Origin: Neodothiora populina
Lineage: Eukaryota
Length of the DNA: 64,000 nt
Reading direction: 5' to 3'
NCBI RefSeq assembly: GCF_041146345.1
Contig: NW_027191413.1
Span: forward strand, 2,852,001-2,916,000
The notes beneath the pieces are model-generated. The model saw only the letters and a program-made list of their open reading frames with translations, was not told where the DNA came from and ran no database searches. Position 1 is the first letter of the stretch; each line of letters starts with the position of its first letter. The translations under genes were made by a program, and so were the position numbers. This document shows positions 1 through 64,000 of this stretch, one piece after another.

Positions 1-1899
1 GCAACCAATCCTTCACAAGTCCGTACTTGGGCTTTGACATGCCAGCCTACTGCAGATGCCACCCGGACAAATGAGGCGGTCTGACGACCGGTGGAATTGA
101 TTGTTACAACAGTCTTAGTCGGCATTAGAAATGGCATCAGCGATTGATGAAGGCGGAAGGTATCCGCCAAGACTTCTTAGAAATGAGACGACGAAGACTC
201 TACAGAGTTTGTCCCTGGTTCAGTCGGTGGAATGCTGCAAAATTTCGGCCAGTCTGCAGTCTTGTAAGTAGGAAAAGGCAGGCCGTTCTAATATTTTCGT
301 TTGTTCGATATGTCGCCAAGGCTGCGAAAAGTCCAGAGGATACGTGAGGTACAGTCCGTTTGATACTTTAGCGATGTCTGCCGATCTGCCGGAATGGCTA
401 AAAGTAAGAGGAAGATGAAGGGTGATAAACAGAAGAAGGATGGAGGGGTGCTGAAGTCTAGTTGCTGGAACGGGCAAGCCCAATTATTTGTACCACCAAT
501 GTACGAACTTTCGTAGAGCTTCTGAGAGGAAAAAAAAGGACTATGATGCCACTCGTCTATTCGTGCGGGGAAGAAAAGTCGACTCTCCAGCGGGGCGATG
601 AGAAAGAAATCAAGGGGATGGATGGAACTGCAGCAGGCCCAGCGCTCGTGCGACTTCCCAGCAATAAGAAGACTAATCTTGGACCATCATCTCATGAATC
701 ATTCCTACACATTCTGGCGCCATTCGCCATAAATGGACAGGACCACATGCGGTGAGCTGTTGCAATTTTACCTCGAGGGAAGTCACTCTTAGGTAATAGC
801 CGGTCTCGGGCTCGATCGTCCAGGGTCGCCAAGCCAGAGTCCTCGAACACGTGCTACCTATACCGTCTTGCGACACGATCAGATCGAGAATGTTTTCCTG
901 GTGACGAATAGCATGGTTTCGTTGTTGCGCACAACACGGGATTGGTTGCTCTTCTGCATACGAAGTGCAGTCGTACTCGAATGTCTAGCATGTAATTGCT
1001 GATTCACTGCGGGGAAGGGTTTACTGCTGCGGCAGGCGCGTAGTGGCTGCATGCAAGGCAAGACGTGTGGCGCAAGGGCACACTTCATATGTTAGGAGTA
1101 TTTAGTTGTGTGCAAAGGACGTCCACGGTTGAATAGACATCAAGGCACTCCAACTGCATGCGGCCCACACTGTGACTGCCTATCTTGGTTACTTGCGAGA
1201 GATACCATTACAGCTGAAAACTCAATGCATTGTCACATACCTTGAAGCTTTCATAATCGTCTCTTGGATATGCTAGTGGAGAATTCATCTAACTTCGGCA
1301 CGACCCTCCGAATCACCCTAATGGAGGGACAACGCTCGCCTTCTACAAGGTACCTACTTGTGCGCAAATTGCAGTGACCGCGTACAACCGGACGTCAACG
1401 TGGCAGAATGTCTTGTGATGCGAACCCTAGATATCGCAGTGCAAGCGAGCGTACTGTACCACGAGACCGTGGCGAGGGTGCGCGACTCTACAGGACGTCC
1501 GTGTGGCAGAGTGTACAGGACAAGTACAGCACTTCCTCCGGGCCGTGGACCATTCGGCTGATCTGCGTATTCTAAGTTACCTCACTTCACACAGATTTGT
1601 CTATCGATTCGTCGCATTCATGCGGGGAGTAAGTTGTGGTTTCGGAGTTCATTCCAACTACAAGATGTAATCAGAAAACTCACTCAGGTATCCACAAACA
1701 GATGGGTCAATCGCCAAATATACTCCACAAGGCACGCGTAAGTATCGTGTTAATAACAAACAGCCATGCTCTCCTGATGTACGTTTGGGTACCCTGCGAA
1801 AAACCCGTGTCCTGCTGTGTTGATCGCTCTAAGGAGGTTGCTTTGTGGAGAACGCGGCACCAAAGTGCCCAAGTGATGGATCTGTAGCCGCACAAGTGA

Positions 1900-3250
1900 A
1901 TGACCCGTTCCCAGCCCGGCTGCCACCTCGATCAGGTTGTCGTTCAGACGGCACTAAGTATGACGACATACTAAGTCTTTCCGCTCTCATACCTTGCCTT
2001 GCCTTGCATTGAAGATACAAGTATCTTACTACTGAATCAAGGTAGCGACCTTGAAGTCCGACTGTACAGTGATTCTTACAGGACTCTTCCTTGGAACCTA
2101 AGAAGGTGTCATGCATTCATAGCATACCCCGCTTGATGGTACACCCAAAGGCCCTCGCAGTCTTGAGTTTCCACTTCCGTTGACGCCAGCCAAAAATCTT
2201 CTTCGTGCTGTGCTCAAGTGTGTCAACAGCACTTCGTGATTTGGTAATAAAGCCTTGGCTTCCATCCTTCCGTGCCCAAGGGATGCGTTTCTCCGTGGAA
2301 CCCATCCACATGTTGCCTTGCTCGTCATAACCAACATCGAGCTCGAAATCACGGGAACCTGTATTATCGCTCGTACATACTAGATCTGGGCACTACATCT
2401 ACTGTACGTCTACTGTTCGTGCGAAAGGGGGCGGCATCATTCATAGGAATCTACCTTGTACGTTTCTATGACACATACACAATCGGGCAGCCGTTGGGGA
2501 CGCAATGTCAATCCATTGCGCGTCACAGTCACGAATCCATGATCCTCACTGTCGAGATGGCTGAAGTCGCTACATCCCAATGGACCTGGTCCGCGACTTC
2601 CGAGGTGTGTAACTTGAGAAGACCTTGTTGGTCTGCACTACTGCAAGATCCGGGACATCTGCGCTATATCAGTGATGGCAGTCGTCGAAGCAAGTGAATG
2701 TAGCACAGATGGTCTGGTTCGAAAATCTGCTGACAAGCTTGGGAAATAAAATCTACCTACGTTATACAACTCAGTAGAAGATATGAGCGAACAGTGACGA
2801 CTGCACAAGTGGCATCGGTCATATGACCGCCTCCCCAGAACCATATCGGCATAATTTAATATTGATGGTTAACCAGCACTAACAGCACTGTTTTGCTAAT
2901 ACGCACGCAAAAAGGACAGTGGTGTCGCAAAACGAGTTGCACCATCCGTGAATCGAACACGGGGCTGGTCGAACTTGCTGCGAAAGCTGGCAACGACCAA
3001 GTTTACCACTAACCCAATGGTGCTTTTGTTGGAGTGCGAAGAATTTATCCGAGATATATCCTTAACGGCAAGATACAAGGGCAGTAACCCTCCAGACATT
3101 GAATCTAAACATATAGCGCTTCGCTGGTATTGGATATCTCAGGGTTGAAGGGAGGCTTGTGAGTCGTACACTGGGAATGCACGCGTGCTAAGGTGCGTCC
3201 ATAAGTCTGGATAAAGCACAAACGGGTTGTCAGTGCGTTTATACTCATAG
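1900..3250 (+). mobile_element. Heavily degenerate Ty1/copia-type retrotransposon relic (RT and RNase H fragments)
   Basis: Stop- and frameshift-riddled peptides appear in the order expected for copia pol: DGTKYDDILS (~1946; cf. GIDYxETFS), TQCQSIA and CWSALL...LRYISDG (2500-2680; cf. YQSxVG...HWxAxKRxLRYLKG), ARKKDSGVAK...GWSNLLRKL (2900-2990; cf. SKKQxxVA...WLxxLLxEL), ESKHIALRWYWI (3101-3136; cf. RTKHIDIRYHFI) and *STNGLS (~3212; cf. QxADGLT). No LTRs were recognised and the boundaries are approximate. Confidence 0.5.
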
Positions 3251-3568
3251 CTCGACCTCATACAATGAACGCATTTTAGAGCATCTAGATGCTGTGGTGT
3301 AAGACTTGGTGTGTACTCATCAGAGTAGTCTAGTACGATATAGTATGCTGAGGGGGCTAGAACCGCTTAGCGTGGCGTACATCATCAAGACTTGCCGTGC
3401 TAGCAATGACTATCCTATCACTGCCCGGAGAAAATCTCTCGTGTCACCATTCTTCCAAGGCTCGAAAGATGAGTGCAAAGGGACTTGAGAAAGATCTTCT
3501 ACGTCTCATCAACGGGGCGAAGATTCCAGAAAGCCTACATTAGCGTGGTGCCCAGTCGATATTGAGGG

Positions 3569-4718
3569 TTAGAGGTGAGGCGTGACTTCGTCAAGATAGG
3601 GTATAGCTGCCATAGCACCGTGCTTTTCGACAGAGCGAGCGGCAGCGGCATTCGCGAAGACCAAATCGTTCGTTGGATCAGCAGAGAATTTACCGCCGTT
3701 TTTTGCAACCTTCACCGCAAGTGCGCCTACGAATGTGTCGCCGGCAGCAGTCGTATCGACGACCTTCGTCTTCTGTCCTTGGACGTGCTTGCAATTAATT
3801 GTTCCAATCTCCGACCGCTTAGCGTAATATGCACCCTGAGAGTTTGACTTAGAAATATGAACGTCCACATTGATCAACGCCGCACTGCCCACTTACTTGC
3901 GCTCCAAGCGTGACTATGTATACATCACGAACTCCACGATCGAGGAACTGCTTGCAGACAGCAGGGCAGTCATCTACCCGGAGAGGTTGAGATGATTCAC
4001 GAAGAATGTCTGCTTCGCTTTCGTTCGTAATGAGACAATCGATATATCCATAGAGGTCCTCCGGTAAAGGTGTTGCTGGTGCAGTGTTCAGGATGACCTG
4101 TACATAAATCAGAAAACAGACGACCTCATCCTGTGGTCGAGAAATGTGCTCACGTATTTGCCTTTCTTGTGTGCTAGCTTGATATTGTGAATGACCTATG
4201 ATTATGAGTATCGCACGGCGCAAATCACCAATTAAACCCTGCCGTACCTGTTGAAAAGGAATCTCCATTTGAAACACCACAACATCTGCGTCTTCAGGTA
4301 CAAGGTCTTTTGCGTCATCTCCAATTGCATAATTTGCTCCCGGGAAGAAGAGAATCCTGTTCTCGCCACTATCCTCCTCGACAATGATGTTGGCCGTTCC
4401 AGTCTTTCCGTCCGGGATACGTTGAACGTGGGAGGTATCGATATGATCCTTTTCCAATGCAGATATGAAGTCTGATCCAAATATGTCTTCTCCCACTGCA
4501 CCAACCATACTAACTTTGATTTCCATGGTATCCGGTACCGAGCCATCCTTGTTGTGGGCTAAACGAGCACATGCTACTGCTTGATTTGCACCTTTGCCAC
4601 CAAACCCTGTGTCAAAAGAAGACACTCTCAGAGTCTCTCCGCCAGAAGGCACACGTGGTGTTCTTGTGATGCAGTCCACATTCAGGGAGCCAATAACGGC
4701 AATTGTACCCTTGACCAT
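3569..4718 (-). CDS. RBK1: Ribokinase (PfkB family), 4 exons
   Basis: Motifs GSLNVD, GGKGANQAVACARL, GAVGED, ITNESEA, VTLGAQG and DTTAAGDTFVG. GT-AG introns are at 4247-4196 (52 nt), 4153-4098 (56 nt) and 3896-3836 (61 nt), and the spliced frame is continuous. Confidence 0.95.
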
Positions 4719-5079
4719 CTCGGAAGAACGTTCAGCTGGATCACGAGGTCAAATTTGCACGACAGTACCTCAGGCTCAGATTCTGACGAGTTGCGGCTCA
4801 CTTAATGAATGTGTAGACTCTGTAGAAATCATACAGGAGAGAAGATTTGTGTTGAAGGTGTTATTGTAATACACTCAGCTGGTAGTGGTGATAACCTGAG
4901 GTAAGTGTACAGCGTGGAGCAGGTTGTGACGTATTTTGTTGACTCAGGTCGCCAAGACGTTTCTATCTTCCCCTCAAGCTCGTATGTTCCCCTCCTCTTC
5001 TGTTAATCTCACGACAGTGAATATACATTTGAACAGGACAGCCCACTTGTGATCTATATCACTTCTGCACGCCGGAATT

Positions 5080-5904
5080 ATGCTACTTCTGGGCCTAACT
5101 GGTAGTATCGCTACCGGGAAATCAACAGTCTCTTCGCTGGTGTCTAGCCCTCCACACAACCTCCCGGTAGTGGATGCAGACAAAATCGCGCGACAAGTTG
5201 TAGAACCCGGCACTCCAGGATATAAAGCAATTGTAAACCACTTTGGCCCTCTCACACCCAATCTGCTTCTCCCTGCTTCAGATCCAGCGAGCGGTGGTGA
5301 GAATGGTCCATTAGGAAAGGGACGCCCATTGAATCGCCCCGCGCTGGGAAGGGCGGTCTTTGGTGATGGAAAGGAACAAGATAGGAAAGTCCTGAATGGC
5401 ATTGTCCATCCCGCTGTGCGTAAGGAAATGTATAAGCAAATGCTCACTGCGTATCTTCGGGGTCACTGGGCTTGCGTACTGGACATTCCATTACTGTTCG
5501 AGAGTGGGTGGGAGCCGTTGTGTGGAACAATCATGGTTGTGGCTGTTCATGATGCGGAGGTACAGATGCAGAGATTGAGAGACAGAGATGCATTTTTGAC
5601 GGCTGAGGATGCGAAAAATCGGGTCGCTAGCCAATGGGATGTACGAGACAAAGCCGAGCGCGCGCTTGCACGTGGCCAAAAAAGTGGCGTCGTGGTGTGG
5701 AACGATGGAGATAAAGATGACCTACGACATGAGGTGGACAGAGTGATGAAGGTAGTCAAGACTGGGAGCCCTTCATGGTGGGCTTGGCTCTTGTTGCTAT
5801 GTCCGCCACTCGCCATCAGTTCTGGTGCATGGAATTATGTTTGGGGCTGGTGGGTCAAGAGAAATTGGGAACAAGAAAAACTAAAGCAGAAGGCAAAACT
5901 TTGA
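5080..5904 (+). CDS. CAB5: Dephospho-CoA kinase
   Basis: Single-exon 274 aa ORF with GLTGSIATGKST P-loop, VDADKIAR, LNGIVHPAVR and LDIPLLFE. It has a hydrophobic C-terminal segment and ends in -AKL. Confidence 0.95.
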   Translation: MLLLGLTGSIATGKSTVSSLVSSPPHNLPVVDADKIARQVVEPGTPGYKAIVNHFGPLTPNLLLPASDPASGGENGPLGKGRPLNRPALGRAVFGDGKEQDRKVLNGIVHPAVRKEMYKQMLTAYLRGHWACVLDIPLLFESGWEPLCGTIMVVAVHDAEVQMQRLRDRDAFLTAEDAKNRVASQWDVRDKAERALARGQKSGVVVWNDGDKDDLRHEVDRVMKVVKTGSPSWWAWLLLLCPPLAISSGAWNYVWGWWVKRNWEQEKLKQKAKL

Positions 5905-6248
5905 GTGGGTGCGCTGTTCGTTTTTATTTCCAGTCTTTCATCCATACCCTGAGCTTGCAGTGTCATTAGACTATCTGTAAGTTGACGCCCAGCTGCGCTG
6001 GTTTTGGTTGAGCAGGAATCGCATACAGTGCTATGCTACACAAGGTCAACTGTGCGACTTGCGTGTCCAACATGACTTGCTGACTTGAACCTGAGGAAGT
6101 CTTCACGTTCGTAACTGTCTTTGCTTTTATCTATTTCGGAAAAATCTCTTTTCGTTCGCTCGGAACCCCCTGCACTCCTACCATCTACCTCTTCAACCAT
6201 TCAAAATTCTCACGAGCAAATCGTGTTACGGTCACCCTTGATCACTAG

Positions 6249-9137
6249 ATGTCTTGGACCATTCAACCTTCTGCCATCGATGATGGATTCGACTTCATCC
6301 CTGAGCGCTCTCCCCAACCTCTTCCACGCCATGTCAACTACCATCATTGTGCTGAGCCTGGCGATTTCAGGAGCGCCGTTGACGATCGATGTAAAACTGA
6401 CTATGACTTCGTTCCTGACCATGGATCCTACCCTCCACGGGAAAGCCACAACAGGGCCAGCGATCCGCAACTTCCGAACATAAAAATCTCCCGTTCTGCC
6501 AAAGCCATCGCCGTTACCAAGTCTAGCAAGCGCAGCGAAATGAAACCAAAAGAAGCTTGCAAAGAACCGGTCAAGACAAAGACAAAATCGAAGCATCACA
6601 GAGGCATTGTCATACGAAGCCAGGATGGAAAGACTGACTTCAAGCGTAATCCCTGGACTATTGCATCCGCTTCTGTAGAAGCAGTTGATGTCGCTTCAAT
6701 CCCTCCTCTCGAGAAATCTGTACATGATGAGGAAGCGAAAGTCGAAGTGGCATCCTCAGCTGGCCTTCGAAAGCGTATGATCCGCATTGCTGCACGAGAC
6801 GGTCAGGAGAAGTGGTGTGACGTACCCTTTCCCCTGCACTTCACCAAAAGTGAGCCCGAACGAACATCAAATCTGCAGGACCCGCCAAAGACTTCTGAAG
6901 ATATCTCACCCTTGACAATGATTCATCGTCTTAAAGACGAGAGTCATGGCGGAGCGATGGCCAACATTGAGCACAGAGAAGCTGCAAAGCGATGGCGCGA
7001 ATACAAGAAAAGACATACGCAGAGAGATTGTGAGTCAAGTACTTCGGCCAACTTGGATCAGGGTGGCATCTTGCGGGATACAGCTATGAAGGACCATGAA
7101 GAGCGCAATGCTGCCGTTGAATCCGAGAAAGCATCGCATAAGCATGCCTATGCCAAGCGAACCGAAGACAAATTGAAGCGCAAGACATTACTTGTTGAGC
7201 CAGAAATCACACCGGATGACTCAATCTCCGTCTGTAGTGTCCCGCAGAAGAGAACAACGACTAGTACAATTGTCGAAAGATTTTCCACTGCACTCGCATA
7301 CATTGACTGTTCTGGCAAGGCCCCTTCGGCTCATGATAGTGCCATTGGTTTTGCTGGTGTACATGCTAATATTCCCTCACATGTTGTAACTACGAGTTCA
7401 CACAAGTCTACAGATAGCGATGCCCATGCAACCTCAACAAGATCGAACAAGGGACGTCCATTGCCATCAGCCGTAGCATGGGATGAGGTTGGATCTATGA
7501 CCATAAACTCGCAATCCACCTCACAATCTAGCTGTTCGCAATCCGAGACTACTTCAAGTATCTCATCTACCGCCAACTCCGTATTAAGAAGCTCAGAAGG
7601 TAGATCCGAGGTTCATGTAGAGCCTCGAATTTCTTCGTGTGCAGGAAATGATCGTACGCGGTCCGTCAGAAACTCATCCACAGTGGCCTTTGAGAAGACT
7701 ACAGCTTCCAGGAGCTCACGACGGCCCATCAACCATGATAAGGCTATCTCATCACCCACGTTACTTTCATCGGTTCACTCGAGGAGTATCCTGACTAGCA
7801 TACGAACAGCCCCAGCTAGTAGTGTTGTTCGCATTCGAGAAGATTCGCCGACATCGACTTGCCTCGATGGAGAAGATACAACTTTTTCAGAAGCGGCTGA
7901 TCTTATTGACCTCGGTGACATGGCGCCGTCGCAAGGTCAAACAAACATGTCACTCGAGCGTAAAAGCCAACGACAAACATGCTTGGAGACTACAGCTCAG
8001 ATGACTCCCTCTGTGTGGCCTGGAGTGATGTACGGTCAAGCTCCAGAGCAGATGTTGGTCTATGCGCCTTATGTTGATGCGATCGTCGAGTCAGTCACTG
8101 CTTCGGAACATGACTACGACCACAGTCCAGACTTTGATGATAACTCTTCGATTCGATCTCACGTATCAGGTCCTCGGTCCATGCAAAGCCAAGCAGAGCA
8201 CCGTCATCAGCGACGCGCAGCTGCAGTTACAAGTAGAGGTCTTGTAGTGAAAGCAAACCACGGAAAAGGCCAGAAGCACAGAACGCAGCCAGATATGACT
8301 GTAATGCATGATGATAATGCCACTGTCTACAACTGGCCCAATACGGATCATGCTGTAGGAGACTCGAGGAGCTCTAGTGCTAGCCATACATCACATCGAG
8401 CACCGCCAACTGTCGTATCTTCATACTCTGGAAGTTCTTCAATGCGATCAGATGAAGTCGATTGCAGGGTTCCTGGCAATATCACGCCGCATCCTCTCAG
8501 CTATGTTTCATCGAATGCTGCAGTACTCCAAGCTCCTGCGTGTGAACCGTCGTGGCTGAATCGACACGTTGCTTCTGATCTGGACAGTCAAACATCTCAC
8601 TATACCTCGATGGTATCTCATGAGCCGCTGACCGTAGATGAAGATCTGATTTCTGAGAACAACATTGCTGAACCCAAAATCGAACCCCGCGAGACTTATA
8701 TACCAACTGAAGCCCATCAGACGTCTCCTCGTACAGGTCCAGCAAGCCAAGCTACATCCCATGCAACACGTGTCACGTACGTCCAGCCTACGGTCGAGGA
8801 TGAGAATTCGTCTCCGCTCTCAGAGCAACGCGACACAATCGATGAATGTGGGTTTACCACATTCGACGGTGTGCACTCCAGTGGTGACTCACAGCCGACT
8901 CGCCGTAAGTACAGACGTGAGATGACTACACATGAACTGCGAAGACGTCAGCCAGGTCCAGACAACGGACCGAGCATTATCTCTCCGCTATTGCATTACG
9001 ATTCCGTGGATGTCACTCCTGACTTGGCGGTTGAATACACGCCATACGTCCAGCGAAGACGCACCCCCTCGGGAAATGTCCGAGCTACTTCGGCATCACC
9101 GGTGTCCTACTACGTAAGGACTTTATCGCGCAGGTGA
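6249..9137 (+). CDS. Hypothetical Ser/Thr-rich, probably disordered protein (962 aa)
   Basis: Uninterrupted 2.9-kb ATG-initiated ORF, far longer than chance. No domain recognised. Confidence 0.7.
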   Translation: MSWTIQPSAIDDGFDFIPERSPQPLPRHVNYHHCAEPGDFRSAVDDRCKTDYDFVPDHGSYPPRESHNRASDPQLPNIKISRSAKAIAVTKSSKRSEMKPKEACKEPVKTKTKSKHHRGIVIRSQDGKTDFKRNPWTIASASVEAVDVASIPPLEKSVHDEEAKVEVASSAGLRKRMIRIAARDGQEKWCDVPFPLHFTKSEPERTSNLQDPPKTSEDISPLTMIHRLKDESHGGAMANIEHREAAKRWREYKKRHTQRDCESSTSANLDQGGILRDTAMKDHEERNAAVESEKASHKHAYAKRTEDKLKRKTLLVEPEITPDDSISVCSVPQKRTTTSTIVERFSTALAYIDCSGKAPSAHDSAIGFAGVHANIPSHVVTTSSHKSTDSDAHATSTRSNKGRPLPSAVAWDEVGSMTINSQSTSQSSCSQSETTSSISSTANSVLRSSEGRSEVHVEPRISSCAGNDRTRSVRNSSTVAFEKTTASRSSRRPINHDKAISSPTLLSSVHSRSILTSIRTAPASSVVRIREDSPTSTCLDGEDTTFSEAADLIDLGDMAPSQGQTNMSLERKSQRQTCLETTAQMTPSVWPGVMYGQAPEQMLVYAPYVDAIVESVTASEHDYDHSPDFDDNSSIRSHVSGPRSMQSQAEHRHQRRAAAVTSRGLVVKANHGKGQKHRTQPDMTVMHDDNATVYNWPNTDHAVGDSRSSSASHTSHRAPPTVVSSYSGSSSMRSDEVDCRVPGNITPHPLSYVSSNAAVLQAPACEPSWLNRHVASDLDSQTSHYTSMVSHEPLTVDEDLISENNIAEPKIEPRETYIPTEAHQTSPRTGPASQATSHATRVTYVQPTVEDENSSPLSEQRDTIDECGFTTFDGVHSSGDSQPTRRKYRREMTTHELRRRQPGPDNGPSIISPLLHYDSVDVTPDLAVEYTPYVQRRRTPSGNVRATSASPVSYYVRTLSRR

Positions 9138-9736
9138 AGTATTTTCTCCAGTCTCGTGGCAGCTCGTATATGCAATGGGATGATACATGGATCATACCCT
9201 AGATCTTCAACTTCATAGATTATGGCGCCGGTCTCGAGACCTCGGGATTGATTGTAGTTGAGAGCGATGGACCATTTATATGAAGCGGGCGAGGGTTTCC
9301 GGAGAGAGGCATGGTATTGTAAACAACCACTTGGCCAATACGGCCACTAGCGAAGAGGCTTCACATTTCCAACGGCGATTGCAGTCAAGACATCATGGCA
9401 TGGCGTTAATTAACATTACACTCAGACTTTATTAGCCAAGCTTGAGGAAATCATCCACTGCATACGCGTCCAACACCGAGTGCGCGATGATGATGTGGTA
9501 GCCAATTATTTTCCTTGAAATTGTGATGCTTGTTGGAAAAAATGCTATACTAAGTGGCCTTGCTGTTGTGCTTTGAGGGATGACGATGAGATATGATATG
9601 ACACAGCTGGGTGTAGGACAAAGCTCGGACGACCAAGTGCATACCTCATTTTAAACTTGCAGCAATCTCGCATGAAATTACTACAGAACAATACGCTGAT
9701 GCTGGTACACCTTTGATCGAGGAAACACATGATGTT

Positions 9737-10904
9737 ATGAGCTCGTCGCAATTTCCCACAAGTCAAGTAGCACGACTCACTGGGCACAATGGTGTGTGTC
9801 TTATAACCATCCAGAGCATAGCAATAGCGCGTACTAAACCCTCACAGGACAAGTCCTCGCCCTTACATACAGTGCTGGCACTGGTCAATATGTACGAATA
9901 TCTGAGACTATCAATTAGATACCGGCAGAATAAAACAATAACAACCCAAACAGATCCTGACGGGATCGTCTGACCGGACCGTCCGCCTGTTTAATCCTCT
10001 TACCGGCAATCTGATCCAGACCTACGCAGCGCACGGCTACGAAGTGCTCGATTTGTCTGTGGCTGAAGCCAACGACCGCTTCATCAGCGTGGGAGGTGAC
10101 AAGACTGTGTTCCTGTGGGATGTCGCCACTGCTCAGACGTTGAGGAGATGGACCGGCCATGGGAGAGGCATCAACGCTTGCGCGTTTGGAGGTCCGGGAG
10201 ATTCTGTCATCATCACTGGGAGTTTTGATGCTACTGTCAAAATATGGGATACCAAGCAACGCTCTGAGAAGCCCATCATGAACTTGACCGATGCTACCGA
10301 CAGCGTCTCTTCGATCGACGTGGTGGGCGCAGAGATCATCACTGGCAGTGTCGATGGACGCGTACGGAGCTATGATCTGAGAATGGGTTATATGGATCAA
10401 GACGTGATTGGACGTGAGTGCATGATTTCATTTCTATCATATGTTTCAAGAAATGGAAATGCTGACAGAGCGACCAATGTTACAGCTCCAATCAACAGCA
10501 TTACCAGTACAAAGACCAACGACTCTTATCTCGTCAGCACACTCGACTCAACCCTGCGGCTGATGGATAAACGAGACGGCAAACTACTGCAAGCATTCCG
10601 AGATTCGGACTACACTAACACGGTCTATCGCACAAGATCTACCCTCGCTGCCGCAGACAGCGTCGTCATTTCTGGTAGCGAAGATGGTCAGATCTATGTT
10701 TGGGACCTGCTGGAAGGCCGTGTCTTGCATAAGCTCAGGCACACCCAGTCTGCCCTTACTGATGGAAGATACTCATCTGAACCAGGTGCTCAGCCCGCAT
10801 CTGCCAAGAAGGCTGTGGTGAGTGCTGTTGTTTGGAATCAACTCAGGCATCAGTGGGCGAGTGCTGGCAGTGATGGTTCCGTCGTTGTTTGGGGTAATCA
10901 GTAA
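9737..10904 (+). CDS. WD40 repeat protein, MORG1/WDR83-like, 4 exons
   Basis: Spliced start MSSSQFPTSQVARLTGHNGQVLALTYSAGTGQYILTGSSDRTVRLFNP, followed by repeated GH...WD units (GGDKTVFLWD, GSFDATVKIWD, GSVDGRVRSYD, GSEDGQIYVWD). Introns are at 9792-9847, 9892-9953 and 10414-10485. Confidence 0.85.
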
Positions 10905-12122
10905 TCATTTATCCTGCGATGGGAAGACTCAATACAGCAAAGCTCTATAAAGAGGACATGACACTGGTCCAACGACAAACACATGCTGATGGATATCTCA
11001 TCCCAACCCACCTTGATCGTGGAAGGGGACGCTTTGACCATGATGTTACACAGGCCCCCTGTCAACCTGGTTCGCAGCGCATCTGTGAGCATGGTAATGT
11101 CATCTTGGTAGGCGCATGCTTACCATGGCCGTGGACCTGACCAGAGGCAAAGTCGTGGTAGAAGAAGGTTAAAAGGACATGATCCAGTCCAAAGATGGGA
11201 GATACGGAAGATCAGGCGGGGTCGACACATCAACACGAGCACATTGCCTGGGTTTTTAGTATTACACAACTCTCCTCTCAAAAAACCAAATCAATACTCT
11301 AATCACATTGTCTTTCGTGTTCGGGTTTTATTCGACTTGCATCAGATGAAGGAACAATCCGGTAAGTACGCCTTGTGCAAAGTACACTATACACTTCTAG
11401 CCGCAAGGCGCAGCAGCAGTCGTCGTATTTTCCTCTGGCTCGGCCTGCTTCCAGAGCATCGTCCAGCCATTCGAAACCTATAGTAAACGAATTCCTCGAA
11501 ACATAGATGGGACAGGTTATATTTGTACAATCCCAGCTGTGCTATCAGCCATTCTGCCACACAATGTCCGTTGTGAATCCAACAGAGCAGAGCGGTACGT
11601 TAGACTAGATAGACGCCGTAGTTTGGTCGGCTATCAATGTTTATATTTAGTCACAGCAGCAGCCAGTAGCCAGTAGCGACCAAGCCAGCCCCAAGTCTCC
11701 TCTGTCTAGGCAGTTCCACAGTGTCGGGTCACAGTCCTTCCAGCAAGTGCATCTGCAAAAATAGAAACAGCAAAGCAAGCTTTTTCAGTCTCCATTCTTG
11801 AGACACGAAGGGAGGGGGAAATGGGGCATGGTCACGGGAAAAGCGAAGCGAAAATGGCGACATTCATTGCGACAAGAGCACGCGAATCAGCTGTGGAGAC
11901 TGACCACTTTACGGTACCTTACCTTGCTGTGCGCTCTAGTACTGTAACAGTGTTAGTTTGGGGGTTTAGTCACCCTACTGTAGCAGAGCCCACACTGCGC
12001 GTGCGCGGCGGATGCGGGGAATAGAAAAGCGAGGGGAACAGGGAGAGAGAGTGGAAGACGATTGTGAGGTCTCTTTGTTTTCTGTATACGAACTGTAATT
12101 GACTCTCGGATGAGCCCATGCT

Positions 12123-12123
<1 letters not shown>

Positions 12124-12156
<33 letters not shown>
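12124..12156. repeat. (TGC)11 microsatellite
   Basis: Perfect trinucleotide run upstream of the 12619 gene. Confidence 0.95.
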
Positions 12157-12159
<3 letters not shown>

Positions 12160-12618
12160 TTGTTGTTGCTCCGACACACAATAATAATACTTGTACATGC
12201 ACACGCAGGTCCACAGTACACGCACACACAACATACTGTACATACATACGCAAAACAAACAATCATTTTTTTCCCCTGGTTGGTCGTGTGACTCGTGCGA
12301 GATTTTTTGGTCTTTTCCCGTCACGGCTCCTATTATAGCCACCATCTGCGCTTCCTACCCCCTTTGAGTCAGTGCAGATATAGTGGTGTCGCTCTGAACC
12401 AAGGCATCTCATTATCCAAGTCAGGCATCGTCGTCGCATTGATAACCTTGTCTCTTGCTCTCCCCTTGCCTATCGATAATAACAACTTTTTCTCCTCTCC
12501 ACCGTTCCTGCATCATTCATGCAGCCCGGCGCCCAATCCCATGCAAGCAATCTCGGAACAAACCTGGTACACATCCTGAGCAAGTCTCCAATCAACGAGA
12601 CTCATTAGCAAAGAAACC

Positions 12619-14225
12619 ATGGACTCGAATGCGCAGTCCCTCTCGGACGGGCCCAAACCATCGCGGTATCGATCTGTGCGACAACAACACAACAGCACTC
12701 CTCCGCCCGACAGAAATGCGCACGATTCGCAAACCACGGATGGCATACAGAGGAGCCGGTCGCGCTATCACCGTTCCAAACCCGCCGCTGCTGCTGCTGC
12801 TGCTGTCCAGGACAATCACATGGACGGTCAATCGCCTGCGTCACAGGATAATGTTGAACACATGAGAAGTATCCCCGACAGGAGCACTTCGTCAAGAGAC
12901 GCAGACTCGGTCGACGCCGCTGCCGAACCGCAATCACCCTATGCTGCTGTCGGCGCTCAGGCTGTTTCCGGCGCTACATATCACGACAACAACGCGAGAG
13001 CGGCAGAAATGGAAGAGGAGCGAGAGAAGGCACACAGGAAACACGACGGACCCTCGAGCAACAGATCCGCAGAGCGCAGGACCGATTCCCCCCGTCGCAC
13101 CACCGAGCGCAGCAACAAACCCGACGCGCGCTTCGACCAGGCGCCGCAGGTCATCCAAGCACGAAGAGAAGGAGTGGTAGGTCCCGAAGACGAGGTCATC
13201 TCTGGCGACGAGGGCCGCACGGGCTGTTTCAGTGGCTTGTTCAGGAGAAAGAGAATCGACCCCATCAAGAACCCGGTGGAAAAGGTGCCTGCTGCTAGAC
13301 CTGTGACTGCGAGGAACAAGGAGCCGCCGACTATCAAGCCTGGCGGAGGCGGTGTTGTGCCTGGCACGGATGCGCCTGTGTCTGCGGTCAATGCTGGCGA
13401 CAGAGTGAGTTTTGCTTCTTCTTCTTCTTCTTCCTCCTCCTCCTCCTCCTCCTCCTCCTCCTCCTCAGATCACTGTCAACCACGAGACTAACCCATCTTC
13501 AGCGCGTGCTCGTCGAGTGCAACTCGTCCTCGATGTTCCTGCCCGTCACTCCCGACACCACCGCCATGGACCTGATCAACTCGGCCGCCAACGTCTTCTC
13601 CGACCCTATCGACGTGCGCGCCTCTGTCATTCTCGAACACTTCACCTCGGTGGGCGTGCAGCGACCGCTGAGACGATACGAGCGCGTCAGAGATGTGCTG
13701 AACTCGTGGGACGATGATCGAGCCAACTCGCTGCTGGTCGTGCCGGCCAGGACGGCCGAGGTCAATCCTTCGGGGCTGAGCGCGACCAACGTGCCCTCGA
13801 CTCAACCTCTCGAGTCTTCCTTTGTCATGCACCACTCGCAGAAACCCGGTCACTGGGACAAGCGCCTGCTGACCATCCGCCAAGACGGCCAGCTCATCAT
13901 GACAAACGAGAAGAACCACGAGAGCATCAACATCTGCCATTTGTCAGACTACGACATTTACACGCCGACGGAAAAACAACTCGCCAAGAAGATCAAGCCG
14001 CCGAGGCAGTATTGTTATGCCATCAAGAGCCAGCAAAAGGCCAGCATGTTCCTGACCACCTCGACCTTTGTTCATTTCTTTTGTCACAGCGATAGGACGC
14101 AGGGCACGAGTTTCTACGACGCCGTGCAGGGGTGGCGGAGTTGGTATCTCGTCAATGTCATGGGAGAGGGGCAGAAGAAGAAAAAGGAGACCGGCCTACA
14201 GCACACGCAGAGCAGGCGCGTCGCC

Positions 14226-14263
<38 letters not shown>

Positions 14264-15422
14264 CGGCCACGGCCATCAGCACCATCACACAAACACCAGT
14301 TCCGTCGGGTCCGCCTATCAGCTTGGCACTTTCAAGCCGCTGAGTGTAGACATGTCGCAGTTCGAGCGACCGTCGTCGTCGCACTCGCAAAAGGGGCAGA
14401 CGAACATGAGTCAGATCCCCAGTCGCAAGTTGTCCACGAGAGATCGCGCCCATCCGCCGGTTGCTGTTGCGAAACACATGTTGCCGCCGGCACAACTGTC
14501 GGATGACGAGCCATTGGTGAACCTGGCGGCCAACCGCAGGGGGTCTGTCGAGCTCAATGACAACGACGAGGCCATCGTCGGTTCGGGTCTGTTGGGCAGG
14601 AGCTACTCTACCCGGAAGCGCGAGCTGAACGAGCGTGAAGAAGTCAACCGAAATCCCTTCACTGGTGGTCTCGTCAGCAACAACGCTGCAGGAGAGGTAG
14701 GCGTGGCCAGGCAGGTCAGCATCAAGCGTGCCGGATCGAAGCGAGTCGCCAACAACGGTCCCCCGAATACTTCTGCCTTGTCACACCGTCCCTCGACACG
14801 CGACGGCGGCGTCCCACGTCGCGCAGGATCCATCGACCTCGGTCGCTCCGGCTCGACGCGCGTCAAGGGCGGTCCGAAGCCCTTGATCGACCTCACTCCA
14901 CAATACCAGCCGCCGCCACAACACGTGAAAAAGGGCCGAGGCTACAAGCCCAGCGCGGAAGAGCTGCGTAAAGGCGCACTGATCGACGCTGCCACGAGCG
15001 GCGAAAGGACGTGGCGCGACGAGATCCCCGAGGCCAAGGACTGGAGAGGTAGAACGCGACAGCCCGGCGGCGGCGGCGGCGGTACAGATTCAGCAGATGC
15101 CAGTCAGGGACGTGCTAGAAGCAGGTCCAGGAGCGCTCATCACGGCGGACACGACCACTTGCAATCAGGTCGAGGTGGTGCAGCAGGAGGAGGAGGACGA
15201 TACGGCAGTCCTGCGGGAACGGGACTCGACCTCTCTCATCGTCCGTCCAGCTCTCCCCGTGGTGGCGTGAGAAACATCAGCGGCGCCGGATCTGGAACTT
15301 CAAGCGGAAACGGGCCTCTGCTCGATGTTTCAGAAGCCAGTAATTTCAAGCAGGGCAGTTTACTTGACAGGCTCGAAAAGGAGAATCCCAGACCTGGTCC
15401 TGTCATCGATCGAGATTACTAG
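12619..15422 (+). CDS. Conserved fungal hypothetical protein with an RA-like plus PH-like domain pair and disordered flanks (~900 aa), 2 exons
   Basis: Intron 13405-13502 (GTGAGT...ACTAAC...CAG) joins the 12619 and 13506 ORFs in frame (...AGDR/RVLVEC). The segment LPVTPDTTAMDL...VQRPLRRYERVRDVLNSW resembles a Ras-association fold. The segment WDKRLLTIRQDG...YCYAIKSQ...HFFC...FYDAVQGW resembles a PH fold. Confidence 0.8.
13415..13465. repeat. Compound (CTT)6(CCT)11 microsatellite inside an intron
   Basis: Read directly from the sequence; it makes up about half of the 98-nt intron. Confidence 0.95.
14226..14264 (+). repeat. (AAC)13 coding microsatellite (poly-Asn)
   Basis: Perfect run in frame within the RA/PH-like CDS. 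Confidence 0.95.
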
Positions 15423-16141
15423 CGGTCGTCTCGTCGACGGCGGATTTGGTTGTCGAGAGCGATGACTTGGGAGCCTGGCACCACTCGAAACGCCTGGGCG
15501 AAATCCAACAGCCACAGTCCTTGCCTTTCTTCTGGTTTTACTCACGTTACTTGTTTTTCTTACCCTCCTCGTCCGCTTTGCTTCTTTTCGTTTTGTTCCT
15601 ATTCGATTCGTATGTAGATACCCCCTATCGTTCCGGCGGATTCCCCTCCCCATCCACTGTTTTTGTTTTGGTTGTCTTGGATTTGCTGCATTCTGCGTGC
15701 AGCGTGCTGGGGTCAAGTGATGGATGAACAGTGGCATGGGCTCGGTTTAGGCGCGAGAGCAATTAGATTCGAGTATACATTTATTTGATCGTTTGTTTCC
15801 TTTTGTCTGATACTCTAGATGAGAAGTGGCCAGATAAGATATACTTTTTCCGACAACGACATGTGGGGGTGAAGTTGTTATGCACCGAGGCGAGGGGTTC
15901 AAGACCGACAAACAGGGTCATAGCTTCCTTCTGACGCTCTTCGAATCTCTTCGAATCTCTGATCTACTCAACAATTATAAGAAAGTGTGTCAATTTATAC
16001 AACCACCACGCTCACGCCGTGCACATCAAGCAAGAACTGCAAACGGACAAAATCCCACCGACTCCCCAAACCGCTCCCTCTAACCCTTCCGCCAACCAGG
16101 CCAAAGCATACAGAAACAACGACAGAGGAATAAAGAAAAAG

Positions 16142-17068
16142 ATGGACCCAACAAGCCTAACAACAATAACGACCCCTCCCTCTCTGACAGACTACACTTC
16201 CCTCTCAGAGCACCAATCCTCGACGCCGGGGACATTCTTCGGCGGCAAACCAGTGCTGTACTACCACGCCTCGAGCGCAACTCTGACGCTTCTCTCCCTG
16301 GCGCCCACCTCCCTCTCCTCATCCTCTTCCCTAGCGCCTTTCTCCTCCCTCCTTCCCTCTTCGCAACAACAACAACAACAACAACAACAAAACGGCATCA
16401 GCGCACAAGACACGCAGATCTCCAGCTTAGATGTCTGGATCACATCCTCATCTTTCACCATCTTCTCCCCGCAAACAGGCTCCGGCGTCGCGATCCCCTA
16501 CCCGCTCATCTCCCTCCACGCGCGCCAGGGATCCGCGCTGTATTGCCAATTATGTCTGTCGGACATGAACACGACCGCCGACGAAGACCTCGAGACGGTG
16601 GAGTTCTTGGTGAGCGCCGCCGCTTCTTCTTCGTCTGTTGCAGCGACGAATGGCGGAGAAGAGGCAGACGAGAGCGCAGACGACGCCAGAAGAGGACGGG
16701 ATGACAGCGCAGCGGAAGCGCTTTTCGCCGCCGTCTCTGCGTGCGCGGATTTGCATCCCGATCCCGTGGAGCAGGGGTCTGGAGACGGAGACGAGCACGG
16801 CGGCGCTGTTCTCGGCAGTGCTGGGATCGCTGGTCTTGGAAGTGCTGATATGCCTGGCGCGGGCGGCTGGATAACAAGCGAGAATATGCATGAGTACGTC
16901 GATGAAGATGGGGATTTCAGCATGCCTGAGGGGGGGTTGGGCGCGGGTGCGGGCACGGTTAGGACCGCTGAGGAGGCGCGGTTTGATGATGCTGTTGATG
17001 GTGGGGATGCAGAGGAGGGGCTTGATGAGCAGGGAGGGGATCATGGCAAGTGGAGACGCACGGGTTGA
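16142..17068 (+). CDS. LOT5: Lot5/pICln-like protein (Voldacs PH-like domain)
   Basis: Motifs EHQSSTPGTFFGGKPVLYY, GVAIPYPLISLHA, ALFAAVSACADLHPDP and GWITSEN, followed by an acidic tail. The first ATG is at 16142 (the ORF track starts at an upstream GTG). Contains (CAA)9 poly-Gln at 16364-16390. Confidence 0.85.
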   Translation: MDPTSLTTITTPPSLTDYTSLSEHQSSTPGTFFGGKPVLYYHASSATLTLLSLAPTSLSSSSSLAPFSSLLPSSQQQQQQQQQNGISAQDTQISSLDVWITSSSFTIFSPQTGSGVAIPYPLISLHARQGSALYCQLCLSDMNTTADEDLETVEFLVSAAASSSSVAATNGGEEADESADDARRGRDDSAAEALFAAVSACADLHPDPVEQGSGDGDEHGGAVLGSAGIAGLGSADMPGAGGWITSENMHEYVDEDGDFSMPEGGLGAGAGTVRTAEEARFDDAVDGGDAEEGLDEQGGDHGKWRRTG

Positions 17069-17697
17069 GGGACTTCCATCCCTTCTAAAGGAAAAATCAC
17101 TCGATGCACAAAACTCTGACGAGAGGAGCGGGAGAAACTGGTATAACCCTACAGAATCAACGAATGAGGAAAGAAACGATACTCGATAGGCACAACGCCA
17201 TGTATACCCATTGGAAAAGTTGAACAGGGGCAAAAGCCAAGGACTTGTTTCCAGGCTCCGAACAGTTGCAGCGTTGGGCTGCATACACTGCACAACTCTT
17301 CTCATTCGCGAGACAGTGATATCATACAGACAAGGAGAATGGAGAGGCAGCAGAGAAAAATGAAAAGGTAAATAAGATGAATCAATAGAAAGTAAACACA
17401 GGACTAGCCTGCCGCCCAGGGTTCAGATATCTCGCCATCCCTCATCCTCTTCTTCTTCTTTGCTATCGTCATCGTTGTCCTCATCGTCGTTGGATCGTAT
17501 CAGCTTTCCTGCTCGCTGCATCAACAGATCGTCGTCTGCGTCTGTCGTGCGTCGGGTTCCGTCTGCTTCTTCTTCTTCTCTTGCTCGTCCTTTTTCTCCT
17601 GACATACCACTGCTGTGAGCACTAGCAATAGCAGTCGCACCGCCATTACCAGCAGCAGGAGAATCAGTAGCAGTGTTGACCGCTGGACAAGCAGACC

Positions 17698-20600
17698 TCA
17701 CTCTGCTACCTCCGTGCCCTTTTCCTTTTCGCCATTCCCGCTCTCGACCTCCTCAAGCTCTCCGTTCTCTGCTTCCATCTCAACCTTTCCCTCGTGCTTT
17801 TTGCCTTGCTCCCTCTTCTTCCGCTTCGTCGACGACGCCATCATCCTCATCGTTTCTTCTGAGTTCCCTCGCCGCAACATGATCGTTCTCCTGAGACCTC
17901 GTGCCGGAGCTGGTCTGGGGCCTTGGATGTTTTTGGCTTTGGAAGGTTGAGTGCTGTTGCTGCCGCTGCCGCTGCCACGCTTGCTGTTTATCGGTCTTAC
18001 TGCTGCTGCTGCTGCTGCTGCTGCTGTGGAACTTGTCATGGTTGGACGTGAGGGGCTCCGTGGGAGTTTGCTTATTCTGTTTCTGTGCTTGTTCTGGTTC
18101 ATTGACGCCTTCGGGTTCGAAGCCATGTTCGAGATTCGACTCTGTACAGGTCTAGACTTTGCGTCGTTGTCACTACTGTTATTGTTGTTGTTGATGGCGT
18201 TATCACTGCAAGATTCGGAAACGAGCGAGTCAGAGTCCTTATCTTCGTGGTCTTCCTCATATAGACAGGAAGTCTCTCGCTGCGGCTCCGATGTGTCACC
18301 TTCCTCTCGCGCTCTCGCAGTCGCCGTCGCGGTTGAACATTCCTTCTGAACACCATCACCTGCTACAAGCGCCCGAGGAGCCTGTCTAGCAGCTCGAAAC
18401 CCAGCAAGAGAACTAAACGCACAGTCAATCGCAATCCTCGCAGTATCAACATCTGGCTTGAGCCTCGGAGTCGAGATCAACGGACTACGTAGACTCTTGG
18501 CCGAGGGCAGAAGAACTGGTCTTTGGCTTCCTCGCGATGGAGACTTGTTCGCGGAAACACACTCATGTGATTGAAAGTTGTGCAGGACGAGAACGTCATT
18601 CTCCTTGTTATTGTCTTTCAGTGGCGTTTGCGGTACTTCGAGATTGAGAATTGGCGGCGCTTGCCATCCGACTGCTGCCAGTTGTTGTTCTTGTGGTGGT
18701 GGGGCAAGTGGAGTTGGACAATTCAACCTCTGATCTATTCCTTCTCCAGTCGCGATAGATAGAGCAGGTGAGTGCGGGGCTGGGCCAGCGCTCTGTGCAA
18801 CGCTTTGCTCAGCAGCTGACAGAAGAGGTGGAGGACTGGATCGTAAACACATGGGGATCAACTCTGCCTCAATCGACGACGTGTCCGTCTTGGTCCTGTA
18901 GAGTCCCAGTCCAGCAGTCGACTCTTGCGTAACTTGGATACTCTTTTGTAAAGACAGAGGTGCAACGCTCATAGACTTGTCAGCGCAGCTCGTTGTCGGT
19001 CCGTCTCCGTCCATCGAGAAGGGTGAACTGGCCGAATTTGAACCCTCGTGAGCGAAAGAAGAGTATAGTTCCGAGTTCCATGCAGGGACGCCCGAGGACG
19101 TATCATGCTCGTCAGCCGACTTCATGGAATCGACATCATGCATTTCTTTCCCATCGTTACGATACCTAGAGCCACAAAGTGAGGGCATGGAAGGACTTGG
19201 GGTGACATGCAAAGCAAACGGCGGCGACGAACTAACTCCATCTCGTCGAAAGGCGTCATCATCGTCGTCATTCCATTCGCCCGATGGACGCGTAAACGCT
19301 ATAACAGGCATAACAACACTTTCATCACTTACAGTCGACGCTTCGGCAGCTTCCTCCGTCGAAAGATTGGAGACTCCGAGCATCAGAGACTTCTGTGACG
19401 GTGACCCTGTCTTCGTCGGCGATGAGTGACTCGATGTCGCTCGTGATGATGCTATGCTGCTTGTCGCATAAAACTCTTGTTTGAAAGCAGCGAGAGACAG
19501 CGTCGGCGAACCTGGGGTCAACGAAGCTCTGAGACGCGTGGGTGTCAGGGTTGGTATAGGTTCGAGCACAAGAGGAGCGACATGGTCACTTCGTTGTGCA
19601 TTCTTCATCGTCCAACCATTCGTACAGTGTACTTCTTCATTCTCTGCCCCTGCTTTCGTATCATGATCACATTCTTCTTCGAGTATTTCGTCCATAGAGA
19701 ACGGACTACCCGAGCGTTTTGTCGGTGGTCGGAGACACTGAGAAGGGCCGAGTACGGTGGGCGCCAGCGTAGAGATACGGACGCAGTTTTGTCGTTTATG
19801 GCCTTTTGTCACTCGGCGGGACGTGGGGCTGCCTTCGAGAGCAGAAGGTTTCGTGGGTACTTTCGAAGAGGTCATTGGCAGACTTTCAAACCGAAATGGT
19901 TGCGTTTCCCCGCCTGTCGATCGACGAGGTGGAGACAAGGAAGGTGTCATCTCTGGTGGGTCGTCCTTCGATTTGTTTCCCTGGACGAAGTTCTTGGTGT
20001 TCGTTTCTGCAGGTGATCCATGAATTGACACCCTTGTCTGCTTCACACCACCGCTCGATCTCCTCTGAGGGTTTGTCGGCGTAGACACCAGACTCACACT
20101 TCCATTACTATTCAGTGACATGTCGGAAGCAACGCGCTTCACGCTCAGCCTTTCTGCGACCCCGGTTCTAGGATTCGATGACCGCTTGTCATCGAAGGCG
20201 AAAGTGATGCCGGTAGAGCTGTCTAGAGATAAACGAATGCTCGTGCTTGATGTTATCTTGTCGTTGGTGTTGCTAGGTGCAGAATCAATACTTCCTCGCA
20301 ACGAACTGCGTAGACTGTCTTGTGGCCCTGTCTGAGTTCGTGCTTCCGAGGACTTTATAGACGCCGAAAATCGCTTCGCAGACTCCTCTAGTTTTCGTCT
20401 TGTCTCGTCCAGTATCTTAATCCTCTTGTGGTACTGCTCCGACGCAGACAAGGTGGGAGCGTGGGACGACAAAAGTATCATTTCCCAGTTTCTCTCTGGG
20501 CTGCTGTTCACCGAAGTCTCGTTGCTGCCGTTCACTATTGTCGTAGCTTTCGAGGTAGAAGAAACCCGGTGCTGACTGGCATAAGCGGGATCCGTAAGTC

Positions 20601-21765
20601 TTTTGGGTTGGATATGCACAGCCAAGGGAGAAGGAAGAGGAGGCAAAGGACCAGTGGGCGCAGGCCCGACTACGTGGTCTCCGAAACTCAGAGATCTGTA
20701 CCTATATCGATTTGGCTGTGTTGACGGGCTACGTGGTCCACATCCCGGTGGACTATTATACGAGGTTGAGGCATATTCTGATTCCAGGGGACTGGCGAAT
20801 GCACCAATACTTTTCGAGCGAGGAGCTACGCCTTTCCGCGCTGGCGGGACAAAGTTGTTCGGAGATTGCGCGTGTGATCTTACAGAAGTACTGTGGAGGG
20901 CACTCAATGATGAAGTCTTCATTGGTCGTCTGCTTCGGCTGCTGTCTGGTGAAAGATCCTGTCCGTTCCCAGCTAATTGAACGCCTTCTTCTATCACACG
21001 GGACTGAGCCCGAGATGGCGGCTGAATGTGGATGATAGTTGTCATTGTGGGCTTGGAGGACATTTCAGGACACGTCCTTGGACTTTCGATAATGGCTGAC
21101 ATGGGATGAATCTTTTTGTAGCGCGATGATAAACGATTAAGACGGGAGCGCTTCAATGCTTTCACCACACCTGTTCTCTTGGTGTCTTCGTCTTTGTCAT
21201 CGTTGAACAGCAAAGCGGGACGTAGCCTCTTGGGAGAGGAAAACTTGGGAATGTGGCAGATCTGCTCGGTCGAGGAAAGTGCATCATAGCTTCCGGCCGA
21301 ATTTCGAGGAGCAATTATGCCTGTCAGTCGAAACGGTCTACCTTGGGCTGCAATCTCGGTGCTTCGAACTTGTGAGGTGTCGGCCTGGCCGGATCCATTC
21401 TCGATTTCAACAACCGAGCGTGTACAATTCTTAATGTATAGCTTCGTTATGACGACTGCAAATGCTACGAGGAAGAGTGCACCGCCACCTGTTGCGATGC
21501 CCACGATTGCTGCTTGACTGAGACCTGCCGTTGTCCCACTCAGCTTGATAGATTCATTCAGGAGACCTGATAGTGTATGCCACGGCCTTGTGAGTCAGCT
21601 GTAGCGATGTGGATGGCAATATTCCACTGATTTGCAGCCCATCGAAAATGGCGACGAGCTGGCAGCCGAGTACAAACCTCTTGTCGAATTGTCTGCTCGA
21701 GATTTGTAGATAGCAATTCCGCTGCTCGCCAAAACTCGATTTACTCCCATCGAGAGATGTAGCAT
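17698..21765 (-). CDS. Large single-pass membrane protein with a long Ser/Pro-rich disordered tail (~1300 aa); 5' end tentative
   Basis: 3.8-kb open frame with an N-terminal TM segment (AIVGIATGGGALFLVAFAVVITKLYI). There is no in-frame ATG before the TM. A putative intron at 21677-21567 (GTTTGT...GCTGAC...CAG) links it in frame to an ATG at 21765. Confidence 0.7.
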
Positions 21766-23070
21766 GTGTACGCAACACGTAGCGTTGCCACAACAAACGT
21801 AGAGGAATGCTTGGGGCCACCATGGTCGCGGGCTCGATTCATGTTCGAGGAATGCAGTGGTATTGGGCCCTTTGGCTCTTTCTTGTCCTGAAGACTCTGT
21901 GGTTCTACAAGACTAGAAGTCTGTGCATCATTTCTCAAGTCATTGTAATTCGTCTGATATGTTGATACACAGCAGGCAGAAGAATGGCGGTCCTACAAGA
22001 AGCTCAATAAGGTCACCAAACACGACCTACCTGCATTGGTCTGCTCCACAAGTAGCAACATTAAGCCACGAAGAGCACAGAACTAGATTCGCTATTGTGT
22101 CGATGCCTGCTTGGTTATGGTATTCTCTTCGGTACCTGACGGAAGCCCTGAAAGACCCTAGAAGTACATAACAGAAGGTGCGTGTTGCGGCAACGACGGC
22201 AATGATGATACATAGCTCTAACATGATGGGCCGGCCACGGAAAAAAAGCTCACGCAAAGCAAGCTCCAGACCACGGATGAGACTACACCCCACGCATAAG
22301 TGGTAGAGAAAGTCACAATTGAGTCGTCGCAGTCGGAAGGTCAATCGTGATCGTGATTAATGCTGCATCAACCCAGGAAGATCTGGTTTGACATGCGACG
22401 ACGACAGCTCTCAACCGATCGTGTTTGTGCTCAAGCCTGTGCCTGGAGTCTGAGCTTCTAACCCTAAGGTATTCAGGAACAGTGATAAACCAATCACAAC
22501 GACGACTTGCGTACGTTCTCGGGTGACCTTCCAAACAATCAGGTAATTGTATGAACCATTTTCCATTGCGTCGCTCTTTCCGGGGGTACGTGTCGTCCGG
22601 ATCGTCTTTTGGGTGCGATCAGCATGTGGGGAAAAATTGTTCGATCCGACTTGGACACGCAAACTAGGTAAGTTTCTCATCCAGCTTCTCAGATAGACTG
22701 GCCTCGGCCTAGGCTAGTCGTTGGGTACCTTACACAATAATCTTTGATCTCTGATGTGACGTCCAAACGGAGTGAGAGCCGAGCCGCGCAAGAATTCTTT
22801 ATCGATGATGTGAGCGGTGCCCTGGGCAATCCAAGACGACAAGGTGCAGGAACCCGAGAAGCTTGAAGACGGATTTGCTTTCACAAAGTCTGTTCTCCAG
22901 CCACCACTACTGTAGCGTCGGCTGCTTAAGGATTCTACCTTTTCCACCGAACACGGGGGTTGGTGCCACAGTACAACAAACGTCATGCAGTCTTGGATGT
23001 TTGTGGCTGAGGCATCCTAGGGCGACGATAGTCTCTGCGATACCTTTCGCTACAAGTAAGCAGACCGATA

Positions 23071-23114
23071 AGCTCGTCTACCCCATAACGGATCGTACCC
23101 ATAGTGGATCGCTT
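23071..23114 (+). repeat. Left terminal inverted repeat (44 bp)
   Basis: AGCTCGTCTACCCCATAACGGATCGTACCCATAGTGGATCGCTT is the exact reverse complement of 24833-24876. It contains the internal direct repeat CCCATA-NN-GGATCG twice. Confidence 0.97.
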
Positions 23115-23162
23115 CGAGCTGCGCAACTTCGGACTCACTCTATGTAATTATAATACAACCAT

Positions 23163-24764
23163 TCAATCAATTTGCCATTCATGAAGATATGTCTCTATTA
23201 GATGGCTAATTATCGCTCCTACAGCCTTTTTTACCTCAGATTTCTGCTGTTTTGTGGCTTTCTGTACCTCACGAGCTTCTTGTTCAAGCTTTGCCTTCCG
23301 AATGTCCTCAATATTCGCAAAACGCGTATTTGGATCAACTATTACTCGTCTACGTAATCCTGAAGAAGCTTGTTGTAGTTGTGAGCCTTGTGTCTGTATT
23401 CGCTGTTGAAGAATAGCTTGCGTCGTCGTCAACTGAGAGATTGCTTTACCAGCTTTTTGTAGAATCAATCTCATGTCTCTTTCAGTCGCTCGATCTGCCT
23501 TCCAGCTCTTTCGTAAGCTCTGTACGCTACGATACAATTGTTGTGAGCTCTTTGGAGTACAAATAGCAGGCTCAAGAGTCTGTATCTTGTCTGGAGGTGT
23601 AATTGGACGAATAGGTTGTTGCTTGACTTGTGACGACGTCAATACCTTGTCTGGATTCCATGGAGAGAGCCCTGCTGCCTTCCAGCCACTTCGAATAACT
23701 CTTTCTGTCAATGCCTGACGTCGTGCGAGGCTATAGCATTGGATAAACCGTTGTTTCTTAACTGGTGCTGCGTCGTCGAGGTGAGAGAGCTCAGAAATGC
23801 CTTTTCGATACGCGTGCTTCAACGGAGAGAATACTCCAAGATCCAATGGTTGTAAGACATGAGAGGTATGAGCTGGAAGGAATACGCAGTAGACTTGGTT
23901 TGTTCTACAAGTCCAGAGAAAGTCGATATCAATATGACTTCCGTGTCCATCCATAAGCAAGATTCGCGTAGATGGTGTCGCTGGAGTTGTCTGAGGGAGA
24001 AACACGTATCGCAGCCAGTTAATTGCAATATTATTCGACGTCCAGCCATTCTCAGAGGTTGTATACGTCCAGTCTAGACAATCCTCTTCAAACCAGCTGC
24101 TCTGTGGCTCTTTGCCTTTGAAGATAATCAAGGGCTTAATTGCTTGTCCAGTCATTGATATTGCCTCGAGAATAGATACCCATTCTCGCGTCTGTGGACT
24201 CTTGACATAAGTACGTCGCTTTGTAGAGGCAGCAAGTACTTGGGAATTGGTGCACACACCTAATGCGATTCCATGCTCATCCATATTCCAGATATTCTCG
24301 CGTTGTACTTGGTATTCTTGTTCGATTTGCTTGAATCGGTCGAAGAAGTCCTGGATTGCTGTCTGCGAGGTGCCATTGATTCTACAGGCCTCAATTCTAC
24401 GGCCTATAATAGAGGCGACGCGTGGATTCCGCTTGATGAACTTTGTAATCCATTGAGTACCTAAGGGTTTGGTGTCACCACAGAGGCGAAGCACGCGAAT
24501 AGCCATATCGCGAGCACGTAGATGCGAGGGTGGATATCCTTGCTGATCTTGCTCCAGGATCCAGTCTACAAGGAAGGCCTCTTGATCTGGAGCCAATCTC
24601 TGTAATTGTTCTCGACTTGCTCGTCGAGTAGTGCCGCCGTCGCGTCTACGACTAAGGGTGGTATATGGTACGCCGAATTCACGCGCAACACCTTTCATTG
24701 ATTTTTCAGGGTGCTTTTTGAGTTCTTTGAGAGCAAGTTGAAGCATAGCCTCGCGTTGATCCAT
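23163..24764 (-). CDS. Pogo/Fot1-type DDE transposase (HTH-psq, CENP-B-type HTH, DDE_1), 533 aa
   Basis: N-terminal HTH (VAREFGVPYTTLSRR), second HTH (QEAFLVDWIL...LGTQWITKFIKRNP) and catalytic motifs WNMDEHG, LLMDGHGSH and LQPLDLGVF. There are 35 residues between the second and third Asp (DD35D). No stops or frameshifts. Confidence 0.97.
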   Translation of the reverse strand: MDQREAMLQLALKELKKHPEKSMKGVAREFGVPYTTLSRRRDGGTTRRASREQLQRLAPDQEAFLVDWILEQDQQGYPPSHLRARDMAIRVLRLCGDTKPLGTQWITKFIKRNPRVASIIGRRIEACRINGTSQTAIQDFFDRFKQIEQEYQVQRENIWNMDEHGIALGVCTNSQVLAASTKRRTYVKSPQTREWVSILEAISMTGQAIKPLIIFKGKEPQSSWFEEDCLDWTYTTSENGWTSNNIAINWLRYVFLPQTTPATPSTRILLMDGHGSHIDIDFLWTCRTNQVYCVFLPAHTSHVLQPLDLGVFSPLKHAYRKGISELSHLDDAAPVKKQRFIQCYSLARRQALTERVIRSGWKAAGLSPWNPDKVLTSSQVKQQPIRPITPPDKIQTLEPAICTPKSSQQLYRSVQSLRKSWKADRATERDMRLILQKAGKAISQLTTTQAILQQRIQTQGSQLQQASSGLRRRVIVDPNTRFANIEDIRKAKLEQEAREVQKATKQQKSEVKKAVGAIISHLIETYLHEWQID

Positions 24765-24832
24765 TGTAATTACGTAGTTGTGGTATAGAAAGTAGATAAT
24801 AGACAGAAAGTATGGTAGAACACGCGACGCGA

Positions 24833-24876
24833 AAGCGATCCACTATGGGTACGATCCGTTATGGGGTAGACGAGCT
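24833..24876 (-). repeat. Right terminal inverted repeat (44 bp)
   Basis: Exact inverted copy of 23071-23114, followed by TA. Confidence 0.97.
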
Positions 24877-25192
24877 TAAGATAAGCACCAGCCACTGCCA
24901 CTCCGGTATGGGGTTCGGTTTCATCTGTGTTCGTGTCAAGTTGCATATTTACTGGCATTCTACCATATTTAACCGGATACTGCCCCTCCATCCCACCATG
25001 AGAAAGGCTAAAAGCGCAGGCTAGGTAAATATACTGATATGGTCACTCTGGCTGAATGCGACCTGAGATGGACCTGTATATTTGTCTTAAAGTCCATGTA
25101 AACATCAAGAGCTTCCTGGAAGAATCGTACTATTGTCACTCCCCTCAGCTGAATCAAACGTGCTATTTGTGATCAACAAGAAATTACTCGCA

Positions 25193-26201
<1,009 letters not shown>

Positions 26202-29200
26202 GTCATACTAAAAAATGCCTGCTCGAGAGCGGCGGCATTGCCTGTGGGGGTTTAATTGAAGTACTATGCGAACAAGCCTGCGCTGGGAGGCGGGATCCAC
26301 TATATCAGCAAAGTAATCGGACCTTTGGGTACAGGTAAATGGACATAACTAGAGCGATAGAGATAGCTCGCGGCCGACTCGTACAGAGAGCGCGCGCGCA
26401 GTCATGTATATAGAAAGAGCATGTCGCTAGCTGTGCGCCGAGAGAAATGCAATTTCCTCTGAAACTACGCCATCGCATCAGCTCTGAGTGACAGGAGAAG
26501 ATAAAAAAGTTTTCAGTAGATCCAAGGTGAGCTTCACCGCTCGACTGAACGTTTTTGCTATATTCAAAAGCACTCATGAGAAAGTTGCATCGCTCAAGTC
26601 CGAGCAATTGATATCCCTCTCGCAGCATTGGTTCAATATATTTAGATCAGAAGGGAGGTAGCAAGTCAGCCAAGACTGCAACGGCGCCGTATCCGAGTAA
26701 GGGGTCGCACCGTATGGACCACGATTGCAGATCATCTCATGCACGAGGACAGTATCAGTTAAAGCCGGGAGTTATATACGGAAAATTCTCGTAAAGTATT
26801 GTGAATAGCAAGCAAGCTGCCACGGTAGCTCAAGGTAGATGATAGTAGTGGAAACTGTGGCGACGAAGGTTGCGAGCGTGCGCGAACGTGCAACACCTTT
26901 CTTTCTTTCTTTCTTCCTTTCTTTCTTTCTTCTTCTTGCTCTTCGGTAGACCCTGGCAAATGAATGTGTGTGTTGCATTCGTCTGAATAAGGTAAGCATA
27001 GTTCTGTCGAGCAAAAGCCGTTCAACGATTGCCAAGATTGAGTTCAAGGTATGCTAAAATGGCTGCTCGTCAGCCGTGAAGCAAATCGAACGATCAAGAT
27101 CCCAGCTGAGTTTCTGCTCCCGGGTCAAGATGGACACCCGTCTGGGGCAGCAACCTAAGGTATGAACACGGGTGAAACTTTAGTGAGAGAATGACGAAAT
27201 AAGCGGCGCATTGGTAGGACTGTTACAGCGCACGCCTCTGGTTTCATATTTTCACATGTTCCCATGGAAAACGAGAGTGATTAGGACAAAGCTAAGGAAT
27301 CGCAAATCAAGGCAGCGGCCGTGGATTTCATGATAAGGGCCGGGATAATGACAGGCCAGTCGAGAAAGACAATCGGGGCGGGGCATAGTAAACAGTCGGT
27401 CTGCATCAGTGCTAGATAGACAAGGTCAAGTGAACGTTGATTGAATCTCTAGCCGCAGCATGACTTGCAGCACACAGTACAACGATAATGAGATCCCTCA
27501 TCGGCCAGTCGTTGAGGGTGTTGCAGGAAAGAAAGGGTGATTGGCTATCGGCCGAGTGTGTGATTTAGTGGGAAAAGTAAAGATCCGTCGAAGCCGGAGG
27601 GGGGAGAGATGGTGGGCAATGTGCATAGGGCGACGGGGTTCATGCATAGTGCTATCACGACTTATGCCGAACGAACCCCATAAGAAGTGAGCGACAAGAT
27701 GTGATACACGACATACGCACGACACACGAATACTCAGCAGCAGCACGCGGCGGGTTAAGATGGGGTGAAGCAGCAGCAGAAGCACACTAAAACCAAGCAG
27801 GCCAAGGGTAAGACACCGAGTCGAGACGCGGTGATGGATGGGATCATCAGAGTTTCAGTGACGATTTGCGCGACTTTGGGGGTGCGAGGGACTCTGGAGT
27901 GGTTCGTAAGGTTTTGGCGTGAACACGCTAAGACGAAACCGCAAAACGTGGTGGTGAGAGGTCAAGGACACGGACCCACGTCTGCCGCTCTTTAGGAAGC
28001 GGCAGCGGACAGGAAAAGACGAGGGAAGAGGGCACGATCTGTGGTCTCCACACAGCTAAGGCAAGCAAGCGTCAGAGAGTGAATTGTTGCTAAGTAGTAT
28101 AAGCACTCGGGGGCCCGCCGGGGTGTTCGTTGGTTCGCAGAGACTCGAGGAAGAGATAGAAGGTCCATACCTGTTCGTCTCCCATATAATTCCAGTTTGT
28201 ATTGCACTTCAGGAGACCAAGCCTTTCCCGCTCGTCCCTCGATAGCTGCGAATTGCACATCTTTTGATTCCCTCTTTACACTGTACATATCATCACAGTA
28301 CTCTTGTTACCTGGCTGCAATATCGCGCGCATCAAGAAGCAGAACCCTGGCGCAACATCAATCCCTACCTCGACTTCCACTCATCCACTGCAAATCTACT
28401 AGGTTGTTGTCACCGTCTTCGTTGTCGTCGTCAGCAGCAGCAGCAATAGCAGCAGCAGCGACTTGTTGTAGTTGTACAATCTACCACAGCTACCAATCAA
28501 GCGCAGCCATTCTCAAACTCGCTGGCAGGCTTTCTGACAAGATAACCCCAGCCGCGGTCTCGCCAGGCCTGTTCCTGATCAGACCAGTCTTGTCCGGATC
28601 AGCCGTGGACCGCTCATCATTGGCAGATAATCGCACGACAAGCATAAGGTACCCAAGTCCAAGTCCGCAATTGCGCAAGCATCAGCAGCAGCAGCAGCAT
28701 CATCAGCATCAGCGGGGTGCAAGCGACGAGGAGGGTTCATAAGCTTCGCATCTTTCCAGGATCCTACATATCCCAGACTTTTGTTGTGCTGAGTTGCTGC
28801 ATATCGCTGCATAAGGCACATCCCTACTTACCGTAAAGTACCTGCTATCGTACTTGACGTACCCGCCACTCTTTTGCCTTTTCGTACTCGTACTGAGTAA
28901 CCAAGTACCCGAAAACGTTGGTTTGTACTACTTGTACATCCCCGCAAGCCTTAATTTTGCCTTGCAGAGTTGCAATCAATCATCAGATCTTGTTCTCCAG
29001 ACCTGCTTCGCGATTGAGGCTTTAGGCTCACGGCGGCTTGAGATTTGAGATTGCAGAGAGAGACCGACGGAGAGAAAGGAAGATAGAAACAAGCTCGCTC
29101 AGAGCCGGGCAGGCTACTCGCAAAGCACAAGGACCAGGCCGGGTAGCATCAACAAGCATCAAGGCAGTGGAGAGCGAGGATATACAAGTATCATTATACT

Positions 29201-29524
29201 CGTCCCGCCCGTCGACTGTACTTGCATCCGCTTGTCGCTGCAGTCCGTCTTTGCTGTATCCAGTATCCACAGTACTGCAATTGTACACCAAACCCCTCCG
29301 CCGAGCAAGTGGGGTAGAGTGCAATTTATCCATTGTCTATATTGACAGCGGACAACACATCGAGAAGCACAGGCAGCGCACGATTCACCGATTCACCAAT
29401 TCTCAATTCTCACTTCTCGCTTCCTTGAAGCAAAGCCCCTAGCTCTGCACATCACAATTCGGCAAACACGCCAAACACTCCAATCGCTCTAGAAGCGGAA
29501 GGAACGTTGTCCAAGCAATTCATC

Positions 29525-30775
29525 ATGGCAGCCTCCGTCGACTATCACCACACCCCCTCCTTCACCTCTTCCATACCCCATCGGCGGCCACTCCCCGCTG
29601 GAGCCCATCCTCAATTCCCGCCCGTCGTTGTCCAACCCGATCAGTTCTCGCACGCGCGCTCACGCACATTGTCGTCTAATGTTCTTCCCCCGAGCCCTTA
29701 TCCTCAATACACAGCCTCAATGGTGCCGAACGTGCCTCCGCAATCCTCCAATCGACGGACCCTCTCCAATGCCACCACCTCTACCACCGCCTCGTCGAAC
29801 GCCTCCCTCGGAACGCCGCCGTCAAACGCCCGACCGCTGTCACAAGCGCCCTCGTCGTATGCCTCTTCCATCCGCCGATCCACCTCGTCCCGATCTGGAG
29901 CCAGTCAGGGTCCGCCCGGCTCGTATGTAGCACTGCTCCGGAAGCAGAAAGCCACGGTCTGGTGCGACCGCGCACAGCACGAAGACCCCCGCCTGCTGGC
30001 ACAGCAGAGAGCCGCCAAGATGCGCGCTCAAGCCGAAATGGTCGGTGGAGCCAAGTCACACCTCGCCACCGGCAGAAACCACAACTCGGGCAGTGGAGGA
30101 ATCACAGGTGTTCGAAGCAAAATCCGCCATCATGGCGCCGTAAAAGCATCGGCATACTCTGGCGGTTTGGGCACACAAGGCAATCTCAGCGGCGCTGGTG
30201 TGCCAATGCGCTTGTCCGCTTCCGAGGTCGATGACGAGAAAAACTCGGAGAACGGCGAAGACGTGCACGAACGTCGATACCACCAGCGCAATGGCAGTGG
30301 CAGAAGCAGTCTTGGCTCCAATCATCGCACACAGAGCGGTCACTTCTCTGTCAACGGTGTAGTCGCCCCGACTCCCGGCATGGCGATTCGCACACGAGGA
30401 AGCAATGCCTCGACACCGCCAGGCACCAGCCCCGTAGATGCCCGTCGCAACAGCCTGCCTCTTTCCCAGCACATGCCCTCGTCGACCCCTACCTCGACCG
30501 CTGAAGAGACGCCCATGCCCGACATGTACGCCTCATCACGCGCTGACTACTTCACCCAACGGGGTAGCAACGGCGGCAGCGGCAGCAACAGCGGCAGTAG
30601 CTCCGAAGAGCGCTTTGGCGATGTCAGCGCCCTGCATCAGTACGGCGGACAGGCCGAGCAACAACAAAAGAAGACGAGTGACGAGCTCAGGAGAAGAGGC
30701 AGCGTCGACGATCGAACAATGACCATGAGCGGCGTCCGACTGTTCGTTGCCAATCCTGACATGGACAGTGATTGA
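29525..30775 (+). CDS. Conserved fungal hypothetical protein (416 aa), mostly disordered
   Basis: Single-exon ORF with coding-like GC3 bias. Non-low-complexity islands are YVALLRKQKATVWCDRAQHEDPRLL, VPMRLSASEV and LRRRGSVDDRTMTMSGVRLFVANPD. The first ATG is at 29525. Confidence 0.8.
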   Translation: MAASVDYHHTPSFTSSIPHRRPLPAGAHPQFPPVVVQPDQFSHARSRTLSSNVLPPSPYPQYTASMVPNVPPQSSNRRTLSNATTSTTASSNASLGTPPSNARPLSQAPSSYASSIRRSTSSRSGASQGPPGSYVALLRKQKATVWCDRAQHEDPRLLAQQRAAKMRAQAEMVGGAKSHLATGRNHNSGSGGITGVRSKIRHHGAVKASAYSGGLGTQGNLSGAGVPMRLSASEVDDEKNSENGEDVHERRYHQRNGSGRSSLGSNHRTQSGHFSVNGVVAPTPGMAIRTRGSNASTPPGTSPVDARRNSLPLSQHMPSSTPTSTAEETPMPDMYASSRADYFTQRGSNGGSGSNSGSSSEERFGDVSALHQYGGQAEQQQKKTSDELRRRGSVDDRTMTMSGVRLFVANPDMDSD

Positions 30776-31940
30776 ATGACAACAGAAGAAAAGACGGACA
30801 AAGTGCACGAGATCGGCTAATATGTGCATGCATTGCGGCTGCTGGACCAGCCTTTTGAACTTTTATACACCCCAATGAGCGGTAATGATGACGGATGCAT
30901 GATGTTGATCGGACGTGGAATGAGGACCTGGTTGGATTTCCTGCAAGAGAAAGAGAGAACAGCACCGACGGTGAGAAGAAGAAGAAGAGGAAGAAGAGTA
31001 AACAGCCGAAGCGCACAGCATAGAGTCAAGCAGGCATGTTCCTGCATTTATTCCCTTCTGCTTCGCCACCTTTTTCGTCGCTTTCCTTTTCCTGCATCTT
31101 GACATAACACCGGTTGTGGTGATGTCGAAGATGGCGAGGGAAAGAATGACTGACACATTTCCTTTTAATTATTCCCTTTTCTTGGAAACATCATTTGACC
31201 TACACTTGTTTTGTCAGTCGTTTGTTTCCTTTCATGGGTATACCACAACAGAATCCGGCGCAATATAGAAATTTCTCTTTAGCATCTTATCGAAACTTGC
31301 TCATCAACATGTCGCTCTGGTTTTCTCTCAGCTCCACCGTCTCTTGTCTCATTGTTCCATCACATTTCAATTCGTGCTTCTCTGGAGGGAGAAGAGGACA
31401 GTGCTTCCTGCATCTACTGTTGCTCGGCTGCATCGCTCTTTCCTTTCTCGTGTCCCTCTCTTATCTACTAAGTGCTAAGTGCGCTCAGCAGTCACTCACG
31501 ATTACCTGCCCCATTTGTTTCACAAGCGTCACTGCCTTCCCAAGCAATTCGAGGGTAGACATAATATCAAATCAATCTACACCTATGACCCGCTGAGCAT
31601 GTGGAATGCTCATGTTGGCGCTTGTCCTCTTCATTTCTTGCATTTCCGTGTTATTACTATGTTTATGAATTGGTGCAATTACAATTCACTAACTTCGCAA
31701 TCATAATCTCGAGGAGTGGAGTTGGTGAATTCGTTTCAACCCAACGGAAGGGGGAAACGTGTATTGATTAAATTCATTAATAAAGAAACCAAAAGGACAA
31801 GACATCGAAGATGCATGAGGAAGACTGGACAGATGGTACCATGGGCACCAGACTCGACGATCTTCCGTGTATAAAAGGGCGCCTCCGTGTCTAAAGCAGG
31901 AAAGGGCTGGTGAATCGAAAGGAGAAGAACAAAGAAACAA

Positions 31941-33467
31941 TCAAGGCCACCTACTCATATCTTCCGCCATTTCATCTCGCAGACATCTCCCCTGTACGCC
32001 GACAACCTCCCTCAGATACTCCAGAGTTGAAGGGTCCTCACTGAACATGCCCGCGCCCCGGATACCACACCTGATGTTCTGCGCCGCTCCCATCAGTCTG
32101 CCTCTGTCGTCAACACCAGACAACTTCAGTCTCAACTTCTCCTTATCTTTCCTGAGCTTGTCCTCTTTCTCTTTCTGCAGCCGCGCGGACTCTTTGTCAA
32201 ACTTCTTGCGCTCCTCAGCCGACATATAAGTCCGGGACTTTTCTAGACGCTCGCGTTCGTCGTCTGCGTCCTCGAGCTGCTCGCGCGACTTCTGGGCTGT
32301 TTTGGCAGCTTTGTCCACGCCTGCGATCATGGATGCTGCATCTTGATGATGGAACAGCTCGGGCGTCACTGTCCAGCATCGGAAGCCTTTGTCTCGGCAG
32401 GTTTCGAGGATGCGCACATCGTAGGCTTGACAGCCGCCTTCTTGCTCGCGAGGCGCGATCTCATGGAGTAGGCGGTAAGCTGCGTGTCGTGTGAGGGCGA
32501 AGCCAAACGTGCAGAGGGGGTTTATGGATTTGTGCAAGATGCGCGTCTCGGTGCCGATGCCCAGACGAGTCAGGAAGCGGCGGGTGAATGTGTGCAGGCT
32601 ATGAAGGGGCGGCACTGAAGGGTCCTCGAAGCTGGCTTTGGAGCGGATCTCGTCGTTCCAAGTTTCGGGGTAGAAGCGATCGCCGCAGTGGCCGAGATAC
32701 ATCAAATCCCACGAGGCATTGCCGGAGGTTTCTCCCCAGTAGCCGCCTGCTGAGGCAGTCGACATGAACGAGGATTCTTGCACAACAATGTTGCGGTTCT
32801 TGTCGCCACGAGAGGACGTCTGGTTGATTCCGGCCTCTCGAGCTGTCAGGGTACGAGCTGCAGCTGCCACGCGCGGCACTTGCTGCGTACGAAGGCGGAT
32901 ATCCCAGTCCACATCATCCTCGAGGATGAGAACAGTCTCGAGATCGGTCGAGAGGAACCAGCGAAGGGCGTTTAGGTGACCAAGCCACGCCAGCGCGGAT
33001 CCTCGTGTCATGCGCGTCTCCTTTGGAGGCCTCCGTAGTCTGTCGACATCTTCGTCTGTCCAAGCTGGCTGGTCTGGGATACTAATGTTGAGGTCTGTTA
33101 TGTATGCTGCAGCTAGCAGGCCTTGACGTCGAGGAGAAGTGGCGTGCGAGACAGCAACGATGGCGCCGAACTATAAAGGTTTCATGTCAGTCTTGTCATA
33201 TCAAAGGAACATATACCAGCAGCTGCTTACCCCGAGAGTCGAGTTGGCCGGCTCGATACCTGGCGGTAGTGCCGGCTGTGTGATAGGCGCCTCCTCGACT
33301 ATCGGCTCTTGCTCTTGTATTGAATCTGCAGGCACATGTCTGTGAAGGACGCCACGTTCTAGCCCAGATAATGAGGGTAGTTCGACCGCATCTCCTTTGG
33401 AGTATATCAAAAACACAAGAGCGCAGAATGCGACAATGACGAATAGTCGCCGTCGTCGTAGCTCCAT
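31941..33467 (-). CDS. Glycosyltransferase family 25-like type II membrane protein (~488 aa), 2 exons
   Basis: N-terminal RRRR followed by a TM segment. ANSTLG/FGAIVAVS is joined by intron 33230-33171 (GTAAGC...ACTGAC...TAG). Motifs AWLGHLNAL, LILEDDVDWD (DxD), WDLMYLGHC, PLCTFGFALT and PELFHH. Confidence 0.85.
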
Positions 33468-34850
33468 TCCTTTGGCTTTCTGACTAGTACGTGAGGATAA
33501 CGAAAACCTGGACTCCTTGCGGCTGTATCTCTTCAGAACATACAGGTCAAAATACGCCAGCGCAGACGAAACGAATGATATACACGGCGCCCAGTAAAGG
33601 AACAATACGAGAAGTGATACGAAGGTATGATAGTTGTTACATGAAGAGCAGCGAAACGGCTGACTGCGACTACTTACTTTACCTCCACTTCAACTAAAGG
33701 AGTAGACTACGGGTGGAGACTTGTGCGATCCTGTTATCTGCGCTATTGTCTACGGCACATGTACGCTTTGCAACGTCTTGCCTGGAAAAGTCCATGGGAT
33801 GGTGGTTGTACGTTGCCAAGATGAGTGCATGTCGACCCTTTTCAGCTCCTTTTGGCTGTGACCACGCCTTGGCAAGGGGCGACTGTTTCTCTATAGTGTC
33901 TACTAACCTTTTATTAAGTTATCGATTTGCCGATCGTCTTTGCTTGAATGTACGAAGAATGTCAACGACTGTCTCTTGCATTGAATATAAATCTGCTTCC
34001 TGTCGTCTTGTTCGTCATGTGCGATCGTGGGACTTGGGTAAATGCGATAGGCAATCGTCGTTGGCATTCTGGGGCTAGACTGCAAGAAACAAAACGTTTG
34101 GTCGCAACTAACCCCGGCTCTAACAGTAAGTCCGTTGCATTGATAAATCTCTACTTAAACCCCTAATGGTCCCCCTTTTGCCTACAGCATGTACAAGTAC
34201 CTGGGTTTGCTCATTTCTCCCAATGTTGTGGGCACTGTGATCTGATGCTGCACGACGGAGAAGTCAATTTCGATGCAGGCTGTCAACTTCATCCGATCTC
34301 GTCTATCACTGGACTCCAGCATTAAGCGCAGTTGGAGGAAGCCGATGACAAGGATCTCCCTTATACTGGCGGGGGATGGCAGAAGCCTGTCCGAATTTCC
34401 AGCCCGCAGCCTTTTAGGCTGATACATCGAGGCCTTATCTACAGGCCAAATAGTACAAGCCGTCCAAAGATCAAGCCCCGATAAGACCTTTGTACGACTA
34501 TGGGACTCCATCTGTACATCTAATAGTCTGTCTGCCGAGTCGGATCTCGTGGACCTTTTATTGTAATTGTGGGGTAAGTGTTTTACAACGCATAATAGCT
34601 GTAGTGGTGCTTTTATCGTACTACTATTGACCCTCGAGCTCGATTCCTAGCTCTTCCATTCCTCACCCGTTGTAACCCCTGCCGCGTCTTGCTTTTTTGC
34701 TTATGTCGACATACACACGTACGTCCTCTGTTGTTCGCGTTTCCATCTGTCATTACAACATAGCAGTCATCCGGAAGATATTCCGGGATTTCTACTTCAA
34801 GTTTGTTGTGTTCTTATTTCATTGACCAGTCAACAAAACCGACGATTACT

Positions 34851-35849
34851 ATGCCCTGGGGTATCAGCGAGGCAACCCCAGCCGACATTCCCACGATTAC
34901 ATCAATCTTCCTATCGGAGGACGAGAGCGCGAACCCCTTCATGCAATTATGTCTGGGTAGCGTGAATCGATATGCAGTCAACATGCGGCAGTCGACTCGC
35001 ATCAGCGAAGCCCTCAACGATCCCGATACCAAGTACATGATCGCGCGTGACAGGGACAGCAAGAAGACCGCCAGCTTTGCGCAATGGCAGCTGCCGCGAC
35101 CGCCGGGGGACGCTGTGCCAGAAATGGATGCTGACGAAGTGGTAAGAAAACTTTTGACTTGACTTTTTGCTTCGTTTCCCTTTTTGGCTCTGGAATCAGA
35201 GAGCGGAGAAGGAGAAGCCTCTCGCTCACTTTCGAGCTGTAGGAAGCCGAACACGATGCGTACAGGAAAGCACTCACGCCAGGCATGAACGCTGAGCTAT
35301 GCGTGAGATTCAAGGATGAGATTGAGAGCTTGAGAGCGCGAGTACTGAAGGGGCGAAGTCACTACCGTAAGTATCCCATGTCTGACTCGATTGAAAGAAA
35401 TGGCGTGATCCTTGTTACCATCTATATGGTTCATCCAACCCCAATCTTCCCATATCGTTGTAATGCCCCATATCACAGACCACTGGGGAGCAAGTAGCAG
35501 GAACATTATCATCTCGCTAGAGCCAAACTCACGCCGCTCTTCGCCGTATCTAGTCCTCATGAACCTCGGCACCGCGCACTGGGCCCAGCGCAAAGGCGCC
35601 GCCACATCGCTAGTCAGCTGGCCCTTCGCCATCGCCGACGAGACAAACACTCTGGTCTACCTAGACACGGCCATCGACGGGCCCGGACGCCAGCTGTACG
35701 AGAAGCTGGACTTCAAGCCCGTCGGAGAGTGCAGTATTGATCTTGCGCAGTATGGGGGCCAGGGCTGTCATGTGCATGTTGCTATGATTAGGTATCCTCA
35801 GGGAAAGAAGGATGAGGGCGTCGAGATGCCTGATTTCGGGGGTGCTTGA
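34851..35849 (+). CDS. GNAT-family N-acetyltransferase, 3 exons
   Basis: Introns 35142-35242 and 35367-35553 join three ORFs in frame. Motifs ATPADIPTI, SFAQWQL, LGTAHWAQRKGAATSLV (acetyl-CoA motif A) and YLDTA...GRQLYEKLDF. Confidence 0.85.
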
Positions 35850-37874
35850 TCTTGTGGGATTCTCATTCTTTCGTGCGACTGGCATTGACTTGTGGTTTTT
35901 TGTTTGTTTGTTTGTTTGTGTTGTCGAGGAAGGCTTTTCGGGAGCATAGCGTAGCGTAGCGATATCCACTGTTCATGACATGTTTCATCAATCACAGTCT
36001 GTCTCACTCTGCCGCAGCCAAAGTGCTCAAACTCACGCGTGACGAGCCTCGTAGCCAAGCTTCATCGATTTCGGATAATAGAGTCGTCGAGGTTGAGTAC
36101 TGTAAATGCAGATCTAATCTTCTCACAGAAACGAGTATGTAGACAGGGTCGCCCTCCAGAATTTAACCATCTTGGTCCCTTGGCTGTTGAAGACGGGACA
36201 AACCACGCATTGCTCAGGCGAGTCGTAACACTGCCAACACAAACTACAATCTCTGTGAATGGGTTTACATGGCTTTGTATTCCGAGACAACGAAATATCC
36301 TGGTAGGCCGAATACATAGGACTATTTGGACCGGAAAGAGGTGTGGGTCTCTGGTCGTAATCGACAATGGCACCTGCACTTCATCACCTACGCGAGGCAT
36401 TTTGCTACTTGTTGTCCATCGCTACTCTTTCCATCTTCTTTACTGCTAGGGAGAAGTATAGTCTCAAAGACTGCAATTGCGATGCCCGCGGTCGAGGTCG
36501 CATGATGACAGAAGAATGGAGCCTCGTCGACCAGGGAAAAGGTCCTTCGGCCGCTCAGGTTTTGCTATGTACGTCCTCGCTGTGGTCTGCCGCGTCGAGC
36601 TCCATGTTCTGATTCGCTGTGTCGCCTACCTGCATGACCAAAAGCAAGACAAGATCACAACAATGTTCTTTATGTCAAGGTCACAAGAGCCTGCAGCAGA
36701 CGCAGACGGAAGGGCTGCCGAGGGTTCGTGGAGTTCGTTCGAGGAACAAGGACAACGTCCTGTGGGCGATGGACATGTAGGAGATGAAGTCCTCGAAGTG
36801 AAGTGGCGAGGTGCAACCGCGTCTGACCTACCTACAAACCCGGCCTTTGTCATCCGCTCAGTGGCGTTTTGCATATCCCATGTCGAGATGATTGCACGAG
36901 TCCGGTTCCACCATCGGCGTCTGCCGACTACGACTCACCTCCTCAGATGGAGAACAAGATAATTGTGATGGTTCGCTATCAACTTCCAAGACTATGAAGC
37001 GGGCGACCGAGGTCCAATACTCGATATCAAGCAATCGCCATTGGCGGAACAACTCGACGCCAGAGGGTGCGGATGGGTTGCTTATCTCAGAGGCTTGTGT
37101 TTCCAAGCCTGACGCCCGCGGATAGTCGAGACGAAGGTTCAACTGACACTGCTTGGCCGGATGAATCCTGGTCTTTCTTGTTACGCTGCGCGTCGGTGTT
37201 GTATTGGAAGAATGCAACTGTGAGACAGGTACCGATTCCTTGAGGGCAAGATTGTCAGAATCCGAAAGAGACCTGTCGAGATAACATTTGCGGCTCAATG
37301 AACCGAGTCACTGCAAAAGTGATATGCGAAGAGTTGTGACTGCCTTCAAGAACAGGTGACTCCAAGGTCGGCGTCTCCACCTATTCTACCCCTCTGTAGG
37401 ACGGATGTTTCCGTCGCTGTCAAGGGTCTCCGACAAACAGCATATTGTCACGTTTGCCCGCATTCTTTTGCGGTTGAAGTGTTAGTCGGACGGAATCATT
37501 TTTACACTGGTACTGTGTACCTTGCTAGAGAAAAAGCACAAGTGATGTCAAGCATATCCGACGTCGCTTGGTTACATCAAGATTTCAACGTTTTTGCTTG
37601 GCGCATCTCCACCGAGACGGCGATATCATATCTCTTGATGGCAACAGGACTCACAATCGCAGTAAGCAAGAGCCAAATGTTATCAAGATTGTTTATCCAG
37701 ATTACAATGAAGCAAGGCAAAGGGCGGAGGAAGGATAACATGTGTGTATATGCGAAAAGAATCCAGATAGTGAATGTCACCGGAGCTCACCGATGAGATT
37801 TCTAACGATAGCAGAAACAGTGTATGATTGGCGGTCGCAAAGTGTTCTCGAAGGTCCATGGCAAAGCCAAGACT

Positions 37875-37893
37875 AGATAAGCGCACTAGATAA
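37875..37893 (+). promoter_or_regulatory. Paired HGATAR (AreA/NIT2-type GATA) sites upstream of the NCS1 permease
   Basis: AGATAA occurs at 37875 and 37888 within an ACTAGATAA direct repeat, about 320 bp before the ATG, with more GATA cores at 37680-37810. Function is inferred only. Confidence 0.35.
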
Positions 37894-38212
37894 AGCAAAT
37901 AGTATCGCTGTTCGGGAAGAGCACACGAGATTACCTGCCGAATCAGGCAATTTGCGATGTGCTCTCCGAGGTCTCTCAGCCCACATGAAGAATAATATAT
38001 TCAGGGCTTTTGCCTTCGACAAGCGGTGGATATGGTAGTTGGAAACTCTCTTTGTTCTTCTCCCCTTCTTCTCTCCTCCCCAATCGTTGGGGTAGCCAGT
38101 TGACCTCGTCTGGGCATTAGAGACTATCTGAATAGAGGTGTATAGACCTGCTTAGCCCAGTACTCTTGAAGAGTCAGGACTTTTCAGCCCCTCCCGCACA
38201 GACGAATTGAGA

Positions 38213-39871
38213 ATGGCCTACGACGAGGAAAAAGGCTATAACCATGGCCAGCCTGAGGTTGCGCCAACGTACGATGCTGGCTTGAACAATGATACCAAGG
38301 CAGCTGATCAATCGGCATTCGATGCTGGTTCTGACAACAGCGCTGGTGTCTATGATGAAAAGGCGTCTACTGGCGTCCTTGGAAAGTTGCGATCTTTTGA
38401 GTTGACGCTCGATCGCAAACTCGGTATTGAGTCACATGCCGTCAACCGAGTCCTGCCAGAAGAGAAGTTCCCACAGCCATGGCATCAGCAGGCTACCATG
38501 GCCCTGCTCTGGGCAGGTGGTACCATGAACATTTCTTGCATGTCTACTGGCTTCTTGGGTTGGAAGTTTGGTCTCGACCTGAGCCAGAGTATCGCCATCA
38601 CGGTCATGGGTACTCTTCTTGGTGCGATGGTCTCTGGATGGTATCTTCATGTCCATGTATGATCAATCTTCGAGTCTTTTGTTAATCTTCTTATCAGGTG
38701 TGCCACCCTTGGCCCAAGCACTGGTCTCAGACAAATGTCTATCGCCCGTTACAGTTTTGGATGGTATCCTACAAAGATTGTAGCCGCCTTGAACGTCATC
38801 TCCCAAATCGGATGGAGTAGTGTCGGCTGCATCACTGGTGGTTCTGCTCTTTCTGCTGTGTCTGATGGCCGAGTAAGCTCAATCCTCGGAATCGTCATTA
38901 TTGCCGTGGGCAGTTCCATCGTCAACCTTTTCGGTCTCCGAGCAATCCTTTACTACGAGAAGTATGCTTGGGCTGTCTTTTTCATTGTGTTCATGGTCAT
39001 GTACGGGGAGATGGCGCCCAAGGCAGACATCATGACCAAAACCGAGCTCAAGGGCGCCGATCTGAGCGGACAAGTCCTTTCTCTGCTCGCCGTTGTGTAC
39101 GGGTCCAGCGTCTCCTGGTGTTCTATCGCCGCAGATTACTACGTCCAGTACCCTGTCACCACTTCCAAGGTCAAGGTGTTTACCCTCACGACTTTCGGTA
39201 TCACCATTTCCACGTGCATTGGCATGGTTCTTGGTTGCTGTATTGGATCCGCGCTTGGCACTCACCCCGAGCTTGCCGATGTCTATAGAGACGAGGGTGT
39301 CGGTTTCCTCATCCAGAAGATGATGTTCCCCCGCGGTTTCGCCAAGTTTATTCTTGTCATTCTCGTCCTTGCAGGTATCGGCATGAACTGCATCAACCTG
39401 TACTCTTGCGCGCTTTCGGTGCAGCAGTTCGCGCGTCCTCTTGCTCGCATTCCTCGCTTCATCTGGACCATTGTGCTGTTCGGCGTCGTGGTTGGAATCG
39501 GTGCCGGTGGTCGCGATCACCTAAGCGAATATCTCGAGAACTTCCTCTCACTGCTCGGCTACTGGGGAACCTCGTTCTTCGCAATCCTCTGGATCGAGCA
39601 CTACGTCTTCCGCAAGGGAAAGACGGAGAATTACGACCTCGACGGCTGGAACGATCCCAAGCGCCTACCCCACGGTCTTGCTGCGCTGGTCGCTTTCTTG
39701 GTCGGTGTCGTGGGCTGGTGCATGGGAATGGTCGAGACGTGGTTCACTGGACCCATTGGCGCGCTGATCGGCAGCGGAGGCGGTGATATCGCCAACGAAC
39801 TCACACTTGGATTCACTATTATCTTGTACCTGCCACTGAGATGGTTGGAGCTCAAGTATATTGGAAAGTAA
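38213..39871 (+). CDS. NCS1-family purine-cytosine/pyridoxine permease (Fcy2/Tpn1-like), 2 exons
   Basis: About 12 hydrophobic segments. Intron 38641-38697 gives GW/CATLGPSTGLRQMSIARYSFGW. Further motifs are GWSSVGCITGG, SWCSIAADYYV, NLYSCALSVQ and LENFLSLLGYW. Confidence 0.92.
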
Positions 39872-40123
39872 GGTACGAGCAAAAGGTGTTCACGAGCAGA
39901 ACGAAAGTGCCTTTTGGAGTGGTTTTTGTTGGATTTGGAGAACAATATGATAAAATATGACATACTGGTATAGTGTAATGACATGACATGCACGGCGAAT
40001 GAACATACGCTGATAAAACAAAAACTCTTTCCTCTATCCGATGGGAATGCTCGTGTGAAATAGCAATTGAAGATGACGCAGTAGACAATGCCTCGCTCGC
40101 TCAATCGATATACCAATCTGCCC

Positions 40124-41826
40124 CTAGCCAGAATCATCACCACCATCCAACATCTTCCGAATCGCCCCAATCTTATCCTCAATAACCTGCGCACTATCCG
40201 CCTCCTCAGCAAGACTGACCCTAAGACTCAACGCCGCCTCAGCAACATTAATGCTCGCCGTCTTGGCCGTCGTAGCCTCAACAACCACATCCATAGCGGC
40301 CGCGTACCTGTCCCAAAACTCGGTCGTCTGGTTCATGTAATTCGTCTGCTCGAGCGGCAGCGTCCAGATATGCGAGTAGTGCTTGGCGGCCTCGACGGTA
40401 TCTCCCCACGCGCGCGTGCGGTTCTGGAATTCCGCCGCAGAGAGGGTAGACGAGGCGTTCAGCGAGCCGTACTGCAGCACCCATTCTTTCTCGATCAGAT
40501 CCATCCAGTCGCTCATGAGGGCCGAGCGCACGTCCCTTGCGGTGCCGGGACAATGAACCAACATGTCGCCTCTGCGACCCTCGTAGAAATGCCGCATCGC
40601 GAGCCCCGGGTAGTCAACTACGAGCTCGTCGAAGTGCGCCGCGCGGAAGTCTTCGCCTCCCATGGCCATTTCGTACGTGTTGAACCAGGTCCGCGGCATG
40701 TAGACCACGCCGCTTTTCCAGCCGAGGTCGCGGTGGCCGCCGGAGGGTCGCGCGAAGGTCAGGCGCATGCCTTCCTGCTCGACGTTGCCACCGAGGTCGA
40801 TCTCGGAGTGGCAGAGGGGAAAGGACATTGCTGAGGTCAGCATGGAGACTGACCAGGGGTGGACTCGGAGGAAGAAGACGCCGTTGTTCAGGCCGTTCCA
40901 GTCGCGTGTGCCAACGAAGTGCACGTGGGGGATGCTGGGTGGTGGGAGGAAGATGGAGAGTGGGATGTTGGGGTTGAGGATTATCGAGTCGGCGTCGGAC
41001 CACCTGGGGTGTTTTTAGTCTACATGTTCTGGCTGTGGTTCTGAGGGTTGATTCTGGGAGACGGGGAATGAAAATGGGAGAAGACTCACATCAGCCACTC
41101 GGCTCTCTCGTCGACGTCCTTTTGTAGTTCCAACCCAAGTACAGACATGAGATAGACGAGTTTCGTCCAGAAGCCACAACCCTCGTCTTTGCGCAAAGCA
41201 TAGAACTCGTAACCCCATCTCTGTGCGTGACGACGTTGGGACTCCAAAGCGCGCTCATATGCTTCATTGGGCTCGCCGAACAGCATCGATACTTTTGCTA
41301 TCCGGTTGTAGGCTGGGTTAGGGGGCGCGATGAGAGACAAGGACGAATGAGCGGAAGTGGTGGAGGAAGAGGATGAATATGCAGAAAAGGCGAGCTTGAA
41401 GATGGTCATGCATATCAGAAGGACTATGACTGCTGTAAAAATGCTACTTGTGCGCTGGATTTGGATTCAGTGTCCATCTGAGCGACGTGGGGGACTACCA
41501 GACTTACTGCAGATAGTCAGTATTGCTCACGCAAAAAGACTGCGCTAGTAAGTGACGATCTCACCTCTTGGTCTTCTGATTCCAGCAGCCCATCCTCTCA
41601 TCCAGTCAGCCCATGTGACTGCATATCGCTGGACATACGCCCGATAGCCAGGACGATGTTCGTTTTCGTGGTCGTAATTTCTATCGTGCTGGACAAGTTC
41701 GTGGGTAGTGTTTGTTCTATCCGTTTCAGCCTTGCTCGCTGTGTTCACGGCAGCCTCATCTGCACTCCCGTAAAGAGTGCCGGAGTTTTCTTCCGTCGGA
41801 ACAGCTTGATATCGTGGTCCTGCCAT
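40124..41826 (-). CDS. Glycosyltransferase family 34 (Mnn10/Gma12-like) type II membrane protein
   Basis: Motifs AKVSMLFG...YERAL...HAQRWGY, WTKLVYL, EWLMWSDADSIILNP (DxD), DWNGLNNGVFFLRV, EQEGM, PRTWFNTY and GDMLVHCPG. Exons are 41826-41566, 41454-41090 and 41003-40124. The first intervening sequence appears to be a twin intron. Confidence 0.88.
41455..41565 (-). other. Candidate [D1,2] spliceosomal twin intron (stwintron)
   Basis: Minus strand reads AGA | G [GTGAGA...ACTGAC...CTGCAG] TAAGTC...ACTGAA...ATCCAG | CGC. Removing the 58-nt internal intron (41564-41507) creates the donor GTAAGT of a 53-nt external intron, and removing that restores the frame. Confidence 0.7.
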
Positions 41827-43369
41827 CGAGGATCATTTGATCAATGAGAGATTGGCTTCCAGATAGCAAGACTAGATGAATGGAGACGAGGAAAATATGG
41901 CAGAAGATACATGCAAGACTGGACATGTAAATCCTGATGGACGGAAGCTCTACCCTTTGCCAGGATAGAAACCACAGGGGCCATTCTCGAGCGGTGAACC
42001 GGCGTAGGAGACACAACTCAAGATCGCGTGCAAGCCCAAGCTGGAATGGAAACCAATACTTGAGACATACTGTTGATGATCCCTTGCATATCGTAACGTT
42101 TCTATATCGGATGGATGAGAAGATATGGTCTGCAGGATATAACGAGGAATGCATGTAGCCAAAGGTAGCTATACGACACAGGGGAAAAGTCTCATCAGTC
42201 AACCATTTTAGGAAGATACCAGTGGGAACAGTCGACCGTCAATAATGCAAGACAGGCTCCAACATCTGCCGGTCTCTAGACGTGAGTGCAACATGTGCGG
42301 TATCACGGAAACAGAGAATATAGCATTGCCAGCGCCATCGGACGAGATGCGTGTCGATCCTTGATCTTGCCCATGGGATGTCTTGCCCTCTCCTGCAAGG
42401 ACTTTGTGATTAAGGGTGCAAGATATCGTATTGCCATCAGAAAGGTAGAGGAGCCCAAACGAGCTATAGGTAACTGGTAGTGTTTTGTAGTACTCGTGTC
42501 AAGCCATATGAGCCCGACGCAAGAAGCTTCATTCCTTATTGATCCGCAAATCGCGCAATACGCAACTTGTTTCCCTCGGCGAGGAAGTGAATACCCAACG
42601 CTATAGTGTGAAGGATGTGGTGTTGCAGCAACACGAAATGAGGAATGCAAATCTTACCCAAGGAATGCGCAAATGCTCCTCACCCACCGACTCCTCACTT
42701 CCCGAATCCCTCGCTTCAGCCCCACACACAAAACTCACCCCTTTACCTCTCCCTCGAGTGGTGTGGAGCGGGCGTGATATCCAACACGGCATGGCCCTCG
42801 TGGTCGCACCCTGGAGAGAACCTCAGACTACAGTATCCAGGGACGACAGAGAGGGGGAGAGAAGCATCTCAGGCACATACACAAGCGTACTTCCTCGCCT
42901 TGCCTCTATCTCCGCTATTTACTCAATAGCATATATCCTTCTGCATATCTCCACGAGGATATATACCCTATAGCTATAATTTGAGATCCTCGAGCAGGCC
43001 GACCTAGTCAGTTTCTTGGACTGGAGACACGGTGTGCTCCACAGTGCCAGCGATGTCGTCGCTTTGCCAGGCCATGATTGGCGGTAGTATGCTGACGATT
43101 GTTGTCCAGGTTTGCAAGCTAGTAGCAGTAAGGGACACTCTGTCGAACGCACGCGTGGAATAATTGACGAAGGAAGGCGCGGGAATTGGCAACAGGCTCT
43201 TCACTTGATTGAGTAAGCTCAATTGGAAATTAGTATGGTGAACTCATAGTAACATGAAACACACCACAACAACCAGCAAAAGAGCCAACCACAACCATCT
43301 GGATGCAGAAAAAGGGTAATTGATACAGAAGAAAAGAAAGACAAAAAAGAAATAGTCACAAGATGTCAA

Positions 43370-43462
43370 GGCTCCAACCGCGATTCGAACGCGGGACCTC
43401 ACGCAATTAGTGAACTCAGGGTGCAGCCCTAAGCGTGAATCATACCCCTAGACCATCGGAGC
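43370..43462 (-). tRNA. tRNA-Pro (anticodon AGG) with a 21-nt intron at 43426-43406
   Basis: Acceptor stem GCTCCGA/TTGGAGC, A-box TGGTCTAGGGG, anticodon arm CACGC-TTAGGG[intron]T-GCGTG and T-loop GTTCGAATC. The mature length is 72 nt and a T-run terminator lies downstream. Confidence 0.95.
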
Positions 43463-43808
43463 TTTGTGATTTGTGCTGTTGTGATGATGTAAGTCGATGG
43501 CTTCACTATAATTATCCTCTCGGACAGGAGAGAAGTGCTTTTTGCAGCGCTGGAATTGGTGGATCGTTAGTGAAATGTAGGTTTGGGATATATTGGTAGA
43601 ATGAACAGAAAGTGTTGAATTGTAATATTCACATCGGTATATATTGTACATGATTCTTTTCCGGAAGAGGTGGAGTGAAGAGAAAAACAAAATCTGGTTC
43701 CTGCTCTCTTCACCCTGGACAGTATGCCTACTGTGTTGTCGCAGACGCCGCGGGAAACATGGAAAGGAAAAGGGCCATCGACAATCGAAAAGTATGCAAT
43801 CGCACCAA

Positions 43809-45445
43809 CTACTTGTTCTGGTCGTCCTTGTTGTTGTGCAGCTTCTTCCACCTCTGCTCGTACAAGTCGGCTTGTCTCAAAAACTCTTTGCTGCGAGTCT
43901 TGCTCTCCTTCTTTGCGGTGCTTCCGTTGAGCTGGGCGGCCTTTGCGACGGTGTTGTCCCTGAAAGTCTTGATGCCGTCACCGACGGTGTTCATGTTCTT
44001 GTAGAAAGCATCGACCATTCCTCCGATCCTGTCTTTCTCTTCCTGTGTAGGGAGGTTGGCGTTGTTGGCGCGGCCGCCTACAGTCTTGATGTTGGGGGCC
44101 TGGTAGCGCAGGCTTGCTCTTGCTTGAATGCTTTGGGCGTAGGGACGCGATGTTCCCTTCACGTCAATGGTGTTTGATGTCGTCGTGTCCTTGTGGTGAG
44201 GGTGAGGGCTTCTCGGGTCGGAAGGGACCAGAGGAGACATACCCAAAGCCTTGCGGACGGCGGGGTTTCTGAAGGTGGTGACTTGAGCGATACCAGAGAT
44301 ACCGGTGGTGGCGAGCCATAAATCAAGGTTGGCGGGCATCCATAGAGTAGAAATGAAGATGACACAAGGCATGACGTAAAGCATCAGCGGCTTCATTGCA
44401 GGGTTGGTCATGGGAGCACCTGACTCGCCGCCAAATCTGAAGACGGTGTGCATACTAAGAGCCATGACAGCAGGAAGCAGCATGTAAGGATCAGATTGGG
44501 TCAAATCGGTAAACCACAAAGCACCGCCGGTCTCGAGACCGGGGACGGGAAGGTTGGCCATGGCGCGCATCAGTCTGAAAGCACAGAAACCAAAGACACC
44601 CTGAATGAGGGCTGGGGTCAACATGGCCGAAGTGCTGATTCCGGCTTGCTTGTTGATAGCCTGTAGCTGAGCCCTGTAGCGTGCCATGCCGTCGTTGTCG
44701 CCAGCCTTCATGGCCTCCATCATCTTGGTGGAGAGAGGCTTGGTGACCGGTAGCATTGCAGCCTGTCGTGCGCCAATGTCGGACGATTTCTTGAACAGCG
44801 GCAGCAGACATAGACGGAAACAGACGGCAGTCGCGATGATGGAACCCCACCAAGGCATGCCCGAGTAGACGTGAATGTGTTCCAATGCCCACTCGATCAT
44901 CGCGGTCGGGCCCCAGCCATAATCCAGTCCAATCTCTTTCAGGTAGCCAATCTGCTCGGGGATGCCGGTAAGGTAGGTGTCGCTAATGCCTGAGATGTCG
45001 AATGAAGACGTGGCTTCCGCCGCCGTGTTATCGAGAGGTCCTGGTATTGAAGTCGCCGTGGCATCGCTACCGGTCGCGGGAGTCGCAGTCGCTGCGGCTG
45101 GCGCAGCAGTCGATGCTGTCGAGGCTAGACGGGACTGAGCGGCGACAAAGGTCATGGCAGAAGCCCCAGCGATGCGGCTTGATCGCCATGATGATAGTGA
45201 TGATGATCTGCTGGACGAGTTGTGTAGAAGAGAAGAAGAGAAGGCGACAGGCTGGCGGATGGGTGTCGTGACGTTCCTCGAGGAAGGAGCGGTGGAAATC
45301 TTTACCAGACGCATCAGTGGCTGCTGTCTGTATATGGAAGGGACAGAAATGGGAATGCAGAGAGACTCACAAATCTCCGGTTTATTCTGGCGGCCTGGCG
45401 TGAGGCGCCAGCTGCCGACACGAGACCTCTACTCGGCATCATCAT
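43809..45445 (-). CDS. OXA1: Mitochondrial inner-membrane insertase Oxa1 (YidC family), 2 exons
   Basis: Arg/Ser-rich presequence MMMPSRGL..., with an intron at 45370-45300 (an alternative in-frame acceptor lies 21 nt earlier). Motifs IGYLKEIGLDYGWGPT, HVYSGMPWWGSI, RAMANLPVPGLETGGALWFTDLTQSDPY and a basic C-terminal tail. Confidence 0.95.
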
Positions 45446-45857
45446 TGCTGCTGCTGCTACTGCTGCTACTGCTTCTGTTGCTGCTACAGTTCTGCTTCAC
45501 AATGTCGTCTCCGTCGTTCAGTTAAATCATCATTCCGGACATCTTTTCGATTCAATGCACCAAAGATTCAAAGTCACCGTCTCCGCAATTCTTGGCATTT
45601 CTCGGGCTTTATCCGGGCTGATCATCTCCTCTACTACCATTTATTCATCCCCTCAAGATACCTAAGGTGCTTGGAGGATAAAAGTTGCCATACAGTACCG
45701 CAGTCTGTAGTGTAAGTCTTTGGTTTACTCTTACAAGGCATTCTAAGCGAAGTCTTGGTGATTGAAAAATAATTGACAAAATGCAAGACACATCGAAGTG
45801 AGGCAATCCATAGGAGCCGAACTACCGTCTGCCAACAACACCCTGGTTAAACCAAAA

Positions 45858-47947
45858 TCAACCCCATATCGCATCTTTGCCTCTGCCACTGCCGTGCACA
45901 GTAGGAGGCGTGAGTACAGTGTAACTCCAACTCTCCTGACCGTCCACAAAGAGACGATAGTGCAGCATAGATTGGTCTGATGCTGTTGGTGTGCTGATCG
46001 TCAAGGCTCCGAATTTGGAGTTGCCGTCAGGAACATACCTGCACTCCATGTTAGCGCGTAGTTGTAAAATCAATGATCTGTGTCAGACTCACTTAATGCA
46101 GACGTCCTCCTCATCTTCTTGCCTATATGTGCGCACCGGTAGATAAAACATGCTCAGAGGCGATGTGCTAAACTCATGCACCGTTGCACTCAGCGGCCAC
46201 TTCTTCGTCTTGAGACCACCTTTTACCATGTCCAGCCCCTCTACCTTCCCTTCCGCCGGGGGAGGGAAAGATGTGGCAGCAAACTCGTGTCTGTCGCCAC
46301 TGAGCACAACAACACCAATGCCACCTCGAAGTCCCACATCCCACATGGCTTCAAGAATGATCTGTCTTTCACCCAAGTAGCCAGCCCATGTATCCTCGCT
46401 GCCAAATCTCCAGTTTTTGGTGAATGGAATACTCGTCAAGAGCACTTTCCATCGCACTCCTTGTGGTTCCGGAGCAGACAGCCAGGCGAGTAGGTCCTTC
46501 AGCTGCTCTGGGCCAAGCATGCTCTTCTTGTAGCTGCTCTCGTTGTAATGCCCGTCTGTTCCGTCAAAGGAATCACGGTATGACCTTGTGTCAATCATGA
46601 AAAATGAAGCTGGTCCTTGAACAAACGAAAAGTATGTAGCTCCAGACCTCACCGCAGGAGGGTTGACAGAAACGTGGTAGCTCTGAAAAGCATCAATCGC
46701 TCCTTGGTAAACGCCGGTCGTGTTCTTGTCCCAGTCGTTGCTGATCTCGTGGTCATCCCAGACATGAATCCATGGCAATTCGGCTCCCGCTTCTGAGCTG
46801 ACAGATGGCCAGTCCGGGGATGCGTACACCTGTCGGTATTCTCTTCTGTAGGATTCTTTGTCGTCACCAAATCGGCGAGGGACATCAATGTAGATAAAGT
46901 CGCCCAAGAATATCATGAACTGAGCTCCAAGGCTTGGCAATAACTTGGCCAGGTACTTTAGGCCGGGAAATTCCAGCGGATGTTGAAACGGGTTGTACGG
47001 AACACGGGGTTTTATGCATGACGAGTGAAGAAAGGTGAACGTATTGTCATGTCGCGATGATACATGTCCCGGTTTCGGCGCCGTCAGGAAATACCCAGAG
47101 CGATTGTTGGATGCCGCGTACTGATAGCGAGTATCAGGCTTGAGTCCATCGATGGTGAAAGTGCCGGTAAAGTCTGTGCTGTTATCCAGCCATGGGATCG
47201 AACCCGCAGACTTCCAAGAGCTGTCTTGAGCCTTGTATCCACTGTAAATATCGAGTGGGCGGTCCGCAAAGCGATAGCTCATAAATAAGGGATACTGCGA
47301 CGGGCGCGGCTCTCGTATCAGAAGCTTCGCTCCGTGGTCTGACACGTATCCAACACGTGCCATGGACAGGTTGTGATTCTGATGCAGGTAAGGCGCTCTA
47401 TACAGCAGATCTGCAGCCATTGCCACCAATGCAATGTTGATAAGAAACGTGATTGCAGACCAAAACATAGAGGTGGGACTGGGTAACCCCAATAGAAGCG
47501 TCGATAGAACATTTGCGTCTTTTTCTTCTACCACAATGGTTTCTTGCACGTCGAGCTCTTCAACTGGCTCACCCGGCTCGACAAGCTCAGCAACCTCATC
47601 GTCGGAAATATCGCGATCGGTGATTTCTCTTGTGATGACGTCAATTTCATCAGAAACCACTGTGTATGGACTAGTTTGCATAAGCTTGTAGAAGAAAGAA
47701 GTCACATAGACCAGCAAGGCTGTGAAAATAACTGGAGGTGCCGCCTATATATGTTGTGTGTTAGCTCTATCGATACTCCCTCACTTCTGTTGGAGACTGA
47801 CAGAACCAGGGATCTAGATTACAGCAAATTAGCCTCATTCATTGATATTGGATGTATATCTTGACTGACCCATCTCAGGAAGACATAAGTAGCGACTCGT
47901 AGCACCGTCGACGATAGTCCGGTAGCAATACCGGCGGGGGTCGGCAT
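45858..47947 (-). CDS. PhoD-like alkaline phosphatase with N-terminal membrane segments, 4 exons
   Basis: Motifs FLHSSC, FLGDFIYID, VWDDHEISNDW, MIDTRSYR, MLGPEQL, DTWAGY and LSGDRHE. Exons are 47947-47870, 47813-47802 (12 nt), 47744-46093 and 46038-45858. Confidence 0.92.
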
Positions 47948-49174
47948 CTTGTCAAATTGTTTATTTGGATATAGCGCGCAGTATCACGGCTGTTGCATTC
48001 TCTATTATCGAGTGTCTTTGCTTGAACAAACTTTGCTTGAACAAAGAGCAAGGACAGACAGCGCCACTTGTAAACAGGATGCAAGAGAACAACAGCTATC
48101 ATAGCTCCATCACGTCGCGTCAGCTAATCCGCGTTTCATGTGATGACCGGAACGGTATCGAGTGACGTCAGAGCGTAGAAGGGGAGAGTTGGAGGTATTG
48201 CCAAGACCCGGTTTCCGTGAGGGGTCTTTTCCTCTTCTCCAACCACCTTCTTGTAATTACCTAAGAGAAGCTAGGCACCTATGATGGTCCGGACTTTGAT
48301 ACTCATAGCTGCTGTGTCGCCAGTCTATGTTGCCCTGGTACATTTCCTTCCTCCGTCAGTCCAGCATAGGATATAAACATGTATAATTATTGGTTGCCCA
48401 CGTACGGCCACAGGCAGCTGAGAACTGGGCATCCCGTCCGCTCTGCCAGACATAAGCAGTTGACCGGCTGATTAGTACTACGGTGGGTGACCACGTGGGA
48501 ATCCCAGCTGCTGTACGTTTTCTTTTTGTTGTTACTCACTGATCCAGTGCACTGCTCATTTTTACTTTTCGAGACGATGTTGTTGGAGGGTCTGGTACGA
48601 GACGACTACTTTTGCAAAGCTCGAAGTGGTCTGTGAAGCAAGCTGTGCCTCTAACCTTGTTTCTTGCTCTATCCCTTTTTATGTCCTACTTGGGATGTGG
48701 ATAGGAAGCCGTGTTCGTGAAATACACCTTCATAGAGCAATGAGCGCAGAGACTGTAGTGACATTGTAGAAAGACATGCATACAAATGGAAGGCCGTGGT
48801 CGGATAAACTCTTGTATGAGTATAGCGCGGACACCCACTGCAATATCGGGACCCCGTCCTTCATCAGTCAACGGCCATAATACCTAGAAACACGACTTCT
48901 TGTGTAGAAGAGCACAGACGCTTCTAGTGGTAGGTACTGTACCTTTAGTCCTGTGGCCGAACTCAGGCAACTCTTCATGACCTCTTTTTCTTTACGTGCT
49001 CCAATCATACACATTATGTATCACGTTTCATCGCGTGGACACTCTCTTCATCGCTCTCTCCTATACGCAATCTGATGCAATTGAAACTCATTCTACCGGA
49101 CTTGATCTACTTATCAAGAGCAACTGCTTGACATCAATTACGATAGATCAACTTCGTGCCAATTTACTGCAGCC

Positions 49175-50472
49175 ATGGACTCTCACCCATCTAATGACAT
49201 GTCGATGGTCTCGATGGAAACCGAAAATTCGTTGTCTAGCATGTTGCCCGGAGAGGTGGACTATCTAACTTATCACACCGCCGAGGACATGCCTTGCTTC
49301 TTACTTTCACTTTCGCCAGAGGTTCTCACCATCGTAGCGCAAAATCTCGCCCCGGCAGATCTCCTAGCAGTCCGTCCAGTCTGCAGACAAATCCGTGATG
49401 TGGTCAGTCCATTCTTCGCGGTCGCCCACTTCACAACGCGGAAACATTCTTTCTCCATACGCAGTCTTTTGAACCTGATCAGCATCATCGAACACCCTAC
49501 CTTCAGGTTTTCCATCCAGAAAATCCTGCTCAGCACCTGTCCAATAAGCGCCGTGGGGTTACCCATCTATCGAATCCCCGAAATCTCGGGCATCGATCTT
49601 AAGGTGCCTTTGGCTTCGATGAAGATCGCCGCACTGCTTTTGCTTGTGGTAACGGAACAGAGCTTATCGCACACATCATAGAAACGGTTAACAGGATAAA
49701 TCCCACCGTTACATTCGGTGTCTACCTTGATGAAGGGGACTGGCAGAAACCATCTGTCCGCTTCGGCTTATTCCGACCTTCACGCAATCTCAGATTGCTC
49801 ATCACAGGCTCTCAGTTGTCATCAATTCCTATCCGACGTTTGGCTTTAGAGGGACCAATAGGTTTCGTGATTCAGCTTGACCAGTTGGAACAATACCTAG
49901 AGTTGTCGTATATAGAGGAGCTAACGATATCCTCCCAAGGTCATCAAAACATTGCCATAGAAGCGATCCTCATGTGGATGGACAACTTGAGGTATCTCAA
50001 ACTCGATTGCGCGGTCATGCACGAGGAACAGATGCAATTCTTGCTGAATCTATCCACGTTTTGAAACTTGCGCAAGCTTCAACTTTGCAACTAGAAGCCG
50101 ACATACCCTCACAGCGGAAGCATGAGGACATTTATTGGCATACAGCGCTTACTCCTGGAAAACGAATCATCATTACAGAATCTGGTCCATGACAATGTGC
50201 TTCTACCATTGACACTCTGGAGATGGTTATGCAAACGCATGCTGTATGAATTGTCATTGACCGAACTCTGCCTGTCTACAATCAGCTACTACGATATCAA
50301 TACAGACCCTGCTGCTGTGCTTGAGGGACCTAAAGCCTTCGACATACCCTCTGAGATCTGCCGCGACTCGAATGCTGTCAAGGGCTGTGCCACACGTCTC
50401 TTGACTTGCATCGAGAACCTCAATCTATCAGCTGTGGAAGATGTTGAGCAAGTACTCCAGACTCGCACATGA
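49175..50472 (+). pseudogene. F-box domain protein pseudogene
   Basis: F-box-like LLSLSPEVLTIVAQNLAPADLLAVRPVCRQI is followed by SLLNLISIIEHPTF. The protein-like reading continues after a frameshift near 49555-49600 and through in-frame stops TAA 49600, TGA 50062 and TAG 50092. I saw no splice signals that would remove these lesions. Confidence 0.7.
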
Positions 50473-51579
50473 TCTTCTGTATAATCCTCTCCCGCACTTT
50501 CGGACGCCGGATAGACCAGTGCTTCTAGCCCTGAGCAAGGTCCGACAGAGCATAATTTCAATTCTTTTCAGCCCTCAATAGTCGACGGAAGAGATGTTCT
50601 TTGCTGCCTGTATATGTGCATATACACATAATTGGATACTGGTGGTCAGCCACGTCTCTACACCATGTTCAATCTCTGAACAATCGACCGTAACACCAGA
50701 AGAAGCGGACATCAGACGCCATACAAGGCACGATTCTCAAGTGAGAATTCCAAATACATTGGTTCTCTTTGTCGCTCGTCGCATGCCTATAATCATAAAC
50801 CAGGAAAAGCAGGGGAAAGGAGAAGATACAATCATAGAACTACACCAAGGCCCTAACCAGGCGTCCGTGTTGAGGCCCGATGATATTCTTCATCACACAT
50901 TACGAGGCTTACTACTTGTACAAGTTCAACAAAGGAACGTAAAGCAGTATCGAACAGGAACGATGAGAACGAATACTGAGTCTCCTCGGAGGGACAAGCT
51001 TAAACCTGATCTCGAAGAGCTGTGGTACTGGAATTTACTTACCATTTTTCAATTTCTCGCTTCTAAGAAAGACTAAGAGAAGAGGATGTTTTTTCATTTC
51101 TTTTCCGCGTTCATGCTCAATGGATACGAATGACTACTCTATCTGTTCATAGTTCGATAGCACGATAAATATGGCACAGTAGATACGTTGACGATCCTTC
51201 ACTATGCTTGATGCACACTAATGCTCCATAGGACGGTACCGGTATACATCCGTAAATGGGTTTTCCAAATCACTTATCAAAGACCAATGGTCTGTCCGTG
51301 TGTATTCGTCTCTCATCGTAACAGCATGATGAACACGATAGATACGTGATTCCGCATTGCTCAGAACACACAGATATACTATTAGTCTATCTGTGTGCCT
51401 GTCGGTGGTTCGATAGCACAACAGCTAGAAGGGCTACAGCTAAACAGCCACGTGAACAAGAGTTGCAAAAATTTGCATTTTCGATGGAAAGTAAACAAAT
51501 TTCTCTTTTCAATCATTATTGAATAGGGGCAGAAAAATGTCAAATCCATGCTTCAAAAAAGCCGTATAATCTTCCACCC

Positions 51580-51595
51580 TTTTTTTTTTTTTTTT
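51580..51595. repeat. T16 homopolymer in an AT-rich intergenic stretch
   Basis: Read directly from the sequence. Confidence 0.9.
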
Positions 51596-52186
51596 AAAGC
51601 GCTATAGCGCATTCTCGATAATAAAGCGTCTATGAAGACTACAAACACGAGATGCCGAATGCTCCTGAGGTAAAGCACTTGATGTCCTTGTCTTTTCTAT
51701 ACTCTTTGATTACTTCACGCGCGGTACAGTACTTTTCTTCCATCCCTAGGATCAAGTGCTAATGATTCGACTTACGATGCATTGGGGTAGCTTGCTTTCT
51801 GTGTCTATTGGTGGGCTAAGCGATATTATCCTGTGTGAAGGGCATTGAATCACTCGTTGCCCCTATTGTTCAGGAATATCGGTTCCACGCATAGTTATGG
51901 CACAGTGTATATGAAGATGAAATGACGAAGATGAAATGATGAAACGATGATAACAATGATTAGAATTGATTTGCATTGATCAAGGTAGTAGAACAAGGTA
52001 GCTCCAAGAAGAAAAGCACCGCCATGAACGTCCAATCCAGCTTGGTCGTGTTCCCCCGACAGAGAGGCTAAAGCAGAGATGAACAAATCACAAGCAAAGC
52101 ACGAAAGAGGCAGAAGAAGGAAAAGGTCACACGAAATGCCGTCCGCGAAAAAATGCATAAGACATATATGAAACATGACAGATTTA

Positions 52187-52188
<2 letters not shown>

Positions 52189-52215
<27 letters not shown>
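52189..52215. repeat. (TGC)9 microsatellite downstream of the aminopeptidase gene
   Basis: Read directly from the sequence. Confidence 0.9.
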
Positions 52216-52217
<2 letters not shown>

Positions 52218-52403
52218 AAAGCCAAACAAAAAAGAGCAAAAAAACACAAAAATGAAAGACACAGTATGGATACAATCGATTCGTCGTCGTCGTCGTCGTC
52301 ATCGCCGTCCTTTCCACCTTGTTCTCCTGTCACCACCCACCCTGGCTTATATGTAAAGCCCCAATTTTCTTGGATATCCTGTCGTGGCAAAAAAAAAAAG
52401 CGT

Positions 52404-54362
52404 CTACTCTCTGAACTCCCTGTCAATGTCCTCGAACCCGTTCAAGTAACCCTCGAAGCAAATGACACCGAGACCAGGATCCAGATTGCCCGTGGTGGCG
52501 CGGATAGAATGCATGCTGAGCTGAGGCAGACCGGCATCGATGGTCCTGATACCGGTCGCACAGCTGAGCATGGGACCCACGGTGCCGCCGGATCGGCTGT
52601 CGTTTCTGATCTGGAAGACCTGGAGCTTGGAACCGACGCGCTCGGCGCACAGAGAGAAAATGGCGGTGCTGACGCCATCGGTGGTCATGTGGCCGTTGCT
52701 GTCTGCGGCGACGACGACGCCGGTGTTGAGGGCGGGCGCGTGGTTCTCGAGGTAGGTGGACAGGAAGTTGGGGTTCACGGCGTGGGTGACGTCCGAGGAG
52801 ACGATGAACGAGTTGGCGTATGTGCGGCCCATGAGGTCAGGAGACACAGACCAGCCTCCTGCGAGGTTGCACACGACGCGTTCGAGCACAATGTTCAAGA
52901 AGTTGGACTTGGCGCCTTGACGGAGACCGGAACCGATCTCCTCGTCGTCGGACAGGAAGACGGTCTTGATGAGGCCGGAGTGAGGGGTGTGGTAGGATGC
53001 CGAGTTGATCAGAGCCTGGATGGCGGCCCACGAGCAGAGTTTATCGTCGATGCGGCCAGCAGTGATGAACTCCTTGTCCAGGCCCAGAAGGTCGGCAGGC
53101 TGGGTGTCGTACAGCTCCAATTCCCACTGGATGATGTTGCCGTAGTCTGATTGCCTGATGCCGAGCTCGTTGGCGATGGCTCGCACGAGACGAGGAGGTT
53201 GAGTCGAAGTGAACGAACCTGGGGGACCGGCAGGCTTGACGTCTTCACCGGGTGCAGACTCGAGACCGACAATGGGAGTCATCTGAGTCTCCTGGTTGAA
53301 GGGACCGACGGCATTGGCGCCAAAGTGAGGGGCCAGAGTCGGGATCTTGGCAATGGGCCATCCCAGCTTGACGAGTCTGGTTGTGATTCTGCCGTCCTCC
53401 TTGACGAGCACGCGACCGCCGATGCTCAAGTCACGGTCCCACCAGGTGTTGCCCATGCCGCCGGCGTAGGGAGCGACGCCCAGCTGGACATATCCGGCCT
53501 TGTTGGGCACTTGGGAGACGGGCTTGAGCTTCGCAGTCAAGGCGTCGATGTGGCCGGCCAGGATAGCAGAGCCATTGCCCGGGTCGTACTTCTCGCCGAC
53601 GACAAAGGCGATGACGGCGGATCCGTTGCGCTCGACGTAGTACTTGCCGCCCTTCTTGATGTCCCAGATGTCCCGCTCCGACAGCTTCTTGAAGCCGGCT
53701 CTCTGGAGTTGGCAGCCGATGGCGTCGACGGCGTGGAAGACGGTGGGGTTCTCGGTCAGGAAGTCGCAGAAGGGCTTGCAGTAGACCTTTGCGTTGTCGG
53801 CGGTGGCCTGGGGGTAGGGGGGACGGGCGGGCGATCTGTTCTGCGAGGTCGAGGGAGCCTCGAGCGTCGCTTTGGCATCGTCGAGGATCTTGTCCAGTCT
53901 CTCGTGCTCGCTGCGCAGGCTGCTCTCGAGCTGCGCCATCTGCTTGAGGAGAAAGTCGTTGGGCCTTTCTTGCTCGGCGGCCGACTTGTACATTTCGGCA
54001 ATTGGAGGGACCTGAGGCGCATCGTGGCTCAGCGAGACGTTGTTGAGACGCTGCACGTTCTGCTTGAGCAAGCTCAGGAGCTCAGCCTGTTCGGCGAGGG
54101 TCGAGGCAGCGAGCACGTTTCTCAGTGTCTCGTTGGTGTTGATGGGGCCATTGTTGTTGTTGTTGTTATGGCTGTGTTGAGAGTCGGGACGAGGAGAATG
54201 GGAGTGGGAGTGGGAGTGCAGGCTGTTGCCATTGACACCGTTTCCATTCACGCCATTGCCTGCCATGTTGTCCGGATGGTAATTGTGGTAGCTGCTGTTG
54301 TAGTTGTTGTTAATGGCAGGACTCGATCGCATGCGATGAAGACCTTGGAGATTCTTCACCAT
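52404..54362 (-). CDS. APE1: Vacuolar aminopeptidase I-like M18 metallopeptidase (652 aa)
   Basis: Motifs NPTVFHA, GHIDAL, APYAGG, WWDRDL, IPTLAPHFG, RIDDKLCS, DDEEIGS, SSDVTHAVNPNF, RSGGTVGP and QLSMHSIR. It carries a long N-terminal extension, and downstream ATGs are possible starts. Confidence 0.92.
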   Translation of the reverse strand: MVKNLQGLHRMRSSPAINNNYNSSYHNYHPDNMAGNGVNGNGVNGNSLHSHSHSHSPRPDSQHSHNNNNNNGPINTNETLRNVLAASTLAEQAELLSLLKQNVQRLNNVSLSHDAPQVPPIAEMYKSAAEQERPNDFLLKQMAQLESSLRSEHERLDKILDDAKATLEAPSTSQNRSPARPPYPQATADNAKVYCKPFCDFLTENPTVFHAVDAIGCQLQRAGFKKLSERDIWDIKKGGKYYVERNGSAVIAFVVGEKYDPGNGSAILAGHIDALTAKLKPVSQVPNKAGYVQLGVAPYAGGMGNTWWDRDLSIGGRVLVKEDGRITTRLVKLGWPIAKIPTLAPHFGANAVGPFNQETQMTPIVGLESAPGEDVKPAGPPGSFTSTQPPRLVRAIANELGIRQSDYGNIIQWELELYDTQPADLLGLDKEFITAGRIDDKLCSWAAIQALINSASYHTPHSGLIKTVFLSDDEEIGSGLRQGAKSNFLNIVLERVVCNLAGGWSVSPDLMGRTYANSFIVSSDVTHAVNPNFLSTYLENHAPALNTGVVVAADSNGHMTTDGVSTAIFSLCAERVGSKLQVFQIRNDSRSGGTVGPMLSCATGIRTIDAGLPQLSMHSIRATTGNLDPGLGVICFEGYLNGFEDIDREFRE

Positions 54363-54928
54363 TGGGAGATGCGGGAGACGTTATAAAGCACGAGGGGCGG
54401 TGAATTGGTAGCAATTGCCAGACGATCAAGGACGGTGAGGCGCGAGTGACAGCAAAGAACGAGATCCACTGTCAGCAAGAAAGTGGTTTGATATGGAGAA
54501 TAATATACAGAAGACTTGGTTGGGTTGCCTAGTCAGGATCTGGGCTCAGGTCGGGATCAGAGGGTCGGAGTAAGACGTTACGTTTCGAGAGAGTAGAGTA
54601 GATGAAAGCAGTAACAATTAATATAGAAGCCTGATGCTATACCAGTCTGGGCCGATCTGTTTGGGATCACTAACACTAAAGGGCACAAGCACGATAATCG
54701 ATAAGATGGCAGCCTGGTACCTGCGTGGGCAAGCAGACTAATACACAATACACAAAGTGTATACCATAAACAACACAGCAAGCCAACCGCTACAGCTACA
54801 ACATTGCCCGTGCAGGAAGAGACTACTCCACTGCTTCACTCTATCGATACTCTATAGGACAAAGAATACGAGGAGAGGGCTTGAGCACAGTCCTTTTGCT
54901 TCTTCTCGCACATTCTCTCTTTCTCTCC

Positions 54929-54948
54929 CTCTCTCTCTCTCTCTCTCT
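54929..54948. repeat. (CT)10 microsatellite
   Basis: Read directly from the sequence; lies upstream of APE1. Confidence 0.9.
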
Positions 54949-55843
54949 GTCTGTCCACTGACTGACTCCCGTTCAGGCCGCCAACATTCACCAAATCCAG
55001 GTACAATACAGAAATAACCCCCCGGAACCCCGAGCGACTCCGATATCGAACTCTGTTTTCTGTTGTTCTCTTTCTCACTCGCTGGCCGTCTGTCTCCCCA
55101 CCTTTTCCAACTAGTCGCTCGACCTGCCCTGAGCTCTCTTGTTCCCCGCACATCTGACAATCGATGGGACCTTGGAGGTGAGGTGTGATGTGTTTCGTGG
55201 CCATCCATGTCATCGTCATCATACCAGCATCATCGACATCAATCTTCTACGTTTCTTCGGAGCTGTCGGCGGTGGTCGACTGGCCAAGGTACTGTAGGCC
55301 GGTTTCACATCCCTCACCTTCTCCAATCGCTCGATCGAAGTGGCTTGTCAGAGCCATGAAGCGAAGCAACAGATAGGGTATAGCGTACAAGCCACAGACT
55401 GTGGCATTTCGTCACAGCTTCTCCAGCTCTTGTCGTTCTGACCTCTCAGAAACACCCGTTCTGCTTTTCGAACCATACAAGGACCCCTTGTCCGGACGGG
55501 AAATGGGACATCCTGAACGATATTCGATCAAGAGGTTGATGTTTTCCAGGTTTTTCTTGTCGCCTGTTCCCGCCTGTGTGTGCCTTGTTTCGTGAGGTAG
55601 CTGATGTATCGCATGCATGACTTGTGGTGCTTATTTTCTGTTGAGATTGTATTTACTGTCGCGAGTCGACCTTGGAACTGTCTGACTGGTTTGTTTCGCT
55701 TTACTCATCATTTCTGTCTCAACTGGACTCGCCCATCGATAAAACTATACAAAAAGCCGCATGTCCATCTCATCCTTCCCCATATAGTCTCATCTTTCCC
55801 CATTATCCATCTTGAAGAGGTCCAAGAGGAGATATATAGCAAA

Positions 55844-56467
55844 ATGTCTCAACCAATCAAGAAAACAACCCAAACAACAACCCCTCCCAAACCCTCCTCG
55901 GTCAGTGGTACTTCCTCATCGTCTGCAGCAGCAGCAGCAGCGCAGTCGTCCAGCGACCAAGACCTGCACAAAGTAATCGACAAACTCGAGGCCAAGATAA
56001 AAGCAGTGTATTTTCCACCTTGAATACCCACCCTATACCTCATGTCCAAATGCATATACCCACCATAGACAGATAAACACTAAGACAAGAAATTGAACAA
56101 TAGCAACGCCAACTCCCTCTCCCGCACCCAGAACGCCCGCCTCACAAGCGCAGACGACAAGCTGCACCCGCTGCTGTCTCTCAAGACCGGGCGTGCGATA
56201 GACAGGTTTCCCGAGACGCCGAGGGGCGTGGGCAAGTTGAGTGGTTTGTCTTTTTCCTCTCTTTTTTCTTTTTCCTCTTCGCTTCAGCTTTGATGGACTT
56301 GATGCAATGAAGGAATTTGACTGACTGGATTTTTCTCCGTCTGTTTTACAGTGACGTTGGTCGACTCGACGCTCTTGGCGCTCGAAGCGGATAGGTCTGG
56401 AAAGGAAGACGAGAAGAGGGCGAGACTGAGAGAGCAGATTGGGTTGGTGGGCAAGGATCCTGCCTGA
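55844..56467 (+). CDS. Small coiled-coil protein with a Mug135-like C-terminal domain (~139 aa), 3 exons
   Basis: Introns 56008-56103 and 56244-56351 give ...DKLEAKIKAVNANSLSRTQNARL...LHPLLSLKTGRAIDRFPETPRGVGKLSVTLVDSTLLALEADRSGKEDEKRARLREQIGL. This fits the N..R..N / PL / FPxT / L..IG pattern I recall for Mug135_C. Confidence 0.7.
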
Positions 56468-57032
56468 TTCTTCGTTGAGTATCATATTCCGTGTCGCTCT
56501 TGGGGTTGTGAGGGCGTGATCATCAGGAGAAGGTAATACAAGGGAGGGAAATGAATTCTGTTAAATACAAAATGCTAGATACGCCGTTCATGATGAATGA
56601 TGAATGCAAATGTGTAAATGGGTTTACTTTCGTCTTGTTCTTGTCGTCTGGTCTCTTGTGAGGATTCGACCTCGTTCTTCTTCTCAATATCCTTGTCCGT
56701 GCTCTCACACATCCATCGCGAAACTATCTTGTTCCTCTCATTCTCTCCTCCCTACCTCTTTCGAAGATGCCCAACCTATCTTGCCCCGCTACTCTTCTCT
56801 TCCACAGAACTGCCCCTAACCAGCCATCCATTCGGCCATCCCATTTTGACTCCCCCTTTCCCATTCGCCCCTCTCCCAGAACATATGCAAAACCCGGCCG
56901 TTGTTTCATTCGTCGTTGTCGGCGCTTTTTGCGGAATGACAGGCCAGACAATCAAGTCCAGTCTGGCATGTACAAACGCAACAGACACACCGACATTCAT
57001 GCGTTGATTCGAGGAAGATGAAGAAGGAACAT

Positions 57033-58042
57033 CTACTCTTCTTCGTCTTCTAGCTCGTCGTCATGGCTAGCGGAAATCACAGGTAATCAGCATTCGTCTA
57101 GGATGTTCATCGGAGATGGCGAATGATATGGACGAAAAGAAAAACAAACATACCGAAGCAGATCCTTGACGTTGCCCATCTCGTAATGCTTCTTCCGCAT
57201 CTCTTCGAACTTCTTGTGCTTCTCTAACTCGTCTGCGGGCATGTCTTCGATGTTGCCCTCTCCGTGTCTGCCCGTGTCGTCGACGTCCATGGCGTCAGGG
57301 CCGTCCGCGGCGGCGACCATGACTCTCTTTTCGCCGTCACTCGACCTCCGCTCCATGTTGACGTCGTTTTGCGGCTCGCCGAGATCTAGATCCGGGATAC
57401 TACCTTCTCTGGCGCGCATCTGTTGCTGTGAGGTGGTGGCCTCGCCGTCGAGGACCTTGGCTTTGTCCAGCTCGTCGACGACGACCTGAGAGGGATCGAT
57501 CAAGGCCGGCTCTTCCTGCTCTTCCTCGTAGTCTTCGGGCACGCCGCTGCCGGTGAGTCCTCGGACGAAGGGTGTCTTGGGCTCGTCGATCTTCATCTTG
57601 CCGCCCATCTGGCCTTCGTTGAGGAAAAGGTTGGCTTCGTCCCACTGCAGACGCGGGCTGCCAGGGCGAGCGTTGGGATTTGAAGGGTCGGCGGCCGACG
57701 AGCGACGAGAGAGAGGGTTTCGGGCATTCGACGAAGCGCGGCGGTGGAGGGGCGATCCGGCGTTCATTTCCGTGTTCATCTGCACGATTTCCTTTTCGCT
57801 CATCTCACGGTTGGGCATGCCGGGTCGTCGCGCCGTGGAGAAGTCTTCTTGCTGCTCTTGCGGTGGCGAGTAGGGGGCGGCATTGTCGGGTTGCGCTGCC
57901 TGGAAAGAGTTGCTGTTTTTGAGGATGCCTGATCGGCGGCGTCAGCATGTGTGCGCGCACACGACGAAGCGGATGAAATACCTTTGGGTCTCTTGTTCGC
58001 GTTACTCGGCGGAGAGTGCATTGGCTCCAGAGTAGAAGACAT
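57033..58042 (-). CDS. GLC8: Protein phosphatase 1 inhibitor-2 / Glc8, 3 exons
   Basis: PKG/ILKN (SILK-type motif, across intron 57981-57929), [16 protein letters not shown] and [10 protein letters not shown] final intron at 57153-57067 leads to an acidic end, [10 protein letters not shown]. Confidence 0.92.
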
Positions 58043-58470
58043 GACGACGATGATGATGATGATGTGCAGTTAGATGCACTTGATGTTCAGTATTACTAGA
58101 CGAAGTGCTTTCCACTTTTCTGCAGATTGCCGGCCGGTTCGGAGAAGAAGACGCAGGTACGTTGACAGGACCACTGAATCAAGGTCGACTTCCGACCACT
58201 GAGATATCAGGAAAGTGTGTGTCTAGATGTAGCTATGAGTCGATACCTGAGGCAGGGGTGTGACTAGAGTTGCGAAATGCGGTGTGTGCGTGATTTTTAA
58301 GTGGGTGTAAAGTTGACAATACAGGTAATGTGCGGGGAGATTGTTATTATACGTCGACGGCGATGGTATTTTGGGGGTTGAATACGAGTCGATTGGAAGG
58401 CAGAACAGAAACAGCGATAAGCGACAGGGAACAGTAGCCCGAACAGCAGCTTGCTTCTTCTTCTTCTTCT

Positions 58471-58490
58471 TGTACTGTACTGTACTGTAC
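58471..58490. repeat. (TGTAC)4 pentanucleotide repeat
   Basis: Read directly from the sequence; upstream of GLC8 and next to a (CTT)n run. Confidence 0.85.
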
Positions 58491-59761
58491 CTCTAGATGG
58501 GAGAAGAGTGGCTTGTGACAGTTGACAGATAGCAGCCACAATGACGGAATCAGATATTGTCCGTCCGTGTATATATATGTCCTTGTGTATAACCTTGGAT
58601 GTTGCGCAACTCCGTCTGTTTTGTCAAAGATACACAAAATGGAGAATCACTCGAATGCAGCAACAGCCAAGAGGCACAGGAGATTGATATTCGATTATGG
58701 CAGTATCACATCGACAGATAGGAGATGACGGATGGCGCTGGCGGGGAGGGGCTAAACGCTGCACGTTGCTTTGCTGTCAAGTGCTCCGTTGTCTCTGACT
58801 GACTTGTGCTGGAACTAAACTAAGACTAATTGTACCCTCCCAGCTTTCTGCTCTTCCCGACCAAGCAGAAACGCAAGCAGATGCGATGGAAATGGAATGA
58901 TTGGCGATCCTCAAAGGCCCGATCACGATGGAGGGGCAGGACTGACAGACTGACGGACTGACTCCTCGGTGCACATGCCACGACTTCTGACGTCATATCA
59001 GCCATATCATCTGCCACATCTGCCCATTCCTCCAACGCAGCCATCCGGATCTTCAAAAACAACCGGTTGGCTGCTTTGATCCTCTTCTACCGGAATAAGC
59101 AAAGGAGAAGCCTGCCAAGACGCACTCGACTCCAACCGTTGCGATCATCTTTTGCCATTACTGTGAGCTGTTGCATTCGTAGAGATGATCAGTAGGTACA
59201 GTGATAGGACAAGCTTCAGATGACGGCTCGCCTGCAGTGGTCTTGTTTGTTTATGGTATCTTATTGATCTCTTATCCCTCACTGCCCAGCGTCAGAGCGG
59301 GTAGCCGAGTAGCTACACGTCTGTACTGTCCCGTCCAGCATGACGTAGCAACGCGTAATTCGACAACACAGACATACCTATAGAGCCATGCTGTAGGGGC
59401 CCAGAGTGCTCCTGCCTCTGCATGTGTCTACCTAAACTTTAGTTCTATCGTCCGCGGGTCTGTTCAAGGCATCATGTATAAGATACTTGTATCTACAGGT
59501 ACCTTGAGCTGCACGCAAGTTCAAGCTTCGACTCGTGCAGTAGCTTTACTGGTAGGCACCAATATCAAATCATTCATCGGTCTATCTAGGTACGCAGCAA
59601 GACGACGGTCGTCGATGTTAGGCTTCCAATACATACATCCAGCCTCATGTTCTTTTCCACTGGACTATCTGACCACCAACCTCCATGACGAAAGACATCA
59701 ATTGACCACCTGCTCGTGCGTGTGATACGCCACATATCTATATATGGAGCCGCTTGCTCGA

Positions 59762-61264
59762 TCACGAGCGCCAGAACCACCCGCCCTTCTCTTCCTCCTT
59801 CTCATCAGTCACAGGCATCTTGGAGCCTGCTTGGTTTTCCTGCGCGCCGAAAATCACCTCTTCCGACGTTTCTTCTCGTCCATCACCGAAACGCTTCATC
59901 AATACTTTTCTTGTCTTCGTCGTTCCGTCAGGCATATTGCTTGTTTCCGTCGTGGTCATCGTGGATACTACCGATGGCTTTGACTCTTCTTGATTGCGTT
60001 GCTCCGAGCCGCTCTCTCCATCTTTCTGTCGGCTCGACCCCATCAAGTGTTCGTACATGTCCAGTTCTGTCTCCGGAAAGCGTGTCGTCTTGCTCATCAC
60101 TCCGCCCAACTCTGTGTTTCCAATTAACTTCGCCAATTGCTCAAAGTCCCTCTTAACGGCCTCTCCATAGGGCGTCCGTGTGTGCATCCCAGATATGATC
60201 ATACTGAACACACTATCAAGCTGTCTTCTGTCTGACCAGGGTATACTGTATAATGACGGCAGCTGCGGTGGCAAAAGCCCTCTGCACTGTAGTCCCAACA
60301 TCCAGCTAGCTCCCGGTGCATTCCAGGCATTAGACATCTCCTTGTTGTCGAATTTCTTCTCATACACCTCCTTTGCAGTCTGCTCTTTGTCCAGCGATGC
60401 AGCAAGGAGATCTTCGAATGCCGCCCGCCACATCGTGCCGAATTGGTTCTCTAGCTGCAGAGGACTGTAGGCATTCTTTCTGAACCAGTCAATACCGAGC
60501 CATCGGCTTGAACCCAGGCCTCTGGTTGCGCTCGATCCAAATCTTAGTGATGTATCATCGTCGTCACCATCTCGATAGAGATCTAGTATCCTCTTCGTAG
60601 TACTTATGTCTGTGTTGGCATTCCTTGCCTGCAGCAGGATAGCACGAGCGGCCTGTCGCGCGTCCTCTCCGACTGCACCATGCACCTGCGCTGATCCACT
60701 GCCTCGGAAGTCTGAAAATGTACCTCGCGCATTGGCATGGTCATCCGTCAGCGCGTGTATACTGCTCGCAAGCTCAGCAAGCATGTTCCTCATTACCCGT
60801 GGCCCCTGCTCGAGATCTCTGGATATGTCGTGTGGCCTACATGATTCACGACTCGACGAGTCCGACGCACTTCCTAAAAAGTCCGCAAAGGCATTATTCG
60901 CCTCCGAATATGGGCTTCTCGAGGTTTGTTCTCGCCGTTCTTCTTCGACCGCGTTGATTGACCTATACCGCCCTCGACCAAACATACCACTGTCCAGAGA
61001 TCCGGCCAATGTGTCGTTTTCTGGTCTTGGAAGTTGTAGTTGCCTTTGAAGCTCGAGCTGAAGTCTCCGGATCTCAAGCTCGATGTCGCGAGGCGTTGTT
61101 GGTACATTTTGTGTCGCTTTCGCTGATTGTTGCAGCTCCCCGGATAGCGCGTTGACAGTCGCCGTTATACCTCCTACTAACGAATCTACGAATGTCTCGA
61201 GTCTGGCGATTGGATCATCTGTGTTGGAGTCATTGTCATTGCCTCCTCTGTCGCCAGGTGCCAT
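59762..61264 (-). CDS. Conserved fungal hypothetical protein (500 aa)
   Basis: Single long ORF with blocks YSPLQLE...WRAAFEDLL, TELDMYE, STMTTTE...PDGT...VLMKRFGDGREE and a terminal GGWFW. Confidence 0.8.
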   Translation of the reverse strand: MAPGDRGGNDNDSNTDDPIARLETFVDSLVGGITATVNALSGELQQSAKATQNVPTTPRDIELEIRRLQLELQRQLQLPRPENDTLAGSLDSGMFGRGRYRSINAVEEERREQTSRSPYSEANNAFADFLGSASDSSSRESCRPHDISRDLEQGPRVMRNMLAELASSIHALTDDHANARGTFSDFRGSGSAQVHGAVGEDARQAARAILLQARNANTDISTTKRILDLYRDGDDDDTSLRFGSSATRGLGSSRWLGIDWFRKNAYSPLQLENQFGTMWRAAFEDLLAASLDKEQTAKEVYEKKFDNKEMSNAWNAPGASWMLGLQCRGLLPPQLPSLYSIPWSDRRQLDSVFSMIISGMHTRTPYGEAVKRDFEQLAKLIGNTELGGVMSKTTRFPETELDMYEHLMGSSRQKDGESGSEQRNQEESKPSVVSTMTTTETSNMPDGTTKTRKVLMKRFGDGREETSEEVIFGAQENQAGSKMPVTDEKEEEKGGWFWRS

Positions 61265-61800
61265 TTCTTAATGATGGAATCCTAGTTTCGTCGGGACGCG
61301 ATTCGCAAACAGTTGGTTAATCGGTTGCTTTGTTTGTTTTGTCAATGTTGTTAGATACCTCGCGCCATGAGGTAAGTAAGACTAGGTAGCTACCTTAATA
61401 TATGTTTGACGGACTAGTCATGCAGCTAATAGAGATAACAGCAAGCTTGTTTGTTGGTCGGAGCTTTCTGCTGGTCATCTGGTCTTTGTTGCTTGTTGCG
61501 GGGTAGGATGCTGCTGCTGCTGCGGCTGCTCGGGATACAGTGGTATCATCATTACCTTGTCCCTTATAATTACTGTACTGTAGCTTTTGCTGAGGGTAGG
61601 GTATAGTATGCATTCAATTGCTCGTAGTTGTTTTCATGATAATGTCTCTCTAATCCTTGGCAAAGGCCGGCCATACACCCCGTAATGTCTTGTTGAATGA
61701 GAATACTTCACTAAAAACATGTTAGAATAATGACTGCTATCAAAGTATTACCACCTCTCATGCCAGCCCCTTTGGCCTTCTGCAATCCACATACCCAAGA

Positions 61801-62871
61801 TCATCGTCTGAGTACATCTAGCATCCACTCCTTGGCCTCCTTACTCTCCCTCATTCCATAAACCCATGCAAGCGGAAAACAATGCATCTGACCTCGCCAA
61901 TCCAACCATTCCCCCTCGACACCAAGCCTCTCACACTCATCCTTGAACCTGATCGTCGGCGGACTCAACACATCGTACGACCCCGTCACACCGTACAGCC
62001 TGACCCCCTTCTTTGCCAAAACAGCCATATCGGCGTTCAGAGGCGTCAGACGGGGATCACTCGCATCCCACTTCCCAGCCCACGTCGCCGCCGCGGAGTT
62101 GGTAAACGGTATCGAGAGGATCGGGTCGTATTTACTCGCTGTGTGTAGCGCTGGCTCCTCGGACGCGGAAGGCGAGGGGTTTTGAGGCGTGAGATCTGCG
62201 GTTGGTGAGATTACTAGTAGCGAGTCTGGGATGCGCAGGGGGGCGTATTGCGGTTGTGAGAGCATGTGCAGGACTAGGGACAGGACTATGTTGCCGCCGG
62301 CGGAGTCGCCTGCGAAAGTGATGATCTCTTGGCTTGCTTTTTTTGTTGGTGTTGTGTCCTTTTCTATGCTGTCGCTGCTGGTCGATCCGGGGGTCATTAG
62401 CGCGATGTAGAGCTCGACGAGAGCGGGAAACGACTCCGCTGCGGGAGAGTTGGGCGCTAATGGGTAGCTGACCATTGTGACGATGCATTCTTCTTCTGCT
62501 GTCGATAGCGAGTTGCATACCTCGGCGCATAGTTTCCAGTGCTCGGGAGAAGGAGGCATTTGCCAGGCTCCACCGGCGAAGTAATAGATTCGTTTCCTTT
62601 TTCTTTTCAATGTATTTGATCGAGCAGGCTGCTTGGGTCTCATGTCATACACCCAGATCCCGTTCTCCATTCTTCCTTCGGTGGACAAACTAACATGTCG
62701 TTCGGAGACATCACATCTCTTCTGCGCATAATTGTGCGGAGTGAGTTTCTGTGATCCAGCAGGTAATTGCTTTCGGGGTGTGATTATCTTCGTCCCTAGA
62801 CTTCTTTGCCGTAGGATGAACTGTAGGATAGACGTGGGCAGGGATTTATCTTCTTTTGTGATTGTCTTCAT
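61801..62871 (-). CDS. Alpha/beta hydrolase, hormone-sensitive-lipase/GDXG family esterase (356 aa)
   Basis: Oxyanion motif YFAGGAW, VSYPLAP, nucleophile elbow GDSAGG, acid in GSYDVL and catalytic His in QMHCFPL. Confidence 0.92.
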   Translation of the reverse strand: MKTITKEDKSLPTSILQFILRQRSLGTKIITPRKQLPAGSQKLTPHNYAQKRCDVSERHVSLSTEGRMENGIWVYDMRPKQPARSNTLKRKRKRIYYFAGGAWQMPPSPEHWKLCAEVCNSLSTAEEECIVTMVSYPLAPNSPAAESFPALVELYIALMTPGSTSSDSIEKDTTPTKKASQEIITFAGDSAGGNIVLSLVLHMLSQPQYAPLRIPDSLLVISPTADLTPQNPSPSASEEPALHTASKYDPILSIPFTNSAAATWAGKWDASDPRLTPLNADMAVLAKKGVRLYGVTGSYDVLSPPTIRFKDECERLGVEGEWLDWRGQMHCFPLAWVYGMRESKEAKEWMLDVLRR

Positions 62872-63493
62872 GGTTGAAGTTCTTTTCGTGGGGGGGGGCG
62901 GGGGGGTTTCACTGCTTGTGATGGTTGTACTGCTTGAGACACGCGATCATGTGGAACCGTGATATTTGACGGATTGGAAAAGAGAATAGGATTTCGAGTG
63001 ATAAGATCACCAGTATGTGTTTGATGAAAGAGAAGCGTTAGTGGTGGCGAGAATAGACTCATGAGTTCCCAGCACTAGAAAGCAGGTTGATATTAGGGTA
63101 CATTACGTGCATGTACCCAGGATAAAATGGGAAATATCAACGACTCGATTATTCTTCTACCTGGGATCTAGAGCCTATTATCGGAATTGTCTTCATGACG
63201 TGGATATGTGAAATATTGAGACCGTGGGAAGGTTGATGTTGTGGTTGGTGACGTCATATATATATCTTGCTCCTTTTGCTGTTCTACCTCAATGGCTATC
63301 AGTGGTATTATTTCCGTAACTTCAGGAGGAACCAAGGACCAGAGTCCACGTATTGCATACGTATTCTCCATCCGTGATTGAGATTGTAGTGCACAGAGGA
63401 AGACTCGACCGTCATAGATGCAGACCCCCCGTGACTAGATCAGAAGAATATCTGAAGATTGACCCCGATCATGCGTTGGCATTGAGACTCAGG

Positions 63494-64000
63494 CTACAGA
63501 GGGCTTCCTTCATCCACAGTAATTGGAGCGCTGATATCGGTGCCTTTGTTCTTCGCAGCTCTAACTCTGGCTCTTTCGAGTTCCCTGACTTCTTGCCAGT
63601 GTACAGCTATCCATTCTTTAGCTCTTTCATCAAGTCCATCGCCTTCCGAGTCCGGACCTAGAAATCCGCCAAGGTTGAGTTGATGATCTCCGGGAGATAT
63701 TGTTACCGTGCTTCTGAACTGCGCTGTCACAGTCGAGTCGCGGATGATGAGTTTCTTGTTTGCCGTGAACCCCAAGTCTCCTAGCTGAGTCGTGTAGAGG
63801 GGGTCGGGTTCAGAGACTGGCACGATTGTCGCCCACCTCCGAATGGCTCGGATAATCTCGTTGACTTTATACTTGCTCAACTTAGTCATCTCACTCAACC
63901 AATCCGCGAGAAGGACCCTCGCTTTCTCGTCCTTGTTGGCGGCGAGCACTTCTACAATGCGGGTTGCATACTCCTCCTCCTTCCCAAAGGCCTCTAGAGC
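63494..64000 (-). CDS. 3' part of a hypothetical protein, truncated by the window edge
   Basis: The frame stays open from the window end (ALEAFGKEEEYATRIVEVLAANK...) to the stop at 63494 and has protein-like composition. No domain recognised. Confidence 0.6.
   Translation of the reverse strand, partial: ALEAFGKEEEYATRIVEVLAANKDEKARVLLADWLSEMTKLSKYKVNEIIRAIRRWATIVPVSEPDPLYTTQLGDLGFTANKKLIIRDSTVTAQFRSTVTISPGDHQLNLGGFLGPDSEGDGLDERAKEWIAVHWQEVRELERARVRAAKNKGTDISAPITVDEGSPL

Follow-up and report, generated by a model that had tools for sequence, protein, structure and literature searches.

On the minus strand of the 64-kb window (i.e., the whole stretch of DNA that was analysed), sequence inspection and ORF reading revealed a three-exon gene at positions 40124-41826. 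The coding part of exon 1 (41566-41826) extends from the ATG at 41826 to ..GIRRPR, comprises 87 codons and encodes a predicted cytosolic tail with a basic cluster. Upstream of the junction with exon 2, 89 codons in its frame are free of stops, and an out-of-frame ATG precedes the presumed start by 10 nt. Positions 41090-41432 belong to exon 2 and encode the anchor AVIVLLICMTIF.., a Ser-rich stem and the beginning of the catalytic part up to ..RAEWL plus the bases AT; this part shares 60-73% identity with ORF pieces of relatives. The 22-nt segment immediately before it (41433-41454) depends on the splice model, being coding in the twin-intron model proposed below, where it specifies RTSSIFT and the first base of an Ala codon, and intronic in a model with a single 132-nt intron. 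Intron 2 (41004-41089, 86 nt, phase 2) reads GTGAGT..ACTAAA, 7 nt, CAG. Its junction, WLM|WSDAD, agrees with the orthologue proteins, which are continuous there, and two orthologous loci (L001 and L002) have an intron at the same place. Exon 3 and the stop codon (40124-41003) account for the GT34 catalytic part and a C-terminal region.

The predicted protein shares an N-terminal tail and a single anchor with the GT34 family (PF05637, GMA12/MNN10 family) and differs from it by a long C-terminal extension. It also contains D-A-D within ..WSDADS.., a presumed DxD motif. When compared with PF05637 of Pfam, exon 3 alone scored 19.8 bits, below the cut-off of 23, while its relatives P0139 (29.5 bits) and P0007 (43.7 bits) were above it. 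A total of 124 homologues were found, for most of which PF05637 was precomputed. Among the named full-length homologues, Aureobasidium proteins (488-498 aa, 48-54% identity) are the closest, while ORF pieces of relatives reach 70-78% identity and include one cluster with a Delphinella strobiligena protein. Thus, the source is a Dothideales-like ascomycete, the assignment to GT34 in the preliminary description is right by homology, and the gene as predicted is a divergent member of that family. With either splice model, a single hydrophobic stretch follows the basic cluster, as expected for a type II topology, and in four Aureobasidium proteins an anchor likewise comes after a cytosolic tail and a basic cluster. 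Neither a word search nor phmmer, run against 1.84 billion representatives, detected a homologue of exon 1, and BLASTP of exon 1 against the N-terminus of the orthologue L003 gave a non-significant E value of 8.7, on which a resemblance seen by eye (P..RY.A...EE and ELVQ) was dropped. Because exon 1 is without a detectable homologue, the open frame by itself has to justify the joining of exon 1 to exon 2.

At the boundary between these two exons, the coordinates and letters on the minus strand are all as first reported. Exon 1 ends with ATC AGA AGA CCA AGA (41580-41566), and a single G at 41565, read directly from the sequence, comes next. It is followed by a proposed internal intron of 58 nt (41564-41507), which consists of GTGAGA, 37 nt, ACTGAC (41521-41516), 6 nt and CAG. 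The adjacent 52 nt (41506-41455; 53 nt with G 41565), proposed to be the remainder of an external intron, consist of TAAGT, 30 nt, ACTGAA (41471-41466), 8 nt and CAG. Excision of the internal intron brings G 41565 next to TAAGT, which yields the consensus donor GTAAGT, and removal of all 111 nt is in frame and free of stops, giving RRPR|RTSSIFTAVIVLL and a predicted protein of 501 aa. The junctions that had been predicted for the mature mRNA (CCAAGA|CGCACA) and for the intermediate (CCAAGAG|TAAGTCTGG) agree with the sequence. So do the earlier statements on shorter removals: if the internal intron alone is removed, the frame meets a stop (..PRVSLVV..LQQS, then stop), and if GTGAGA is joined straight to 41455, a stop follows ..PRAHK. 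A TGA is located at 41469-41467, just before the frame of exon 2 opens. The [A2,3] route is unavailable, as had also been pointed out, because the base following the distal AG, which would have to be G, is C here.

We propose that positions 41565-41455 (111 nt, minus strand), the first intervening position of this GT34-family gene, are a [D1,2] spliceosomal twin intron (i.e., stwintron), a reading that we consider somewhat more probable than its negation. In the proposed order of events, the compact 58-nt internal intron (GTGAGA..ACTGAC..CAG) would be excised first. G 41565 would then meet TAAGT to form the donor GTAAGT, from which a second U2 reaction would excise the 53-nt external intron with ACTGAA as its branch point and CAG 41455 as its acceptor. 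Exons 1 and 2 would be fused in phase 0, and the resulting RRPR|RTSSIFTAVIVLLICMTIF.. would be part of a 501-aa type II membrane protein.

The 5' part of this arrangement, i.e., G+GTGAGA, ACTGAC and CAG+TAAGT, fits the strict published search model for [D1,2] stwintrons. Its 5' hybrid motif is G 41565 plus the full U2 donor GTGAGA (pattern GTNNGN), a hexamer that belongs to the 24 donors allowed in published model A (PMC9024468, in part). The model asks that the internal intron measure 42 nt or more and have DYTRAY 4-20/24 nt before HAG, and the values found here are 58 nt and 6 nt; the 3' hybrid motif (HAG + URWGY) is CAG|TAAGT, with GTAAGT as the rebuilt donor. For the external intron, the model likewise asks for a minimum of 42 nt and DYTRAY 4-24 nt before HAG; here it is 53 nt long with an 8-nt spacing and CAG, and its ACTGAA has A where DYTRAY has Y. 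The strict published pattern is completed only with another 3' end, TCTGAT..AAG 41395, with which the anchor would be deleted. Given that intron 2 of the same gene has the branch point ACTAAA, whose last base is not Y either, a non-pyrimidine last base appears to be tolerated here, and the chief formal argument against the external intron loses some of its weight. In the 64-kb window, searched on both strands, the match at 41565 was the sole one to the published [D1,2] pattern. In 200 Markov-simulated windows, the strict pattern matched 0.08 times per window, and a version with the external branch point relaxed matched 0.255 times.

Removal of the 111 nt keeps the frame, but so does a single canonical 132-nt GT-AG intron (41564-41433, phase 1), which the preliminary description had already named as an in-frame competitor. 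This intron would run from the same GTGAGA at 41564 to the acceptor TTTTTACAG ending at 41433, with minor variants at acceptors 41430 or 41424; its predicted junction is CCAAGAG|CAGTCATAG, i.e., ..AGAG|CAGTC.., and its stop-free product, RRPR|AVIVLL.., has 494 aa. The nested CAG|TAAGT would then be a chance decoy, and both routes might coexist. It is the intron that a gene finder would be expected to draw, and a T-rich tract precedes its acceptor ACAG. Nested patterns do occur by chance, at 0.2-0.4% per intron: when the interior of the 132-nt intron was shuffled with its ends kept, the nested branch point, HAG and donor remainder were found in 0.17% of 200,000 mononucleotide and 0.42% of 50,000 dinucleotide shuffles, and the nested signals with exactly TAAGT were found in 0.005 and 0.012%, respectively. 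Nested signals of this kind would thus be rare within a true 132-nt intron, which speaks for the twin intron.

The 132-nt intron must, however, bypass the consensus ACTGAC-6 nt-CAG that is positioned 37 nt downstream of its donor, and it skips three AGs (41455, 41447 and 41444) between ACTGAA and 41433, where the preliminary description had spoken of several nearer AGs. Its acceptor is 30 nt past the non-consensus ACTGAA, beyond the working range of 4-24 nt between branch point and acceptor (PMC5587772, in part). The 30-nt spacing is also unlike those of the other two introns placed in the window (n = 2), which are ACTAAA-7 nt-CAG in intron 2 and GTTGAC-9 nt-CAG in a 63-nt intron of a short-chain dehydrogenase gene; the latter was placed with Pfam guidance, by which the junctions of a permease gene and a WD40 gene were ambiguous. 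A window-wide census of introns joining ORFs was dropped as too noisy, with 1342 candidates in 171 groups. Furthermore, transcripts from which the 58 nt had been spliced would be a dead end under the 132-nt model unless they were re-spliced. Altogether, we regard the single 132-nt intron as an unlikely explanation that nonetheless deserves a hearing. The twin intron is the better supported of the two in-frame routes. The anatomy first described stands, while the "real stwintron" of that description becomes a candidate with slightly favourable prospects.

All GT/GC..AG pairs in the region were enumerated, with weak donors inside exon 1 set aside. Models with two introns and a micro-exon were rejected, as 41506-41455 contains no G5 donor except the rebuilt GTAAGT. 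Another canonical intron, from GTATGT 41638 to AAG 41447 or TAG 41444 (192 or 195 nt), has a good donor hexamer and is in frame and stop-free. It would, however, cost the protein 24 residues including the RRPR cluster, the counterpart of which lies before the anchor in each of the four Aureobasidium proteins; it would also skip CAG 41455 and be long for the window, and we consider it very improbable.

The preliminary description had suggested that orthologues be aligned for a conserved stwintron arrangement, and none was seen. A metagenome scan yielded 78 loci, of which the nearest five (L001-L005) are orthologues with 52-54% identity; L005 is without this region, and the comparison covers Aureobasidium-like orthologues at that level of identity. 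L001 and L002, which are Aureobasidium-like, encode ..QSRKSQYTLAICL.. uninterrupted at the site and instead have an intron about 20 codons upstream (canonical and phase 1, at 554-613 in L001) in addition to the WIM|W intron. In L003 and L004, the frame is open across ..HIS[Q/H]RTRRFLLAC... The predicted intron position is thus lineage-specific, being absent from the Aureobasidium-like orthologues. Since the orthologues have no intron at the site, conservation cannot vouch for the twin intron. Conservation would back a stwintron but does not define one, given that species-specific stwintrons are known (PMC12403724, in part). A search of genome contigs returned one spurious bacterial match (L079), and a search of viral contigs returned none.

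The lengths of the orthologues favour neither of the two in-frame models, as the orthologue spacing in a MAFFT alignment falls between them. Counted from the basic cluster through the last residue of the hydrophobic run, the product of the twin-intron model is 3-4 residues longer than the orthologues, while that of the 132-nt model is similar to L003 and 2-4 residues shorter than the Aureobasidium proteins. When the exon-2 frame was compared with L003 by local BLASTP, the match extended through QRT.. with a 4-residue gap and was counted for neither model. The PRRT common to P0007, once taken as strong support for the twin intron, was downgraded because the spacing in MAFFT and BLASTP is intermediate. 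In the ORF piece P0136, the frame is open through M-T (aligned to F-T here), upstream of the position of the 132-nt acceptor, in keeping with the twin-intron model.

The two routes give products that differ by seven residues (RTSSIFT), and both products contain an anchor. In the 494-aa product of the 132-nt route, a hydrophobic anchor of 16-19 residues follows the basic cluster, with a run of 17 residues that is near those of L003 (16) and Aureobasidium (19). The uninterrupted hydrophobic core before a Lys, however, has 12 residues in that product, compared to 15 in the product of the twin-intron model, and the anchor is more hydrophobic with the seven extra residues, the Kyte-Doolittle mean being 2.96 for IFTAVIVLLICMTIF versus 2.70 for the best 15-mer of the 132-nt product. 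In the ORF pieces of relatives, the position of the Lys is occupied by Asn and polar residues follow soon after; the core consequently probably has to extend N-terminally, as it does in the twin-intron model, on evidence that is moderate at best.

The claims that splicing at this site controls the membrane anchor and may serve as an on/off switch are unsupported, as the 132-nt route also gives a hydrophobic anchor (AVIVLLICMTIFKLAF). Failure of the second step would simply yield a truncated frame, as with any unspliced intron. It is conceivable, at rather long odds, that a [D1,2] stwintron of recent, lineage-specific origin occupies a new intron position and competes there with a canonical intron sharing its internal donor, which would produce two GT34 isoforms with a 7-residue difference (RTSSIFT) in the juxtamembrane/anchor region and would represent a live intermediate between a stwintron and a canonical intron with its 5' border shifted by 1 nt. 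Anchor length influences Golgi retention, and in this scenario splice choice could tune the residence of the enzyme.

The locus itself may have been misread. A one-base assembly error at GG (in AGAGGTGAG) would make the true intron a plain 110-nt phase-0 GT-AG intron ending at 41455; the gene may instead be decaying; or exon 1 may lie outside the mRNA, with a downstream start (e.g., ATG 41409). The absence of an exon 1 homologue and the out-of-frame ATG before the presumed start are compatible with such misreading. So is the model that NCBI gives for P0139, the Delphinella strobiligena relative, which starts at a Met inside the anchor and is without a tail; this truncated start hints weakly at an annotation unable to join the exons, among other possible causes. 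A search of sequencing runs turned up no RNA; it returned one run, which had a word share of 0.05 and is probably DNA, and its single 170-nt contig covers only 41761-41900, away from GG. On the other side, the 89 open codons run exactly up to the splice motif, in register with exon 2. With a start at 41409 the protein would lack its anchor, while in the full-length Aureobasidium orthologues a tail and a basic cluster are present along with an anchor. Indel errors favour homopolymer runs, and GG is no such run. Finally, the catalytic exons are intact and conserved. In our judgement, a misread locus is improbable, in whichever of these forms.

The candidate twin intron can be compared with stwintrons already described. 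The preliminary description called [D1,2] stwintrons rare, which holds only outside Hypoxylaceae; in fact [D1,2] is the commonest type, of which a single Hypoxylon genome contains 117 and the Hypoxylaceae as a whole more than 1500 (PMC9024468, in part). In 14 Xylariales, 288 [D1,2] stwintrons that are similar in sequence were found, typically at species-specific positions (PMC12403724, in part), and verified cases are also known from Aspergillus and Trichoderma (PMC5639578; PMC5587772, both in part). Some of the stwintron literature also mentions Dothideomycetes. A precedent is lipS of A. nidulans, for which automatic annotation placed a 289-nt intron starting at the internal donor, while cDNA revealed a 99-nt [D1,2] stwintron (PMC5639578, in part), and the same authors state that automatic annotation of [D1,2] stwintrons is always wrong (PMC5587772, in part).

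With lipS of A. nidulans and A. niger and the uniquely occurring stwintrons of Hypoxylon sp. CO27-5, the candidate shares a G followed by a complete internal U2 intron and a URWGY remainder (PMC5639578, PMC9024468, both in part). Internal and external introns are about 50-60 nt each, with 53+46 and 52+57 nt in lipS (PMC5639578, in part) and 58+53 nt here. The spacing from branch point to acceptor is short in both, and in both the mis-annotation to be expected is a longer canonical intron that begins at the internal donor. Two excisions also restore the frame in both, but here a canonical in-frame route coexists. The candidate differs further in its external branch point, which is ACTGAA rather than DYTRAY, in its setting, i.e., a GT34 gene of a Dothideales-like fungus, in its lack of conservation among orthologues of 52-54% identity, and in being known from sequence alone.

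Like the "sister" stwintrons of Hypoxylaceae and Xylariaceae (PMC12403724, in part), the candidate is of the [D1,2] type and at a lineage-specific new intron position. Unlike them, it has no second copy in the window by blastn-short and shows neither a terminal inverted repeat nor an unusual fold (z-score of 0.04). Being unique in the window and without an unusual fold, it would be of the uniquely occurring sort. The [D1,2]/[A2,3] stwintron of a DHA1 antiporter gene (PMC5587772, in part) also allows two overlapping removals with 5' borders 1 nt apart, as 41565 and 41564 are here; the second route here, however, is a canonical intron with another acceptor, and its protein is minus seven residues. 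A literature search that left aside subscription papers found no report of a stwintron in a glycosyltransferase gene.

For such introns, the literature already provides the mechanism, patterns to search with and a protocol for verification; no new question is opened by this candidate, and the proposed regulatory role is unsupported. If real, it would be a [D1,2] stwintron from a Dothideales-like fungus, whereas published examples come mostly from Xylariales and Aspergillus, and it would occupy an intron position absent from Aureobasidium orthologues. Standard gene models of the locus would be wrong by construction, losing seven residues or, as the truncated Delphinella model hints, the whole N-terminus of the enzyme. 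Judged from its predicted splice signals, the GT34 gene described here would add one more member to the well-described class of [D1,2] stwintrons.

When the window was searched with the relaxed pattern, i.e., the published [D1,2] stwintron search pattern with a loosened external branch point, only one match other than the candidate in the GT34 glycosyltransferase gene was flanked by open frames on both sides. This match, at 2128-1920 on the minus strand (G+GTATGC..CTTGAT..TAG followed directly by TAAGA..TCTGAA..CAG), lies in phase 0 between open frames of 88 and 70 codons. Its donor also yields several in-frame canonical introns, and the element is therefore probably an ordinary intron.

Elsewhere in the window, an intron of 63 nt (GTATGA..GTTGAC, 9 nt, CAG) was positioned from Pfam profile coordinates at 25440-25502 (+) in a short-chain dehydrogenase gene. 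A frame of 559 uninterrupted codons at 23166-24842 (-), with DDE_1 (E 8e-36) and Tc5 HTH domains, appears to encode an intact pogo/Tc5-like DNA transposase. The GT34 gene is convergent with a gene of the nucleobase/cytosine-purine permease family (38663-39868, +; PF02133, E 2.6e-15), about 250 nt separating their stop codons. At the other end of the GT34 gene, an ATG at 41834-41836 (-), 10 nt 5' of the presumed start codon (41826) and in a different frame, begins, by manual sequence reading, a short upstream frame some 27 codons long, which extends over the GT34 start.

Among the metagenome loci with GT34 orthologues, the two Aureobasidium-like loci, L001 and L002, have a canonical intron about 20 codons 5' of the anchor (554-613 in L001, 60 nt, phase 1; about 3500-3535 in L002), the position of which differs from that of the intervening sequence in the window. 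The near-identical loci L003 (about 3620) and L004 (about 2320) differ by G/T immediately 5' of ..RTRRF.., giving Gln or His. The G variant in L003 creates a CAG, a possible acceptor look-alike; that the frame is open in both loci argues that this stretch is coding. For P0139, the GT34 homologue of the closest named relative, Delphinella strobiligena, the public NCBI model of 385 aa begins with a Met within the membrane anchor and is without the cytosolic tail; this model is probably N-terminally truncated.
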